From Candidatus Latescibacterota bacterium (GTDB lineage Bacteria; Latescibacterota; UBA2968; UBA8231), in assembly GCA_965223905.1 (NCBI GenBank), contig CBDCXV010000011.1, forward strand, positions 160,001 to 224,000: a DNA stretch of 64,000 nucleotides, written 5' to 3'. Shown here in pieces: positions 1 to 64,000 of this stretch; the stretch's first letter is position 1, and each line of letters starts with the position of its first letter. The translations under genes were made by a program, and so were the position numbers. The notes under the pieces were generated by a model that searched no databases, was not told the origin of the DNA, and saw only the letters and a program-made list of their open reading frames with translations.

Positions 1-1
1 C

Positions 2-640
2 GACAGGCCATACCACGGCGAGCGCGGCGGCGATTCCGGAGCCGCCATCCGGCGCAAGGGCCTGGTCAAGGTCTGGGGGGAGTATGTGCACGACCTCATG
101 AGGGCGGTCGACTACATCGGTACCAGGCCGGAAGCTGCCCGCGGCCCCATCGGCATGCTCGGGTTGTCGATGGGGGGAATGGAAGCGCTGCTGATCTCAG
201 CCCTCGACCCCCGAGTCGGCGTCGTGGTCTCGGTAGCCGGACAGCTCAGCTGGGAGGAAATCTTCGCTTCCGGCTCTTGGCGCGTGGTTTTCCCGGGGCT
301 GCCACTTGCCCGCGAACTGCGCCGCTCCGCGGCTTCCAACGCCGCGGCTCTGGAAGCATTCCGCAGCCGTTATCCCGGGCTGGAAACCATAGATGCCTCC
401 AGAATCAGCCAGCTTCTGGCGCCCAGGCCCCTGCTGCTGATGACGGGAGCCGAGGATCCCTTCGTGCCCCCGCCGAGCACCCGCCGTACTTATGAAGAGG
501 CGGTTCCGTTCTACGAAAGCGCCGGGGCCGCCGACCGCATCGCCCTGTGGATCGAACCGGATACAGGGCATGCCTTCTCCAAACCGATGGAGGAGCGCTC
601 CCTGCAGTGGTTTGCACGCTGGCTCGAATCCGGAAGCTGA
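2..640 (+). CDS. alpha/beta hydrolase (dienelactone hydrolase/esterase-like), 5' truncated by window edge
   Basis: Frame open from position 2; nucleophile elbow GLSMGG, later D (GAEDP) and H (TGHAF). Confidence 0.8.
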   Translation, partial: DRPYHGERGGDSGAAIRRKGLVKVWGEYVHDLMRAVDYIGTRPEAARGPIGMLGLSMGGMEALLISALDPRVGVVVSVAGQLSWEEIFASGSWRVVFPGLPLARELRRSAASNAAALEAFRSRYPGLETIDASRISQLLAPRPLLLMTGAEDPFVPPPSTRRTYEEAVPFYESAGAADRIALWIEPDTGHAFSKPMEERSLQWFARWLESGS

Positions 641-659
641 CGGCACCCGGGTAACAGCC

Positions 660-1442
660 TCAACCCCCTCTGCGCAGTCCCTGCGAAAATTTCCTTATCT
701 GGCTGCAGATGCGGTGAATTACCATGGCGTCGCGTCTCTCCAAAGGAGTCCTGGTAAGGAAGCGCCGCAGCACCCGGGCGAAGGTTCCCGGGTCGTCGTT
801 GTATGCCTTGAACCCGATCGCTGCCATGGCGTCGAGAACGTTGCGGATGAGGCGCTCGGTCTGCTGCGCGGTGGCCAGGTCAGCCTCAACAGGTCCTGCC
901 GCTGGCAGGCAGGAGGTTTCCCAGGCGTGGAAAAGCTCGTAGGCGACGAGCAGCACCGCGTGGGAGAGGTTGAACGAAGGGTAGGGGACCGCGGCGGGAA
1001 TGCGCAGCAGCCAGTGGCACTGCTCGAGCTCCCGCGACCACAATCCGTCGCGCTCGCGCCCGAACACCACGGCGACGCGATGGCTGCGGGCGCATTCGCA
1101 GGCTTTGCGAAGGAGGCTGCGGTAGTCGTCCTCCAGCTCTCGCAGGCGGCCCTCTCGGCAAGTGGTCCCGATTACGAGATTGGCCTGCCGGACAGCGGCG
1201 CCCAGATCTGGGAACACGGTGCAGTTGTCGAGGATCTCCCCCGAGGCATGCGCCATCCACCGGGTCTCCGGAACGTCCCAGTTACCGGGATTGACAAGCG
1301 ACAGCTGCCCGATCCCGGTGTTCCTGAGCACCCTCGCCACCGCCCCGATGTTGCCGGGTGTTCCCGGCTCGACCATGATCACCGAGATGTTGCCGAGAGG
1401 AGAGCGGGGCGGCCGGTCTTCCATCGTCGAATCCGTTTCCAT
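660..1442 (-). CDS. trmJ: tRNA (C32/U32 2'-O) methyltransferase, TrmJ/LasT (SPOUT) family
   Basis: PGNIGAVARVLRN, VVFGRERDGL, PSFNLSHAV motifs. Confidence 0.85.
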   Translation of the reverse strand: METDSTMEDRPPRSPLGNISVIMVEPGTPGNIGAVARVLRNTGIGQLSLVNPGNWDVPETRWMAHASGEILDNCTVFPDLGAAVRQANLVIGTTCREGRLRELEDDYRSLLRKACECARSHRVAVVFGRERDGLWSRELEQCHWLLRIPAAVPYPSFNLSHAVLLVAYELFHAWETSCLPAAGPVEADLATAQQTERLIRNVLDAMAAIGFKAYNDDPGTFARVLRRFLTRTPLERRDAMVIHRICSQIRKFSQGLRRGG

Positions 1443-1706
1443 GGCGGTATCGCAGGTGGGTGGGCGTCGTGTTTTTTCGAAGCTACGGTAGCGCCAGGGC
1501 TCGGCAAAGGGCCGGTCAGGCCGCTTGCTCTTTGCGATGCCGGCCGTACATTGGTCGAATCAGTTGCGGCCCGTCCACTGCAGGCGCTCCCTTTTCCAAC
1601 TCCTTCGGGAGTGCCAAACCACCCTCGAATACCTCCTGCATTGCGATCCATCAATGGAAGGGAACTCCCGCTTTCTTCCCGCGGGAATCCATCCGACCCC
1701 TCGCTT

Positions 1707-3050
1707 TTGTCGGCGCAGGACAGACCGGCAGGCGCCGGTCATCGGGGCGATGCTTCCGCTGCCTGCGAAATCGACACCCACCCACTCGCGGACGGCGTGA
1801 ATCTCCACCTTCATCCCACCTCGCAGTACAAATCTACCCGCGTGGACATCTTCCTGACTTCGGAACTGCGCTCCCCGGAGGCGACGGAGCGCGCCCTGAT
1901 CGCGCGCCTGCTCGAACGAGGTACGTCCTCGCTGCCGGACGTACGCCGCCTCAACTGGTTTCTCGATGCCCTCTACGGGGCGGGCTTCGGGGTCGGTGTG
2001 GATCAATTCGGGGGCAGCCATATCCTGCACGTTACCCTCGAAGTCGTCGACCCCGGCTACCTGCCGGAGCGGGAAGATCTCCTTGGACAGGGCTTCCGCT
2101 TTCTCCGCGACGTGCTTCGCGACCCCAAAGTCGAGGGCGATCCATGCGGTTTCCCCGAGGCGGTGGTGGACCAGGAGAAAGCAGCTCTGAGGAAGGAGAT
2201 CGAGTCCGTTTTCAGCGACAAGACGGCGTACGCCCTCCGCCGCTGCATCGAGATCATGTGTGCGGGAGAGGCGTACGGAATAGCCCCCCACGGCAGGTGT
2301 GAAGAGCTGCCGCAGCTGAAAGCCGCCGGCCTGCTTGCGTCTCACCGAGATGGCCTGAAACGGCACGGAATAGACATCTACGTCAGCGGGGGGGAGCCGC
2401 CCGACCGGGTGCTCGGTCTTTGTGATGAGCTGTTCTCGTGGCCGCGTGAGTATCTCCCTCCCTTGCCGGCCCTACCCGCGGCACCCGGCCGCGGAGTGAG
2501 GGAAGTGGTGGAAGAAGAGGCGATTCAGCAGGGGAAGCTGGTGTGTGGATACCGCACCGGCGCAACGGTCGTCGACCCCGCGTACCCGGCAATGCTGCTC
2601 CTCGACCTCCTGCTGGGAGCGGATCTTCATTCCCGCCTGCAGCGGTCGCTCAGGGAGGACAGGGGGCTCTGTTATCACGTCGCCTCGTTCATCGAACCGC
2701 TCTGCGGGCTGCTGTTCATCGAGGCCAGTGTCGACGCCGTCGACTACGCGGAGACGCGCCGCCAGATCGATTTCCAACTCGACTCCCTCCGCGATCGCGG
2801 TCCCTTGCCGGAAGAGCTGGAGATGGCGAGGGCAGCGGCCCTGCAACGCCTCTCTTCGATGGGCGGGGACCGGGAATCGTTGGTCCGCTTTCATTTCCAG
2901 CGTCGCCTCGCCGGGGTGAGCGCGTTGCCAGCCCACCTGGGCGAGCAGCTGCGATCGGTAACTTCCGAAGAGATCGCCTTCATGGCGCGCAAAACCGCTT
3001 TGGACACGACATTTTTCCTCGGTAACAGGAAAACTGAGGCCGCAGGTTGA
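1707..3050 (+). CDS. M16B peptidase non-catalytic subunit (YmfF-like); start approximate
   Basis: C-terminal part of ORF 492-3050; no HxxEH; has SRLQRSLREDRGLCYHV (R-Y pair) and QGKLVCGYR; TTG at 1707. Confidence 0.8.
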   Translation: MSAQDRPAGAGHRGDASAACEIDTHPLADGVNLHLHPTSQYKSTRVDIFLTSELRSPEATERALIARLLERGTSSLPDVRRLNWFLDALYGAGFGVGVDQFGGSHILHVTLEVVDPGYLPEREDLLGQGFRFLRDVLRDPKVEGDPCGFPEAVVDQEKAALRKEIESVFSDKTAYALRRCIEIMCAGEAYGIAPHGRCEELPQLKAAGLLASHRDGLKRHGIDIYVSGGEPPDRVLGLCDELFSWPREYLPPLPALPAAPGRGVREVVEEEAIQQGKLVCGYRTGATVVDPAYPAMLLLDLLLGADLHSRLQRSLREDRGLCYHVASFIEPLCGLLFIEASVDAVDYAETRRQIDFQLDSLRDRGPLPEELEMARAAALQRLSSMGGDRESLVRFHFQRRLAGVSALPAHLGEQLRSVTSEEIAFMARKTALDTTFFLGNRKTEAAG

Positions 3051-3068
3051 GCGGAGGCAGCGATCTCC

Positions 3069-4358
3069 TTGCGCCTGAATGAAATCCGGAACCCCCGAAT
3101 CGGCGAGCGCCTGTTGGTGGCAGCTGGCCGCGGCCCGATCCCCGTGTACGTCCACCCGAAGCCGGAGGCACAGCAGTCCCACGCCCTGCTCGCGGTCGAG
3201 TACGGAGCTATCGACAGTCTGTCAGTCGGGGCTCCCCCGGGGGTGGCCCACTTTCTCGAACACCGTCTCTTCGAAAAAAAAGAGGGGGATATCAGCGCGC
3301 GGTTTGCAGTGCTCGGCGCCGAGGTCGACGCGCAGACCTCGTTCACGCAGACCTCGTTTTCCGTCACCTGCGCCGAAGGCCTGACGGGCAGCGTCGAGCT
3401 CCTGATGCGATTGGCGCTCGAACTGCACCTCACAGAGGAAGGGGTCGAGCGCGAGCGGCGCATCATTGCACGCGAGATCGAGTTGTTCGCCGACAACGTC
3501 GAATCGGTCTGCTTCGCCAACGCCCTGCGCGCCCTGTACCCGGACCATCCGATCGGCATCGACATCGCGGGGACTCGGGCGAGCCTTGCGGAGATCGACG
3601 GCCCGATGCTGCGCGCCTGCCACGAAAATTTCTACTGCGCCGGACGCATCTCAGTTTTCGCATCGGGAAAGGTGCAGCCGAAGGAGCTGTGCGAAGTTGT
3701 CGATGCGTATTCCTCTTCTCTTCACCGCAATCACGCCGGCGAGATGCCCGTGAGGCAGGCTCCAGTTCCGGCGCCCGACCGGGTCTGTTCCCGGCTCGCA
3801 GTAGCGCGCTCGCGCGTGTACGTGGCCTTTCACGACAGCGAGTGCGGAATCGATGGGACCGAACTGCTCAAAAAGGAGATCTGCCTCGACATGGCCGCGG
3901 ACATCCTCTTCGGCCCGTCCAGCGAGTTCTTCGCCGACCAGTACGAGGCGGGAGAGATCGATGGTGAGAGTTTCGGCTGGGAAGTCTACGCCGATCCGGC
4001 GTTCGTCTTCGCGTTGATGGGGGGAGACGTCGCCGATGCGGGACGATTCGAGGAAACAGTACGGGAGCGTTTGTCCCGGGCAGTTCGGGACGGGATTGCG
4101 AGCGCCGACTTCGAGCGCGCCGCCCGCAAGGCGTACGGTACGCTGCTGTTTCGCTACGAGGATATCGAGAGCTGCGCCGCCATGGCCCACGGCGCGGTTA
4201 GCCGCGGTGCGCAGCCCTTCGACTACGCGGCAGCTCTGGAGCAGGTTCGCAGACAGGATGTCGAGCACTGCCTGCTGACCTGCTTAACACCGGAGCACTG
4301 TGCCGTTTCCGTGGTCGAACCGATGCCCAGGTCTTCAACGGGGCAGTTGGGTTCGTAA
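3069..4358 (+). CDS. M16B peptidase catalytic subunit (YmfH-like)
   Basis: PPGVAHFLEHRLFE inverzincin motif; HPIGIDIAGT. Confidence 0.85.
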   Translation: MRLNEIRNPRIGERLLVAAGRGPIPVYVHPKPEAQQSHALLAVEYGAIDSLSVGAPPGVAHFLEHRLFEKKEGDISARFAVLGAEVDAQTSFTQTSFSVTCAEGLTGSVELLMRLALELHLTEEGVERERRIIAREIELFADNVESVCFANALRALYPDHPIGIDIAGTRASLAEIDGPMLRACHENFYCAGRISVFASGKVQPKELCEVVDAYSSSLHRNHAGEMPVRQAPVPAPDRVCSRLAVARSRVYVAFHDSECGIDGTELLKKEICLDMAADILFGPSSEFFADQYEAGEIDGESFGWEVYADPAFVFALMGGDVADAGRFEETVRERLSRAVRDGIASADFERAARKAYGTLLFRYEDIESCAAMAHGAVSRGAQPFDYAAALEQVRRQDVEHCLLTCLTPEHCAVSVVEPMPRSSTGQLGS

Positions 4359-4359
4359 C

Positions 4360-5376
4360 ATGCCCTCGCGCGCCGGCACGGAGAAGATCCACGATTTCTT
4401 CATCACCACAGTCTCCGGCCTCGAAAAAGCGGTGCTCGAATCCCTGCGCGCGCAGCTGGCCGGGGCGACGGGTTTCGAGACCGAGTCCGACCGCCGCAAC
4501 GGCCGGATTTACTTCCACTATACCCGCTCTCCGGTAAAATTGACCGCGGTGCGTTCCGCCCTGGCGGCCGCCGGGGTGGTTTCGCGATTCCGTGGTGTGA
4601 CCGTGGGCGGGCCGGGACTCGAACGCGTCTGCGAGCGACTTCGCAGGGCCGACCTTTCCGCGGCCAGGAACCTGGTCAGGGCCTGTCATCCCGAAACCGA
4701 CGTCGACAGCTACCAGCTCGCCTGTACCCTGTCCGGTTCGCACCGCTTCACGCGCGGGGATGTGGAAGACCGGGTACGCGCCATCCTGACCGGCGAGCAC
4801 GGCCTTGAGCCGGCCGGAAATAGTGCCGGGCTTCGCTTGAGGCTGCGGATCTCGGGACCGGAGGCCCTGTTCTGTGTGCAGATCGGTCCCCGGCGGCACC
4901 CCGGGGGACCGGAGCGGGGACTGTCCGAGGCAATGATCGCATCTCTGATGGCGCTGCTGGACCCAGGACCGGAGGACGTCGTTCTCTGCCTTAACTGTCA
5001 GGAGTCGGGACTGGAGGAGTTGTCCCGGTCAGGGCCGAGACGGGTCTTTGCCTTGGGCGACCGCGGCTTCAGCCTGCCTCCGAGAACAATTCCGGGTGTC
5101 CGCCGTGTCGCCGCTGCCCCCGCTGCTCTGCCTTTCGAACCGCGGTCCGCAAGCTGTGTAATCGACGGCACCACCAGAGCGGGGATTCTCGACAGACTCG
5201 AGGCCTTTGCCGCGGTTCTCGCACCTGGCGGGGTGGCGGTGATCCCGTTTGCCGACCTGCACGGAGTCATGGCCGGGTTGCGCACGGCGCAACTGCCTTT
5301 CGAGATTCTCGCGGTCCTGCCCCTGCATATCGGAGGACGCCCCTTCAAGTGCTGCATCCTCGAGTGCCTGTGGTGA
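4360..5376 (+). CDS. THUMP-domain protein with degenerate class I methyltransferase fold
   Basis: FFITTVSGLEK N-terminus, GSHRFTRGDVE THUMP-like segment; ATG 1 bp after upstream stop. Confidence 0.55.
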   Translation: MPSRAGTEKIHDFFITTVSGLEKAVLESLRAQLAGATGFETESDRRNGRIYFHYTRSPVKLTAVRSALAAAGVVSRFRGVTVGGPGLERVCERLRRADLSAARNLVRACHPETDVDSYQLACTLSGSHRFTRGDVEDRVRAILTGEHGLEPAGNSAGLRLRLRISGPEALFCVQIGPRRHPGGPERGLSEAMIASLMALLDPGPEDVVLCLNCQESGLEELSRSGPRRVFALGDRGFSLPPRTIPGVRRVAAAPAALPFEPRSASCVIDGTTRAGILDRLEAFAAVLAPGGVAVIPFADLHGVMAGLRTAQLPFEILAVLPLHIGGRPFKCCILECLW

Positions 5377-5408
5377 GCGGTGGCATAGAGGCCCAGGGTG
5401 AGATCCCG

Positions 5409-6023
5409 ATGACGAAGCATGAACCTCCGTACCACGGCTCGGGTTACATGAACCCGGCCCAGGCCCGTTCCGGGGTCGGGCGGCAGCTCCTGCTGACCCT
5501 GTTGCCCATCGCGGCAACCATCTGCAGTTGCAGCGGAGAAATCGACCGCAGCGATGAATTCGGCTTGGACGAGGGCGGAGGTCCGATCGAGGTGATCGTG
5601 CTCGACTCGAGCTCCTTTCAGTACGAGGAGACCCCGAAAACAGGTGCCCTTGTGGAGGGGGAAGGAGAGAAACCTTCCACAGGCTCAGCTGGCTCCACCG
5701 GACCATCCGGAAACTCCACCGGATCCACTGGACCCGGCGATAGAGGCGAGGGGCTGCTCACTGGAGCAGTGGCCTACGAACCGGACGGGGCGTTCACTGT
5801 TCAGGTCGGGGTGTATGCTTTGGCCCTTAAGGCCGGAGAGCGGGTGGCGGAACTGAGCGCACTGGGATATCCGGCGTACGCGATCGCTCAGCCGGATGGA
5901 AAAGGGGTCCGGGTGCGCATCGGTTATTTCCGGACGCGCGAGGATGCGCGGGCGTTTGGCGACATTTTTTCGGAGGATCACGGGTCCGATTACTGGATCG
6001 ACCGCCGCGTCAATGAGCTTTGA
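5409..6023 (+). CDS. SPOR-domain exported protein, possible lipoprotein
   Basis: Hydrophobic stretch ending CSC, G/S/T linker, FTVQVGVY...VRVRIGYFRTREDA SPOR motif. Confidence 0.8.
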   Translation: MTKHEPPYHGSGYMNPAQARSGVGRQLLLTLLPIAATICSCSGEIDRSDEFGLDEGGGPIEVIVLDSSSFQYEETPKTGALVEGEGEKPSTGSAGSTGPSGNSTGSTGPGDRGEGLLTGAVAYEPDGAFTVQVGVYALALKAGERVAELSALGYPAYAIAQPDGKGVRVRIGYFRTREDARAFGDIFSEDHGSDYWIDRRVNEL

Positions 6024-6429
6024 TCGGTCGCGGCGCCGCGTTCTCTGTTGCGGAACCTTCGACCATTTCCATCCTGGGCACGAGTCCTTGCTGTTCCAGG
6101 CCGCGGCCCTGGGCACGGAGCTTTTCGTGGTTGTTGCCCGCGACGAGAATGTTGAACGAATTAAAGGCCGGCTTCCGGATCACCGCGAAGAGGAGCGCAA
6201 GGCCGCTGTCGAGGGTGCCGGAATCGCCGATGTCGTCAGGCTGGGAAACAAGGGGGCGAATCTCCTTCAGGTGGTCTCCGAGATTGCCCCGGACGTGATC
6301 GCCCTCGGGTACGACCAACGGCCTCCGAAGGGTCTGGCCGACGCATATCCACACTGCGAGATCGTCACCTTGAAGCCGCACCGGCCCGACATCTACAAAT
6401 CGTCGCTTTTTCGCCGGATGGGGGAGTGA
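6013..6429 (+). CDS. cytidylyltransferase-superfamily protein, RibL-type FAD synthase (FMN adenylyltransferase)
   Basis: GTFDHFHPGH, VVVARDENV, PDVIALGYDQ, C-terminal KSS; 138 aa. Confidence 0.7.
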   Translation: MSFDRSRRRVLCCGTFDHFHPGHESLLFQAAALGTELFVVVARDENVERIKGRLPDHREEERKAAVEGAGIADVVRLGNKGANLLQVVSEIAPDVIALGYDQRPPKGLADAYPHCEIVTLKPHRPDIYKSSLFRRMGE

Positions 6430-6451
6430 GGGATGTTTGCCCGGGCCGCCG

Positions 6452-7651
6452 CTACTCCAGGTAACCCAGGTCGCGCAAACGGCGTTCGACCAAGCCATCC
6501 TGCCCCGCTTCCAGTGGCGTCGGCAGAGGGCGACCTGCATACTCGCTGCTCTCCAGGAGCCGGCGATACCTGCCGGTATACGCGGCCACGGTCCGCGGCT
6601 GTGCCACCGGTTCCAGGACGCGGTCCGTTAGTGTCTCGGTAAGTACACCCGTCCCGGAGCCTTCGTCGAAGACGAACTTCCTGCCCTCGTCGAAAAGGGC
6701 CCACAGCAACCCCCTCTCCGGTTCCTTTTCCGCTTCATCTCCGGGCATCTCGATCCCCCTGCCCCCGCCTTCCAGGGGAACGATCTGGGCGAGGTAGTGC
6801 TCGCTTGGTCCGGCCGCTTCCCACAGCGGCCGGCCGAATCCCCGGTAGTCGCGGGGCACCCCCAGCAAACTCAGCACCGTCGGGAATAGATCGATGAGGG
6901 ACACCAGCCTCCTGTTTACAAACCGGAGGTTGTCCCGGAATGGAACGTGCAGCAGCAAGGGGACGCGCAGGACGCTGTTGTCGAGGGTCTGTCCGTGATA
7001 CGGCTCGGCAGCCGTCCAGCTCTCGCCGTGGTCCCCGAAAACGAAGATCGCCCATTCCGCCAGGTCGAAGGATTCGATCAGCGGGGCGAGTTTGCGCTCG
7101 AAGACCTCTTCGACGGCGCGCCGATATCGGGCCGTGACCAGGTCGAGGTGGCCAGCCGCGAGCAGGCCGGCGGTTTCTCCGAGCGCCATCCCGTCAGCCG
7201 CCCCGTACGGGGTATGAGTGCTCCAGTAATGGAGGAGGGCGCACTGGCTTCCCGGCGCCGAACCCAGGCGGGAAAGCACCAGCCTGACACCCTCGTCGGC
7301 CCCCGGCGCGAGCGGTTCGACCGGGAGGCCGAGATCGAGTCCCTCGAAGATTTCCGCGGCTTCCGACAACGCCGTACAGGATATTCCGGCGCCGCGGCAG
7401 AAGTCGAACAGCATCGGAAGCCCTCCCCGCTGGCGGCTGTGGCGCTGCGACAGAATTCCGTGCTCGAAGGGGTATAGCCCCGTAACCAGGCTGAGGTGCA
7501 CCGGCCGGGTTGCCGAGGAGACGGAGAAGCAGTTCGGCGCGAGGCCGAAAGCCGCGGTCAGACGATCGAAGCGGGGTGTTGCGACATCGGGATGTGCGCG
7601 CGAAAGGTGATCGCCGCGCAAGCTGTCGATCGATACCAGGAGCAGGTTCAC
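6452..7651 (-). CDS. sulfatase-like hydrolase/transferase (alkaline phosphatase superfamily)
   Basis: NLLLVSIDSLRGDH, HYWSTHTPY, GDHGE, HG, VSLIDLFPTVL, RLRDLGYL; GTG start overlaps upstream TGA. Confidence 0.8.
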   Translation of the reverse strand: MNLLLVSIDSLRGDHLSRAHPDVATPRFDRLTAAFGLAPNCFSVSSATRPVHLSLVTGLYPFEHGILSQRHSRQRGGLPMLFDFCRGAGISCTALSEAAEIFEGLDLGLPVEPLAPGADEGVRLVLSRLGSAPGSQCALLHYWSTHTPYGAADGMALGETAGLLAAGHLDLVTARYRRAVEEVFERKLAPLIESFDLAEWAIFVFGDHGESWTAAEPYHGQTLDNSVLRVPLLLHVPFRDNLRFVNRRLVSLIDLFPTVLSLLGVPRDYRGFGRPLWEAAGPSEHYLAQIVPLEGGGRGIEMPGDEAEKEPERGLLWALFDEGRKFVFDEGSGTGVLTETLTDRVLEPVAQPRTVAAYTGRYRRLLESSEYAGRPLPTPLEAGQDGLVERRLRDLGYLE

Positions 7652-8790
7652 GTTAGCAGGCCGCGGCCGGCGATCTCCCACACGCACTCGACGACGCCCC
7701 GGCGCAGTCCGACGAAGCGGTCGTGAAGAAAGGTGGTGCTGTCGCTGTACCAGGGCAGGAGCTCGATGCGCTCTCCGACTTCGGGGCCCGGACACCCGTC
7801 GGGGACCGTAAAAACACCGTGCTCCGCCGACAGGTAGCGCAGCTCGAGGTCCTCCCGGCCGAGGGCGCGCGGCGCGCTCTCCGACTGGGACAGGGTCTTG
7901 AACCCGGCGTCGAGGACCACGTGGCTGTGCTGGCGGCTGCTGACCGTCGCCAGCACGGTGAGGGCGAACTGCAAGTCTTCTACGTGGCAGCTTTCACGGT
8001 ACATCGCATCCATGAAGATGCCGCCGCCGGCCTGCAGCTCGGTGATCCCCTCGAAAGCCGAGGTGATGGTATAGGTCCCGGTGCCTCCGGCGCTGACGAT
8101 GTCGCAGCGATGGCCCTGCTCAAGGAGAACATCTCTGCTGAGAACCAGCTTTTCCAGCGACTCCTGGCAGGCCCTTTCCTTCGCTTCAGGAGGCTCGATC
8201 TCCAGCACGTGGCCCTCGTACCCCATGATGCCCTCGAGGCGCAGTCCCGGCCTTCGCGAGATCGCTTCGGCGAGCCGGACCACCTCCTTCCCGGGGAGGC
8301 AACCGGTGCGGTTCATGCCGATGTCGACATCTATAAGCACCGGGATGGTCGTGCCCGCGGCGACCGCTGCCGCGGCCATCGGGTCCAGCACGACCTCGGT
8401 GTCGACGATGGCGATGACGCGCCCATGTTTCTGAATCTCGGCGAGACGGCGTTGTTTGCTCGCGCTCCCTAACTGGTTGGCGAGCAGGATATCGCCGACG
8501 CCGTGGGACACCATCATTTCCGCTTCACTCAGCTTCGCACAGGTGATGCCGGTGGCCCCGGCGGCCACCAGCAGACGGGCGATTTCCGGTGATTTGTGCG
8601 CCTTGCTGTGCGGCCTCCAGCCGGTGCCTTGATCCCGGCAGCGGGCGGCGATGGCGGCGATATTCGACTCGAACCTGTCGAGATCGATAAGCAGGATGGG
8701 AGTGTCGAGCTCCTCCTTGTCCAGGCCGACCAGGGACCGGGGTGAAATCGCGGACCTGGGTGTCATGGCAGTAGTGAAGTTCGAGGCCAT
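7648..8790 (-). CDS. DSD1-family fold-type III PLP enzyme (D-threonine aldolase/D-serine dehydratase-like)
   Basis: LDTPILLIDLD, RPHSKAHKS, GIMGYEGH, SAGGTGT, LSAEHG. Confidence 0.85.
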   Translation of the reverse strand: MASNFTTAMTPRSAISPRSLVGLDKEELDTPILLIDLDRFESNIAAIAARCRDQGTGWRPHSKAHKSPEIARLLVAAGATGITCAKLSEAEMMVSHGVGDILLANQLGSASKQRRLAEIQKHGRVIAIVDTEVVLDPMAAAAVAAGTTIPVLIDVDIGMNRTGCLPGKEVVRLAEAISRRPGLRLEGIMGYEGHVLEIEPPEAKERACQESLEKLVLSRDVLLEQGHRCDIVSAGGTGTYTITSAFEGITELQAGGGIFMDAMYRESCHVEDLQFALTVLATVSSRQHSHVVLDAGFKTLSQSESAPRALGREDLELRYLSAEHGVFTVPDGCPGPEVGERIELLPWYSDSTTFLHDRFVGLRRGVVECVWEIAGRGLLT

Positions 8791-8925
8791 TGGCCGGAGT
8801 GAGGGGCGCTGACGGAGACTCCGGCCGGAACCGGGTGGCTCGAAGACGGTAGGTTGCTTTGGAGACAGAAATCCCGACCTGTCGGCGGCCTGCCCGGACA
8901 GGGGAAGTCATCCATGACATTTCCT

Positions 8926-9894
8926 CTATTTGAAGGCATGCGGAAGGCCCCAGGTGTGGGGGTAGAGCAGCTCGCTGCCGTCCAGGGCCAGGGGTGCGAG
9001 CTCCTTCATCAGATCCCCATGCAAAGGCCCGGCCGCGACCGAAGACAGGTTCTGCTCCAGCTCGGCCTCGGAGAAGGTTCCGAACAGGGTCACGTCCGCC
9101 TGCGCAGGACCGAAGGCGGCGAAACGCAGGGCGCATTCGGACAGACTGATTCCGTATTCACCCGCCAGGCCCCCGGCCTTCCGGGCGCTCTGCTTAAGCG
9201 GCTCCATGTGCGGGGGATAGCTTTCGGTGCGGTGGGAGAGGACCCCCTGCAGGAACACCGAGCGCAGCACGACCCCCAGCCCCTGTTCCCGGCAGTCAGG
9301 CAGAACCTGATGCTCGAGGGTTCTGTCGAGCAGGTTGTAGGCCACCTGGATCGTCTGAAACGGCTTCCCCTGACCAACTACCGCCCTGGCGTCGGAAGGG
9401 CCGTAGCTGGTGGCGCCCCAGAAGCGCACCTGGCCCCTGGCGGTCAGAGACTCGACTGCTTCGAGCAGGGGAGCGCTGATCTCCTCGCGGGCGAAGGTAT
9501 CCTCCTCGACGTACACCTGCACCAGATCCAGACTGTCCACCCTTATTATGGCGAGACTGGCGGCGACCGAATCGCACACATGCTCGGCGAGCTCGGCCCC
9601 TTCGAGCTGCGGCCCCGAAGCAGAGGCGCGCAGCTTCACCTTGGTGGCGATGACGGGGCGGGATGCGCCCATGCCCGAGAACGCCTTCCCCACCAGCTCC
9701 TCGCTGCGCCCGTACCCGGCTGCGGTATCGAAGTAGGTGACACCGCAGTCGAGGGCGGCGTGCAGCAGTTTAACGCACTCGTCGTCGGGGGGAGGATCGG
9801 GAAGCCCGATCCCGTACGGCAGTCCGATTTCCACGGTCCCCAGCCCGACCCGGGAAACCTCGAGATCCGTCTCGCCCAGCATGCCGTATTTCAT
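8926..9894 (-). CDS. aldo/keto reductase
   Basis: LEVSRVGLGT, FDTAAGYGRSEE, IATK, QVAYNLLDR, RSVFLQG; ATGA overlap with murQ. Confidence 0.85.
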   Translation of the reverse strand: MKYGMLGETDLEVSRVGLGTVEIGLPYGIGLPDPPPDDECVKLLHAALDCGVTYFDTAAGYGRSEELVGKAFSGMGASRPVIATKVKLRASASGPQLEGAELAEHVCDSVAASLAIIRVDSLDLVQVYVEEDTFAREEISAPLLEAVESLTARGQVRFWGATSYGPSDARAVVGQGKPFQTIQVAYNLLDRTLEHQVLPDCREQGLGVVLRSVFLQGVLSHRTESYPPHMEPLKQSARKAGGLAGEYGISLSECALRFAAFGPAQADVTLFGTFSEAELEQNLSSVAAGPLHGDLMKELAPLALDGSELLYPHTWGLPHAFK

Positions 9895-10820
9895 GAGGCG
9901 GCAACTGCCCCTCTTCCGCGTCCGGAATACCTGACCACTTCCTTGATCCGGCCTCCTTGCTCGGCGAGCATGACCGCGGCGCGGCCGCTGTCGACCCCGC
10001 ACAGCTGCATGACGATGGCCACCTTGAGATCGCCGCCTGCGGCGTCAAGGCAGGCTTGGGAGGATTCCCTGGTGATCCCGGCCACCATCTGCAGGATGCG
10101 CAGCGACCGGTCCCGCAGCTTGGCGTTCTTCGGCTGCAGGTCGACCATCAGGTTGCCCAGGGTTTTTCCCAGCCGGATCATGGCTGCCGTGGAGATCATG
10201 TTGAGAATCATCTTGGTGGCGGTGCCCGCTTTGAGCCGCGTCGATCCGGTAACGACCTCGGGGCCGACCTGTGGCGCGATGCGGACATCTACGCAGGAAG
10301 CCACTTGTCCGGGGACACCGCATGTCAGCAGGATCGTGTCCGCACCGAGGGCGCGCGCCTCGCGGAGACCGCCCAGAACGAAGGGGGTGACCCCGCTCGC
10401 GGCGATACCAATCACGCAATCACCCGCCCCGACCTGGCGCCGGCGCAGCTCTCCGGCCCCGTAATCGCTCCTGTCTTCGGCTCCCTCCACCGCGGCAAAG
10501 ACCGCCTCCGGACCCCCGGCGATCACCGCCTGGACCATGCCGGGATCGGTGTTGAACGTCGGAGGGCACTCCGCGGCATCCAGAACACCGAGGCGTCCGC
10601 TCGATCCGGCGCCGATGTAGAAGAGCCGGCCGTTTTCCCTGAGGGCGCGCACTACGAGTTCTACCGCCATGGCGACTTGGTCCAGCTCGTTCTCCACGGC
10701 CGCGGCCACCGAGGCGTCCTCGCGGTTCATGATGCGCAGCATCTCCGCGGTGGAAACCTCGTCGATGCGGGTGCTGGCCTCGTTGCGCTGCTCGGTCGGC
10801 AGGTCCGCCCAATGTGCCAC
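9891..10820 (-). CDS. murQ: N-acetylmuramic acid 6-phosphate etherase; start approximate
   Basis: TEQRN, GAGSSGRLGVLDAAECPPTF, GPEVVTGSTRLKAGTATK, GNLMVDL. Confidence 0.95.
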   Translation of the reverse strand: MAHWADLPTEQRNEASTRIDEVSTAEMLRIMNREDASVAAAVENELDQVAMAVELVVRALRENGRLFYIGAGSSGRLGVLDAAECPPTFNTDPGMVQAVIAGGPEAVFAAVEGAEDRSDYGAGELRRRQVGAGDCVIGIAASGVTPFVLGGLREARALGADTILLTCGVPGQVASCVDVRIAPQVGPEVVTGSTRLKAGTATKMILNMISTAAMIRLGKTLGNLMVDLQPKNAKLRDRSLRILQMVAGITRESSQACLDAAGGDLKVAIVMQLCGVDSGRAAVMLAEQGGRIKEVVRYSGRGRGAVAAS

Positions 10821-11035
10821 GGTTGGTTTCGAGAGTCGGTTGTGGGTGATCTTGGAGAAGGGCGTTTCAGGCGCTGAAGAGCGCAGTCCATCCTGTTTCT
10901 CGTGCAAGTATATCACTGCCGCGTCCGGCCTGTAAAGGTCTGCCGCCATTGCCATCGTTCGATGCGGCCCCCTATATTGAACTGATTGCAGAACACGCAG
11001 TTACACCGAAAATCCCCGACTTCTGAAAGCCGTCC

Positions 11036-13786
11036 ATGTCGCTGAATCTGCCCACGAAGTACGACCCCGCCTCGGAAGGGGAATGGTACTCGTTCTGGGA
11101 GCGCGGCAACTTATTCGCCGCACGTGTCAATCCCGGGAAAAAACCTTTCTGCGTCACCATTCCGCCCCCCAACGTCACCGGCGAGCTGCACATGGGTCAC
11201 GCCATCCAGCACGCTATCCACGACAACGTGGTGCGCCGTCGCCGCATGCAGGGGTACGAGACCCTCTGTCTGCCGGGAACCGATCACGCGGGAATCGCCA
11301 CCCAGATGCAGGTCGAAAAGCGGCTCGACGGAATCACCCGGTACGATCTCGGACGCGAGCAGCTGCTCGAACGGATCTGGGCCTGGAAGGAGAAGTACGG
11401 CGACACCATCTACCGGCAGCTGCGCCAGCTCGGCTGCAGCTACGACTGGAGCAGGACCCGCTTCACCCTCGACGACGACTACGTCGAGGCCGTGCTGCTC
11501 GCCTTCGAGCGCTTCTACGACAACGGCTGGATATACCGCGGCACGCGCATGATCAACTGGTGCCCTTCCTGCCGCTCGGTGATCTCCGACCTCGAGACCG
11601 AGGAGCGCCTGCTGCAGGGCCACCTCTGGCACATCCGGTACCCGGGGGTGTCGGGTACGGAAGGCGTCGTCGTCGCCACCACGAGGCCGGAAACGATGCT
11701 CGGGGACAGCGGTGTCGCCGTCCACCCCGAGGACAGGAGGTGGCAGGGGGCCGTGGGGGGCAGGGTGCTGCTGCCGCTGATGGAGCGCGAGATCCCCATC
11801 GTCGCCGACGAGTACGCCGACCCCGAAATGGGCAGCGGCGCCGTAAAGGTCACCCCGGCGCACGATCCCAACGACTACGAGATCGGCAAGAGGCACGACT
11901 TGGCGGAGATCGCCGTCATCGGCTTCGACGCGATGATGACCTCCGCTGCGGGCCGCTTTGCCGGGCAGGAACGCTACGAGTGCCGGAGCAACGTCGTATC
12001 CGCCCTTGAGTCGGCGGGCCTCCTGGAAAGGACGGAGGAGTACGAGCACGCAGTGCCTCACCACGACAAGTGCGGCACCGTCATCGAGCCGCTGCCGATG
12101 GAGCAGTGGTTCATGGACATGAAGGCCCTGGCAGAAAAGACCCACCCCTTCCTCGAGCACCGGGAAATCGCCTACGTCCCCGACCGCTTCCGGGATTACG
12201 CCATCGACTGGCTCGACGATATCCGCGATTGGGCGCTTTCGCGTCAGATCTGGTGGGGCCACCGCATCCCCGCTTGGTACTGTGTTACCTGCAGCGGCGG
12301 AGGCATCACCCCGTCAGGAGACCTGCCGCGCGACCGCGCCCTGGCTGAGGGCAGCTTTCAGGTCTCCGTCGAGGCCGGGGCAAAGCCCATCGTGCAGAGG
12401 GAACCGCCAGATCTTTGCGATCAGTGCCGCGGAAGCGAGTTCGTCCAGGATCCGGACGTTCTCGACACCTGGTTCTCCTCCGCCCTCTGGCCGTTCGCCA
12501 CTCTGGGATGGCCGCAGAGCGAAGAATCCCTGGATTATTTCTACCCGACCGACCTGATGATCACCGGCAGGGACATCCTCTACCTGTGGGTCCTGCGCAT
12601 GGCCTTCACCTCCCTGGAGCTCACAGGGAAGGTCCCGTTCAAAACGGTGCTCGTTCACCCCACGGTGATGACCAGGGACGGGCGCCGCATGAGCAAGAGC
12701 CTGGGAACTGGGCTCAACCCGATGGACCTCGTGCGCCTGTACGGGGCGGACGCGACCCGCTACTCGCTCCTCCACCAGGCAGGAGCGATGCAGGATATCC
12801 GCTTCGATGCCGAAATCGCCGACAACGAGGTGAAGTCCTCGCAAAGCGCGAAATCGGGCCAGGCGTTCTGCAACAAGCTCTGGAATGCGGCGCGTTTCGT
12901 GCTCCTGAATCTCGAGGGGTACGAGCCGGTGGAGGAGCCCAGCCCCAGCGCCGAGCTGGCGGACCGCTGGATCCGCAGCAGTCTGGCCCGAACCATCGAT
13001 CGCGTCGACGAGCACCAGGAGAAATTCCGCTTCAGCGAGGTCACGCGCGCCCTGTACAGCTTTCTGTGGAACGACTACTGCGACTGGTACGTCGAGCTGG
13101 CCAAGCCGCGCCTGCGGGGCCCGGCGCCGGAACGCGCCCTGGCGCAGGAGATCCTGGTCGAGGTGCTCGAGCAGGCCCTTCGCCTGATGCATCCGGTCAT
13201 GCCCTTCATCACAGAGGCGATCTGGCAGGCATTGCCTCGGCACGCCGCGTCGGGAGAAGCGATCATGACCGCGGCCTGGCCTGCTGCCCGAAGCGAGGAC
13301 CTCGACGAAGCGGCGATGGCGGCGATGACCCTCGTGCAGGAAGTTGTCTCGGCCATCAGGAACATCCGCGGCGAGTTGCGGGTACCTCCCGGCAGACGGA
13401 TCGACGTCAAACTGTCGGCGGGGCCTGCCTCCGCGGAACTGCTCGGACGCAATCTCGGGTACGTCGAGACGCTTGCCCTGGCCGAGACCGCGGAGGTTGG
13501 CAGCGGCTTCGAGAAGCCCCCGGAGTCGGCAAGCGCCCTGGTCCGGGATGTCGAGATTCACGTTCCCCTCGAGGGTTTGATCGACGCCGGCGCGGAACGC
13601 AGGCGCCTGAAAAAGGAGATCGACAAGCTCGACAGACTGTTGAGGGGGTTGGATTCCAAGCTGAACCAGTCCGCCTTCCTCGAAAGGGCTCCCGGGGAGG
13701 TGGTGGAACGTGAGCGGCTGCGCCAGACCGAGTACAGGGAAAGCCTTGCCAGACTCGAGGCCAGCCTGGATGCCATCGGACCCTGA
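11036..13786 (+). CDS. valS: valyl-tRNA synthetase
   Basis: PPPNVTGELHMGH, PGTDHAGIATQ, SRQIWWGHRIP, DTWFSSALWP, C-terminal coiled coil. Confidence 0.97.
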   Translation: MSLNLPTKYDPASEGEWYSFWERGNLFAARVNPGKKPFCVTIPPPNVTGELHMGHAIQHAIHDNVVRRRRMQGYETLCLPGTDHAGIATQMQVEKRLDGITRYDLGREQLLERIWAWKEKYGDTIYRQLRQLGCSYDWSRTRFTLDDDYVEAVLLAFERFYDNGWIYRGTRMINWCPSCRSVISDLETEERLLQGHLWHIRYPGVSGTEGVVVATTRPETMLGDSGVAVHPEDRRWQGAVGGRVLLPLMEREIPIVADEYADPEMGSGAVKVTPAHDPNDYEIGKRHDLAEIAVIGFDAMMTSAAGRFAGQERYECRSNVVSALESAGLLERTEEYEHAVPHHDKCGTVIEPLPMEQWFMDMKALAEKTHPFLEHREIAYVPDRFRDYAIDWLDDIRDWALSRQIWWGHRIPAWYCVTCSGGGITPSGDLPRDRALAEGSFQVSVEAGAKPIVQREPPDLCDQCRGSEFVQDPDVLDTWFSSALWPFATLGWPQSEESLDYFYPTDLMITGRDILYLWVLRMAFTSLELTGKVPFKTVLVHPTVMTRDGRRMSKSLGTGLNPMDLVRLYGADATRYSLLHQAGAMQDIRFDAEIADNEVKSSQSAKSGQAFCNKLWNAARFVLLNLEGYEPVEEPSPSAELADRWIRSSLARTIDRVDEHQEKFRFSEVTRALYSFLWNDYCDWYVELAKPRLRGPAPERALAQEILVEVLEQALRLMHPVMPFITEAIWQALPRHAASGEAIMTAAWPAARSEDLDEAAMAAMTLVQEVVSAIRNIRGELRVPPGRRIDVKLSAGPASAELLGRNLGYVETLALAETAEVGSGFEKPPESASALVRDVEIHVPLEGLIDAGAERRRLKKEIDKLDRLLRGLDSKLNQSAFLERAPGEVVERERLRQTEYRESLARLEASLDAIGP

Positions 13787-13938
13787 CGGAGAAGCTCCGG
13801 CCGGCGCATTCCGCACCTGACGCGCAGGGGAAATCCCAGCCGTTTCGACTCATCGAAAGACAGGTTGCACAGCGAGCAACCGGCAAGCCCTGAAGTCCGG
13901 AGATGAACAGGACAACCGGGAACTAGGATCAGACCTAA

Positions 13939-15720
13939 GTGTCCTTCGATCTCTTCACTATCCAGACCCTGGCTTTCGAGCTGAATGCAAAGCTCTCCGG
14001 AAACAGGATCGAGCGCGCCGGCTTCGCCCCTGGGCAGGGAAGTGGGGGAGACGACAATCCACCGGGACGCCAGCCGGCCCTCGCCATTGCCTGCAGCCGG
14101 GACTGTCACTTGTCGTTCGAGCTCGGGACGCACGGATTCGTCCGCCTCCGCTGCGCTCCGATGCCCGCGGCCTTCGCCCTCCACGGCAACCCCGAGCGCT
14201 ACCTCCAGGGTGCTGCCGTCGACTCGGTGCAGGCGGACCGAAGGGATCGGGTTCTGAGAATCCGGCTTGGCCGCGACAACCGGCGGGGGGAAAAGACCTA
14301 TGGCCTGTTGCTCGTCGAGCTGATCCCCCCGCGCGTGCAGGCGGTGCTGGTCGCGGAGCAGTCGCGAGCGATCAAGGGGATCTGGCGAGCCCCTGACAAA
14401 GCCGGGCAGGGGCGTCGGCTGTGGGAGGGCGGAATCTACTCACCCCCCGGAAGACCTCGGCTGCTGCCAGGGGAGGACTCCATTGACCGTTTCGCCGATG
14501 CCCTTGCGGAAGAAATGCGGAAACAGCGGGGAAATCTGCCGCTTGCCCTGCAGCGGACGATCGCCGGGGCCGATCGCGGGGTAGCCGCGGAGCTGCTGTT
14601 TCGAGCCGGATTCACAGCGCCCCGGGAAGAACCGGACGGCCCTCAAGCGACCATCGACGACGCCCTCATCGGGCGGCTGTGGAGCGTCGGGGCGGAGATA
14701 TTTGCCGAGAGCATCGTTGCAACCGGCGGTTTCCTGTTCACCGATAGGGAACGGCTGATGGTTTCCTCCCTGAGGCCCCGGAGACCGGTGGAGGATCTGC
14801 GTCGTTTCGATTCGATACTTTCTGCCTTGGCGGAATGGCGCTCCAGCCGGCAGCGGACCGAGGCCCGAAAGGTCGATTTCAGGCTCGCGCGGCAGGCCCT
14901 GACCCGCGAGCTGCGCCAGACGACGCGCTCCCGGGAAGCGGTCGAGGGGGATCTCGACGAAGCAGCCGAGGCCCCTTCCTTGCTGCAGCGGGGAAGCCTT
15001 CTGCTTGCCAACCTGAACGAGGTGAAGCCCGGGACCGCGCGCCTGGAACTTCCGAATTCCTTTTCGGCCTCGGAGGCGGATCACCTGGCGATCGAGCTCG
15101 ATCTCCGTTTTTCGCCGGCGGAAAACGCGGCGCGGTTCCTCAAGCGGGCGCGCAAGCTCGAAAAGCGCCTGCATGTGCTGCCGGATCGCCTGCGGCGGGT
15201 GCTGCGGCTGGAACAGGGCCTGCGACGGATGCTGGCGAAATTGGAGACCGATTCAGAGGAACTTCCGGCGGATGTGAGGGAATGGATGGAACAGCGCAGA
15301 CCCGAACAGAAGCGGGGGAGAGGAGATCCTGCCAGGGCCCATCCGAGACGCTATCGCACCAGCAGCGGCTGGACGGTCTGGGTCGGGCGCAACCAGCGTG
15401 AAAACGATCAGCTGACCCACCGCATGGCTTCGCAGGAAGACCTCTGGTTTCACGCCAGCGGTTACCCGGGCTCTCACGTGGTGCTGCGGCGGGAGGGACG
15501 CAAGGACGAGCCGGGCGCGCGAACCATCGAAGAGGCCGCGGGACTGGCGGCCTACTGGAGCAAGGGCCGCTCGGCGAGGAAGGTGCCGGTCGTGTACACG
15601 CGGGTGAAGCACGTGTCGAAGCCGCGAGGAGGTGCCCCGGGGCTGGCCGTGCTCAAGCGGGAGAAGACGGTGATCGTTGCGCCCCTGCTGCTTGCGACCG
15701 TGGAGGAGGTGCCGAGGTGA
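13939..15720 (+). CDS. NFACT-family protein (RqcH/FbpA-like ribosome quality control factor)
   Basis: DRVLRI, ENAARFLKRARK, VGRNQRENDQLT, LWFHASGYPGSHVV, HVSKPRGGAPG. Confidence 0.88.
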   Translation: MSFDLFTIQTLAFELNAKLSGNRIERAGFAPGQGSGGDDNPPGRQPALAIACSRDCHLSFELGTHGFVRLRCAPMPAAFALHGNPERYLQGAAVDSVQADRRDRVLRIRLGRDNRRGEKTYGLLLVELIPPRVQAVLVAEQSRAIKGIWRAPDKAGQGRRLWEGGIYSPPGRPRLLPGEDSIDRFADALAEEMRKQRGNLPLALQRTIAGADRGVAAELLFRAGFTAPREEPDGPQATIDDALIGRLWSVGAEIFAESIVATGGFLFTDRERLMVSSLRPRRPVEDLRRFDSILSALAEWRSSRQRTEARKVDFRLARQALTRELRQTTRSREAVEGDLDEAAEAPSLLQRGSLLLANLNEVKPGTARLELPNSFSASEADHLAIELDLRFSPAENAARFLKRARKLEKRLHVLPDRLRRVLRLEQGLRRMLAKLETDSEELPADVREWMEQRRPEQKRGRGDPARAHPRRYRTSSGWTVWVGRNQRENDQLTHRMASQEDLWFHASGYPGSHVVLRREGRKDEPGARTIEEAAGLAAYWSKGRSARKVPVVYTRVKHVSKPRGGAPGLAVLKREKTVIVAPLLLATVEEVPR

Positions 15721-16814
15721 GCCTGACTGCAGGCATCGTCGGCCTGCCGAACGCCGGCAAGACCACCCTGTTCAACTCCCTGACCTCGGCAACGGCCGAG
15801 GCATCGAGCTACCCGTTCTGCACCATCGATCCGAACATCGGGGTAGTCGAAGTGCCGGATGAGCGACTGCGGATTCTCGACGAGCTGTTGAAGCCTGCAA
15901 GCTGCACCCCGACGAGTATACAGTTCACCGACATCGCCGGCCTGGTGCGGGGTGCCAGCAAGGGGGAGGGCAGGGGAAACCAGTTCCTCGCCGATGTCCG
16001 TGAGACCGATGCCCTGGTTCACGTGGTCCGCTGTTTCGAGGACCCCACCGTTTCCCATGTCGAGGACGCCCTGAACCCGGCGCGGGACGTGGATACCATC
16101 GAAAGCGAGCTCATGCTCGCCGATCTCCAGTCCATCGAGGATGCCCTGCCCCATCTCGAACGGGTGGTTGCCACCGATCCTCGCAGCCCGCGCCGGGCCG
16201 AGCTGGAAGCGCTCAAGAAGATGGAAGCCGGCCTGCTGGAGGGTGTCCCCGTGTACGCCAGGAACGAGCTGACACCAGGCGATATGCGGGCGGTGCACAG
16301 CTACAACCTCCTCTCTGCAAAGCCCGTACTCTACCTCGCCAACGTCGGGGAAACCTCCAGGCAGGAGAACGTTCTCGTCGATCAGCTCCGGGCCAGGGTA
16401 GGGGAGGACCGGGTGCTGGCGATCTGCGCCCAGCTGGAGGCGGAGGTGGCACAGCTCGAGGAAGGTGAGGAGAAAGGGGAACTACTGGCCGAAATGGGAC
16501 TGGAGTCCAGGGGGTTGGACCGCCTCGTCCTCGCCGCTTACAAGCTGTTGCGGCTGATCGCCTTCTACACCATCGCCAACGAAAAACTTCAGGCATGGCA
16601 GCTCCCCTCCGGGACCTCGGCCGCGGCCGCGGCCGGAAGAATTCACAGCGCCATGGAGGAGGGCTTCATCCGCGCCGAAGTTACCACGGCCGAGGGCCTG
16701 GCCGCGGCGGGCGGAGAGTTGCAGCGGCTCCGACAACAGGGAAAGCTGCGCACCGAAGGCCGGGATTACGTTGTTCGAGACGGCGACGTCATTCAATTCC
16801 TGTTCCGCGGCTGA
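15717..16814 (+). CDS. ychF: Obg-like ATPase YchF
   Basis: GIVGLPNAGKTTLFN, YPFCTIDPN, DIAGLVRGASKGEG, EGRDYVVRDGDV. Confidence 0.95.
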   Translation: MSLTAGIVGLPNAGKTTLFNSLTSATAEASSYPFCTIDPNIGVVEVPDERLRILDELLKPASCTPTSIQFTDIAGLVRGASKGEGRGNQFLADVRETDALVHVVRCFEDPTVSHVEDALNPARDVDTIESELMLADLQSIEDALPHLERVVATDPRSPRRAELEALKKMEAGLLEGVPVYARNELTPGDMRAVHSYNLLSAKPVLYLANVGETSRQENVLVDQLRARVGEDRVLAICAQLEAEVAQLEEGEEKGELLAEMGLESRGLDRLVLAAYKLLRLIAFYTIANEKLQAWQLPSGTSAAAAAGRIHSAMEEGFIRAEVTTAEGLAAAGGELQRLRQQGKLRTEGRDYVVRDGDVIQFLFRG

Positions 16815-16941
16815 CCGCTGCGTATCCAGCTTGCAGCACAGCCCCTCCCCGGTTCCCCTTGCTGAGGCTGCCCTCGGGATTGCCGCACCTCCGGATTCAG
16901 CGGCAACATGCCACAAATCGGGCCAGTACAGGCGGCACCGC

Positions 16942-16970
16942 TTGACGGGCCTGCCGCCTCCAGCTAGCTT
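16942..16970 (+). promoter_or_regulatory. putative sigma70 promoter
   Basis: TTGACG-N17-TAGCTT upstream of ORF at 17025. Confidence 0.5.
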
Positions 16971-17024
16971 TTTTACTCTTTTGCTTGCCGCAACCCATTC
17001 CCCAACAGTGAATTAAGCTAACCC

Positions 17025-17987
17025 GTGTGCGGATTCACCGCGATCTTTCCCGCCTTGGCAAAGACGGCCATTTCCCTTTCTCTGCTGTTACTGCTCCTCC
17101 ACCTGGTTGCGAGCCCGGGCGAGCTATTGGGAAATCTGCTCGCTGCCGAACCCCTGCTTCTGATGGTTGCCTTTGCCGGCAGCCTCGCCGGCGTGGCAAT
17201 CCAGTGGCGAAAATGGCACGAGCTCCTCGTTTCGATCCGACCGACGACCCGGGCCGATGAGAGCTTGCGCTCCCTGCTCGTGGGATTCTCCCTTGGAATG
17301 GTATCGCCGGGAAGGGTGGGGGAGCTGGGCCGCGGCGCCTTGTTCGAGGGACGCCGGGTCGAGGGCGTTGTCCTGGCCGGCGCCGACCGGGCCTGTTCGG
17401 CCGGAGTCACCGTCGTTGTCGCGGTCCTGGGGCTGGCCTTCATTAACCCGGCCGCCGCCCTGGCCTGTGGAGCGGGTTTGGCTGCAGCGGGAGGGCTCCT
17501 TCTCCGGCATGGGGGAGCATTACCGCCTCTTCTGCAGAAATGGACGGCCGCCACACCCTGGTTTTCAGCTGCCGGCAGGATGGCAACGGCGTTTGTCTCT
17601 ATCTCCAGGACTCTGTTTCTGCGCGTTCTGCTCTTGTCACTCCTCTTCAACCTGCTGTTTTTCGCCCAATTCTATCTATTGGCCCTGAGCTGGATCGAGT
17701 TGCCGCCGCAGGGGATCGCCGCCATTCCCATAATTTTCGGTTTGAAGACCCTCGCCCCTGTTGGATTCCTCGATCTCGGCCCCCGCGAGGCAGCCGCGGC
17801 TTTCGTCTTCTCGAGCATCGGCCTCGATCCGGTTGCCGCCATCAATGCTGCCCTTCTGCTCTGGCTGCTGAACGTGACCCTGCCGGCAGTCGCAGGCGGC
17901 GCCTGGATATCGGTAGAGGCGGCGGCAAAGCTGTTTAAAAGCGCCGGACGACCCCAGGCCTTCCCGCGAGCGAGTTTTCACCTGTGA
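17025..17987 (+). CDS. lysylphosphatidylglycerol synthase TM / flippase-like membrane protein (UPF0104)
   Basis: Multiple TM segments; SPGRVGELGR, DR, LGPREAAA motifs. Confidence 0.8.
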   Translation: MCGFTAIFPALAKTAISLSLLLLLLHLVASPGELLGNLLAAEPLLLMVAFAGSLAGVAIQWRKWHELLVSIRPTTRADESLRSLLVGFSLGMVSPGRVGELGRGALFEGRRVEGVVLAGADRACSAGVTVVVAVLGLAFINPAAALACGAGLAAAGGLLLRHGGALPPLLQKWTAATPWFSAAGRMATAFVSISRTLFLRVLLLSLLFNLLFFAQFYLLALSWIELPPQGIAAIPIIFGLKTLAPVGFLDLGPREAAAAFVFSSIGLDPVAAINAALLLWLLNVTLPAVAGGAWISVEAAAKLFKSAGRPQAFPRASFHL

Positions 17988-18036
17988 GTGGTGCGCCTGC
18001 CCGGTCCTTCTGCGAGCTCGAGGGGACCGCAACCCG

Positions 18037-18705
18037 ATGACGGAAGCGGGGCTCCGCGAGGAAATCTGCGAGGTGGGTCGGCGGATCTACAACCTCGGCT
18101 TCGTGGCTGGAAACGACGGCAACATCTCGGCACGGCTCGGAGAGGATCGCCTGCTGTGCACGCCGACCGGCGTCAGCAAGGGGTTTCTCACTCCCGGGAT
18201 GCTCGTTGTATGCGACCTCGACGGCAACCGGGTCGATGGGGACCGGGAAGTCACTTCGGAGATCCTCATGCACACCGAGTCCTACCGGCTCAGACCGGAA
18301 ACCGGGGGAGTCGTGCACGCCCATCCGCCTACCGCAACCGGGTTCGCTGTCGCCGGTATCGAAATGATGGAATACATCCTGCCCGAGGTAATCGTGAATC
18401 TCGGGGGAATCCCGATGGCTTCGTACGGAACTCCGGGGGGTCCGGCGGTTGTCGAGCCGATGATTCCACTGCTGCGGAAAAACTACGACGCCCTGCTGCT
18501 GGCCAATCACGGCGCCGTGACCCTGGGAGCGGATCTGATGGATGCGCACTTCAAGATGGAGACCGTCGAGTTGTGCGCCCGCATCGCCCTCGTAGCACGT
18601 CAACTGGGTCGCACGAATACCCTCGACAACGACCAAGTACAGGCTCTTCGCGACAGGTTCGGGGCTGGGGGCAAACCGGACGCAGGAATGCGAACGGATT
18701 CCTGA
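18037..18705 (+). CDS. class II aldolase/adducin family (L-fuculose-phosphate aldolase-like)
   Basis: GNISAR, TPTG, TSEILMH, VVHAHP, LLANHGA. Confidence 0.9.
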   Translation: MTEAGLREEICEVGRRIYNLGFVAGNDGNISARLGEDRLLCTPTGVSKGFLTPGMLVVCDLDGNRVDGDREVTSEILMHTESYRLRPETGGVVHAHPPTATGFAVAGIEMMEYILPEVIVNLGGIPMASYGTPGGPAVVEPMIPLLRKNYDALLLANHGAVTLGADLMDAHFKMETVELCARIALVARQLGRTNTLDNDQVQALRDRFGAGGKPDAGMRTDS

Positions 18706-18709
18706 AGCC

Positions 18710-19798
18710 ATGCCAGATCCCGACATGAAAGCGGTGAAGGTGATGCCTGTGAACGCTGTTCTTCTCGCCGTGGCGGTATTCCTGTGCAACCACGGACCGA
18801 CCTTTGATGCGGGGGCGCAGACTGCAGCGCCCGCGGACACCCAAGTCACCGAGCTGCCGCCGATGGTACGGCTGGTTCAGGAAGCGGAGTTTCTCGCCGG
18901 ACGCGGGCAGCTCAAACCCGCCATCGCTCGCTACGAAGAGGCGCTGAAACTGGGTGCCGGAAGCGCCGAGGTGCTCAACCGGCTCGGTACGCTCTACCTG
19001 GCGGATGGAAAGGTTGCAGAGTCGATCGCCGCCTTCAAGCGCTCCATGGCGGAAAGACCGGGCCAACTCCAGGTATATTCCACCCTGGGAGAGGCGTTCC
19101 TCGCCGCCGGGCAGCTCGATTCCGCCATCGCCGTCATAGAGAAAGCGCGCCGGCTGGCTCCACAGGTTTCGGCGATTCAGAGCTCCCTCGGGTTTCTCTA
19201 TATGCAGGCCGGAAACCGGTCGAAGGCCAAGACCCACCTCGACTCCGCCCTGCTTCTCGACGACCGCAATCCGGAAGCGCACCGCTACCTCGGGTTCCAT
19301 TACACCCGGGTTGACTCGCTGGAGAGGGCGATCGTCCAGTATGAAACCGTAACGGAGCTGCTCCCGCGGGACGTCGAGGCCTACAACAACCTCGGCTTCC
19401 TGCACTCGCAACAGGGGCACTACTCCCGGGCACTGTCCTACTACCAGCGCGCCAAGGAGTTGTCAGCGGATCCCGACGTGATACATGCGATTAACCTCAA
19501 CATGGAAGCCCTGCGTGAAATCATGGCCGGCAAGCTGCGGGCCCGCATGATCCTGGTCGATTCCGAGGCCCAGGGCCGCGACCTGCTCAAGCGGATCGAG
19601 GCAGGTGAGGATTTCGGCCAGCTGGCCGTCAAGTTTTCGAAGGCCCCGAACGCCCGCGACGGCGGTGACCTCGGGTTCTTCGCGCCCGGGGACATGCTGG
19701 AGGCAGTAGAAGAGGAAGTGCTGAAACTGCAGGTCAACGAGGTGAGCGGGGTGATCCGCATTCCCCAAGGGGTGATGCTGCTGCAGCGGCTGAATTGA
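18710..19798 (+). CDS. exported TPR protein with C-terminal parvulin (PpiC) domain
   Basis: Signal-like N-terminus, TPR repeats (NRLG, YLGF, YNNLG), GEDFGQLAVKFS...GGDLGFF. Confidence 0.8.
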   Translation: MPDPDMKAVKVMPVNAVLLAVAVFLCNHGPTFDAGAQTAAPADTQVTELPPMVRLVQEAEFLAGRGQLKPAIARYEEALKLGAGSAEVLNRLGTLYLADGKVAESIAAFKRSMAERPGQLQVYSTLGEAFLAAGQLDSAIAVIEKARRLAPQVSAIQSSLGFLYMQAGNRSKAKTHLDSALLLDDRNPEAHRYLGFHYTRVDSLERAIVQYETVTELLPRDVEAYNNLGFLHSQQGHYSRALSYYQRAKELSADPDVIHAINLNMEALREIMAGKLRARMILVDSEAQGRDLLKRIEAGEDFGQLAVKFSKAPNARDGGDLGFFAPGDMLEAVEEEVLKLQVNEVSGVIRIPQGVMLLQRLN

Positions 19799-19802
19799 AG
19801 AA

Positions 19803-19833
19803 CGGCCGGAAGCAGACCAACTGCTTCCGGCCG
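19803..19833 (+). terminator. 13-bp perfect hairpin just after the stop codon
   Basis: CGGCCGGAAGCAG-ACCAA-CTGCTTCCGGCCG; no U-tract on +. Confidence 0.5.
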
Positions 19834-19992
19834 CAAGGGAGGGTGCGAGCCCAGACCGGTAGGGCCCGCATCAGGTAGGACGCCGCAGGGGCCCAAGGGT
19901 TCCGCTTTATGTACCCAGCACCGAACAAAACCGTCGCTGTCGGGCAGCACATCTGAAATACAACCCACACATGGGGTGCAAACTTATTGTTC

Positions 19993-20018
19993 TACAAATA
20001 GATACAAATAGATACAAA
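19993..20018. repeat. 10-bp tandem direct repeat, about 2.6 copies, in AT-rich intergenic patch
   Basis: TACAAATAGA TACAAATAGA TACAAA. Confidence 0.8.
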
Positions 20019-20215
20019 ATTTTTATGACACAGTTTTCAGAGATGGCGTTCGGGTGTGGATCCGGAACCTTTATAACAGCAGGGCCAGCTTGGACCCCGA
20101 ATCGGGAGCCAGAAGCAAATCCCCGGCTACAAGGACTCTCCTGGAGAATTGCGATCCTGAAGGGTGCACGACCCCACCTGAACCGAGCGGGAAATTGCTA
20201 CGGGCATCCTTTCTA

Positions 20216-20767
20216 TTGAGCCGTTCCTTCTCGATCCGGGTGCAGGCGGAACTCTCCTTCGCCATTGCGCTGGCAGCGGTGCTGGGCCTCGTCAAGCTCA
20301 AGCTTCCCCACCTCCTCTACGGAGGCTCGGTGAGCCTGGATACGGTTCCATTGTTCGTCGCCGCCCTCAGGCACGGTCCGTTGGCAGGGGGGATGGCAGG
20401 CCTGGCATACGGTGTCGTTCACTTCGCCATGGCCCCCTACTTCGTGCATCCGATCCAGTTGGTTCTGGATTACCCCCTGGCCTACGCGACGGTGGGAATC
20501 GCCGCCCTTGCAGCCCTTGGGCGAGCCCCGGAAAAACCCCTTGGCTGGCCTCGCCTGGCCGTGGCAATCGCAGTTGCCGAGGCGATTCGACTGGGCCTCC
20601 ACTTCCTGTCCGGCGTCGTCTACTTCGGCCACCTGGCGCCGCAGGGCATGGAGGTATGGCGATATTCCCTGGGGTACAACGCCAGCTACCTCGTCCCCGA
20701 GGCCGTCCTCGATATCCTGCTCGTGCCCATGGTGCTGCGCCGACTCCCCCCTTCGGGAGGAGCCTGA
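20216..20767 (+). CDS. thiT: ECF S-component, thiamine transporter ThiT; start approximate
   Basis: GGSVSL, HPIQLVLDYPLAY, HFLSGVVYFGHLAP, YSLGYNASY. Confidence 0.85.
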   Translation: MSRSFSIRVQAELSFAIALAAVLGLVKLKLPHLLYGGSVSLDTVPLFVAALRHGPLAGGMAGLAYGVVHFAMAPYFVHPIQLVLDYPLAYATVGIAALAALGRAPEKPLGWPRLAVAIAVAEAIRLGLHFLSGVVYFGHLAPQGMEVWRYSLGYNASYLVPEAVLDILLVPMVLRRLPPSGGA

Positions 20768-20807
20768 TCCGCATGCTCGGCAAACTTTCTTACCCTGGAG
20801 GAATTTC

Positions 20808-21999
20808 GTGAACCTTGAAAAGAAAATACCTGCAAGACTCGATCCGTCGCAGCGCCTGCTCATGGGCCCCGGGCCGAGCAACGTCCACCCACGTGTGTAC
20901 GCCGCCTTGGCGGCCCCCGTGGTCGGGCACCTGGACCCACAGTTTCTCGATGTGATGGAGGACTCGAAAAATCTTCTCAGGCAGGTGTTTCAGACGCAGA
21001 ACCGACTGACCATCTCGGTTTCCGGCACTGGAAGCGCAGGAATGGAGACATGCTTCACCAACCTCATCGAGCCTGGGGACCAGGTCGTTGTATGCGCCTG
21101 CGGGGTTTTCGGCCAGCGCATGCAGGATGTCGCGGAGCGCTGCGGTGCCGAAGTCTTCACGGTGGCTGCGAAATGGGGCGGCCCGGTCTCCCCGGACGAG
21201 GTCGCGGAGACACTCCAAAAAATCCAGGGCGACGTAAAGCTCCTGGCCATAGTGCACGCCGAGACCTCGACCGGGGTCTTGCAGCCCCTGGAAGAGATAG
21301 CCGCCCTCGCTCGCGGCCGCGGGGCCCTTCTCGTCGTCGACGCCGTCACTTCGCTGGCAGGCATCGACATCGGGGGGTGGACTCCCTAGGCATCGATGCC
21401 TGCTACAGCGGCACCCAGAAGTGCCTGAGTTGTCCCCCCGGACTATCACCCGTAACCCTGAACGACCGCTGCCTCGACCTGATCCGCAACAGGCGGGAGA
21501 AAGTTCAGAGCTGGTACCTCGACCTGTCGATGATCGAGCAGTACTGGGGAAGCGACCGCGTGTATCACCACACCGCTCCGGTGTCGATGAACAACGCCCT
21601 CAGAGAGGCACTGGCCCTCGTTCTCGAGGAGGGCCTGGAAGCTCGCTGGACGCGGCATGCGAAGAATCACCAGTGCCTTGGTCCGCGGACTGACGGCGAT
21701 GGGCCTCGACCTCGTCGTCGAGGAGCCCTTCCGGCTCCCCATGCTGACGACGGTGCGGATTCCCGACGGGGTCGACGACGCCGCTGCCCGACGCCGCTCT
21801 GTTGGAGGAGTTCAACATCGAAATCGGCGGGGGGCTCGGCGACTTCAAAGGAAAGGCCTGGCGCCTCGGTCTGATGGGACACACCTCGAGCCTGGAGAAT
21901 GTATTTCTCTTTCTCGCGGCCGCGGCAGCCGTGCTGCACGGCCAAGGAGTGGCCGCGGATGCCGGTGAGGCGCTCGAGGCCGCCCTGTCCCCGGGTTGA
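20808..21999 (+). pseudogene. alanine-glyoxylate/serine-pyruvate aminotransferase (class V) with three frameshifts (pseudogene or sequencing error)
   Basis: [24 protein letters not shown] / [13 protein letters not shown] / LTTVRIPDG / [15 protein letters not shown] lie in four successive frame segments. Confidence 0.85.
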
Positions 22000-22133
22000 G
22001 CCCGGTTTTCGGGACGCCTCCCAGAAAGTAGATGGATACAGTTCGGGACGTGCTGCGGCCTCGTCTGTAGTCCCCTCTGACAACAGCTGCTGGCGAGCGC
22101 TCGTTTTGCGGGTGGGGAAGGCTGCTCCATTTC

Positions 22134-22162
22134 TTGCAGGTGTCCTGCGCCAAAGGTAGATT
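22134..22162 (+). promoter_or_regulatory. putative sigma70 promoter of thrC-metB
   Basis: TTGCAG-N17-TAGATT. Confidence 0.35.
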
Positions 22163-22233
22163 TTGAACCTTTCCCCCGAAGGGCGGAACCCGGAATCGGC
22201 GCGACTTCCAAAACTTTGCACGACCGAAGGATC

Positions 22234-23586
22234 ATGGGGTATCAGGCCTGGTTTCAGTGCATCAAGTGCAACGAGACCTACCCGCTTACCGAAATGGTTT
22301 ACGAATGCGGGGAGTGCGGGGGTTTGCTGTCCGTCCAGCACGACATGACGGAACTGCGGAAGAAACCTGGGGCCGAATGGCGCGAGCTTTTCGACCGCCG
22401 CTACATGCGTAATGATTTTCCGTTCGGCAGCTCGGTCTGGGGCAAGCAGGAGATGGTTTGCCCCGAGGTCGAGGAAGAGAACGTCGTGTCGATGTACGAA
22501 GGGGGGAGCAACCTGTTCTGGGCGGAGAGGCTGGGCCGCGAGATCCGGCTGGAAGACCTCTGGGTAAAACAGTGCGGGAACAGCCATACCGGGTCGTTCA
22601 AGGACCTGGGAATGACGGTACTGGTCTCCATGGTGCGGCAGATGCGATCGGAGGGAACCGACATCCCGGCTCTCATCTGCGCTTCTACCGGGGACACCTC
22701 CGCCGCCCTGGCCGCCTACGGAGCAGCCGCCAGCATTCCGGTTATCACCTTGCTGCCAAAGGACATGATATCCCTTTCGCAGCTGATCCAGCCGATCACG
22801 AACGGTGCTCTTACGCTGTCGATCCGCACTGATTTCGACGGCTGCATGCGGCTCGTCCAGGAAATCTGCAGCCGCGAGAACCTCTACCTTGCGAACTCGA
22901 AGAACTCCCTGCGCATCGAAGGCCAGAAGACAGTTGCGATCGAACTGACCCAGCAGTTCGATTGGAAGATTCCGGACTGGATCGTCATCCCTGGGGGCAA
23001 CCTAGGAAACGTCAGCGCCCTGGGGAAGGGGTTTCTCGAAATGAGGGAGATGGGAATCATCGACGATCTGCCGGGCATTGCCGTCGCCCAGTCCGCCAAG
23101 GCCAACCCACTGTACCTCAGTTACCTGGACCACTTCGAGTCGTTCGCATCGCAACGTGCCGGCAGCACCCTCGCAAGCGCCATTCGCATCGGCAATCCCG
23201 TCAGTTGGGAGCGGGCGGTCCGCGTCCTCAGGCAGTTCGACGGTGTCGTGGAGCAGGCGACCGAGCAGGAACTGTCCGAAGCCGCTGCCCGGGCTGACCG
23301 CACCGGGCTTTTCACCTGCCCGCACACGGGAGTGGCGCTGGCAGCCTTGTTCAAGCTGGTCGAACGGGGCATCATCTCCCCGGACGACACTGTCGTCGTG
23401 ATCTCCACGGCGCACGGTCTCAAGTTTCCGAACTTCAAGATCGACTATCACTCCGACAATTTGCGCGAGGTTTTCGGCGTCGTTCCCCGGAACGCCAACC
23501 GGCCCGTCGAGGTCGACCCCGATTTCGAGCAGGTGCGCGCGACGGTGCTGAGATCGATCGATGCGGTTCCCACTCCAGCCGGTTGA
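22234..23586 (+). CDS. thrC: threonine synthase, plant-type subfamily
   Basis: HTGSFKDLGMTVLVS, CASTGDTSAALAAY, PGGNLGN, CPHTGVAL, STAHGLKF. Confidence 0.93.
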   Translation: MGYQAWFQCIKCNETYPLTEMVYECGECGGLLSVQHDMTELRKKPGAEWRELFDRRYMRNDFPFGSSVWGKQEMVCPEVEEENVVSMYEGGSNLFWAERLGREIRLEDLWVKQCGNSHTGSFKDLGMTVLVSMVRQMRSEGTDIPALICASTGDTSAALAAYGAAASIPVITLLPKDMISLSQLIQPITNGALTLSIRTDFDGCMRLVQEICSRENLYLANSKNSLRIEGQKTVAIELTQQFDWKIPDWIVIPGGNLGNVSALGKGFLEMREMGIIDDLPGIAVAQSAKANPLYLSYLDHFESFASQRAGSTLASAIRIGNPVSWERAVRVLRQFDGVVEQATEQELSEAAARADRTGLFTCPHTGVALAALFKLVERGIISPDDTVVVISTAHGLKFPNFKIDYHSDNLREVFGVVPRNANRPVEVDPDFEQVRATVLRSIDAVPTPAG

Positions 23587-23587
23587 A

Positions 23588-24835
23588 TTGGGGAAATCGT
23601 TGCCAGAGAAATCTGTCGACTCGCGGGAAGGGGAACCCACCGCCGCTGCGGACGCTCCATCCAGGGCGCGGCCCGGAGCATCGACGCGTTCCGTTCACGG
23701 GGGGGAGGATCGGGCAAAAGGAGCCAAGTCCCTGACCACCCCGATAGCGCAGACTTCGACCTTCGTCTTCGATACGCTCGACGAGTTCGAGGCCTACAAG
23801 GCGGGGGAGCGGACGCAGTACGAATACGGCCGCTACGGCAACCCGACCCTGGCCGCCGCGGAAAGTAAGCTCGCCGATCTCGACCACGCGGCGCAGGCGC
23901 TGCTGTTCTCCTCCGGGATGAGTGCCATCTCGACCGCGCTGCTGGCGATGCTGCGCTCCGGCCAGCACCTGGTCGTTATGGAGGACTGCTACCGGCGCAC
24001 CGTGCAGCTGTGCAACGTCCTGGGCAAATTCGGCATCAAGAGCAGCTTCGTGCGCCCCGGAGATTTCGACGAGCTGCAGCAGGCCCTGCAGCCGAATACG
24101 CGCCTGATCTTCACCGAATCTCCCACCAACCCGCATCTTCACGTCGTCGACCTGGAGAAATTGGTCTTCTTCGCCAGAGAGCGCCGGCTCAAGGTCCTGA
24201 TCGACAGCACTTTCGCAACGCCGGTGAACCAGTGTCCCCTCGACTTCGGCGTCGACCTCGTCTTCCACAGCGCCACCAAGTACCTCGGGGGACACAACGA
24301 CCTGATGGCGGGATCGGTGTGCGGCGCGGAGGGGATCATCTCTGCAATCAAGGAGTTCCGCGACATCGTCGGTACCATTGCCGACCCGCAGTCGAGCTAC
24401 CTGCTCATCCGGGGACTGAAAACCCTGGCCGTCCGCATGGCCAGGCAGAACGACAGCGCGCTGAGAATCGCAGCCTTCCTCGAAGCACACTCCAAGGTCA
24501 AGCGGGTCTATTACCCGGGTCTTCCCAGCCATCCCGATCACGAAGTCGCCAGAAGACAGATGCACGGGTTCGGGGGAGTCGTCAGTTTCGACCTCGACGG
24601 CGACCTGGAGACGGCGAGGAATTTCGTCCACAGGTTGACGATACCCTACCTGGCACCCAGTCTCGGGGGTGTCGAGACTCTGGTATCGCATCCGGCTACG
24701 ATTTCGTACTACGATCTGAGCTGGGAGGACCGGCAGGCCATCGGAATTACCGACGAGCTGATACGGTATTCCGTCGGCATCGAGGACCCCGAAGATCTCG
24801 TTGGTGACATGGCGTCGGCCTTGGCTGCGGTTTGA
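23588..24835 (+). CDS. metB: cystathionine gamma-synthase, plant-type subfamily
   Basis: YEYGRYGNPT, DCYRRT, FTESPTNP, HSATKYLGGHND, SYYDLSWEDR. Confidence 0.85.
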   Translation: MGKSLPEKSVDSREGEPTAAADAPSRARPGASTRSVHGGEDRAKGAKSLTTPIAQTSTFVFDTLDEFEAYKAGERTQYEYGRYGNPTLAAAESKLADLDHAAQALLFSSGMSAISTALLAMLRSGQHLVVMEDCYRRTVQLCNVLGKFGIKSSFVRPGDFDELQQALQPNTRLIFTESPTNPHLHVVDLEKLVFFARERRLKVLIDSTFATPVNQCPLDFGVDLVFHSATKYLGGHNDLMAGSVCGAEGIISAIKEFRDIVGTIADPQSSYLLIRGLKTLAVRMARQNDSALRIAAFLEAHSKVKRVYYPGLPSHPDHEVARRQMHGFGGVVSFDLDGDLETARNFVHRLTIPYLAPSLGGVETLVSHPATISYYDLSWEDRQAIGITDELIRYSVGIEDPEDLVGDMASALAAV

Positions 24836-25049
24836 GGAAAAAATCCTGCCCGGCGCGAAGGTTTGCGTATTCCTGATGGTGGTAGCGTTTCATCGATCCA
24901 AGATTTGGCGACGTTCTCACGGTTCCCGTTCCCCGGTTTTGGGCTAGTGTCCTGTCCAGTCAATATCTGCAATTCTTCCGCCGATCCATCCCGGCTCGCG
25001 GCCCAATTTTGGCAATCTATCTCCGGGACAGGACACTATTGGGTAGGCG

Positions 25050-26084
25050 ATGAAGGGTGAACCGGCCGGGATCCCGGCCTTCGAGCAGTCGTTTTCGGAA
25101 GTCGGTCCGCATCGGCCCCGGCGCCTGCGCGGAAACCGCCTCATCCGCAGCATGGTTCGCGAGACCAGCGTGCGGGTCGAAGACCTGGTTATGCCCTTCT
25201 TCGTCTGTCCCGGGGAGGGGGTGCAGCTCGAGATCCGGTCGATGCCGGGGAACCACCAGCTCTCGGTCGACCTCTTGGTCGAGCAATCCCGCGAGGTCGC
25301 CGGCCTGGGGATTCCAGCTGTCCTCCTGTTCGGGATTCCCGGGGAAAAGGATGCAGTGGGCACTTCCGGCTACGACCCGAACGGTATCGTCCCAGCGGCG
25401 ATTCGTGCAATCAAAGACGCCGGCCTGGACCTGCTCGTCATCGCCGACGTCTGCCTTTGCGAGTACACCGATCATGGGCACTGCGGCGTTCTCGGGGAGC
25501 CAGCGATCGCCGCCGGCCTCGAAGTCGACAACGATCGCACGGTGGAGTTGCTGGCGAAGGAGGCTCTCGTTTACGCCGAGGCCGGGGCTGACATGATTGC
25601 TCCCTCCGACATGATGGATGGGCGCATCGGCAGAATCAGGGCGGTTCTCGACGGCAACGGTTTTACGCACCTGCCGATCATGTCGTACGCGGCCAAGTAC
25701 GCCTCCGCATTCTACGGCCCGTTTCGGGAAGCTGCCGGGTCGGCGCCGCAGAGGGGCGACAGACGCGGCTACCAGATGGATCCCCCCAACTGCCGGGAGG
25801 CTATGCGGGAAATCGAGCTCGACCTGGCGGAGGGTGCCGACATCATCATGGTCAAGCCGGCGCTCGCCTATCTCGATGTGCTGCGCGAAGCCCGGCGGCG
25901 TTTCGATGTCCCCCTGGCTGCCTACAGCGTCAGCGGAGAATTCGCCATGGTCAAAGCCGCAGCGGAGAGGGGCTGGATCGACGAGGTACGCATCAGAGAC
26001 GAAATTCTGCTGGGTATCAAGCGGGCGGGGGCAGACCTGATCATCACCTATTTTGCCAGAGATGTCGCCGCCGGCCTCGCCTGA
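25050..26084 (+). CDS. hemB: porphobilinogen synthase (Zn-type)
   Basis: RPRRLR, DVCLCEYTDHGHCG, APSDMMDGR, MVKPA. Confidence 0.97.
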   Translation: MKGEPAGIPAFEQSFSEVGPHRPRRLRGNRLIRSMVRETSVRVEDLVMPFFVCPGEGVQLEIRSMPGNHQLSVDLLVEQSREVAGLGIPAVLLFGIPGEKDAVGTSGYDPNGIVPAAIRAIKDAGLDLLVIADVCLCEYTDHGHCGVLGEPAIAAGLEVDNDRTVELLAKEALVYAEAGADMIAPSDMMDGRIGRIRAVLDGNGFTHLPIMSYAAKYASAFYGPFREAAGSAPQRGDRRGYQMDPPNCREAMREIELDLAEGADIIMVKPALAYLDVLREARRRFDVPLAAYSVSGEFAMVKAAAERGWIDEVRIRDEILLGIKRAGADLIITYFARDVAAGLA

Positions 26085-26132
26085 TCAAGGAGTTTTCGTC
26101 GGCTCTTCGGGCGGTTGGACAGCGGTAGAGGG

Positions 26133-27080
26133 ATGATGAAGAACTACCTGAAAATCATGGCGGGATCGAGCAATCCGAAGCTCGCCAGGGAAATCTGCGA
26201 ATATCTCGACTGCCCCCCCGGACGTCTGTCGGTCGATCGCGCCTCGAACGACACCATCAAGGTGCAGATCAACGAGAACGTCCGGGAAGACGACGTCTTT
26301 GTCGTTCAAACCTCCTGTCCGCCGGTGAATGACAACTTCATCGAGCTCCTGCTCATCATCGACGCCCTGAAATACGCCTCGGCGCGCCGCATAACGGCGG
26401 TGTTGCCGTACTACCCATACGTGCGTTCTGACAAGAAGGACGAGCCGCGCATCTCGATCAGCGCGCGCCTCGTCGCCGATCTGCTTGAAACCGCAGGCGC
26501 CGACCGCATACTGACCATGACCCTGCACTCGCCCCAGATCGCCGCCTTTTCCCGTATCCCCGTCGATCAGCTGTGGGCGACCAACCTGTTGTGCAATCAT
26601 CTGTTGCGGACCCGGGATCTCAGCAACGCGGTGGTGGTTTCTCCCGATGTCGGCAGCGCCCACGAGGCGAACTATTACGCCCGCCGCCTCGAGCTTCCTC
26701 TTGCAATCATGGACAAAAGGCGCAAAGGAGACGACGAGGTCGCCGAGGTGCAGACCGTCATAGGCGACATCGAGGGCCGGGACGCACTCCTGTTCGATGA
26801 CGAGGTCCTGACCGGCAGCTCGATGATGGAAGCCATCCGCCTGCTCAAGGAGCGCGGGGCTCGACGCATCCTGGCCGGATGTACCCACGGCGTTTTTTCC
26901 GGTGATGCCATTGCACGCATCGAAGCCTCCCCGGTGGAGCTGTTTCTCAAGACCAACACGGTGCCGATGCCCGCCGAGTCAGAAACGGGAAAGATCGAAG
27001 TGATCTCGGTTGCCCGCCTTTTCGGCGATGCTATCAAGGCCATCCACCACGGCGAGTCGGTCAGCCGCCTGCTCGACTGA
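26133..27080 (+). CDS. prs: ribose-phosphate pyrophosphokinase
   Basis: PYYPYVRSDKK, VSPDVG, MDKRR, FDDEVLTG, THGVFS. Confidence 0.92.
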   Translation: MMKNYLKIMAGSSNPKLAREICEYLDCPPGRLSVDRASNDTIKVQINENVREDDVFVVQTSCPPVNDNFIELLLIIDALKYASARRITAVLPYYPYVRSDKKDEPRISISARLVADLLETAGADRILTMTLHSPQIAAFSRIPVDQLWATNLLCNHLLRTRDLSNAVVVSPDVGSAHEANYYARRLELPLAIMDKRRKGDDEVAEVQTVIGDIEGRDALLFDDEVLTGSSMMEAIRLLKERGARRILAGCTHGVFSGDAIARIEASPVELFLKTNTVPMPAESETGKIEVISVARLFGDAIKAIHHGESVSRLLD

Positions 27081-27110
27081 CTGTGCCGCACCCAAACCTC
27101 GAGGACCGAC

Positions 27111-27272
27111 ATGCCGAGCAGATTCAGCATCATCTCCGAGTTGTGGGCCTTCATGCAGGTTCGCAAGAAGTGGTGGCTGGGACCGATTTTCGCAACCCTT
27201 GTCCTGCTCGGAATGCTGATCGTTCTCACCGAGGGGTCTGCCCTCGCCCCCTTCATCTACACGCTGTTCTGA
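27111..27272 (+). CDS. DUF5989 (SxtK-like) small membrane protein, 53 aa; not in ORF track
   Basis: MPSRFSIISELWAFMQVRKKWWLGPIFATLVLLGMLIVLTEGSALAPFIYTLF; GAGGA RBS. Confidence 0.9.
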   Translation: MPSRFSIISELWAFMQVRKKWWLGPIFATLVLLGMLIVLTEGSALAPFIYTLF

Positions 27273-27431
27273 TATCCTTCAGGTCGCGAAACCGGTTTCG
27301 TGCAACCACCTGGTCCGTCTCTTTGACTCCCGGAACTCGGGCAACTTATCTTAATATGCTACAGTGAGTTCCGTCGTTTTTCGATGTCCTCTCCGCGGCA
27401 ATTTCAGACCCCTGATCGACGGCCTAATCGT

Positions 27432-27977
27432 ATGGACAGTCACAGTACTATCCAGGTCGATCGGCTGGCTGAATTGATTCGGGACATCCCCGACTTTCCG
27501 AGGCCGGGGATATTGTACCGGGACATTTCCACCTTGCTCAAGGACCCTTGCGGACTGAGGGCGGCAGTGGTGGCCATGGCCGCCCCCTTCGAGCCATCCG
27601 CCGTCGACATGGTCGTCGGGGTGGAAGCGCGCGGGTTCATCCTCGGGGCTCCCATCGCCGTTTCCCTCGATTGCGGGTTCGTTCCGGTGCGGAAGTCGGG
27701 AAAGCTGCCTGCGGCCGTCGTCGGTGAAGAGTACGAACTGGAATACGGGACCGCCGCAGTCGAAATTCACCGCGATGCCCTGAAACCGGGGGATCGGGTA
27801 CTGGTCGTCGACGACGTTCTCGCCACGGGCGGCACAATGGCTGCTTCCTGCCGCCTGCTCGAACAGCTTGAAGCAAGTATTGTAGCTGCCTGCTTTCTCG
27901 TTGAGTTGAATGCTCTCCGGGGGCGCGACCGGCTCGCCCAGTACCGCGTCGAGTCGGTTATACAGTATCGCGACTGA
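27432..27977 (+). CDS. apt: adenine phosphoribosyltransferase
   Basis: IPDFPRPGILYRDI, EARGF, RKSGKLP, LEYG, VDDVLATGGT. Confidence 0.96.
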   Translation: MDSHSTIQVDRLAELIRDIPDFPRPGILYRDISTLLKDPCGLRAAVVAMAAPFEPSAVDMVVGVEARGFILGAPIAVSLDCGFVPVRKSGKLPAAVVGEEYELEYGTAAVEIHRDALKPGDRVLVVDDVLATGGTMAASCRLLEQLEASIVAACFLVELNALRGRDRLAQYRVESVIQYRD

Positions 27978-27992
27978 AGACAAAGGGGCCTG

Positions 27993-28655
27993 ATGGCAAG
28001 AAGTGAAAGACCTACCAGAGCAGAGCTCGAGGAAGACCGCTTCGTCGAGTGGATCATGCAGGCCGCGGACTTCCTGAAAGAGCGGATGCAGTTCGTCATT
28101 GCCGCGGCAGCAGCGGTAGCGGTGATCGTCGTGCTGATAAGCTATCTTCGCAGCGCTGAGGAAGAGGCGCGCCTGCAGGCGTCGACATCGTTCGGCCAAG
28201 TGTTGATGGCGGACGCCAACGGGGACGTTGCGCAGGCGTTGGAAATCGCCGAAAACCTGATCAGGGAACACCGTGGGACCCCAGCGGCGGCCCAGGGGGT
28301 GGTCTACCTGGCCAACCGCTACTTCCGCCAGGGTCGGCTCGACGAAGCCCAGCGCCTGTACGAGACCTACCTGGAAGATTACGGAGATGTCGACGTTCTC
28401 GTGTTCGCTGCCTGGAGCGGGGTAGCGGCCTGCATCGAATCGCAGGGCCAGTTCGCCCAGGCCGCCGAGAAATACGTGCAGTATGCAGACCGGTACGATG
28501 GGCAGCAGGCGTCCCTGGCCCTGATGAGCGCTTCTCGCTGTTACGCTTTGGCAGGTGAAACCGCAGCGCAGAAGAAGGCGCTGCGGCGAATCGCGCGGGC
28601 TTTTCCGACGTCTCCCGTCGTCGCAAAAGCCCGCGAGCAGCTGAGGAGGCTGTGA
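27993..28655 (+). CDS. YfgM-like single-TM TPR protein
   Basis: ELEEDRF N-terminus, one TM helix, TPR-like helices. Confidence 0.75.
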   Translation: MARSERPTRAELEEDRFVEWIMQAADFLKERMQFVIAAAAAVAVIVVLISYLRSAEEEARLQASTSFGQVLMADANGDVAQALEIAENLIREHRGTPAAAQGVVYLANRYFRQGRLDEAQRLYETYLEDYGDVDVLVFAAWSGVAACIESQGQFAQAAEKYVQYADRYDGQQASLALMSASRCYALAGETAAQKKALRRIARAFPTSPVVAKAREQLRRL

Positions 28656-28680
28656 ACTTCTCGCTGTCAGCGGAGGAGAA

Positions 28681-29619
28681 ATGACCAACAAGCTCAAGGT
28701 CTTCGCCGGCAACAGCAATCCCGACCTCGCGGCGCGAATCTGCGGTTCGCTGGGGGTGTCACCGGGGGGCCTCGAGATCATTCGCTTCAGCAACGAAAAT
28801 CTCAAGGTCAAGATCTGCGAGAACGTCCGCGGCTGCGACGTCTTCTTCATTCAGACCTCCTGCGCCCCGGTTAGCGAGCACCTTATGGAATTGCTCATCG
28901 CCCTCGACGCGTTGAAGTTCGCGTCCGCCGGACGGATCACCGCAGTATTGCCTTACTACCCGTACTCGCTCGCAGACAGCAAGGACGAACCTCGCATATC
29001 GGTCGCCGGCCGGCTGATGGCCGACCTTCTCACCGAGGCCGGTGCGGACCGCATTCTAACCATGACCCTTCACAGCCCGCAGATCATGGGGTTCTGCAGA
29101 ATCCCGATCGATCAGCTCAGCGGGGTTTCTACCATATGCGAGAACTTTCGCAGCCGGGACATAGAGAATGCTGTCGCGGTGGCACCGGATATCAGTCGCG
29201 CCAAGGTCACGGAGGGGTACGCTCGTCATCTGGGAATGCCGCTCGTGGTCCTCGACAACCGGCGAACTCCAGAGGGGAAGCTCCGGGTCATGGGCGCCAT
29301 CGGGGACGTCGAGAGGAAGAATGCCATTCTCTTCGACGACGAGATCATTACAGGAGACTCCGTTATCGCCGGCTCCGAGGCCTTGAAGGAAAGAGGCGCT
29401 GAGACGATCTACGCCGGATGCGTTCACGGCACCCTCGCTGAATCCGCACTCCTCAGGATCGACAAGTCCATTCTGGCCGGGTTGACGGTGACCGACACCA
29501 TCCCCCAGGCTCCGGAGGAGGGGCATCCGAAACTGACCGTCTGTTCCGTAGCCGAACACTTCGCCGACGCGATCAAGGCGATTCACGAAGAGACCTCCAT
29601 CAGTGCTCTTTTCAACTAG
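28681..29619 (+). CDS. prs: second, divergent ribose-phosphate pyrophosphokinase paralog
   Basis: Prs fold throughout, but YSLADSK, APDISRA and LDNRR variants. Confidence 0.85.
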   Translation: MTNKLKVFAGNSNPDLAARICGSLGVSPGGLEIIRFSNENLKVKICENVRGCDVFFIQTSCAPVSEHLMELLIALDALKFASAGRITAVLPYYPYSLADSKDEPRISVAGRLMADLLTEAGADRILTMTLHSPQIMGFCRIPIDQLSGVSTICENFRSRDIENAVAVAPDISRAKVTEGYARHLGMPLVVLDNRRTPEGKLRVMGAIGDVERKNAILFDDEIITGDSVIAGSEALKERGAETIYAGCVHGTLAESALLRIDKSILAGLTVTDTIPQAPEEGHPKLTVCSVAEHFADAIKAIHEETSISALFN

Positions 29620-29697
29620 CGGCGCAACAATAGCTTGGGGGTCAAAAATCCGTCTCCGGGAAGGGGTAGGCAGCGGGACCGCCGCCGAGATCGGCTG

Positions 29698-30420
29698 GTG
29701 AAATACGCCATCCTCGCAGACATACACGCCAACCTCGAAGCCCTCGAGGCGGTCTTGATCGCGGCCGAAAACGAGGGAGCGGATCACTTCATCGCCGTCG
29801 GCGATATCGTCGGGTACGGCGCGGACCCTGTCGCCTGCATCAACCGACTTCGCGAGAACGAGTTTGTGTGCGTGCTCGGAGATCACGACCAGGCCCTTGT
29901 CGACGGCAGACAAGTTCGTAGCTTCAACGCATTGGCCCGCAACACGATATTGCGATCACGCGATCTCGTTTCCGAAGTCGAACTCGACTACATCCGCCAT
30001 TTCGGATTCCGGCACGTCGAATTCGATGCCGTTTTCGCCCACGCCAACCCGATCAGGCCGGAGAACTGGCTGCACATGATTCTGCACCGGGACATCGCCT
30101 GGTGCCTCGAGAGGCTGGACTGGAGGGTCGCCTTCGTCGGCCATACCCACTACCCGGGGATCTATTGCGGTACCGGCAGCCAGGTGACGTCGTTGACTTC
30201 ATCGGAAGTCTCGGTGGGACCGCATCGCTACCTCATCAACCCCGGGAGCGTCGGACAGCCTCGAGACGGCGACCGCAGGGCATCCTACGCCCTTTGGGAC
30301 GTGGACGCGGAGTACGTCCAGTTGCTACGGGTCGAGTACCCCGTCGAGAGGACCCAGGAGAAACTGCGCCAGGCGGACTGGCCCGAATACCTTGCCGAGC
30401 GCCTGGGAAGAGGGGAATAG
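29698..30420 (+). CDS. calcineurin-like metallophosphoesterase
   Basis: DIHAN, GDIVGYG, GDHD, GHTH, INPGSVGQPRDGD. Confidence 0.9.
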   Translation: MKYAILADIHANLEALEAVLIAAENEGADHFIAVGDIVGYGADPVACINRLRENEFVCVLGDHDQALVDGRQVRSFNALARNTILRSRDLVSEVELDYIRHFGFRHVEFDAVFAHANPIRPENWLHMILHRDIAWCLERLDWRVAFVGHTHYPGIYCGTGSQVTSLTSSEVSVGPHRYLINPGSVGQPRDGDRRASYALWDVDAEYVQLLRVEYPVERTQEKLRQADWPEYLAERLGRGE

Positions 30421-30426
30421 TCGAGG

Positions 30427-31347
30427 ATGAAGGGGCTTGTGTTGCGGGTATCCGGATTGCAATCGACCGTCGAGGCGGATGGCAGGAGCTGGCAGTGCGA
30501 GATTCGAGGGCGGTTGAAAGCCGGGCGGCGAGACGTCCAGTCTCCTGTCGCTACCGGGGACTGGGTTGAATTCGAGCCTACGACCGAATCGACCGGCGTG
30601 ATCGAGAACCGGCATCCCAGGCATTCCAAGCTCTCCCGGGCGATGTCGGGACGCCGCCCATGCGAACAGATTCTCGCCGCGAATGTCGATTGCTTCGCTG
30701 TGGTTGTCGCCGCCCGCCAACCCGCGGTCAGCCCGGGGTTCATTGACCGCGCCCTGGTGATGGCCCAGGAGGGAAAGGTCGAGCCCCTGATCTGCCTCAA
30801 CAAAATCGACCTCACAGAGGGCCCGGCTGTGCATGAGGTCGAGCGCATCTATGGGAACCTGGGATATCGCGTACTTCTCACCTCAGCCAGGACAGGGGAG
30901 GGAATCGACGAATTGACACAATTGCTGGCCGGCCGCGTCTCCGCCCTCGTCGGCCAGTCTGGGGTCGGCAAATCGAAGATTCTCAACTGCATTGATCCGA
31001 GCCTGAACCTTCCTACCGCCGGGTTGATGAAGAGACACGACCGCGGGCGCCATACCACTACTTCCATACATCTTCACCGGCTGCCTCGCGGCGGTTACGT
31101 CGCCGACACCCCTGGGGTAAAGTCACTGCAACCTTGGGGGGTGAACCGCCGCCAGCTCACCAAGTATTTTGTCGAAATGGTGCCGTTGACCGGACAATGC
31201 CGGTTCCGTGACTGCACCCACATCCACGAGCCTGGATGTGCGATTCGGGACGCGGTGAAATCCGGGATGATAACGGAACTGCGCTACGAAGGCTTCAAGC
31301 GCATAAAGGAAAGCCTTCCGGAGCCGGCTGCCGAATGTCGGAACTGA
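30427..31347 (+). CDS. rsgA: ribosome small subunit-dependent GTPase A
   Basis: NKIDL, GQSGVGKS, GRHTTT, DTPG, CRFRDCTHIHEPGC. Confidence 0.96.
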   Translation: MKGLVLRVSGLQSTVEADGRSWQCEIRGRLKAGRRDVQSPVATGDWVEFEPTTESTGVIENRHPRHSKLSRAMSGRRPCEQILAANVDCFAVVVAARQPAVSPGFIDRALVMAQEGKVEPLICLNKIDLTEGPAVHEVERIYGNLGYRVLLTSARTGEGIDELTQLLAGRVSALVGQSGVGKSKILNCIDPSLNLPTAGLMKRHDRGRHTTTSIHLHRLPRGGYVADTPGVKSLQPWGVNRRQLTKYFVEMVPLTGQCRFRDCTHIHEPGCAIRDAVKSGMITELRYEGFKRIKESLPEPAAECRN

Positions 31348-32282
31348 CGATAGACGCCCTGCTGAAACGGTACGGGCGCCCGCTGGGCCTCCGTCTGCTG
31401 GCCGGCGACAAGGGGATGGGACGAACCATCAACAGTGCGGACGCCCATCGTCCGGGCCTGACCCTAACCGGTTTCGTCGAGATCTTCACGTTCGCCCCGG
31501 TTCAGATCCTCGGCAATCTCGAAATCGACTACCTGCGCAGCCTGCCGCCGGACCGGAGGCTGCAGGCGCTGGAGATCATCTACCAGTTCGAACTGCCCTG
31601 TATCGTGGTGACCGGCCGCGGGCGACTTCTTCCCGAACTGAGGATACTCGCCAACAAGAACAACATCCCCCTGCTCAGAACGGAATTCGACACGACCAAG
31701 TTCATCCACCTCCTGCATTTCTACCTCGACCCGGTTTTCTCTCCCCAGGTCACCATGCACGGCACCCTCGTCGACGTCCACGGAGTCGGTCTTCTCGTTG
31801 TCGGTCGCAGTTCCATTGGCAAGAGCGAGATTGGCCTTGATCTGGTGGAGAGAGGGCACCGCCTGGTCGCCGATGACACCGTGAAAATCACAAGGCATGC
31901 CCAGGGTATTCTCGTAGGACGCAGCCCGGAGCTGCTGCAGGATCACATGGAGATTCGGGGTATCGGCGTCGTCGACGTCAAGAGGCTGTTCGGAATCGGG
32001 GGCACCCGCCGGCAGAAGAGGGTGGAAGTAATGGTTACTCTGGTAGACTGGCAGGCGGACTTCGACTACGAGCGCATCGGGATCGACGACAAGGGGAAGT
32101 TCATCCTCGGGGTCGAAGTTCCAGAGATTACGGTGCCCATCTTCCCCGGGAAAAACATCACCGTGATAGCCGAAGCCATAGCTTTCAACTACCTGCTGCG
32201 TCTCGACGGCTATAACGCCGCCCTGGAGTTCAACAAGCGGCTGATCAGAAGGATGCAGCGCAAGAAGCGTGGCGATTCCTGA
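31335..32282 (+). CDS. hprK: HPr kinase/phosphorylase
   Basis: HRPGL, GRSSIGKSE, GHRLVADD, MEIRGIG. Confidence 0.95.
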   Translation: MSELTIDALLKRYGRPLGLRLLAGDKGMGRTINSADAHRPGLTLTGFVEIFTFAPVQILGNLEIDYLRSLPPDRRLQALEIIYQFELPCIVVTGRGRLLPELRILANKNNIPLLRTEFDTTKFIHLLHFYLDPVFSPQVTMHGTLVDVHGVGLLVVGRSSIGKSEIGLDLVERGHRLVADDTVKITRHAQGILVGRSPELLQDHMEIRGIGVVDVKRLFGIGGTRRQKRVEVMVTLVDWQADFDYERIGIDDKGKFILGVEVPEITVPIFPGKNITVIAEAIAFNYLLRLDGYNAALEFNKRLIRRMQRKKRGDS

Positions 32283-32410
32283 ACATGCCCGCCTCCTACG
32301 GTGCGCGTTGATCTCACCTGGGTACCAGGATATCTTCCAAAAGTCATCCGGGCTTTCAGCTACTCCCCCCGAAATTCGGCTCGCAGACCTTCATTTCCCA
32401 GAGCAGGTCG

Positions 32411-33307
32411 ATGCCCCACCCGGTGTTCGAACTGGCGATCGTCGGTTCGGATCGCATCGCCGAGCACGAAACAGCGATTCGTAAGCAGCGGCATCTGCGG
32501 CTGTCCACCCGCGGTGGGGAATCCTCCCCTGACCGGATATCGAGCCCCGGGACGTTTGGAGATTTCGATTTCAATGCCGATATCCGGGGGGTTGTCGTCT
32601 GCACACCGGCTTCCGAAAGGGAGTACTGGGCTCTCGAGAGCGCTCGGGCCAACAAGCCTGTCCTCGTCGACGGGCAGCTGGCCGGATCGTCGGCGGGACT
32701 GCAGGAATTGCGGCGCCTCGACCAGCGCATGGGAGAGCTGGTCCTCATGGCCTCGCCCGTTCTGGCAGCCGACATCGCAACCGACCTGCTGGCAGCACGC
32801 TGCCACATCGGGCGCTGCCTGTACATGGATCTCCACATGAGCATACCGAAGGAGACCCTGCCGTCGACGCGCTCTGGCGTCTCCTTCCTCGGTGCAACCG
32901 AGCTTCTCCTGCTGAGCGAGCGTTTCGCCGGACCTGTCGATTCGGTCCACGCCCGTAGCCGCAGCCTGCTGACCAACCGGCCCAGCGAAGACGCGGTCTG
33001 GGCAATGCTTCGTTTCGTCAACGGCGTCGAGGCGGTGCTTCAGGTGCGCGGACTCGACTCAACGGAACGAGTGACAATCACTGTCCATGGAAGTGAGGGT
33101 ACCTTGGAGCTGACGACCAGCCTCTCGCGGCAGACCGAGGCAATCCGGGACAGGCAGTACGAAAATCTGGTGCAGGTCCTGACGGGACGCGGCAGACCGG
33201 CGTGCGGAGTCGGGGACATCTACCGCTGCCTGTTCCTGGGCACCTGGCTGGAGCAGTCGGCCAAGCAGGACCGGGAGCTCTTCAGCTCCGACGTGAGAGT
33301 GGAGTGA
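32411..33307 (+). CDS. degenerate Gfo/Idh/MocA oxidoreductase-like protein
   Basis: VVVCTP, ANKPVLV, EDAVWAMLRFVNG, VHGSEGTL. Confidence 0.55.
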   Translation: MPHPVFELAIVGSDRIAEHETAIRKQRHLRLSTRGGESSPDRISSPGTFGDFDFNADIRGVVVCTPASEREYWALESARANKPVLVDGQLAGSSAGLQELRRLDQRMGELVLMASPVLAADIATDLLAARCHIGRCLYMDLHMSIPKETLPSTRSGVSFLGATELLLLSERFAGPVDSVHARSRSLLTNRPSEDAVWAMLRFVNGVEAVLQVRGLDSTERVTITVHGSEGTLELTTSLSRQTEAIRDRQYENLVQVLTGRGRPACGVGDIYRCLFLGTWLEQSAKQDRELFSSDVRVE

Positions 33308-33311
33308 GCCG

Positions 33312-33932
33312 ATGCTGGAGCGCGAACCGAAAGTTGGACCTTCTTCCCGGCCGGACTCGGAGACTCCGGCCATAGGGCCGGTCAGGTTGGCCCTGATGCT
33401 GGCCTCCGGTCTTATGGCCGTGCTCGTTATGATCAACGCACTGGGTGGGGAAGCGACCCCGGTGGACGAGGATCGTTTCCTCGAGCTCTCTCAGGCGGGA
33501 GTGGTGGAAAGTATCGTCATCCAGGGGCCAGCGAGTCTGACCGCGGAGCTGCGCAGCGCCGTTAATTTGCGCGATGCAGGTGACCCGCGCGCTCCCGAGT
33601 ACGTCGAAAACCAGGGAGGAACGGCCGCCAGCTCTGTCTTTGTCGAGTTCAGCCAGCCGATCTCTGCAGCGCAGCGGCAGGTGTGGGGCAAGCTCGGGAT
33701 TTCCGTAAGGGAAGGGGAGCCGGGTACGCACCGCAAGACCGGACTGTGGGCAGCCGTCGTGTTCGGCATGCTCGGGCTGGGGATCTGGCACCTGGTCGCC
33801 CAGGCACGCAACAATCTCCGCTTCGGCAGTCCTCGACAGATGCTGCAGGAAGTAGAAAGCCAGTTCCGCGAAGGACTGATCTCTAGAGAGGAGCGCGACC
33901 TCAAGGTGGAGGAAATCTCCGCGCGCCTGTAA
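33312..33932 (+). CDS. hypothetical 2-TM protein (FtsH-extracellular-like domain, SHOCT-like tail)
   Basis: TM - RFLELSQAGVVESIVI - TM - LQEVESQFREGLISREE. Confidence 0.6.
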   Translation: MLEREPKVGPSSRPDSETPAIGPVRLALMLASGLMAVLVMINALGGEATPVDEDRFLELSQAGVVESIVIQGPASLTAELRSAVNLRDAGDPRAPEYVENQGGTAASSVFVEFSQPISAAQRQVWGKLGISVREGEPGTHRKTGLWAAVVFGMLGLGIWHLVAQARNNLRFGSPRQMLQEVESQFREGLISREERDLKVEEISARL

Positions 33933-33953
33933 CTCCGGTAAGCCCCCGAAACC

Positions 33954-35768
33954 ATGAGTGCGACCATACACAGACTGTCCGAAAACGTAATCGGCAAGAT
34001 CGCCGCGGGAGAGGTGATCGAAAGACCGGCCTCAGCGGTCAAGGAACTGGTCGAGAACTCTCTCGATGCGGGCGCGGAACGCATCTACGTCGACATCGCT
34101 GCCGGGGGCAGGCAGCTGATCCGCGTGGCCGACGACGGCGCCGGGATGACCGCCGAGGACGCCTGCCTGTCGGTGGAGCGCCACGCCACCAGCAAGATGC
34201 AGAGTCCCAGTGACCTGTTCGCCATCGACACACTGGGATTTCGAGGGGAGGCCTTGGCCAGCATCGCCGCGGTTTCCCGGGTGACCATCGAAACCTGCAA
34301 TGGGGGAGAGGGAGAAGGCACCCGAATCGAGGTGGAAGGTGGAATCCGTACTCATCTCGGTGCCATCGCCAGGGACAGCGGCACTACGGTCAGTGCACGC
34401 AGCCTGTTCTTCAACACCCCGGCGCGTCGAAAATTCCTCCGTCACATGGACACCGAAGCCCGTTACATCACCCTGTGTGTCTCCCAGTTGGCCGTCGCCT
34501 ATCCTGAGGTGGCGTTCCGCGTGACCCACAACGACCGCGTGACCCTCGACCTCCACTCCGGTGACCGCGCGAAGCGCGTCTCGGAGGTGGTTGCGGTCGA
34601 CCCGGCGCTCCTACTGCACGCAGCCTCAAATATCGATGCGGGAGCGGCCGGTCGAATCTCGGTAGAGGTGCTGGCAGGATCCCCGCAAATATGTCAGCGC
34701 AGTCGCACCCGGCAGTACGCGACAGTCCGCCAGCGGCCTGTTTACCACCGGAAATTGAACTCCGCGGTATACGAAGCTTACGGCAGCCTGTTGCCCCACA
34801 ATGCGCACCCGGTTTTTGCGCTCTGGCTCGATATCGATCCCAGGACCGTCGACGTAAACGTCCATCCCACCAAGAAAGAGGTCCACTTCTCCTCGGAAGG
34901 GGATCTCGTCAAAGCAGTGCAATCTATTGTGCGACAGGCACTAGACGTTCCTGAGGCAAGCGCGTTCAGAGCTTCTTCCGGAATCGGCTCGACGGGGGAG
35001 AGACCTGCTTACGGGACATCTACCGGGGCAGCGGGCCACGGCAGGGTCCTGGAGACTCCCGCCGAGCCGTTCGGTCCGGAACACGATACCAACCTCGATC
35101 AGCTGTCACTTTCCCTGTTGCCACCGGTCAGGTTGGGGACCGCTGAAAGTGCTGGTCAACCTCTGACGGGGCAGGAGATTGACCAGCTGTCATCGGACGC
35201 AGAGTCAGCGCCGATTTGGCAGATCCACAACAAGTACATCGCGCTGCCGACCTCGGACGGCATCGCCATAGTCGATCAGCACGTCGCCCACGAACGCATC
35301 CGTTTCGAGGAGGTGCTGGAGGAGCTCGACCGGGAGCAGGGAACCTCCCAGCAGCTGTTGTTGCCTCTGACGCTCGACCTGTCACCCGTAGAGATGATTG
35401 CTTTTCAGGATGCTCGCGGCTTGTTCGAAAAAATCGGCTTTGGAGCACGTGAATTCGGTCCTACCAGCCTGATAGTGGATTCCATCCCTGGCGAACTCAG
35501 GAATTGGGGTGACGGCGCAGTATTTCAGGAGATCATCAGCGACCTGATCGAGGAGAACGAGACTCGTTCGACGACAGGGCAAGCCCTTGCGGCATCGATG
35601 GCTTGCCACACTTCAATTCGGGCAGGAGAACGCCTGAACCAGGAAGAGATGCGGACCCTCGTTCAGCGATTGCTCAAGGCGCGTGAGCCTTTTGCCTGTC
35701 CTCACGGAAGACCCATAATAATCCGGATTCCCCTCAGTAATCTCGACAGGCTGTTCGGTCGCACCTGA
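33954..35768 (+). CDS. mutL: DNA mismatch repair protein MutL
   Basis: IAAGEVIERPASAVKELVENS, GFRGEAL, DVNVHPTK, DQHVAHER, CPHGRP. Confidence 0.97.
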   Translation: MSATIHRLSENVIGKIAAGEVIERPASAVKELVENSLDAGAERIYVDIAAGGRQLIRVADDGAGMTAEDACLSVERHATSKMQSPSDLFAIDTLGFRGEALASIAAVSRVTIETCNGGEGEGTRIEVEGGIRTHLGAIARDSGTTVSARSLFFNTPARRKFLRHMDTEARYITLCVSQLAVAYPEVAFRVTHNDRVTLDLHSGDRAKRVSEVVAVDPALLLHAASNIDAGAAGRISVEVLAGSPQICQRSRTRQYATVRQRPVYHRKLNSAVYEAYGSLLPHNAHPVFALWLDIDPRTVDVNVHPTKKEVHFSSEGDLVKAVQSIVRQALDVPEASAFRASSGIGSTGERPAYGTSTGAAGHGRVLETPAEPFGPEHDTNLDQLSLSLLPPVRLGTAESAGQPLTGQEIDQLSSDAESAPIWQIHNKYIALPTSDGIAIVDQHVAHERIRFEEVLEELDREQGTSQQLLLPLTLDLSPVEMIAFQDARGLFEKIGFGAREFGPTSLIVDSIPGELRNWGDGAVFQEIISDLIEENETRSTTGQALAASMACHTSIRAGERLNQEEMRTLVQRLLKAREPFACPHGRPIIIRIPLSNLDRLFGRT

Positions 35769-35782
35769 ACAGCCGGAATATG

Positions 35783-35800
35783 TAAATCCCTTGGGATTTA
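35783..35800. repeat. 8-bp inverted repeat between converging mutL and recombinase
   Basis: TAAATCCC-TT-GGGATTTA. Confidence 0.6.
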
Positions 35801-35873
35801 GTGAGGATTTGTTCGGAATTTCCAGAACACCCTGTTCTGCGGAATATCAACTGTTCCTTGGGACCTCGACCGG

Positions 35874-36800
35874 TCAGGAACCGTAACGGATTCTCGCTAC
35901 GGCGCCGCGCGCTGCCAACTGGCCGCGCGCATAGTGACCGGGCATTTGCGGCGATGTCCAACGGCCGGCAGTCTGCATCTCCGCAATCGAAGCGCCTCCC
36001 GCAGCAAGAGACTGGGCGCCACCTACCCGTAGGGAGTGACCTGAGACATTTCCCTCGATTCCCGCCGCGGCACACCGGTGCTTGATGATATTCCGGACTG
36101 ATACGGTGCTCAAGGCATGTCTTCCAATCCGGTCGCCGCGGTGAAGACGCCTGAAAACGGCCCCCTCGTCAATCCCGGCTGCATCCATCCAGGTCTTGAT
36201 TCTCCATGCGGTCGGCGCGCCAAGGAACACAACGACCCCGGCTCCTTCCTGGTCGGTTTTCGATTGGCTTATCGTTAGCCGGGCGGATCCGTCGCTTTCA
36301 AAGAAGATGTCCGCCACCTGGACAGCGGAGATCTCCGAAACGCGGAGTAGACCGTCCGAAGCGACCGCCACCAGGGCGGAGTCTCTCAAACCGGCCAACG
36401 AGCCATCGGAAGCTACTGCCGCGGCGGCGTCAGCCTGGGCAAACTGGACACCCTGCACCTGACCCCGTCCGCGGCCCTTTCCCGCGCGACGAATTCCTCC
36501 CAACACTCTGTCCGTGGCCGGACCGGATGGGGAAGTCCCACCTTGCAACTTCGCACGGAACTTGACCGCAGCGACTACCTGGGAGCAGGTCGCCGGAGAC
36601 TTTCCTGCGGCGTGCAAGCCCGCGATATAGTCGGCAAGCAATCCGTCCGTCAAAGGATGGCCGGCAAGGTGCCTGTCGATCCTCCTCAACGCGTGCTGGT
36701 AAGCCCGGCGGGTGTTCTCGGAAACGCTGGCCATGACCAAATCCCGCACTGTCCCGGAATTGGCAAGCCCTTGAGGGGATTCTGTTGTAGTCAGTTCCAT
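35874..36800 (-). CDS. Cre-like tyrosine recombinase
   Basis: LLRVSE (R), SKTDQ (K), SGHSLRVG (HxxR), GRW (W), MPGHY (Y), C-terminal GAVAR helix; SENTRRAY N-terminal helix. Confidence 0.92.
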   Translation of the reverse strand: MELTTTESPQGLANSGTVRDLVMASVSENTRRAYQHALRRIDRHLAGHPLTDGLLADYIAGLHAAGKSPATCSQVVAAVKFRAKLQGGTSPSGPATDRVLGGIRRAGKGRGRGQVQGVQFAQADAAAAVASDGSLAGLRDSALVAVASDGLLRVSEISAVQVADIFFESDGSARLTISQSKTDQEGAGVVVFLGAPTAWRIKTWMDAAGIDEGAVFRRLHRGDRIGRHALSTVSVRNIIKHRCAAAGIEGNVSGHSLRVGGAQSLAAGGASIAEMQTAGRWTSPQMPGHYARGQLAARGAVARIRYGS

Positions 36801-36816
36801 TGCATTTCTGGTTGAA

Positions 36817-36850
36817 ATTACTTTTGTTAACTGTAATTATACAAAGTTTA
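36817..36850. other. candidate lox/dif-like recombination site
   Basis: ATTACTTTTGTTA-ACTGTAAT-TATACAAAGTTTA, imperfect palindrome starting 17 bp from the recombinase ATG. Confidence 0.5.
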
Positions 36851-36864
36851 TTTCCAGGAGTCAA
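36836..36864 (-). promoter_or_regulatory. near-consensus sigma70 promoter of the recombinase
   Basis: Minus strand TTGACT(36864-36859)-N17-TATAAT(36841-36836). Confidence 0.8.
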
Positions 36865-36974
36865 GCAAGGGGTGTCTTGGCGGGCTGTTCACCAGCCGAG
36901 GCGAGATTTGTTTACAAAATAATTTTTACAGGTAATTCTTTTTCAGAAAATCGGACACCCCAAATCAGCCAGGA

Positions 36975-39905
36975 TCAGACTACGATATTGAAAATTCTTC
37001 CCGGGACGTACACAAACCGCCTGGGCCCCCTTGAATCCGGAAGGTAGCGGCGCACGTTGTCAAGCTCGAGGATCAACTCTCTTGCCTCGTCTTCGGTAAT
37101 CCCGGCAGGAACTTCAACGCTCGCCCTAACCTTGCCGTTGACCTGCACAGGCAAGATAACGGTCTCCTCGACCATCAGATCTGTCTGGGGCCGCGGCCAT
37201 TCCTGGACCGAGAGATTCCCGTCGCCGAAACCCCAGATGCTCCACAGCTCCTCTCCAAGGTGAGGGGCGAAGGGTGAGAGCATCAGAATAAGGGAACGCG
37301 CCATCTCGTCCGAAACAGCCTCCTTTTTTACCAGGTCGTTGTTGAGCTCGATCAAGGCCGCGATGGCGGTGTTGAGCCGCAGTCCCTCGATATCATCCGT
37401 CACCTTGGAGATCGTCCGGTGAAGCTTCTTGCGCAACGCGACGTCTTCCTCTTGTCCCGAAGGCATCCTTCTGGCCCTTCCCTCCTGAGAAACCAGGTTG
37501 CGCCACACGCGCTGCAGAAAGCGCTGCATTCCGCGTATTCCCTCCATGCTCCACGGCGTGCTCTGCTCGAGGGGCCCCATGTACATCTCGTACAGGCGCA
37601 GGGTGTCGACGCCGTACTCCTCCCCAACCTCCTCCGGGGGCAGCCCGTTCTTGTAGCGCTTCCCCATCTTGCCGCCGGAACGGGTCAGGGGCTCTCCCGT
37701 CCGCGAGTGGAAGGGCTTGCCATCGCGCAGCTCGACCTCGCGGATGTCGATGTAGACGCCGCGGGCGTCGGTGAAAGCATCGGCCGTTATCATTCCCTGA
37801 TTGAACAGCTTCTTGAACGGCTCGGGTGAGGAGACGTGCCCCAGGTCGAACAGCACCTTGTGCCAGAACCGGGAATACAGAAGGTGGAGCACCCCGTGCT
37901 CGGCGCCGCCGATGTAGAGATCGACCGGCATGAAATGCCGCTCCTTGTCAGCGTCGCAGAAAGCCTCTGGGTTGGCGGGATCGATAAAGCGCACGAAGTA
38001 CCAGCAGGATCCCGCCCACTGGGGCATAACGTTCAGTTCCCTCTCGCATTCGATTTCATTTAGGGAGACCACCCGCCAGTCGTCGCCGGCTCGCCCCAGA
38101 GGCAGCGAAACCGGAGTGTCGGGATCATCCGAGGTTTGCGGACGGAAGTCCTCCATCTCTGGGAGCAGGACAGGCAGGTCGGTAGCGACCGAATAACCCT
38201 CGGGGGTGGTAGCCAGCGGGAAGGGTTCTCCCCAGTACCTTTGCCTGGAAAAGATCCAGTCGCGCAGCTTGTAGCGAACCGCAAATCGTCCCACGCCAGC
38301 GCTTTCCAGTGCGGAGGTGATTGCTGCCTTTGCCCGGGCCGTCGACAGGCCTGTGATGGAGAAGTCGCTACCGCCATCGGCGGACGAATTGATGCTGGTG
38401 CCATCGGCGGTGAAGCACTCCCCCGCTTCCACCCGGGCGGTCTCCGGCGCCTGGACGACTTGGATCACCTCGAGATCGTATTTGCTCGCAAAATCGAAAT
38501 CGCGGTCGTCGTGCGCGGGAACCGCCATAATGGCGCCGGTTCCGTATTCCATCGAGACATAGTCGGCGACAAAAACCGGAATGACAGTGCCGCTGGCCGG
38601 GTTGCGGGCCCATATCCCTGTGAAAATCCCCGACTTCTCCCGCTCGTCGATTTCCCTTGAAACTTCAGTGACTCCCACCGCCGCGGCGACATAGTCGGCA
38701 ACTGCTTCCCGCGGTCCGGACGCCTCCCAGTTCTTCCAGCTTTCTCTCGTGCCTTCGGGCCAGTGTTCCGGAACGAGATACTCGGTACTGTCGGGATCGA
38801 GGAGCGGGTGGCCGGGAGCGACCACCATGAAGGTTGCCCCGAACAAGGTGTCGGGACGAGTCGTGAACACTTCCTGGCGCGACGCCGTTTCGCGGGATTC
38901 CGGCAGCAACAGGTCGAACAGAATTTCCGCCCCCTCGCTGCGCCCGATCCAGTTCCGCTGCATCAGCTTGATCGGTTCCGGCCAATCCAGGGCGTAGCGG
39001 CCGCCGCGTCCGTCGGGGAGGTCCGTTGAATCCAGATCGTGCAAAAGGCGATCGGCGTAGGCGGTGATACGCAGCATCCACTGCCTCAGCGGCCGCTTGT
39101 ACACTGGGAAATCGCCGATTTCGCTACGGCCCTCCCCGGTGACTTCCTCGTTGGCAAGGACCGTGCCCAGCCCAGGGCACCAGTTGACCGTCACCTCCCT
39201 CTGATACGCCAGCCGGTAGTTGTTTAACACCGCGGCCCGCTCCGGTTCCGTCAGCTGGGACCAGTCGGCAGGTGAACGGTCTCTGCGTTCCCCTCCCGGA
39301 AGTGAAACGAGGGTTTCGAGATCGCGGTCGGAGAGAGCACGCCGTCCATTGGCAAGTGCATCTTCCAGCTCCCGGATCGGCACTGCCTTTCCCTTGATCT
39401 CGCGACCTGCGGCGTCCGACTGAACCGCTTCCGGATCGAACCAGCAGTCGTAGAGCTGCAGAAAGATCCACTGGGTCCAGCGGTAGTAGTCCGAGTCCGA
39501 AGTCGCCAGCTCCCGATCCCAGTCGTAGGCCAGACCCAAGGCCTGAAGCTGTCCGCGCATGCGATCGATACATTCGCGTATCGCCGTGGACGGATGCACG
39601 TTGTTGGCGATCGCGTACTGCTCCGCAGGCAGGCCGAAGCTGTCGAATCCCATCGGGTGAAGAACGTTGAATCCCCGCATCCTCTTGAAGCGGCTGTAGA
39701 TGTCGCTGGCGATATAACCCTTGGGGTGGCCAATGTGGAGCCCGTCCCCGCTAGGATAAGGGAACATGTCGAGGACATAGCACTTGGGCCGGGAATCGGC
39801 GAATGGACTTTCCCCGGGACCGTGCGTCTTGAACGTCTTCTCCCTCAGCCAGCCCTGACGCCAGCGACGTTCAATCTCCTGAAACTGATAGCTTCCCCTC
39901 TTCAT
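36975..39905 (-). CDS. leuS: leucyl-tRNA synthetase
   Basis: MFPYPSGDGLHIGH, FTTRPDTLFG, RQRYWGEP, YIGGAEH, VQVNGKVR. Confidence 0.97.
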   Translation of the reverse strand: MKRGSYQFQEIERRWRQGWLREKTFKTHGPGESPFADSRPKCYVLDMFPYPSGDGLHIGHPKGYIASDIYSRFKRMRGFNVLHPMGFDSFGLPAEQYAIANNVHPSTAIRECIDRMRGQLQALGLAYDWDRELATSDSDYYRWTQWIFLQLYDCWFDPEAVQSDAAGREIKGKAVPIRELEDALANGRRALSDRDLETLVSLPGGERRDRSPADWSQLTEPERAAVLNNYRLAYQREVTVNWCPGLGTVLANEEVTGEGRSEIGDFPVYKRPLRQWMLRITAYADRLLHDLDSTDLPDGRGGRYALDWPEPIKLMQRNWIGRSEGAEILFDLLLPESRETASRQEVFTTRPDTLFGATFMVVAPGHPLLDPDSTEYLVPEHWPEGTRESWKNWEASGPREAVADYVAAAVGVTEVSREIDEREKSGIFTGIWARNPASGTVIPVFVADYVSMEYGTGAIMAVPAHDDRDFDFASKYDLEVIQVVQAPETARVEAGECFTADGTSINSSADGGSDFSITGLSTARAKAAITSALESAGVGRFAVRYKLRDWIFSRQRYWGEPFPLATTPEGYSVATDLPVLLPEMEDFRPQTSDDPDTPVSLPLGRAGDDWRVVSLNEIECERELNVMPQWAGSCWYFVRFIDPANPEAFCDADKERHFMPVDLYIGGAEHGVLHLLYSRFWHKVLFDLGHVSSPEPFKKLFNQGMITADAFTDARGVYIDIREVELRDGKPFHSRTGEPLTRSGGKMGKRYKNGLPPEEVGEEYGVDTLRLYEMYMGPLEQSTPWSMEGIRGMQRFLQRVWRNLVSQEGRARRMPSGQEEDVALRKKLHRTISKVTDDIEGLRLNTAIAALIELNNDLVKKEAVSDEMARSLILMLSPFAPHLGEELWSIWGFGDGNLSVQEWPRPQTDLMVEETVILPVQVNGKVRASVEVPAGITEDEARELILELDNVRRYLPDSRGPRRFVYVPGRIFNIVV

Positions 39906-39952
39906 CTCTGTTGTCTTCAAGGTCGTTGTCTCGTCCGATTTGACGGACCTGC

Positions 39953-41242
39953 TCAAGGATACAGCCGCTGCAGCATCCGAGGAAACGGTATGGTCTCGCG
40001 CACGTGCCTGATCCCACAAAGCCACCCTACTACACGTTCTATCCCCATCCCGAAACCGGAGTGCGGCACGGAACCGAATCGGCGCAGGTCGAGATACCAC
40101 TCGAAGGCCGCTCGCGGCAGGCCGTGTTCTTCGAGACGCTCCTCGAGGACCGGGAGATCATCTTCGCGCTGGCCGCCGCCGATGATCTCCCCGTATCCCT
40201 CGGGAGCCAGCATGTCGACGCAGAGAGCGAGCTCGTCTTTCTCCGGATCTCGCTTCATGTAAAATGCTTTAACCTCCGCAGGGTAGCGATGCACGAGGAC
40301 CGGTGAAGTGAACTGTTCCGAAAGAAGGGTTTCGTCGTCTCCGCCCAGATCGGCTCCCCACTCGATATCGCTGCCATTGTTCCGAAGGGTTACGACCGCC
40401 TCGTCGTAGGTCATGCGTGGGAACGGCTTCGACACCGCTTCCAGGGGGGCGAGGTCACGCTCCAGCACGGCGAGTTCGTCACCGCCCTGTTCGAGTACCC
40501 GCTGGACAACGAAACAGAGGAGGTCTTCCGCCACCTGCATGTTGCCGTCGAGGTCGCAGTAGGCGATCTCCGGCTCCATCATCCAGAACTCCGTCAGGTG
40601 TCGCCGCGTCTTCGATTTCTCCGCCCGAAAGGTCGGTCCCAGACAGTAGACCTTTCCGAAGGCCATAGCCGCAGCTTCCATATACAGCTGACCGCTCTGG
40701 GTAAGGAAGGCAGTGTCCCCGAAATAGTCGGTCTCGAAAAGCGTGGTGGTTCCCTCGCAGGCAGCAGGAGTCAGAATCGGGGCATCGATCAGGATGAACC
40801 CCTCCCGAGCCATGAAGTCACGGCAGGCCTGGATGACGTAGCTGCGGATTCTCAGCGTAGCGTGTGGGCGCGAGGAGCGCAGCCAGAGGTGCCTGTTCTC
40901 CATCAGGAAGGACACCCCGTGTTCCTTCGGTGAAATCGGGTATTCGGCGGCCTTGTGAACCGCTTCGATCGAGGAGACCCCCAGTTCGTAGCCGAGCGGG
41001 GAACGCTCATCCTGGCGCACCACCCCCCTGACGATAATCGCTGACTCCTGGGGCAGGTTTCCGGCGCGTTCGAACACCTCCACCCCGACATCCCCCTTGA
41101 ACAGTACACACTGGATGAGACCGGTCCCGTCCCTGACCTGAAGAAAGTGGAGCCTGCCGCTCGACCGCTTGTTGTAGAGCCATCCCCTCAGCTCGACTTC
41201 GCGGCCATCGACGGCGATGTCCCGTATTTCTACTCGTTCCAT
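39953..41242 (-). CDS. asnS: asparaginyl-tRNA synthetase
   Basis: [49 protein letters not shown]. Confidence 0.95.
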
Positions 41243-41377
41243 AACTTCCGGAAGGACCGTTTGTTCAGTCTGCCCCGCTGCGGGGCGTCTACAACCAAAA
41301 GACTACCGAACAGAAAGCCTGCGCGGTAGTCTTTTTCAGTTGCCCGTGGGCAAGTGGCTATGTTTCCCCGGACCTGA

Positions 41378-43495
41378 TCAGCGGCTTCTTTCGAAGTTCC
41401 TTTCCCTGCTGCGGCGGATATTCGGCTTGTCGAGAGTAGCCTTGTGACTGAGTCGAATCTTTCCCGAGTTGTCGATTTCGAGAACCTTCACGGCAATTCT
41501 ACCACCTTCCTCGACGACATCTTCCACTGATTCTACGCGCTTGTGGTCCAGCTCTGAGATGTGGAGGAGCCCTTCCTTTCCTGGGAGGATCTCTACAAAG
41601 GCCCCGAAGGGCATGATGCGCTTGACCGTCCCTTCGTACTGCCGACCGATCTCGGCATCGGCGGTGATAGCTTCGATCATCTCGCGGGCGCTAGCCGCCG
41701 CTCCCGATTGGACGGAAGAGATCGTGATCTTGCCGTCGTCCTCGACGTTGACGGTAGCGCCCGTCTTCTCGATCTCCCGAATCATCTTGCCGCCCGGGCC
41801 GATAACCGCTCCTATTTTCTCGACGTCGATTTTCATGAACTCGATGCGAGGGGCGAATTCGGACAGCTCCTCGCGGTGGCTGGCTATGGCTTGGTTCATG
41901 ATTTCGAGAATCTGCAGACCTGCCTTACGGGCACGGGCGAACGCCTCTTCGAGGATTCCGATCTCCACACCCTGGATCTTGTTCTCCATCTGGATTGCAG
42001 TGATACCGTCGACGGTACCGGCCACTTTCAGATCCATATCCCCTAGAAAATCCTCGGCTCCCTGAATGTCGGTCAACAGCTCCCATTCCTCCCCTTCGCT
42101 GATCAACCCGACACCGGAAGCAGTGACTGGGTTCTTGATCGGCACTCCGGCATCCATCAGCGCCAGCGAACAGCCGCATACCGTCGCCATCGAGGTCGAC
42201 CCATTGGACTCTTCGATATCGGAGACCAAGCGAATGGTGTAAGGGAAAGAATCAACCCCCGGGACTACGGGCTCGATGGCGCTTTCGGCCAGGTGTCCAT
42301 GCCCGATCTCCCGCCTTCCGGGCCCGCGCGGGAAGGATACTTCCCCGGTGCTGTAGGAGGGAAAGTTGTAGTCGAGGAAATACGACTTGAACGACTTGCC
42401 ACTGAGGTCGTCAATCATCTTCTCGTCGAGCTTGCTGCCCAGGGTCGCCACGCAAAGGGCCTGGGTCTGGCCACGCGTGAACAACGCCGAACCGTGAGCT
42501 CTCGGAAGTATCTGCGTCTCGCAAGTGACCGCCCTGACCTCATCTAGGGCCCTGCCATCTATGCGACGCTTTTCCTCGAGAACCATGCGCCGCATGTCCG
42601 CCTTGATCAGACCGTAAATGATATCGTCGATCTGCTGGCCCGACTCGGGGAAGCGTTCGGAAAGAGCTTCACGCGTATTCTTGTAGATCCCGTCGACGAG
42701 GTGGTGGCGCTCCTCGCGGCTGGTGGTGTGGTTGGCTTCGGTTATGCGCTCAGCCGCCAACTCGCGAACCGCGGCCTCTAATTCCGAGTCAACGGCGGGC
42801 GCTTCAATTGCCATCTTCTCCTTGCCGGCCTGGGAGATGAGCTCTTCCTGAAGGTCGATGAATTTCACGATATGCTCATGGCCGAACTTCAGGGCCGCAA
42901 GCAGGTCCTTTTCGGAAACCTCGTGGGCGCCCCCCTCGACCGTCCCTATCGAATCCCTGGTCCCGGACAGGATCAGGTCCATGTCGCTTTCGTCGCGCTG
43001 GCTCACCGTCGGGTTGACAACGAACTCGCCGTCGACGCGGCCGACGCGGACCGCACCAAGTGGTCCTGCAAAGGGGATGTCCGAAAGGCCCAGTGCTACT
43101 GAACTGCCCACCATTCCCAGCACATCGGCGTCGTTTTCGTTGTCTGAGGACAGGACGGTGATGAAAACCTGGACCTCGTGAGCAAAACCTTTCGGAAACA
43201 TCGGGCGAATCGAGTGGTCGGTAAGGCGAGCGCTGAGGGTTTCCTTTTCCCCCATCCGCCCCTCGCGGCGGAAAAAATTGCCGGGGATCCGTCCTGCGGC
43301 ATACGATTTCTCCCGGTACTCCACGGTCAACGGCAGAAAATCGCGATCGGTCGCGTCTTTCGACCTGCAGGCAGTGACCAGACAAATGGTGTCCGCATAT
43401 CGGACCCATACCGCTCCATGCGCCTGTTTGGCTACCTTTCCGGTCTCCAGGGACAGGGTGCGCCCACCTATTTGAGCTTCTACTTTGTGAATCAT
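41378..43495 (-). CDS. pnp: polyribonucleotide nucleotidyltransferase
   Basis: DFLPLTVEY, RRIDGR, RREIGHG, GDMDLKVAG, KH and S1 domains. Confidence 0.97.
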   Translation of the reverse strand: MIHKVEAQIGGRTLSLETGKVAKQAHGAVWVRYADTICLVTACRSKDATDRDFLPLTVEYREKSYAAGRIPGNFFRREGRMGEKETLSARLTDHSIRPMFPKGFAHEVQVFITVLSSDNENDADVLGMVGSSVALGLSDIPFAGPLGAVRVGRVDGEFVVNPTVSQRDESDMDLILSGTRDSIGTVEGGAHEVSEKDLLAALKFGHEHIVKFIDLQEELISQAGKEKMAIEAPAVDSELEAAVRELAAERITEANHTTSREERHHLVDGIYKNTREALSERFPESGQQIDDIIYGLIKADMRRMVLEEKRRIDGRALDEVRAVTCETQILPRAHGSALFTRGQTQALCVATLGSKLDEKMIDDLSGKSFKSYFLDYNFPSYSTGEVSFPRGPGRREIGHGHLAESAIEPVVPGVDSFPYTIRLVSDIEESNGSTSMATVCGCSLALMDAGVPIKNPVTASGVGLISEGEEWELLTDIQGAEDFLGDMDLKVAGTVDGITAIQMENKIQGVEIGILEEAFARARKAGLQILEIMNQAIASHREELSEFAPRIEFMKIDVEKIGAVIGPGGKMIREIEKTGATVNVEDDGKITISSVQSGAAASAREMIEAITADAEIGRQYEGTVKRIMPFGAFVEILPGKEGLLHISELDHKRVESVEDVVEEGGRIAVKVLEIDNSGKIRLSHKATLDKPNIRRSRERNFERSR

Positions 43496-43726
43496 CTGCT
43501 TTCTTCTCGTTTCTCTTTTTTTCGTTTCGTGTGACTTCCCCACGTGATGCGGATGCCCCGGTGCGGGGAATTTCTCCAATGACTCGCGGAATCAAGGCCG
43601 CTTGTGAAACGGCTGCCGGGGTTGCCGGAACACGACGATCGCGTTATGTCGCAAGCGGAGGCAAGTCGCCGAATGAATCTTCAGCCACGGGAGACGCACG
43701 GCGAGCTTCCACCGGCCCGACGTTGA

Positions 43727-43996
43727 TCAGCGCCGAAGTTGGAGATCCTTTATGAGCTGCGCGTAGCCTTCCGGGTTTTTTTTCTGGTAGTATTTCTGCA
43801 GCCGCCTGCGCCGCCCAATCAATTGCAGCAATCCGCGACGAGTCGCGAAATCCTGGCGGTGAGCCTGCAAATGGACGGTGAGGTTCCCGATCCGCTCCGA
43901 CAGGATCGCAATCTGCACGGTCACAGCCCCCGAGTCAGTTTCGTTCTTTCCGTATTTGGCGGTCAGTTGCCTGGTACGCTCTGCAGTGATGGACAA
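43727..43996 (-). CDS. rpsO: 30S ribosomal protein S15
   Basis: DSGAVTVQIAILSERI, TRRGLL, LRR end; position between kinase gene and pnp. Confidence 0.95.
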   Translation of the reverse strand: MSITAERTRQLTAKYGKNETDSGAVTVQIAILSERIGNLTVHLQAHRQDFATRRGLLQLIGRRRRLQKYYQKKNPEGYAQLIKDLQLRR

Positions 43997-44024
43997 AGCC
44001 TGCCTCCATGGAATTTCGAAAGTG

Positions 44025-44426
44025 TTAATCCTTAACGGCGGTTAGTTCAGTGGACTGAATCAGCTCTCGTGCTCTCTCGACATCCCTTCCCAGCTGTCCG
44101 ACCAAGGTATCCAGGTTGGGAAAGCGCCGTTCGTCTCGCAATTTCTTGACTGTTCGTATCCGCAAAGTCTTCCCGTACAAATCTCCGACGAAATCGATGA
44201 TGTGGGCTTCAACAGCCAACTCTCCCGATGAAAATGTCGGTCTGACCCCCACGTTCACTACCGCGGGATGTTCCCTCTCGGAACCCTCCCAGACGGCCAT
44301 TGCCGCATATACACCGCTCTCGACAATCTTCTCTATGTTCCCTTCGACATCAAGATTGGCGGTAGGAAAGCCGAGCGACCGCCCGCGACCGTAGCCGGCT
44401 ACCACCTTGCCAGTCAGCATGGACAT
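44025..44426 (-). CDS. stand-alone riboflavin kinase (RibF C-terminal domain only)
   Basis: GRSLGFPTANL, NVGVRPTF, EAHIIDFVGDLYG, LRDERRF; 133 aa. Confidence 0.9.
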   Translation of the reverse strand: MSMLTGKVVAGYGRGRSLGFPTANLDVEGNIEKIVESGVYAAMAVWEGSEREHPAVVNVGVRPTFSSGELAVEAHIIDFVGDLYGKTLRIRTVKKLRDERRFPNLDTLVGQLGRDVERARELIQSTELTAVKD

Positions 44427-44462
44427 CCGACCCGTATCAGAAGACCGGAGGGGTCAAAGCTG

Positions 44463-45410
44463 CTATTTGTCAACTCCACCCGGCAGGAGGACCTTGGACG
44501 GCCGCAAACTCGACCGGCTACCATCAACCCAGGACCCCAGACCGCACAGGCGTTCCGCCTCGTCATACACTGCGCACGTTTCGATCTCACCATCTTCCAA
44601 TTCCGCGCCAGTTTCGAGCGCTGTTTCGCTAATCGATCCCGTAGCGACGGTTCCGCCGTGCAAAAACGTATTAACCTGCCTGCACGACAGCGTAACCGCA
44701 GGGAGTGAACTCAGTGCACGCCAAGTCGGTACGAGTAGCTCCTCGAGCCGCCTCCCATCAACTGCCTTCTGCACTTCTTCCACGGTCAGGGCAACCGACA
44801 GATCCAGGCTCCCGACTCTCATCCTGCGCAGGTCGGCCACATACGCACCGCAACCCAGGGCGGCGCCAATATCCCTTGCCAGCGAACGAATATAAGTTCC
44901 CTTGGAGCAGACAACGCGCATTTCGAAGTCGGGATATTCACACTTCAAAACCTCGAGCTGCAAAATACGAACCGATCTTGCAGGTATCTCAACCGCCTTT
45001 TTCCGGCGTGCCAGATGGTAACTGCGAACGCCGCCTACCTTCACCGCGGAGTAAGCAGGCGGGACTTGCCTGATATTACCGCGGAAGCGGACCAGAACCC
45101 CGTCGACTTCATCATCGCTTGGAACCCGGATTTCAGCGACCGGTTCGATGGCGCCCTCAGCGTCCCCCGTATCGCTTGTGGCTCCGAGACACAAGCGCAC
45201 CAGGTATTCCTTGTCGGTTCCTGCAATTGCTTCGCTCAGTCGAGTGTAGGTGCCAAAACAGAGCACCAGGACCCCCGTGGCGAGTGGATCGAGGGTACCG
45301 CAGTGACCAATGCGATGCAAACCAAGGATCCGACGTATCCGGGCGACAATATCATGCGACGTCGGTCCTGCTTTCTTGTCAATGACGAGAATGCCTCGAC
45401 TGGCCTTCAT
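44463..45410 (-). CDS. truB: tRNA pseudouridine(55) synthase
   Basis: GHCGTLDPLATGVL, PPAYSAVK, CSKGTYIRSL. Confidence 0.96.
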   Translation of the reverse strand: MKASRGILVIDKKAGPTSHDIVARIRRILGLHRIGHCGTLDPLATGVLVLCFGTYTRLSEAIAGTDKEYLVRLCLGATSDTGDAEGAIEPVAEIRVPSDDEVDGVLVRFRGNIRQVPPAYSAVKVGGVRSYHLARRKKAVEIPARSVRILQLEVLKCEYPDFEMRVVCSKGTYIRSLARDIGAALGCGAYVADLRRMRVGSLDLSVALTVEEVQKAVDGRRLEELLVPTWRALSSLPAVTLSCRQVNTFLHGGTVATGSISETALETGAELEDGEIETCAVYDEAERLCGLGSWVDGSRSSLRPSKVLLPGGVDK

Positions 45411-45774
45411 CGCCACCGCCGGCAGATCCTGTTGTGGGAACCGCCTCTTCTATGAGTGCGGTCAGTCGGGCCGCCCTCTCCGAGGTGTCGTCGTAGGCCA
45501 CACTGACTTCGGGAACCTGACGCATGGAAATCCGCTGCGCCATCTCACGCCGGATATGGCCGATGGCATTCTCGAGCGCAGCAAGCGCCTCCCTCTTCTG
45601 CTCTTCCGACCCGAGAACGCTGACGAACATCCGCGCGTGTTTCAGATCCGGTGACACCTCCGCGTCGACTACCGTAGCCAATCGGACTCGGGGATCTTTA
45701 AGGTTCCTGACGATATCACTGAACTCACGGTACAGGGATTCGCGAACCCTGCCGGCCCGGTGCGACACACCCAT
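45379..45774 (-). CDS. rbfA: ribosome-binding factor A
   Basis: KDPR, VSPDLKHA, operon position. Confidence 0.92.
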   Translation of the reverse strand: MGVSHRAGRVRESLYREFSDIVRNLKDPRVRLATVVDAEVSPDLKHARMFVSVLGSEEQKREALAALENAIGHIRREMAQRISMRQVPEVSVAYDDTSERAARLTALIEEAVPTTGSAGGGDEGQSRHSRH

Positions 45775-45783
45775 CGTTTTGGG

Positions 45784-46065
45784 CTACCGTTCTTCGACCG
45801 AAGCGTCGAGCACCTGCACCCTGCCCTCCTCTTCTATATAACGGATCGCTTTGGAGATCACCTGGTCGGCGTGATCAATTCCATTGCTGACGATGGCGAA
45901 GGCCACGGTACTTCGCTGCCAGAGCTCGCTGAAATCTACTTCAGCAACGGAGAGATTGAAGCGGTTGTGCAGGCGATCCTTGAGACTCTTCAAGACCTGT
46001 CGCTTGTCTTTCAGCGATCTGCTTTCAGGCAGGTACAGCTGAACTTCACCTACCAATATGATCAC
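45784..46065 (-). CDS. DUF503 (YlxP-like) protein
   Basis: SLKDKRQVLKSL, FNLSVAEV, LWQR. Confidence 0.9.
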   Translation of the reverse strand: MIILVGEVQLYLPESRSLKDKRQVLKSLKDRLHNRFNLSVAEVDFSELWQRSTVAFAIVSNGIDHADQVISKAIRYIEEEGRVQVLDASVEER

Positions 46066-46099
46066 TTTCCGGTACGTTCATTTCCAAATGGGGAGGGTA

Positions 46100-48499
46100 T
46101 CAAAGAGAGCGGGCTGATTCCACTACTTCCAGAACTTCAAGGGAATCCCCTTCGACAATTTCGTCGAAACCCGCTACCGCTACTCCGCACTCGAATCCCT
46201 CGAGCACCTCTCGCACATCGTCCTTGAAGCGCCGCAGAGAAGCGATTCCGCCTTCAAAGACCGACTCGCCATCGCGCATCACACGGACCTGGTTGTTGCG
46301 CGTAATCTTCCCACTCTGGACATAACAGCCCCCGATCTTGCCATCCCGGGAGGAGGAGAAGATCTGTCGAATCTCAACGGTTCCGATTACGCGCTCCTGG
46401 AGCTCTGGAGCGAGCAAACCGGAAAGTGCGGCGCGCAGCTCTTCGAAGACCTCGTAGATGACCTCGTAGTTGCGAATGTCGACGCCGTCCCTGGCGGCAA
46501 CCTCTCGCGCTTTCGCCTCCGTCGGCACGTGAAAGGCAATGATGATCGCGTCCGACGCCGCCGCCAGAAGCACGTCGGATTCCGATATCTGGCCGACGCC
46601 GCTGTGAATGACCGAAATGCGCACCTCTTCATGGGTTATGCTGCCAAGTTCCTGGGTTATCGCCTCGACGGAGCCGTCGACATCCGCCTTGACGATGACC
46701 TTGAGTTCGTTGATTCGCTTTTCCTGGATCTGGAACTGAAGATCGCCCAGGGTCATTCCGCGACTACTGCGGATTTCATGCTCGCGCTTGATCTGCTGTC
46801 GCCTCTGGATGATCTCCCGCGCCTCCCGCTCGGATGGAGCCACGGCAAAGTTGTCACCTGCCTGGGGTACTCCGCTTCCGCCCAGGACCTGGACAGGAAT
46901 AGACGGCCCTGCTTCCCTGACTCTCTGCTGATGCTCGTCGAACAGGGCTCTCACCCGACCACCGTAAACCCCCGTTACGAACGGATCCCCGACGCGCAGA
47001 GTGCCTTCCTGAACAAGCACGGTGGCGACGGGACCCCTACCCTTGTCCAGCTGGGCTTCGACAATCGTGCCACGACATCTTCTGTCGCGCTCTGCCTTGA
47101 GCTCGAGGAGTTCCGCTTCCAAAATCATCAGTTCGAGCAGCTTGTCGATTCCCTGCCCCGTTATCGCCGAAATCTCCGCGCAGGGAACCTTGCCTCCCCA
47201 ATCCTCCAACAGAACACCGCGCTCGCCCAGCTGCCGCTTTACCTTATCGGAATCGGCAGTCGGCAGATCCATCTTGTTGATGGCCACTACCATGGGAACC
47301 TGGGCGGCCCTGGCATGGTCGATGGCTTCGACCGTCTGGGGCATGACGTCGTCATCGGCGGCAACGACCAGTATCACCAAGTCGGTGACCCGCGCACCTC
47401 GGGCGCGCATCGCCGTGAAAGCGGCGTGACCCGGGGTATCGAGGAAAGTAATGGGTTGGCCGTCGGGGGCGCTCACCACGTAGGCGCCGATATGCTGAGT
47501 GATTCCCCCAGATTCGCCTTCGACCACATCGGTTTTCCGCAGGAAATCGAGCAATGACGTTTTTCCGTGATCCACGTGGCCCATAACCGTGACAACCGGG
47601 GATCGCGGTTCGAGCTCTCCGGTTACTTCTTCCTCGAGCCCGAGATCCTCCTGCAGTTCCTCCTCTTCTTCTTCTTCTTCCATCGGCCTCGCTTCAAAAC
47701 CGAATTCGTCCGAAACGGTAACGATCGTGTCCATGTCGAGACGCTGGTTGATGGTAACGACCACTCCGAGCTGCAGACAGGTGGCGATTACCTCGGCGGA
47801 ACGCACCCCCATTATTTCAGCCAACTCCCCGACAGTGGAAAACTCCCTGACCCTGATCTGTTGCGCTCCCTCTCGGAGTCCCTCCTCGCCCTCCTCGTCG
47901 CGCCCGCGATCATAGCGGCGCCGAGTTCTGCCTTCGGCGATCTCACTCAGCGTCTTGCGGACGTTGTCCTGAACGGACTGGGTATCGATTTGCCGCCGAC
48001 GCCTCGGCCTTCCTCCGCCACGCCAACGACCGCTCATGTCGGACGCAGTGTCGGGAGCCGTATCTCCAGGTTTGCCGGAATGTTCACGACGCTCGGGACT
48101 ATCGCCGCGTTTTCCCCGCCGCTTCGAGCGCCTGCGATCCCCCTCTTCTTTTGTCGGGAGCGGAGTAACTCCGGGAGTCCGTTGTCGCCCGATGATCTCC
48201 CGTACGCGCTGACCGGCTCCGCGTTCTCCCGATGCGTTGGTATCGCTTCGCGTCCGTCCGGCTCGGGCCTGACGTTCCTGTCGGCGCCGAGATTGCTCTT
48301 TCTCCTTCTGTCGCTGCACCTCCTCCTTGGAGGCGGTTTTTTCTTCTTCTATTTTCCGCGTGATCGCCTCGGTCATCTCGGGCGTCACGACACTCATGTG
48401 GCTCCTGACCTCGTGACCGAGCGACTTGAGCATCGAGATCAGCGCGTCGCTCGAGAGCTTGATTTCCTTTGCTACCTGGTAAACCCTGCGTTTTTCCAA
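46100..48499 (-). CDS. infB: translation initiation factor IF-2
   Basis: GHVDHGKTSLLD, GGITQHIGAY, DTPGHAAF, NKMD, SLRRFKDDV. Confidence 0.97.
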   Translation of the reverse strand: MEKRRVYQVAKEIKLSSDALISMLKSLGHEVRSHMSVVTPEMTEAITRKIEEEKTASKEEVQRQKEKEQSRRRQERQARAGRTRSDTNASGERGAGQRVREIIGRQRTPGVTPLPTKEEGDRRRSKRRGKRGDSPERREHSGKPGDTAPDTASDMSGRWRGGGRPRRRRQIDTQSVQDNVRKTLSEIAEGRTRRRYDRGRDEEGEEGLREGAQQIRVREFSTVGELAEIMGVRSAEVIATCLQLGVVVTINQRLDMDTIVTVSDEFGFEARPMEEEEEEEELQEDLGLEEEVTGELEPRSPVVTVMGHVDHGKTSLLDFLRKTDVVEGESGGITQHIGAYVVSAPDGQPITFLDTPGHAAFTAMRARGARVTDLVILVVAADDDVMPQTVEAIDHARAAQVPMVVAINKMDLPTADSDKVKRQLGERGVLLEDWGGKVPCAEISAITGQGIDKLLELMILEAELLELKAERDRRCRGTIVEAQLDKGRGPVATVLVQEGTLRVGDPFVTGVYGGRVRALFDEHQQRVREAGPSIPVQVLGGSGVPQAGDNFAVAPSEREAREIIQRRQQIKREHEIRSSRGMTLGDLQFQIQEKRINELKVIVKADVDGSVEAITQELGSITHEEVRISVIHSGVGQISESDVLLAAASDAIIIAFHVPTEAKAREVAARDGVDIRNYEVIYEVFEELRAALSGLLAPELQERVIGTVEIRQIFSSSRDGKIGGCYVQSGKITRNNQVRVMRDGESVFEGGIASLRRFKDDVREVLEGFECGVAVAGFDEIVEGDSLEVLEVVESARSL

Positions 48500-48514
48500 A
48501 AGGAGATCCGCCCT

Positions 48515-50119
48515 TTACTTACTCGTTTCCTTGTTTTGGTTCGCTGTAGCCGATTCATCGCTCCGGATAGCATTGATCGACACTACTCCGGCGAGGGACG
48601 AATCTGCCTCTGAAACTGCCTCTCCAGAGTTGCTCGCATTGGCTGAGCTGTGCACGCCTGTAGATTCGGGACCCGCGTCATCGGGGGGGCTGGTTGGCGA
48701 CTGTAGAACACCGGAGGCCTCAGCGGCCACACCGTCGTGTGCAGAATCTTCTCGATCCGGGTACGCCTCACTCGCCTCCGCTGCTGCTTCCTTGGCAGCT
48801 GTAGATTCCATCGCTTCCAACTCCTGGATCGTCGCAGGTCGCAACTCCTCCCCGCGCGCCTCGGCGGCGCTCACATACGCTTCGGCCTTCGCCTTGAGCC
48901 CGGCAGCAAGGGCCCCTTCTTCGCCTTCGAGACCGGGAACGGTCTGCAGAAGTTTGACCTCCACCTCCGCAATCGACCGGATCGAAATAAAGCCCGAACT
49001 CGCCAGACTGATGGCGATTAGCTCGCTGACTCCTTCGAGCTTTCGCAGCTCCTGCTGGCTCTCATCGATTCGCCGCCGGCGAGCCTGGTACTCTTCATCC
49101 GTGAGGATATCCAGTCCCCACCCGGTCAGCTGTACGGCGAGGCGGGAATTCTGCCCGGATTTTCCAATCGCCAAGGACAACTGATCCGTGCCGACGATTG
49201 CGGAGGCGCGTTGGCGCCGCTCGTCGACAATGACACGAGAAATCGTAGCCGGACTGAGCGCACGGGCTATGAATATCTGAGGTTCGTCAATCCAAGGCAC
49301 GATGTCGATGCGCTCACCGCTTAGCTCCCGGACGATTGCCTGTACCCGCGATCCCTTCACTCCGACACATGCGCCAACGGGGTCGACCCTTTCGTCATTG
49401 GAACTCACGGCGATTTTCGCCCTTTCACCCGGCTCTCTGGCGACGGCGTGTATTTTCACGATACCTTCGGCGATTTCAGGCACCTCGATGGAAAAGAGCT
49501 TGCGCAGGAACTCGGGATGGGTGCGCGAAAGGAGAACCTGAGGGCCGCGGCTCGACTTAAGGACTTCGTAGATATACCCGCGAACGCTGTCCCCCTGGCG
49601 GTATCTCTCTCGCCGAATCTGCTCCTTGAGGGGAATCGCCGCTTCAGCGCGCCCGAGGTTCATAATGATATCACCGTGGCTGATCTGCTGAACGATCCCT
49701 GACTCGATCTGAGTCAATCTACCGCTGAATTCGTCGTAAATTCGGTCGCGCTCTGCCTCGCGCACCCGCTGGATAAGAATCTGCTTGGCTGCCTGAATCG
49801 CATTACGACCGAAATCGGCGAGGTTCAACTCCTCGAAGACGACCGATCCTAGCTGCGCCTGCTTGTTTATTTGACGCGCATCTTCCAGGTCGATTTCTAG
49901 TTCCGGCTCATTGACATCTTCAACCACGGTCTTGCGGGCCAGAACTGCCATATGGCCAGTATCTGCATTGAGTTCGACTTCGAAGTTGTCGGCATTGACA
50001 AAGCGCTTTTTTGCCGCCGAGACCAGCGCGTCGGTCAAAGTCTCGATAACCAGCCGACGATCCACGTTCTTCTCTCTGGCTATCTGACTCAGCGCTTCGA
50101 CTATGTTGATGTTGTTCAT
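48515..50119 (-). CDS. nusA: transcription factor NusA with acidic C-terminal extension
   Basis: FGRNAIQAAKQ, AREPGERAK, DPVGACVG, LAIGKSGQN. Confidence 0.96.
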   Translation of the reverse strand: MNNINIVEALSQIAREKNVDRRLVIETLTDALVSAAKKRFVNADNFEVELNADTGHMAVLARKTVVEDVNEPELEIDLEDARQINKQAQLGSVVFEELNLADFGRNAIQAAKQILIQRVREAERDRIYDEFSGRLTQIESGIVQQISHGDIIMNLGRAEAAIPLKEQIRRERYRQGDSVRGYIYEVLKSSRGPQVLLSRTHPEFLRKLFSIEVPEIAEGIVKIHAVAREPGERAKIAVSSNDERVDPVGACVGVKGSRVQAIVRELSGERIDIVPWIDEPQIFIARALSPATISRVIVDERRQRASAIVGTDQLSLAIGKSGQNSRLAVQLTGWGLDILTDEEYQARRRRIDESQQELRKLEGVSELIAISLASSGFISIRSIAEVEVKLLQTVPGLEGEEGALAAGLKAKAEAYVSAAEARGEELRPATIQELEAMESTAAKEAAAEASEAYPDREDSAHDGVAAEASGVLQSPTSPPDDAGPESTGVHSSANASNSGEAVSEADSSLAGVVSINAIRSDESATANQNKETSK

Positions 50120-50204
50120 CTGTCTCCAGGAAATTGTGAACAATTCTTTGCGTGGCAGGCTTCCGAGGCCGGAAAGACCGGGATTCGAGCGTTACCGGTC
50201 CAAA

Positions 50205-50747
50205 TTACATTCCAGCTTCAATCGTCGCCTTCACTATTTCCGAGCGAGGGATGCGATTCACCACCTCTTTCTCGATCTGCAACTCGATCGCGTCGGGGTC
50301 CCAATTGGCCAGCCGCCCCGAAACCGAGCGTCCTGAATAGAGCAGCACTTTCAATTGTTTGGCCGAGGCTCGCGCGAAGTCGCTGTCGGTGACGAGGGGT
50401 CGGTCAAGGCCGGGAGAAGTAACCTCAAGTCGGTAGCGACCCGAAACCGGATCTTCGAAATCGAGCAGGTCGCCAATCTCCCGAGAGATCGACTCGCACA
50501 GGTCAAGCGTGATCCCATGGTCTTTGTGAACCAACACACGGATGGAGCGCGAGTTTCTCTTTCCCATAATCTCAACATCCACCAGCGATGCCTCGTAGTC
50601 GACGACAATCGGCTCAACAAGCTCGATCAGGAGGTGCCGCAAAGCCTGTGGATCAGCGTCGAGTTCACGATGGCGGTCAGAATAGATCTCCGGCGTATCG
50701 GGTTGCCGACTCACAGTCAACCTGCTCCACGCGGGAACGCCCTCCAA
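50205..50747 (-). CDS. rimP: ribosome maturation factor RimP; start uncertain
   Basis: YRLEVTSPGLDRPL; upstream of nusA. Confidence 0.92.
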   Translation of the reverse strand: MEGVPAWSRLTVSRQPDTPEIYSDRHRELDADPQALRHLLIELVEPIVVDYEASLVDVEIMGKRNSRSIRVLVHKDHGITLDLCESISREIGDLLDFEDPVSGRYRLEVTSPGLDRPLVTDSDFARASAKQLKVLLYSGRSVSGRLANWDPDAIELQIEKEVVNRIPRSEIVKATIEAGM

Positions 50748-50830
50748 CCCTCAGGAGTCCGATCAACAATTCGGAACTTAGAATCAGAAATAGACATAGA
50801 AAGATAGAGGCTTGCTTGGATTTAAGCAAG

Positions 50831-50987
50831 CTTGACTCCTTCGTATAAAACCCATTTTGAGGATGTTCAGCGATTCAGCACATTAGAGCGCCACTATATA
50901 TTGGCCAACGAAGACAACGCATGCACTATATGTTGTATGACAAACCGGGCATTCTGAGCGACGTAGGGTTTTTACGAGAGAATCAAG
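50831..50987. mobile_element. 157-bp MITE-like non-autonomous element
   Basis: Ends CTTGACTCCTTCGTATAAAACCC and GGGTTTTTACGAGAGAATCAAG match the ends of the adjacent IS. Confidence 0.8.
50891..50938. promoter_or_regulatory. two tandem NrdR-box-like motifs
   Basis: CCACTATATATTGGCC (50891) and GCACTATATGTTGTAT (50923), 32 bp period. Confidence 0.55.
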
Positions 50988-52408
50988 CTTGACTCCCTCG
51001 TAACAACCCCGTTTTCAAGACAGATATTTTTCTTTGAAACTTTAGTTTCACCAACATGAAAAGAATCGAGAATGAGCGCAATTCGCCGCCATTAAGCTGC
51101 TTCAGCGCTCTATCGTCTGATGGCCTCGAATCGGGCTAATAGGTCCTTTTTTCGGCGCCGAAAGCGTCCTCCGGCCCCTTTTTCAGCCCCTTGCCGGGCT
51201 TATGGACACAGGTTTGGGCGCCAGCGCGCGCACCATTCCCTTGATCAGGTAGACGGCCAACTCCACTCTCCAGCGTCCGCGCACGCGCAGGGCGCCCAGA
51301 CCGTGTCTTCGTTTGAGCTCCGAGACCGTGGCCTCGATGCCGGCGCGAATGCGATAGCGTTCCCGGAAGGCGCCGCTGGCGATGGCGCGGCGGCGGCGTT
51401 CGAGGTTGGCCGCCTTCAGGTCCACGGTTGCAGCGAGGCGCTGCCGACTTTCTCAGGCGCCTTCAGCGCCACCGGCACGCCGCCTTCGCCGGCGTCGTCG
51501 TCCTCCTCCGAGGGGCGTTGCTTGTTCGCGACCGCGTCGCACTGCTCGGCCAGCAGGCGCTGCAGCAGCGCGTAGGACTCCAAGCCCTCCGCCGCAGTGC
51601 CCGCAAACAGCTGATGGAGACGGTAGAGGTCGCGGGCGCACACCGGCAGCCGCCTCTTCCCCGTGCCGGAAGGCGCGTCCTGGTAGGCCGTGGCACTGCC
51701 GTCCTTCTTCAGGTAGCGAAGGAAGGCGCAGGCGCTTCGACACCCGCCCGCACAGACGCGGATGCTGAACCGCCAGGGTCTTCAGAAAGTGACGGAGGGT
51801 CTCACAGAACAGCCCCAGACGCGACAACACCGCGATGTTGCTGATCACGTGGGTGGAGTCCAGACGCTTGCCGGGTGACCTTCGTACCCAACGCTTGGAG
51901 AATGCGATCCGTGGTCGCCTCGAACGCCTGCCGGCCGCGGTCATGGGCCAGCAAGCGCGCGCGGAAGTTGTGCAGCGTGTCCTGCGCCAGGTGGGCCTCG
52001 TCCGGGGTCAGCTCCAGGTCGTGCTGCCACAGCAGGCTGAACTCCAGCTGCTCCAGCGTCTCGGCGTCGGTCAGAGCGAACATCTCCTTGAGCAGAAGAA
52101 CGCCCAAGACCGTCGGCACCGGCTGGTTGGGACGACCGTTGTCGTCGCAATACAAGGACGAAAACTGCGCTTCGTCGATCAGCGCCAAGGCGTGCGCGCG
52201 AAAGGTCTCGGCCCAGCTCGCCTGCAGGCGCCGCTGCTTGGCCGGAGGCACCAGGTTGCGGCTCTCGAACAGGTTGCGTTGCGAATCCTTCTTACGAAAC
52301 ATCAGCCCCATCCACTAGAGAGGAAGTGTGTGACGGATTGGTATACCCCAATATACCAAGAACCCCTGATTATCAGGGCTGTGAGGGGGGGGTTACGAGA
52401 GAATCAAG
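50988..52408 (-). mobile_element. decayed insertion sequence (IS1182-like; family call tentative)
   Basis: Terminal IRs CTTGACTCCCTCGTAAC / GTTACGAGAGAATCAAG enclosing transposase fragments. Confidence 0.85.
51183..52311 (-). pseudogene. transposase pseudogene, frameshifted and internally deleted
   Basis: Fragments in different frames: DUF772-like GRPNQPV...LTDAE...TLHNFR; RLDSTHVISNI; YRIRAGIEATVSELKR. Confidence 0.85.
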
Positions 52409-52490
52409 GTTGGATTGTACAGATACGCAGGTATTGCCTATAATTTACTCTGGTTCAGGGCGTTGTCAGAAATAGCCCGCAGGTGTTCGG

Positions 52491-52994
52491 TCACGAAAGC
52501 AGCTTCAGGAGACTTTCGAGCTCAGTCCGCAACTCGGACAGGAACTGGAACACTTGCCGGTGATCAGTCTGCCCATTTGAGACCGCCCCAGGGGTCGAGG
52601 TTGCAGCGGCAGGCACCCTTGCATGTCGCTTGGCGGCAGGGGTCTGCAATGTGGCCGAGACTTCTACCTCTCCCGCAGCAACTAGGAATGCCCTCAGTGA
52701 CTCACCGGCTCTGCGGACCAGCTCGGGCTCGTTCTTCAGTTTCTGCCGTGCACCGCGGGTCGAATAGCGATCATGGTGCAGGAGGCGCTTTATGAGGAAA
52801 ATGATGCCGATATCGCGCTCGCGATAGGCGCGGTTCTTTCCGCGCACCCGGCGAGGCCTCAGACAGGAAAATTCCTTTTCCCAAGCGCGCAAGGTGTAAT
52901 GCGGCAACTGGGTAATCTCTGCAACCTCGCCAATGCTGTAATAGAGTTTCGTATCCAGAGCCCGTCTGGATTCAGATGATCCGAATGGAGACAC
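52491..52994 (-). CDS. MerR-family HTH regulator
   Basis: KLYYSIGEVAE, LRAWEKEF, RAYRERDI. Confidence 0.88.
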   Translation of the reverse strand: MSPFGSSESRRALDTKLYYSIGEVAEITQLPHYTLRAWEKEFSCLRPRRVRGKNRAYRERDIGIIFLIKRLLHHDRYSTRGARQKLKNEPELVRRAGESLRAFLVAAGEVEVSATLQTPAAKRHARVPAAATSTPGAVSNGQTDHRQVFQFLSELRTELESLLKLLS

Positions 52995-53009
52995 CTGTAT
53001 TGAAAACTC

Positions 53010-54389
53010 CTAATTTGCTGATTTCCGTTTGTCCCGTCGGCTTCGCCAGAAGATCCTGAGAGGAGAACCCTTGAAATCAAATTCCTCCCGTAGGCTTTTT
53101 TCCAGATTTCGAGAGTAGGAATCGGACACCAGTTCGGGATGATCTGCAAAAACAACAAAAGAAGGCGGCGATATTGCCTGTTGTGTAGCGTACAGGATAT
53201 TTACAGCACGACCACTTCTGCGAGCTGCGTTTTTCGCCGTGACTTGCCCAAGGAGCCTGTTCAGACGTGCAGTGGGCACTCGACGCCGCCGGCTGTCGAA
53301 GATTGCCGCGGCTGTTTCCAAACATCGAGAGACCCGGCTCCCTGTCAAGGCGGAAAGAACGACAACCGGAAAATCCCGCAGGAATGGGTATCGATCTCGG
53401 ATGCTGTTGGCAAACTGTCCGGCGTCCTTCGGGTAGTCGACGACATCCCATTTGTTGATCGCGACAGCCATCCCGCTGCCGGAGTCCACGATCTTTGACA
53501 TGATCCGGGCGTCCTGCGTCGTGACTCCCTCGGCGGCGTCGATGATCGCCAAGGTGACATCGGTCTGTTCTATCGCACGCGCCGCGCGTAGCGAACTGTA
53601 GTACTCCACCCGGTCATCTATCCGACGGCGCCGGCGCACCCCAGCTGTGTCCATCAGCAGGAAACGGCGTCCCCCCCAGTGGATGCGGATTTCGGTGGTG
53701 TCGCGGGTTGTACCCGGCCTTTGGTGGACGATGGAAACCCGAGATCCTGCGAGTCGATTCATCAACGTCGACTTTCCAACGTTTGGCCTGCCGGCAAGTA
53801 CGACCCGGATTGCATCCGCCTCTTCCCCGGACCCGGAGGTGGCTTCAGGGACTTCGAACCGAGCTGTCAGGAGATCGAGAAGGTCCCCCGACAACCGCCC
53901 GGATGCCGCCGAAACTGGGATCGGTGTCCCCAACCCGAGGCTGAAAAAATCCCCCAACAAGGCCTCCTCCTGCCCAGGGGAATCGAGTTTGTTGACGACA
54001 GGGAGGGACTCTACACCGTTTCGTCGCAGCACCTCAGCGACTTCACAGTCGGTAGCGGTGGCACCGGAAGTGGCGTCGCACACTAGCATGACAATGTCCG
54101 CTTGCTCGACGGCGAGCTCTGCCTGCTCTCGCACCGCCGATTCAATGGCATCCTTTGAAAAGGGAACGAATCCGCCGGTATCCATCAGGGAAAACCGGCA
54201 GCCATTCCACTCAACCTCAACAGCGATGCAGTCCCTTGTTATGCCGGGGTGATCATCGGTAATTGCCTGCCGCCGACCTGCAAGCCTGTTGAATAACGTC
54301 GACTTGCCGACATTTGGACGGCCGACGATGGCCACAAGCGGCCGTACCAATCCGATCCGACGATCCCTTTCGGCCGATTTACCGCTCAT
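53010..54389 (-). CDS. der: ribosome biogenesis GTPase Der
   Basis: Two GRPNVGKS G-domains, DTGG/DTAG, KH-like C-terminus. Confidence 0.96.
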   Translation of the reverse strand: MSGKSAERDRRIGLVRPLVAIVGRPNVGKSTLFNRLAGRRQAITDDHPGITRDCIAVEVEWNGCRFSLMDTGGFVPFSKDAIESAVREQAELAVEQADIVMLVCDATSGATATDCEVAEVLRRNGVESLPVVNKLDSPGQEEALLGDFFSLGLGTPIPVSAASGRLSGDLLDLLTARFEVPEATSGSGEEADAIRVVLAGRPNVGKSTLMNRLAGSRVSIVHQRPGTTRDTTEIRIHWGGRRFLLMDTAGVRRRRRIDDRVEYYSSLRAARAIEQTDVTLAIIDAAEGVTTQDARIMSKIVDSGSGMAVAINKWDVVDYPKDAGQFANSIRDRYPFLRDFPVVVLSALTGSRVSRCLETAAAIFDSRRRRVPTARLNRLLGQVTAKNAARRSGRAVNILYATQQAISPPSFVVFADHPELVSDSYSRNLEKSLREEFDFKGSPLRIFWRSRRDKRKSAN

Positions 54390-55789
54390 CTTCCCGAGTC
54401 CTCGCCTCTTTGCCCGGACCCGACGAAAAAGCCGAACTCGGACAGCTGCCTGCCGTCGCCGCGGGAACGCACCGCCGAGAAATTACCATCCCCAAGGGAA
54501 TTTCCAATCCCGCGAGCGAGGTCGTACTCTCCGATCGAGACCGGGATTCCTGTCGCAGCCTGTAGATCGGCAACGGTCATATCGTCGATCGTCAGGCCAT
54601 CCCCGTTAATGCAGTTCGGGGGCAGTATCGCCAAGTCCCACGGGCTGTTTTTCAACGAGGCGATGATATCTCGACCCGCCAAAAGGCCGGAGACGGTGAT
54701 TCCGTGCCCGAAGAAGTCGTTTTCGATTGGAACAAGGGTGGCCTTGGGTACGGCGAGATCCCTGAGCTCTTCGACAACGGGAGCCAGGAACCTAGCCGCC
54801 AAGGTTCCGGTTACCAAAGCCATCCGCACTGGAGTTCCCCGACCTGCATCTCGGATGGCAAGGTCTCGAAGGTGGAGCTTTCCCTGTTCCCAACGATCGA
54901 GAAACGCTCTCACCATACCGATGCCGTTTTCGATCTGGGGAAAGCTGTCGTAGTAGGGGATCTGCGGCGGCAGCCGTCCGCTAAGCAGAAACAGCTCGTC
55001 GGCAGCATAGATGAAACGCTCTCCGAGTTTGTTGACAAACCGCGAACCCCAAGTCTCAGCAGCATCGAGGTATTCGATGGCGAGTTCGGGCGTAACCGTC
55101 CGCAGCCTGGGCAAGTGAGAACGGAAACGGGTCAGCCCAACCGGGACCAGGGCTACGGAGCGCAGATCCGGATAGAATTCGGCCAAGTCACGGACGGTGC
55201 GCTCCAGATGCGACCCGTCGTTTATCCCGGGACAGATTACGACCTGTGCATGCATCTCGATTTCGTGCTCTGCGAGCAGTCGAATTCTGTCGAGTATCGG
55301 AACGGTTGGTTTCCTGCGGCCGAGAAGCTGCTGCCGGAGTTCCGGATCGGTCGCGTGAACGGAGATGTACTGGGGCGAAAGTCTCTGCTCGACAATGCGG
55401 TGGAGATCGGCGTCCCGCATGTTCGTCAGGGTCACGTACGATCCGTGCAGAAAGGACAACCGGTAGTCGTCGTCCTCAAAGTATAGGCTGCGCCGCAAGC
55501 CCTTTGGCATCTGATGCAAGAAACAGAATACACACTTGTTGTTGCAGCGCCTAAGTCGCATCTCATCGAAGTGAATCCCCATATTCTCGCCATGCACCCT
55601 GTCGACCTCGACGGTATAGATTTCTCCTTCGCGTTCTACTTCGAACAGGAGCAGGGGATCCGCGCTGTGAACCTGAAAGTCGATGAGATCGCGGATCTCC
55701 TCCCCATTTACCGCCAGAATGCGGTCCCCACTCCGAAAGCCTGCCCGCGCTGCGAGCGAACTTTCTTCGATATGCTTGACCGAAATCAC
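54386..55789 (-). CDS. PDZ + radical-SAM-like DUF512 protein
   Basis: N-terminal PDZ, CNNKCVFC, DDDYRLSFLHG, VPVGLT, QIENGIG. Confidence 0.88.
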   Translation of the reverse strand: MISVKHIEESSLAARAGFRSGDRILAVNGEEIRDLIDFQVHSADPLLLFEVEREGEIYTVEVDRVHGENMGIHFDEMRLRRCNNKCVFCFLHQMPKGLRRSLYFEDDDYRLSFLHGSYVTLTNMRDADLHRIVEQRLSPQYISVHATDPELRQQLLGRRKPTVPILDRIRLLAEHEIEMHAQVVICPGINDGSHLERTVRDLAEFYPDLRSVALVPVGLTRFRSHLPRLRTVTPELAIEYLDAAETWGSRFVNKLGERFIYAADELFLLSGRLPPQIPYYDSFPQIENGIGMVRAFLDRWEQGKLHLRDLAIRDAGRGTPVRMALVTGTLAARFLAPVVEELRDLAVPKATLVPIENDFFGHGITVSGLLAGRDIIASLKNSPWDLAILPPNCINGDGLTIDDMTVADLQAATGIPVSIGEYDLARGIGNSLGDGNFSAVRSRGDGRQLSEFGFFVGSGQRGEDSGR

Positions 55790-56076
55790 GTCTGGCCTGA
55801 CCCCCAGTGTATCAACCGTGGTAACAACTGCCAGAGAGGTGGGCTAAACGGTTGAATGTTCACGGACTATCGATTCTGACCCCATGCCACGTTTATCGGA
55901 CCGACCTGAGCAGGCTGCCCCTCTGTATCGACGGTTTTTGGGGTTTAGGGTGAATCGGGGCCAAGTTCACTGGCATCGGTGAGAAGCTTCCCGGCGAGAC
56001 CCAGATCGGCCCCCGAAATCAGGCTTCTGGGTCCCTTGGCCCGCTTGAATAAAGGCGCGTTCGGTGGGCAAATTAA

Positions 56077-56151
56077 TGGAGCGGGAGACGGGAATCGAAC
56101 CCGCGACATCAAGCTTGGGAAGCTTGCGTTCTACCCCTGAACTACTCCCGC
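56077..56151 (-). tRNA. tRNA-Gly(CCC)
   Basis: Cloverleaf GCGGGAG..., anticodon arm CAAGC-TTCCCAA-GCTTG, GTTCGA, CCA end. Confidence 0.96.
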
Positions 56152-56250
56152 TCCCAAAGACGCTGCCTTCGACCATCGTCTCTCGAACTACGGCGAGAAG
56201 GTTTTCGGGCAGCAGCCAGTTGAAGCCAACTCTATGTTGTTTAACGGTTT

Positions 56251-56278
56251 AAGATAACAGTTCCAAGATTTGTGTCAA
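56251..56278 (-). promoter_or_regulatory. putative sigma70 promoter upstream of tRNA-Gly
   Basis: TTGACA-N16-TATCTT with TGn extension. Confidence 0.55.
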
Positions 56279-56317
56279 TGTTTTTCATCCTTGAAAGTGG
56301 AGGTATGCCATGCTATT

Positions 56318-57271
56318 TCAGCAGTTCCCTCGACGCCAGCCCACCTGAGCTGCAACTCGATCGAACGTCCCTTGTTGTCCAAGGCGGTTGAGATCGAGCC
56401 AGCGCAGGCGCCGGTCTTTTCTGAACCAGGTATTTTGGCGCTTGGCATACCTGCGCGAGCGCTGTTTGATCGCATCAACCTCTCTCGCCAAGTTGGTTCC
56501 TTCCTCGAGATGACGGGCAAGTTCATCATACCCAAGTGAACCGAAACCTGCACTGGATCTGGTGAATCCCATTTCCAGTAGCTTGGCGGTTTCACGCATC
56601 CATCCCTCGGCCATCATCCTATCGACGCGGTCATTCACGCGCCGGTACAAGGTTTCCCGATCGCGCCACAAACCGAACATCATCGGTGTATCTGGAAGCC
56701 CTGTCTGCGAATGCAGTCGAAAGTGTTGCGACCGATTTTCCGAGGTCCCCAGGGAGATCTCGAGGGCCCGCAGGATGCGGGGCGTATCGTTAGGGGATAT
56801 GCTGGCATAAGCGATGGGATCGAGCTTGCCCAGTTCATGATGGAGACTTGCCAGACCTTCTTCTTCAAGCTTGCTTGTCAACGTTTTCCTAAGATCGGGA
56901 GTGGGGATGTCGGTCTCGAACAGTCCGTCTACGAGGGCTGACAAGTACAGACCAGATCCCCCTATCACTATCGGCATAGTCCCCCGACTGTGGAGCGCCG
57001 AAATCAGGGGTCGCGCCTCGCGAGCGAATCTGCCTGCGCTATAATATTCGTCGGGATTGCAAATGTCGATGAAATGGTGGACGATCTGTTCCTGGTCTTC
57101 CCGGGACGGCTTGGCAGTACCGATATCCATGAAACGATAGATCTGACAGCTGTCTACGGAGACTATCTCGCCATTGAAAGCCCGCGCCAATTGGAGTCCA
57201 AGGGATGACTTTCCCACAGCTGTAGGGCCGGTAATTACGATTGTTTCTCGTTTTTCTACGCGATCAGGCAA
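56318..57271 (-). CDS. miaA: tRNA dimethylallyltransferase
   Basis: GPTAVGKS, DSCQIY..MDIGTAKP, GGSGLY, YAKRQNTWF. Confidence 0.96.
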   Translation of the reverse strand: MPDRVEKRETIVITGPTAVGKSSLGLQLARAFNGEIVSVDSCQIYRFMDIGTAKPSREDQEQIVHHFIDICNPDEYYSAGRFAREARPLISALHSRGTMPIVIGGSGLYLSALVDGLFETDIPTPDLRKTLTSKLEEEGLASLHHELGKLDPIAYASISPNDTPRILRALEISLGTSENRSQHFRLHSQTGLPDTPMMFGLWRDRETLYRRVNDRVDRMMAEGWMRETAKLLEMGFTRSSAGFGSLGYDELARHLEEGTNLAREVDAIKQRSRRYAKRQNTWFRKDRRLRWLDLNRLGQQGTFDRVAAQVGWRRGNC

Positions 57272-57378
57272 GGGTCGGTTCTGATGCCATTTCGGGCAAA
57301 TCCGTTCCGCAACGACCCGCCTTGAGAGATGGAACCAAAAACTCCTGCAATCATGTTCTGATCAAAGGAGTATTAGGA

Positions 57379-57456
57379 TGGTCGGGGTGGGCGGATTCGA
57401 ACCGCCGACCCCCTGCTCCCGAAGCAGGTGCGCTAACCGGACTGCGCTACACCCCG
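57379..57456 (-). tRNA. tRNA-Pro(CGG)
   Basis: Anticodon arm CCTGC-TTCGGGA-GCAGG, CCA end. Confidence 0.96.
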
Positions 57457-57549
57457 AATGCCGACGTTGTGCACGTACTTAAATGGTAAATGGGCCATGA
57501 GTTGTTCACCCTGCGAGGGGCGATGACCCATGACCCATTTGTGAAAAGA

Positions 57550-57626
<77 letters not shown>

Positions 57627-57657
57627 ACGACCTGTCTACCTCACGAAACGGAAGAAA

Positions 57658-57734
57658 TGGCGAGCTATACAGGATTCGAACCTGTGACCTCTAGCTCCGG
57701 AGGCTAGCGCTCTATCCAGCTGAGCTAATAGCTC
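57658..57734 (-). tRNA. tRNA-Arg(CCG)
   Basis: Anticodon arm CTAGC-CTCCGGA-GCTAG, CCA end. Confidence 0.95.
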
Positions 57735-57773
57735 GCAACTGCGACCGAATCCCGGTCGAAGCGACCAAAACGC

Positions 57774-57869
57774 TTACAGAGCGCGCTTCTTGTGTCGATT
57801 TTTTCGCAAACGCTTTTTGCGTTTGTGTGTGTTGATCTTATGCCGCTTTCTCTTCTTCCCACACGGCAT
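57774..57869 (-). CDS. AURKAIP1/COX24-domain small basic protein (ribosomal bS22/mS38-like), 31 aa; not in ORF track
   Basis: MPCGKKRKRHKINTHKRKKRLRKNRHKKRAL. Confidence 0.88.
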   Translation of the reverse strand: MPCGKKRKRHKINTHKRKKRLRKNRHKKRAL

Positions 57870-58170
57870 CTTTCTTTGCTCCTGTCGGGGAACCGCTATT
57901 TTCCACACGGCCCCTCAGTTCCTTGGATGGTTTGAAAACGGGCGCTCGACGCCTAGATATCTTGACCTCTGACCCGGTACGAGGATTGCGACCAGTTCGC
58001 GGCGCCCTGCTAATGGCTTTGAAAGTTCCGAATCCCCTGATCTCGATGTGCTCCCCACTCTGCAGCGCATCGACCACCGATTCGATAAAGCCATCGACCA
58101 CTGCTGCCGTGTCGGTTTTCGTCAAGCCCGTGGCATGGGCGATCTGCCGAACGATATCAGCCTTGGTCAA
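57838..58170 (-). CDS. HU/IHF family DNA-binding protein
   Basis: TKADIV, IEIRGFGTF, GRNPRTG, PVFKPSK; GGAGGAG RBS before TTG. Confidence 0.95.
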   Translation of the reverse strand: MTKADIVRQIAHATGLTKTDTAAVVDGFIESVVDALQSGEHIEIRGFGTFKAISRAPRTGRNPRTGSEVKISRRRAPVFKPSKELRGRVENSGSPTGAKKDAVWEEEKAA

Positions 58171-58421
58171 GACCGCTCCTCCCTTTGTCAACCATAACGC
58201 GAAGGCTTCGAAACATCCTTCATTTAGGTATGATACACTGAGAAAACCAAAACGTCTGTTGGTCTACGATCCGTTCTGGAGCCCACCTCGAACTTCAATC
58301 GGATTTCTGAGCTAGTGTCCCGTCGCAGAGATAGATTGTCATAATTGGGACGCCGTGAGCCGGGCGCCTCGGCGTCCCAATGGCGACATATTTCTGCGAC
58401 GAGACAATAGATCGAATACTG

Positions 58422-58450
58422 ATGATAACCAAACCCACGGGGGTTGTCAA
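58422..58450 (-). promoter_or_regulatory. putative sigma70 promoter of the HU-bS22-tRNA unit
   Basis: TTGACA-N17-TATCAT. Confidence 0.65.
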
Positions 58451-58529
58451 GGGACTAAAATGCTCATGAATCACGCTATCACGCTCAGGTCCAGACGCTT
58501 ACGCCGTTTCATCTACAGGGGACGACCCG

Positions 58530-59300
58530 TCACCGGACGGCTGTGTCACCCATGACGAAAACCTCTTCCAAGTCCCAGAAGTCGACATCCGACTGCAGGA
58601 ATACTGCCTTGAAAAGAGGGTCCTTCTGCTGTTCCTTGACCTCGGTGACATAGCCGACTGTAATACCCTTGGGATATCGACCGCCGAGACCTGATGTAAC
58701 GACGCGATCACCTGGCTCGATAATGCTGCTTGCATCGACGTACCGAAGCTGAAACCTCCCCCCGGGAACCCACGAAATGATCCCTTGAGCGCGGCCCCGC
58801 TGTACCACGGAACTGACTCGGGAACGCATTATCAACTGAACTGTAGAAGCGTTCTCCCCGACGTGAATTACGTGGCCCACCAGACCCGCTGCCGTCACAA
58901 CCGGCTGTTCGGTCTCGATTCCTGCGTTGCTTCCGGCGTTGATGACGATGGTGTCGTACAGCTGATCAGGGTCCCTCCCAATGACCTCGGCCGGAATCAG
59001 GTTGCTGAACGGCCTTCGTTGTGGAAACTCAAGCTCCAATCGCAGGCGGCGATTCTCTTCGGCGGCCTCTCGCAGTTGCATGTTTTCCAGTGAAAGACGG
59101 ACGTTCTCGGCGAGCAGGTAGCGGGATTTCCTCTCACTCCGCGAATATCTGGCTACCCGGGAGAATAACCACTGCCCCGAATTCAGAATTGTGGACCGGG
59201 AGTAGTCGGAAATTTTGTTCTGGTGCACTTCGGGTAGTCCCATCATCGTCAGAGACAGAACTACTAGGATGAAGATGACAAGACGACTTCTGTTAGGCAT
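58530..59300 (-). CDS. mreC: rod shape-determining protein MreC
   Basis: TM, coiled coil ENRRLR, AEVIGRD, GLVG, VVTSGLGGRYPKGI. Confidence 0.93.
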   Translation of the reverse strand: MPNRSRLVIFILVVLSLTMMGLPEVHQNKISDYSRSTILNSGQWLFSRVARYSRSERKSRYLLAENVRLSLENMQLREAAEENRRLRLELEFPQRRPFSNLIPAEVIGRDPDQLYDTIVINAGSNAGIETEQPVVTAAGLVGHVIHVGENASTVQLIMRSRVSSVVQRGRAQGIISWVPGGRFQLRYVDASSIIEPGDRVVTSGLGGRYPKGITVGYVTEVKEQQKDPLFKAVFLQSDVDFWDLEEVFVMGDTAVR

Positions 59301-59385
59301 TCAGCGCTCTCACGAGCCGCCCTGTTTCCGAACTGCCGACAGCAGCATACCCCTAGCGAGGCGCGAAATCAGTACCTCAGCAGCG

Positions 59386-60405
59386 TCAGAAAAGAACCTT
59401 CTGGTAGCGATCGAACTCATCGAGGACGCGCGCATTTCCGCGGACCACAGCGGAAAGGGGATCTTCCGTGTCTAGATAGGTAGGCAGGCTCGTCGCCTCG
59501 ATCAAACGCTCGCGCAAACCCCGCAGCTTTCCCCCACCGCCACTGAGAACCATGCCGCGGTCGAGGATGTCAGCCGCCAATTCGGGTGGAGTCCTTTCCA
59601 AGGCGCGGCGCACCCCCGCAATGATCTGCTCGACAGGTTCACTCAGGGCCTCCCGTATTTCTCGGGAGTCTACGGTCAGCGTCTTTGGAATCGCCGCTAC
59701 GAGATCTCTGCCGCGTACCGGCGCTTCCTCTTCGGGCTCCAGCGGAACGGCCGAACCGATCTGGAATTTCACTTGCTCCGCATTGCGGGGACCGATCAGC
59801 AGATTGTACTTCTTGCGCATCCACTCGATGATGGCGAGATCCATCTCATCACCTGCAACGCGGATCGATTCGGGAGTTACCATTCCGGACAGAGCGATAA
59901 CGGCGATCTCCGTTGTGCCTCCACCGACGTCTATCACCATCGATCCGACTGCTTGCTCGACCGGAAGACCGATCCCGATGGCAGCCGCCATCGGTTCACT
60001 GACCAAGTAGACATCGCGGGCCCCCACCCTCTCGCAGGAATTCCGAACCGCCCGCTTCTCCACCTGGGTGGCTCCGGAAGGGACGGAGACGATGATCCTT
60101 GGCCGCACGAACAGCTTGTTGCGCTGCACTTTACGAATAAAATGCCGAATCATTTCTTCGGTGACTTCGAAATCGGCGATGACCCCATCTTTCAATGGCC
60201 GTATCGTCTCGATCTCGGAATTCTCACGGCCCATCATCTCTTTGGCTTCGGCTCCGACGGCAATGGTCTTTTTCGTTATTATGTGCCGCGCCACGATGCT
60301 CGGCTCGTTCAATACGATACCCTCGCCCTTGATGTATATCAGAGTGTTGGCGGTACCGAGGTCAATTCCGATGTCGTTGGAAAGAAATCCATTCAGGAAA
60401 GCCAT
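59386..60405 (-). CDS. mreB: rod shape-determining protein MreB
   Basis: IDLGTANT, RPLKDGVIADF, EPMAAAIG, DVGGGTTE. Confidence 0.97.
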   Translation of the reverse strand: MAFLNGFLSNDIGIDLGTANTLIYIKGEGIVLNEPSIVARHIITKKTIAVGAEAKEMMGRENSEIETIRPLKDGVIADFEVTEEMIRHFIRKVQRNKLFVRPRIIVSVPSGATQVEKRAVRNSCERVGARDVYLVSEPMAAAIGIGLPVEQAVGSMVIDVGGGTTEIAVIALSGMVTPESIRVAGDEMDLAIIEWMRKKYNLLIGPRNAEQVKFQIGSAVPLEPEEEAPVRGRDLVAAIPKTLTVDSREIREALSEPVEQIIAGVRRALERTPPELAADILDRGMVLSGGGGKLRGLRERLIEATSLPTYLDTEDPLSAVVRGNARVLDEFDRYQKVLF

Positions 60406-60789
60406 TGCAGGAATACTCTCCCTCTTCACGCTCGGCGTTCACAAACAGCCGTTTGTTTGAATTTCGGGACTATGTGCTTCGGCTTCCAGCTTGCCGACGG
60501 GCCGGCAGAACGCCCAGAACCCCCCAGCCCTTCTCAGAATTCGGGGATCCGAAGGGATGACTCGCCGCGAAAAAAGCGTCTACGCGGAGGTGCCAAACAG
60601 AGCGCCGAACCTTCATTTCGACATATGCGAGGCGCGCGGAAAGATAAGGACACCGTTCGGGTTCGCCAACTGGCAACGTTTCGCATAGATGATGCTAACC
60701 TTATATTATTTCACGGCATAAGGATGGTCGCAGTTCCCGAACATCTACGTCTATGCTGACAACACAATAGTCGCAAGGGAGGCTCCAGA

Positions 60790-61290
60790 ATGAACCGCGC
60801 TGCCCGCTCCGTGCTTCGAAAAATCGGCACCGATCCCAGTCTCGAGGCGGAACAGGAGCGACGCCTAGAAGGGGAAGCGGATGACGCCAAGAGTCGCCTG
60901 AACGAGCTTCGTCGCGAATCGGGTGCCGGCGAACCGGATGGATTGAGCCAAGTTCCCCAAGAAATGCTGAGCGAATCCGAGAAACGCCACGAGAAATACA
61001 GGCGACAGCAGGAGGTCGCCGGTCGGTTCGCCCCAGCAGCGGAACGCCTACCGATCATGACTTCAGACGAACGCAAGGAGCGCGACAAGGACCGTCCGAA
61101 GTGGAGGGCGACCAGCTTCGAAGGTCCGATCGAGAAACTGATCGAAAAATACGATCGTGACCTCAACGAGGTTCGGCGACACCTCACCCTTGGCCAGTCC
61201 ATGAAGTACGAGTTCACGGATGACGGCAAGGTCCTCGACACAGAAGGCAACACCATATTCGACGGGGAAAAAATCCTCACGTCCCCGTAG
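60790..61290 (+). CDS. hypothetical protein
   Basis: 166-aa charged ORF with GGAGG RBS; no recognised motif. Confidence 0.65.
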   Translation: MNRAARSVLRKIGTDPSLEAEQERRLEGEADDAKSRLNELRRESGAGEPDGLSQVPQEMLSESEKRHEKYRRQQEVAGRFAPAAERLPIMTSDERKERDKDRPKWRATSFEGPIEKLIEKYDRDLNEVRRHLTLGQSMKYEFTDDGKVLDTEGNTIFDGEKILTSP

Positions 61291-62083
61291 CGCCCCAACT
61301 CCCAAGAGTGCCGAACAACCAACACGTCACTGCCACAATCCTCACTCGCACGACCTGAATATCACCCGCTTTCTACCCCCAATTTGTGCTGTTGCTCTAC
61401 TCTGCTGCAACGAGAAAGCCGAGTCACCACCCGGACCATCGGAACAGATCGATCTGCTTGCGAAACGCGGCCGGGATCATCTCAAGAAGGGAGAACCGTT
61501 CCGGGCGATTGCCAGCTTTCGCATGATCCTGCACATCGATAGCCTGAACGTCGAGGCCCTTGTTGGACTGGCTGAATCGTTTCACCAGCAGAAAAGATCG
61601 GAATTGGCGGCCAGGTATCGGCGCAGGGCGACCTACCTCACCTATTCTCAAGGTCGGAATTCCCTCGCCAACAACAAGCTGCGCGACGCGATCACAGCCT
61701 TTGAGCGCACTCTCGCGATCGAACCGAACCATCCCCTCGCTTCGACAGGTCTCGGAGAAATCGCCCTGAAAAAAGGCCGAAGGGAAGAGGCACTCGAGCA
61801 CTTCAAAAGCACTACCGAGTCCGCTCCCAACTACTCCCTCGGGTTTTTTTACCTTGGCCACACCCTTGCTGCACTAGGACGCTACTCCGAAGCGCGGGCG
61901 GCGTACGAACGGGCAATTGAACTCAACATCAACTTCCTCGATGCCTACATCGGCCTCGGAGAGGTGCTGATCGCACTGGGAGAACCTCGGCTCGCTGTAG
62001 AGCAGTTCGACAATGCCTTGCTGGTCGATCCGCAATCGACTGTGGCGAAATCGGGTCGGGATCAGGCGATGAAGGCTTTGTGA
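61220..62083 (+). CDS. TPR protein, probably exported/lipoprotein; true start likely downstream (about 61355)
   Basis: ICAVALLCC signal-like stretch; repeated TPR motifs. Confidence 0.75.
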   Translation: MTARSSTQKATPYSTGKKSSRPRSAPTPKSAEQPTRHCHNPHSHDLNITRFLPPICAVALLCCNEKAESPPGPSEQIDLLAKRGRDHLKKGEPFRAIASFRMILHIDSLNVEALVGLAESFHQQKRSELAARYRRRATYLTYSQGRNSLANNKLRDAITAFERTLAIEPNHPLASTGLGEIALKKGRREEALEHFKSTTESAPNYSLGFFYLGHTLAALGRYSEARAAYERAIELNINFLDAYIGLGEVLIALGEPRLAVEQFDNALLVDPQSTVAKSGRDQAMKAL

Positions 62084-62213
62084 AGCAGAGGCCTTGTCTC
62101 GCGACGAATGGGATTCGGGCCGCGGCAGGCTTTCGCGCGCGAATCCCTCGTTTTCTTTCTCCCAGTTTTCGCACATTCTGCAATTTCCAACCTGCCAACG
62201 AGGTTTGACCCGC

Positions 62214-63335
62214 ATGCGAACCGGTGAACGGGTGCGCACGCGCCGGCTCGGGCTGGTGAGTATCGTGGCGATATTCACTCTCGGCGCCATGCTCGGATGC
62301 GGCTTTCGGGTAGGCGACCTTCCCTATTTCTGGCATCTCACAAAAGGCCAGTTGAGGCTGATTCTCAACTGCCGACCCATCCCGGAACTGGTCCGTGAGA
62401 AATCTGTCGGAGCGACAGTAGTCGAAAGGCTCGAGTTCGTTTCCGACGTCAAAGCCTACGCTTTCGAGAAGATCGGACTGACTGCCTCCGACAACTACAG
62501 CTGTTTTTTGGACACCGAAGGCCTACCTGTTCTCTGGAATACAAGCGCCTCGCCACCGGACCGCTTCGAGCCTTACCAATGGCATTTTCCCATCGCGGGA
62601 TCCGTACCCTACAAGGGGTTCTTCCGGCGTGAACTGGCGATCGCCGAAAGGGATTCCCTCAGAGCAGGCGGGTACGACGCCATTGCACGACCGGTAGCGG
62701 CGTACAGCACACTCGGGTTTTTTGCCGACCCGGTGCTCAGCACCATGTTACAGTATCCGGAGGATGCCCTTGCGGACCTCATCATCCATGAACTCACCCA
62801 CTCTGCGATTTACGTTCCCGATCACACGGATTTCAACGAAAGCCTGGCGACGTACGTCGGAAACGTCGGCTCCCTCCGCTTCCTTGAGCACCGCTACGGA
62901 GTCGGCAGCGAAGCGGTGGCCCAGGCACGGGCTCGTCGCGCCGATGTCGAGCTGTTCCGGGTTTTCATGCAGGAGGTGGTCGCCGACCTCGACAGTCTCT
63001 ACAACCAGCAACTGCAACGGAAACAGGTGCTTCGCTTGCGGATCGACCTTTTCCGCGCATGGCAGCGGCGATTCGAAGCAAAACTCCCGAAGTTTTCCGA
63101 TCCTTCGCGATACCGGGGATTTCTCGAATGGGAAATTAACAACGCCCGCCTTCTATCTTATCGACGCTACAACAGCCGCCAGGAGCTCTTCGCTGAATTG
63201 TACGGCTTGACAGGAAACGATCTGCGCCAATCCTTGGAGTTGCTCAAAGATTGCGAGAATGCCGAGGATCCCTGGAGGTTCGCGGAGGATCTCCTTTCCC
63301 GAGTTCGCGACTTCGTCGCCCCCGGCAAGACATGA
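62214..63335 (+). CDS. putative zinc aminopeptidase (DUF2265-like), exported
   Basis: WHFPIAGSVPYKGFF, AYSTLGFFADP, IIHELTH, FNESLA. Confidence 0.85.
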   Translation: MRTGERVRTRRLGLVSIVAIFTLGAMLGCGFRVGDLPYFWHLTKGQLRLILNCRPIPELVREKSVGATVVERLEFVSDVKAYAFEKIGLTASDNYSCFLDTEGLPVLWNTSASPPDRFEPYQWHFPIAGSVPYKGFFRRELAIAERDSLRAGGYDAIARPVAAYSTLGFFADPVLSTMLQYPEDALADLIIHELTHSAIYVPDHTDFNESLATYVGNVGSLRFLEHRYGVGSEAVAQARARRADVELFRVFMQEVVADLDSLYNQQLQRKQVLRLRIDLFRAWQRRFEAKLPKFSDPSRYRGFLEWEINNARLLSYRRYNSRQELFAELYGLTGNDLRQSLELLKDCENAEDPWRFAEDLLSRVRDFVAPGKT

Positions 63336-63345
63336 TGGAGGCAGT

Positions 63346-64000
63346 ATGAAATCGGTGCTGGATCGATTCCGTCTAGACGACTCCATCGCCATGGTGACGG
63401 GGGCCAGTTTCGGACTTGGAAAGGCCATGGCGGAGGGTCTAGCGGAAGCTGGAGCGGATATCGTCGGAATCAGCCGCGAACGGGTCAATCTTGCCGAGGT
63501 CGAGCAAGCGGTCGAAGCCTGTGGGGGCCGTTTTCTCGCCCTGGAGTGCGATGTCGGCGACCGACGCCAGTTGCGGAAAGCCGTATCCGCTGCCCACGGC
63601 TGGCAGAAACGGCTGGACATCCTTATCAACAACGCGGGAATCATCCACCGGGACGCCGCCGCCGAACACCCTGAAGAAGCCTGGGACGAGGTCCTGCGCG
63701 TCAATCTTGACGCCGTCTGGTTCGGCAGCCAGGCAGCGGGCAAGCTGATGCTGCAGCAGGGTCGCGGGAAGATCATCTCCACTGCTTCAGTGCTCAGTTT
63801 TTCAGGAGGGATTCTCGTTCCCGGGTACGCCGCCAGCAAAGGGGCTATCGCGCAGCTGACCAAGGCGCTGGCCAATGAATGGGCACCTCACGGCGTCAAC
63901 GTAAACGCAATTGCCCCCGGCTACATGGTAACCCGGAACACCACGGCTCTTCGGGCAGACAGCTCCCGCTCGCAGGCGATTCTCGAGCGCATTCCCGCGG
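63346..64000 (+). CDS. kduD: SDR, 2-deoxy-D-gluconate 3-dehydrogenase (KduD-like), 3' truncated by window edge
   Basis: TGASFGLG, NNAGII, LSFSGGILVPGYAASKG, NEWA, NAIAPGY, NTTALRAD. Confidence 0.85.
   Translation, partial: MKSVLDRFRLDDSIAMVTGASFGLGKAMAEGLAEAGADIVGISRERVNLAEVEQAVEACGGRFLALECDVGDRRQLRKAVSAAHGWQKRLDILINNAGIIHRDAAAEHPEEAWDEVLRVNLDAVWFGSQAAGKLMLQQGRGKIISTASVLSFSGGILVPGYAASKGAIAQLTKALANEWAPHGVNVNAIAPGYMVTRNTTALRADSSRSQAILERIPA

What the first reader, a model, noticed from the sequence alone, without database searches (positions are those of the whole stretch)
35874..36850. Solo Cre-like recombinase with an adjacent lox/dif-like site: candidate new single-recombinase system
Seen: intact R-K-HxxR-W-Y recombinase with a Cre-like C-terminus, no phage or cargo genes, and directly upstream ATTACTTTTGTTA-ACTGTAAT-TATACAAAGTTTA. 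The arms match loxP at 8/13 and 10/13; read as 11-6-11 the arms are 8/11 symmetric. Known: Cre-type genes lie near their sites, and XerS/difSL is a single-recombinase module with the site next to the gene; from memory difSL and Campylobacter difH share the core AACTGTAATT seen here (verify). Inference: either a Cre-type chromosome dimer-resolution module or a minimal mobile unit; potentially an orthogonal recombinase tool.
Basis: partly seen in the sequence, partly recalled or inferred. Interest (0 to 1): 0.8.

Follow-up and report, generated by a model that had tools for sequence, protein, structure and literature searches.

The report
Cre-like recombinase at the chromosome terminus
A Cre-type recombinase gene with its own lox-like site sits exactly where this bacterium's chromosome finishes replicating, in the slot where its relatives keep a different recombinase next to the dimer-resolution site, so it probably untangles joined sister chromosomes.

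Summary
The protein is Cre-like with all six catalytic residues. It is not "solo": the genome holds five more full-length copies at 65-69% identity, in mobile contexts and without the site.

The new fact is location. The locus lies at the GC-skew shift, 47-49% of the chromosome from dnaA, in the three complete relatives that carry the gene there. A canonical XerCD-type dif lies 58-100 bp past the gene's stop in those three relatives. In this species a 40-bp deletion has destroyed that dif; contigs from three studies confirm it, and no intact dif was found in the assembly.

In 60 of 76 family genomes the same slot next to dif holds a different single-copy Xer-like gene ("XerX"). The four genomes with the Cre-like gene there lack XerX.

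The gene is under strong purifying selection (dN/dS 0.10-0.12). Its site overlaps an 11/12-consensus promoter, and the arms are kept across genera. The genus's XerC-like protein lacks the catalytic tyrosine.

Best reading (about 0.5): a natural Cre/lox-type chromosome-dimer-resolution module that displaced XerX. Rivals: a selfish dif-flanked cassette, or a partner of XerD at dif. No activity was tested.

The parts
35874..36800 (-). Cre-type tyrosine recombinase gene, 308 aa
   Evidence: ORF. Pfam PF00589. Best solved-structure relatives are Cre, E 3.9e-16, with the catalytic R-K-H-R-W-Y residues aligned. dN/dS is 0.10-0.12 among three species. RNA contigs of a sponge metatranscriptome cover only 35880-36161 and 36240-36659, which is a weak hint of expression.
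36817..36850 (.). 34-bp lox-like site, read as 13-8-13. On the gene strand it is TAAACTTTGTATA-ATTACAGT-TAACAAAAGTAAT
   Evidence: Exact string and coordinates. Unique in the genome. Arms versus loxP arm 10/13 and 8/13. Orthologous sites in G001 and G019 are 11/13 symmetric, and the spacer differs between species. A conserved block extends downstream of the -10 box.
36836..36864 (-). Sigma-70-type promoter TTGACT-17-TATAAT. Its -10 box lies inside the promoter-side arm and spacer of the site
   Evidence: 11 of 12 consensus positions; 4 promoter-like sites found in the region against a mean of 0.5 in shuffles. The same arrangement (TTGACA-17-TATAAT over the site) is read by eye in G019.
35779..35790 (-). 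Remnant half of the canonical dif (ATTTACATA on the gene strand). A 40-bp deletion relative to G002 removed the central region and the second arm
   Evidence: Three-species alignment. Intact dif in G002 and G001. Contigs of three DNA runs from three studies bridge 35536-35960 with no gap.
36909..36938 (+). Decayed second dif-like site on the leuS side (TGTTTACAAAATAATTTTTACAGGTAATTC)
   Evidence: It is the best hit in the whole assembly to a weight matrix built from 16 family dif sites, but scores only 24.7 bits against 29.0-45.5 for the true sites. It is conserved in G002.
33954..35768 (+). mutL, a flank gene converging on the locus
   Evidence: Pfam MutL_C, DNA_mis_repair and HATPase_c_3. 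It is the flank of this locus in 28 of the 30 XerX loci examined.
36975..40100 (-). leuS, the flank gene on the other side
   Evidence: Pfam leucyl-tRNA synthetase editing domain, tRNA-synt_1 and Anticodon_1. It is the flank in most relatives.

Best explanation
This is a Cre/lox-type site-specific recombination module living in the chromosome's dif locus at the replication terminus of a Latescibacterota genus. The recombinase binds the two arms of the unique 34-bp site just upstream of its own gene. Because the -10 box lies inside the site, binding should also repress its own promoter (inferred). When sister chromosomes are joined into a dimer, the two copies of the site are brought together at the closing septum, probably by FtsK, and recombination between them restores monomers (inferred). 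The module occupies the slot that in most of the family holds a single-copy Xer-like gene ('XerX') immediately next to dif, and it has displaced that gene. In this species the canonical dif has been destroyed by a deletion, so the Cre-like gene and its site are the only intact recombinase/site pair left at the terminus. SHOWN: gene family and catalytic residues, site anatomy and conservation, terminus position, the displacement pattern, purifying selection, loss of dif. INFERRED: binding, recombination at the site, autoregulation, FtsK involvement, the dimer-resolution role.
For: PROTEIN. Cre-type with all six catalytic residues. SITE. It is unique in 7.9 Mb. It overlaps an 11/12 promoter. The arm beyond the -10 box is conserved in three species. 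Arms are 11/13 symmetric in G001 and G019 with different letters, and arms match the loxP arm at 10-11/13 and 7-9/13. TERMINUS. The cumulative GC skew of C11 peaks at 176.5 kb, is flat to about 197 kb, then falls; the site is at 196.8 kb. The same shift lies exactly at the ortholog in G002 and G001. The locus is 47.7% (G002), 47.3% (G001) and 49.0% (G019) of the chromosome from dnaA. A canonical dif lies 58-100 bp past the stop codon in G002, G001 and G019. DISPLACEMENT. XerX is single-copy in 60 of 76 family genomes. A same-strand dif-like site lies 15-185 bp past its stop in 21 of 30 loci examined. The 4 genomes with the Cre-like gene at this locus (G000, G001, G002, G019) have no XerX match. 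None of the XerX loci examined holds the Cre-like gene. SELECTION. dN/dS is 0.10-0.12 within the genus, lower than for xerD (0.19-0.28). LOSS OF DIF. A 40-bp deletion is confirmed by contigs from 3 studies. No other dif was found by mismatch search or weight matrix. OTHER. The genus's XerC-like protein lacks the catalytic Tyr and His. FtsK with a gamma domain is present. Cre-loxP placed in ter replaces XerCD-dif in E. coli (passages of PMC2680272 citing Leslie and Sherratt 1995).
Against: An XerD-like gene is intact and under purifying selection in all three species. A canonical dif is intact in G001, G002 and G019, so Xer/dif may still do the job there and the Cre-like module may be accessory. 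The site in this genome and in G002 is poorly symmetric (7/13 and 5/13), which fits an operator as well as a crossover site. The family is otherwise mobile. There are copies in integrative elements of the same genome, 211 plasmid records hold relatives, and there are homologs in other phyla. G019's copy groups with a copy next to an excisionase-like gene in G091, with 100/100 support. In G019 the unit is bracketed by direct dif-like repeats, like an integrated element. XerX's own function is unknown, so 'displacement of function' is an inference. Terminus position in three syntenic species counts as one evolutionary observation, not three. A dif hidden in unassembled sequence of the 11-contig assembly cannot be excluded. 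No binding or recombination was tested.
Confidence: 0.5

Rival explanations
1. Selfish dif-flanked cassette. The gene with its site is a small mobile unit that entered the dif locus by Xer-mediated recombination, like an integrative element exploiting Xer or an Acinetobacter 'dif module'. The recombinase serves only the cassette or its former plasmid (multimer resolution, cassette exchange) and has no role for the host chromosome.
For: In G019 the lox-like site and gene are bracketed by two dif-like sites in direct orientation at L155 4803 and 5943. One has a perfect ATTTACATAA arm, and the other has a perfect arm on the opposite side. In 5 of the 30 XerX loci the resident gene is flanked by two inverted dif-like sites. 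Cassette content differs within one genus: in g18, 8 of 10 species have XerX, while G019 has the Cre-like gene at the locus. Relatives sit in mobile contexts. The tree gives no support for a single origin of the two terminus lineages.
Against: Integrative elements exploiting Xer are defined by using the host's recombinases (PMC9765430 passage), whereas this unit carries its own. The gene has kept synteny and dN/dS of 0.10-0.12 across three species with dS of 0.6-1.0, which is hard to explain for a single-copy immobile gene with no function. In this genus the upstream dif-like site is decayed and, in G000, the downstream one is deleted, so the unit can no longer move by Xer. The strict either/or pattern with XerX suggests a shared role.
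Confidence: 0.22
2. Partner of XerD at the canonical dif. The Cre-like protein, like XerX before it, supplies the second catalytic subunit that the tyrosine-less XerC-like protein cannot. The 34-bp repeat is only its autoregulatory operator.
For: The XerC-like protein lacks the catalytic Tyr in 10 of 13 readable family sequences, including this genus. The gene has the same geometry to dif as XerX: the stop codon, then the ATTTACATAA arm, then the other arm. The site overlaps the promoter. The inner parts of the lox-like arms (TATAA / TTATA) resemble the dif inner palindrome (CATAA / TTATG).
Against: G000 has lost the dif but keeps the gene intact. No mixed tetramer of Cre-type and Xer-type subunits is known to me; this is from recall and I ran no search for it. 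Other family members carry their own near-perfect repeats upstream and away from any dif, for example TTTATTTCCGATAA-GTGGAT-TTATCGGAAATAAA in G037. That points to homotetramers acting on their own sites.
Confidence: 0.13
3. Ordinary promoter region. The repeat is a chance AT-rich feature of a strong promoter and 5' leader, and the recombinase is a leftover integrase with no site here.
For: The -35 and -10 hexamers explain part of the conservation. Symmetry is only 7/13 here and 5/13 in G002. AT-rich intergenic DNA gives many weak palindromes.
Against: The arm downstream of the -10 box is the best-conserved intergenic block in three species. G001 and G019 have 11/13 symmetry built from different letters. 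4 of 22 other homolog loci scanned have AT-rich repeats of the same architecture upstream. No Rfam family matches the region.
Confidence: 0.05

Closest known systems
Cre/loxP of phage P1 (and Dre/rox of D6)
   Same: Same protein family: the only solved-structure relatives, with all six catalytic residues. The only phage relatives found are P1-like cre and dre genes. The site is 34 bp, readable as 13-8-13, lies just upstream of the gene, and its arms match loxP arms at 10/13 and 8/13. Cre's natural job includes resolving dimers of the P1 plasmid prophage (recalled).
   Different: Only 28-30% identity over about half the length. The gene is chromosomal, at the terminus, between housekeeping genes. 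The site overlaps the gene's own promoter, whereas loxP in X03453.1 lies about 80 bp upstream of the first annotated promoter. The arms are imperfect.
Engineered E. coli dif::loxP plus Cre (Leslie and Sherratt 1995; Capiaux 2002)
   Same: A Cre-type pair placed in ter substitutes for XerCD-dif and depends on FtsK translocation (PMC2680272 passages). The locus here would be a natural counterpart, with dif destroyed in this species.
   Different: That system is an artificial construct with Cre supplied from a plasmid. Here function is only inferred.
Single-recombinase Xer modules: XerS/difSL, XerH/difH, XerL/dif
   Same: The recombinase gene is next to a unique, AT-rich, imperfectly palindromic site at the GC-skew shift, forming one genetic module (PMC5357621, PMC2731167 and PMC9765430 passages). 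The arms differ by one extra base, as described for difSL and difH. The centre resembles the difH core at 9/10.
   Different: The protein is not a member of those families. There is no NCBIfam XerS hit at E<=0.1, and XerH is absent from the solved-structure hits at E<=0.01. An XerD-like gene and, in relatives, a canonical dif coexist with it.
Integrative elements exploiting Xer, and Acinetobacter dif modules
   Same: A short unit is bracketed by dif-like sites at or near dif, with direct repeats in G019. In 5 of 30 XerX loci the resident gene is bracketed by inverted sites with the same arm type facing inward, as the C and D modules are named in the listing of PMC13141974 (abstract only).
   Different: Those elements rely on host XerCD and carry cargo, whereas this unit carries a recombinase with its own different site. 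The dif-like flanks are decayed or deleted in this genus.

Membership tests
Cre-type tyrosine recombinases | Catalytic residues equivalent to Cre R173, K201, H289, R292, W315, Y324 | tested here: met
   The alignment to Cre chains keeps all six residues. The residue list comes from a PMC10250229 passage.
Cre-type tyrosine recombinases | Closest characterised relatives are Cre, Dre and similar proteins | tested here: met
   17 of 17 solved-structure hits are Cre variants. In the phage collection, 13 of 15 records are P1-like phages; of these, 10 are annotated cre, dre or a tyrosine recombinase, at 28-30% identity.
Cre-type tyrosine recombinases | 34-bp target of two 13-bp inverted repeats around an 8-bp spacer, close to the gene | tested here: inconclusive
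   The architecture and position fit. Symmetry is 7/13 in G000 and 5/13 in G002, but 11/13 in G001 and G019.
Cre-type tyrosine recombinases | Recombination between two such sites without host factors | not testable with these tools
   This needs a two-site plasmid assay.
Single-recombinase Xer modules (XerS, XerH, XerL type) | Unique site at the replication terminus / GC-skew shift | tested here: met
Single-recombinase Xer modules (XerS, XerH, XerL type) | Recombinase gene adjacent to its site | tested here: met
   The site ends 16 bp upstream of the start codon.
Single-recombinase Xer modules (XerS, XerH, XerL type) | No XerC/XerD pair in the genome | tested here: not met
   An XerD-like gene (277 bits) is intact. 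An XerC-like gene (159 bits) is present but lacks the catalytic Tyr and His.
Single-recombinase Xer modules (XerS, XerH, XerL type) | Sequence membership in XerS or XerH | tested here: not met
   No XerS model hit at E<=0.1. XerH chains are not among the hits at E<=0.01. XerL was not compared.
Single-recombinase Xer modules (XerS, XerH, XerL type) | Loss causes a dimer-resolution defect; FtsK dependence | not testable with these tools
   Only the presence of FtsK with a gamma domain was shown.
Canonical XerCD/dif | Intact 28-bp dif at the terminus | tested here: not met
   For this species only a half-site remnant is left (confirmed), and nothing else is found in the assembly. The feature is met in G001, G002 and G019.
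Integrative elements exploiting Xer / dif modules | Bracketed by dif-like sites | tested here: inconclusive
   Met in G019, with direct repeats. In this genus one flank is decayed and, in G000, the other is deleted.
Integrative elements exploiting Xer / dif modules | No recombinase of its own; uses the host Xer | tested here: not met
   The unit's only gene is a recombinase.

The most novel reading that the evidence does not exclude
In this sponge-associated Latescibacterota family, chromosome dimer resolution has been rebuilt. XerC has become a catalytically dead subunit in most genera. A third recombinase gene encoded right beside dif (XerX) is part of the machinery. In two lineages a plasmid-type Cre/lox pair has displaced XerX. 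In this species the Cre/lox pair has outlived dif itself and become the sole dimer-resolution system. That would be a natural repeat of the classic dif::loxP replacement experiment, and the first Cre-family chromosomal 'Xer'.
Probability: 0.35. Interest if true: 0.85.

Novelty: new variant of a known kind. Interest (0 to 1): 0.72.

Why it matters
Four things follow if the reading is right.

1. It would add a fifth, phylogenetically separate kind of chromosome dimer-resolution recombinase, after XerCD, XerS, XerH/XerA and XerL. This one would come from the Cre family, which has so far been known as a phage and plasmid tool.

2. It would catch the replacement at several stages. In G001, G002 and G019, dif and the lox-like site coexist. 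In G000, dif is deleted.

3. It would make a long-standing question testable with natural material: why Xer systems get replaced, and whether FtsK control is needed.

4. The family-wide pattern found on the way is a lead in its own right for people working on Xer. That pattern is a single-copy Xer-like gene glued to dif in 60 of 76 genomes, together with a tyrosine-less XerC.

On the practical side, the orthologs give several natural recombinase/site pairs with different arms and spacers: the sites of G000, G001, G002 and G019, plus the near-perfect repeats of G036 and G037. These could serve as candidate orthogonal Cre-type tools.

Two searches of the paper library found nothing on Xer or dif in Latescibacterota and no natural Cre-type system at a terminus. 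Subscription journals are not covered by that library.

Tried and rejected
1. KOPS-like polar 8-mers, meant to pin the switch point. The top 'skewed' words came from a CRISPR array. After masking it, the best words were only 64-77% skewed, so no usable motif emerged.

2. Coarse GC-skew sampling of G002, 20 samples of 20 kb. It was too noisy to define replichores. I relied on the dnaA antipode and the local 400-kb profiles instead.

3. The exact pattern ACATAA-N6-TTATGT across 41 genomes. It hit 8 genomes, but the reversed control pattern hit 9. The pattern alone is therefore not evidence. Position, synteny and the extended arms carry the dif call.

4. The Cre-like fragment in G013, 83% identical over 60 aa. 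It is not at a mutL/leuS locus and was dropped.

5. The 1.6 kb upstream of the three repeated paralog copies. No clear ORF was found and it was not pursued.

6. The loxP letters were not in the text of PMC11260471. They were taken from the annotated P1 record instead.

7. Rfam: no family matches 35000-37600 at E<=0.1.

9. No structure prediction, complex prediction or large protein-database search was run. The sequence match to Cre made them unnecessary for the questions asked.

10. Parts of the 1.6-kb stretch without RNA contig cover (mutL end, leuS end, intergenic regions) are not taken as evidence of silence.
Full report
WHAT IS AT THE COORDINATES

The ORF 35874-36800 on the minus strand encodes 308 aa. 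It matches Pfam Phage_integrase. Among solved structures it matches only Cre and Cre variants, 17 of 17 hits, best E 3.9e-16 over residues 55-304. The alignment keeps the residues equivalent to Cre R173, K201, H289, R292, W315 and Y324 (residue list from PMC10250229). NCBIfam gives only weak sub-threshold Xer-type hits, at most 45 bits.

Its last base is 16 bp upstream of the start codon. Against loxP as annotated in the P1 record X03453.1, the arms match 10/13 and 8/13.

The site overlaps an 11/12-consensus promoter, TTGACT-17-TATAAT, on the gene strand. The flanks are housekeeping genes: mutL, leuS, a class II tRNA synthetase gene, pnp, hprK and rsgA. No Rfam family matches the region.

NOT SOLO

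The window is C11:160001-224000 of a 7.92-Mb, 11-contig genome. That genome holds five more full-length copies at 65-69% identity plus fragments, 19 matches in all. None of them has the site upstream.
- Three copies lie in a 2.56-kb unit repeated at 91-98% identity.
- One follows an integrase and an AlpA-like gene.
- Relatives at 51-62% occur in MAGs titled Gammaproteobacteria, Vicinamibacterales, Dehalococcoidia and others.
- 211 plasmid records hold relatives, at up to 40% identity.
- In phages, 13 of the 15 records are P1-like phages carrying cre/dre-type genes, at 28-30% identity.

The family at large is therefore mobile. The closest relatives' record titles read Candidatus Latescibacterota.

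THE COPY IN THE WINDOW IS DIFFERENT: FIXED, SYNTENIC AND CONSTRAINED

The two other species of the genus carry orthologs at 87% and 84% identity in the same leuS-gene-mutL arrangement. Pairwise dN/dS is 0.10-0.12 with dS of 0.59-0.99. That is lower than for the genus's xerD-like gene (0.19-0.28) and xerC-like gene (0.25-0.34).

Upstream, the best-conserved intergenic block covers the -10 box and the arm downstream of it.

Read as 13-8-13, the sites are as follows:

| Genome | Site |
|---|---|
| G000 | TAAACTTTGTATA-ATTACAGT-TAACAAAAGTAAT |
| G002 | TAAACTTCGTATA-ATTGTAGT-TAACAAAACTAAT |
| G001 | ATTAGTTTGTATA-ATTCACGT-TATCAAAACTAAT |
| G019 (another genus, 64% identical protein) | GTTACTTGGTATA-ATATCCCT-TATAGAAAGTAAC |

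- Arm symmetry is 7, 5, 11 and 11 of 13 respectively.
- The promoter-side arm matches the loxP arm at 10-11/13 in all four.
- The other arm matches at 7-9/13.
- The spacer varies between species while the arms are kept.

In the whole genome only 384 of 15.8 million 13-mers match the loxP arm at 10/13 or better. The site is unique in the genome at up to 9 of 36 substitutions, and each arm is unique at up to 2 mismatches.

Four of 22 other homolog loci scanned have an AT-rich repeat of the same architecture upstream. One example is TTTATTTCCGATAA-GTGGAT-TTATCGGAAATAAA in G037.

I conclude that the repeat is the recombinase's binding site. In G000 and G002 the outer part of one arm has drifted.

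THE LOCUS IS THE REPLICATION TERMINUS AND THE DIF LOCUS

GC skew:
- The cumulative GC skew of C11 rises to about 150 kb, is flat to about 197 kb, then falls steeply. The site is at 196.8 kb.
- In 400 kb around each ortholog, G002 shows a steep rise up to the gene, then a flat stretch of about 65 kb, then a fall.
- G001 shows the mirror image, with the fall starting at the gene.

Distance from dnaA is 47.7% of the chromosome in G002, 47.3% in G001 and 49.0% in G019. In G000, dnaA sits at the skew minimum of contig C1.

Between the recombinase stop codon and mutL there are dif-like sites:
- G002: ATTTACATAA-GAAATA-TTATGTGAAC
- G001: ATTTACATAA-AGTTGT-TTATGTGACT
- G019: AAACATAA-TCTATA-TTATGCGCC

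These have the inner palindrome and 6-bp centre of a canonical dif. Naming the ATTTACATAA arm 'XerD-type' rests on my recall of E. coli dif, not on a call. The bare pattern is not significant genome-wide, because a reversed control hits as often. The dif call rests on position, synteny and the extended arms.

IN THIS SPECIES THE DIF IS BROKEN

Relative to G002, 40 bp are missing. Only ATTTACATA is left, next to the mutL end, at window 35779-35787. Contigs from three DNA runs of three different studies bridge 35536-35960 without a gap. The deletion therefore belongs to the species and is not an error of one assembly.

No other dif was found in the assembly.
- No 28-mer lies within 8 mismatches of the G001 or G002 dif, apart from chance-level hits.
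- A weight matrix built from 16 family dif sites scores those sites at 29.0-45.5 bits. Its best hit in the whole assembly scores 24.7. That hit is a decayed site on the leuS side of this same locus, at window 36909-36938.

A dif in unassembled sequence cannot be excluded.

WHAT RELATIVES KEEP IN THIS SLOT

In 8 of 9 relatives' loci fetched first, a different tyrosine recombinase of about 312-345 aa lies between leuS (or a neighbouring gene) and mutL. I call it XerX. It scores 110-136 bits on the XerD model, and its best solved-structure relatives include XerD, XerA and XerH.

Across all 76 genomes of the family:
- XerX is present in 60, always as one copy, at 57-82% identity between species.
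- In the 30 best loci, mutL flanks it in 28.
- A same-strand dif-like site lies 15-185 bp past its stop in 21 of those 30.
- Five loci have a second, inverted dif-like site on the other side.
- Seven loci have no site above threshold.
- The locus is 46.7% (G004) and 49.6% (G010) of the chromosome from dnaA.

The four genomes with the Cre-like gene in the slot (G000, G001, G002, G019) have no XerX match. The XerX-bearing genomes that have Cre-like homologs (G012, G065, G073, G078, G091) keep them elsewhere. The Cre-like gene has the same geometry to dif as XerX: stop codon, then the ATTTACATAA arm, then the other arm.

Within genus g18, 8 of 10 species have XerX and G019 has the Cre-like gene instead. 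The tree puts G019's copy with G091's copy (100/100 support). G091's copy follows an excisionase-like gene and is not at the terminus. The tree does not put G019 with the genus-g1 terminus clade, which itself has 100/100 support. Deeper forks are unresolved. Two independent captures are likely but not proven.

STATE OF THE CLASSICAL XER GENES

The genome has an XerD-like gene (277 bits) with R, R, H and Y in place. The His of the HxxR motif is Gly or Ala in this genus, and Gln in two other genera.

The XerC-like gene (159 bits) lacks the catalytic Tyr and the preceding His in all three species. The same loss is seen in 10 of 13 readable family sequences; the gene is intact in G010, G012 and G017. 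Two rows were dropped because my ORF extraction took the wrong frame.

FtsK with a gamma domain is present.

HOW IT MOST LIKELY WORKS

A unique site plus its recombinase can only recombine when two copies meet. That means on a chromosome dimer or between sisters. The terminus is where such a pair is useful. In E. coli, Cre-loxP placed in ter substitutes for XerCD-dif and needs FtsK translocation to give simple products (PMC2680272 passages).

My best reading is built on four observations:
- the either/or pattern with a conserved dif-adjacent gene;
- strong purifying selection;
- a dead XerC;
- loss of dif in this species.

Together they point to a natural Cre/lox-type dimer-resolution module, autoregulated by the overlap of site and promoter (confidence 0.5). 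Every biochemical step in that reading is inferred.

The main rival is a selfish cassette that entered the dif locus by Xer-mediated exchange (0.22). The direct dif-like repeats around the unit in G019 and the mobile relatives speak for it. The long-kept synteny and the selection speak against it.

A third reading makes the protein XerD's partner at dif, with the repeat as an operator (0.13). G000's lost dif and the homologs' own sites elsewhere speak against it.

A pure-promoter reading (0.05) does not explain the conserved second arm.

COMPARISON WITH KNOWN SYSTEMS

It works like the XerS/difSL, XerH/difH and XerL modules: gene beside a unique terminus site. It is not a member of those protein families, and it coexists with an XerD-like gene. 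It is a member of the Cre type by sequence and catalytic residues.

EXPRESSION

RNA contigs of one sponge metatranscriptome run cover only 35880-36161 and 36240-36659, both inside the gene, at depth 2.8-3.4. This is a weak hint of expression, because DNA carry-over cannot be excluded.

In two of the DNA runs a C is inserted after 36816, just outside the site. A low-depth relative in one of those runs differs at 36832-36833, inside the spacer.

LITERATURE

- I saw passages (find mode) of PMC5357621, PMC2731167, PMC3025954, PMC2680272, PMC10250229, PMC9765430 and PMC11260471.
- For the dif-module papers I saw only the search listing and abstracts.
- Supplements were not seen. Dif tables in the supplements of PMC3025954 might hold sites of related phyla.
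- Searches found no paper on Xer or dif in Latescibacterota, and none on a natural Cre-type system at a terminus.

Noticed in passing
Relatives' loci L145-L153 and L184-L213 (the leuS-mutL slot of family genomes): A single-copy Xer-like recombinase ('XerX', about 312-345 aa) is encoded directly beside the canonical dif in 60 of 76 family genomes. In 5 of 30 loci it is bracketed by two inverted dif-like sites. This dif-adjacent third recombinase looks undescribed.
   Followed up: partly
G000:C1:244709-245575, with orthologs in L159, L160 and L163-L177: The XerC-like protein has lost the catalytic tyrosine and the preceding histidine in 10 of 13 readable family sequences. It is nevertheless conserved (dN/dS 0.25-0.34 in this genus). 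This suggests a non-catalytic subunit.
   Followed up: partly
G000:C10:475712-475743 and C10:1641806-1641837: A second Cre-like family, 35% identical to the window's protein and present in two copies, has a strong 13-6-13 palindrome about 170 bp upstream of each gene: TTGCTCCTGATAA-CAATAG-TTATCGGGAGCAA. It is a candidate recombinase/site pair.
   Followed up: no
L020 (G036) and L021 (G037), about 200 bp upstream of the homolog: A 14-6-14 inverted repeat, TTTATTTCCGATAA-GTGGAT-TTATCGGAAATAAA in G037 and one base different in G036, lies upstream of a 51% identical homolog. In G036 the locus is about 0.8 Mb from dnaA, so it is not at the terminus.
   Followed up: partly
G000:C11:365942-370418 (outside the window): A large CRISPR-like array of about 75 repeats with a 61-nt period. 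It produced a false signal of strand-skewed words.
   Followed up: no
Window about 1-36800 (C11:148-197 kb); G002 1835-1900 kb; G001 1660-1708 kb: On the mutL side of dif, all three species have a 45-65 kb stretch with no net GC skew before the opposite skew begins. The skew shift therefore abuts dif on one side only. This is unexplained.
   Followed up: no
G000:C10:43648-46212, C9:475021-477583 and C9:787862-790433: A 2.56-kb unit is repeated three times at 91-98% identity. It consists of a paralog of the recombinase preceded by about 1.6 kb without a clear ORF. Next to one copy is a 1.67-kb insertion-sequence-like repeat with at least 10 copies in the genome.
   Followed up: partly
L122-L124 (a 23,101-bp record titled Vicinamibacterales, 'chromosome: 2'): Three identical-scoring copies of a 58% identical homolog are spaced 9,605 bp apart. 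This looks like a small plasmid of about 9.6 kb assembled as a concatemer.
   Followed up: no
G000:C10:1550534-1551379 and the XerD orthologs (L157, L158, L161): In the XerD-like protein of this genus, the His of the HxxR motif is Gly or Ala. It is Gln in G017 and G021, and His in G010, G012 and G036.
   Followed up: no
Window 36816-36833: Population variants in public runs. A C is inserted after 36816, just outside the site, in runs of two studies. A low-depth relative has two changes inside the spacer, at 36832 and 36833.
   Followed up: no
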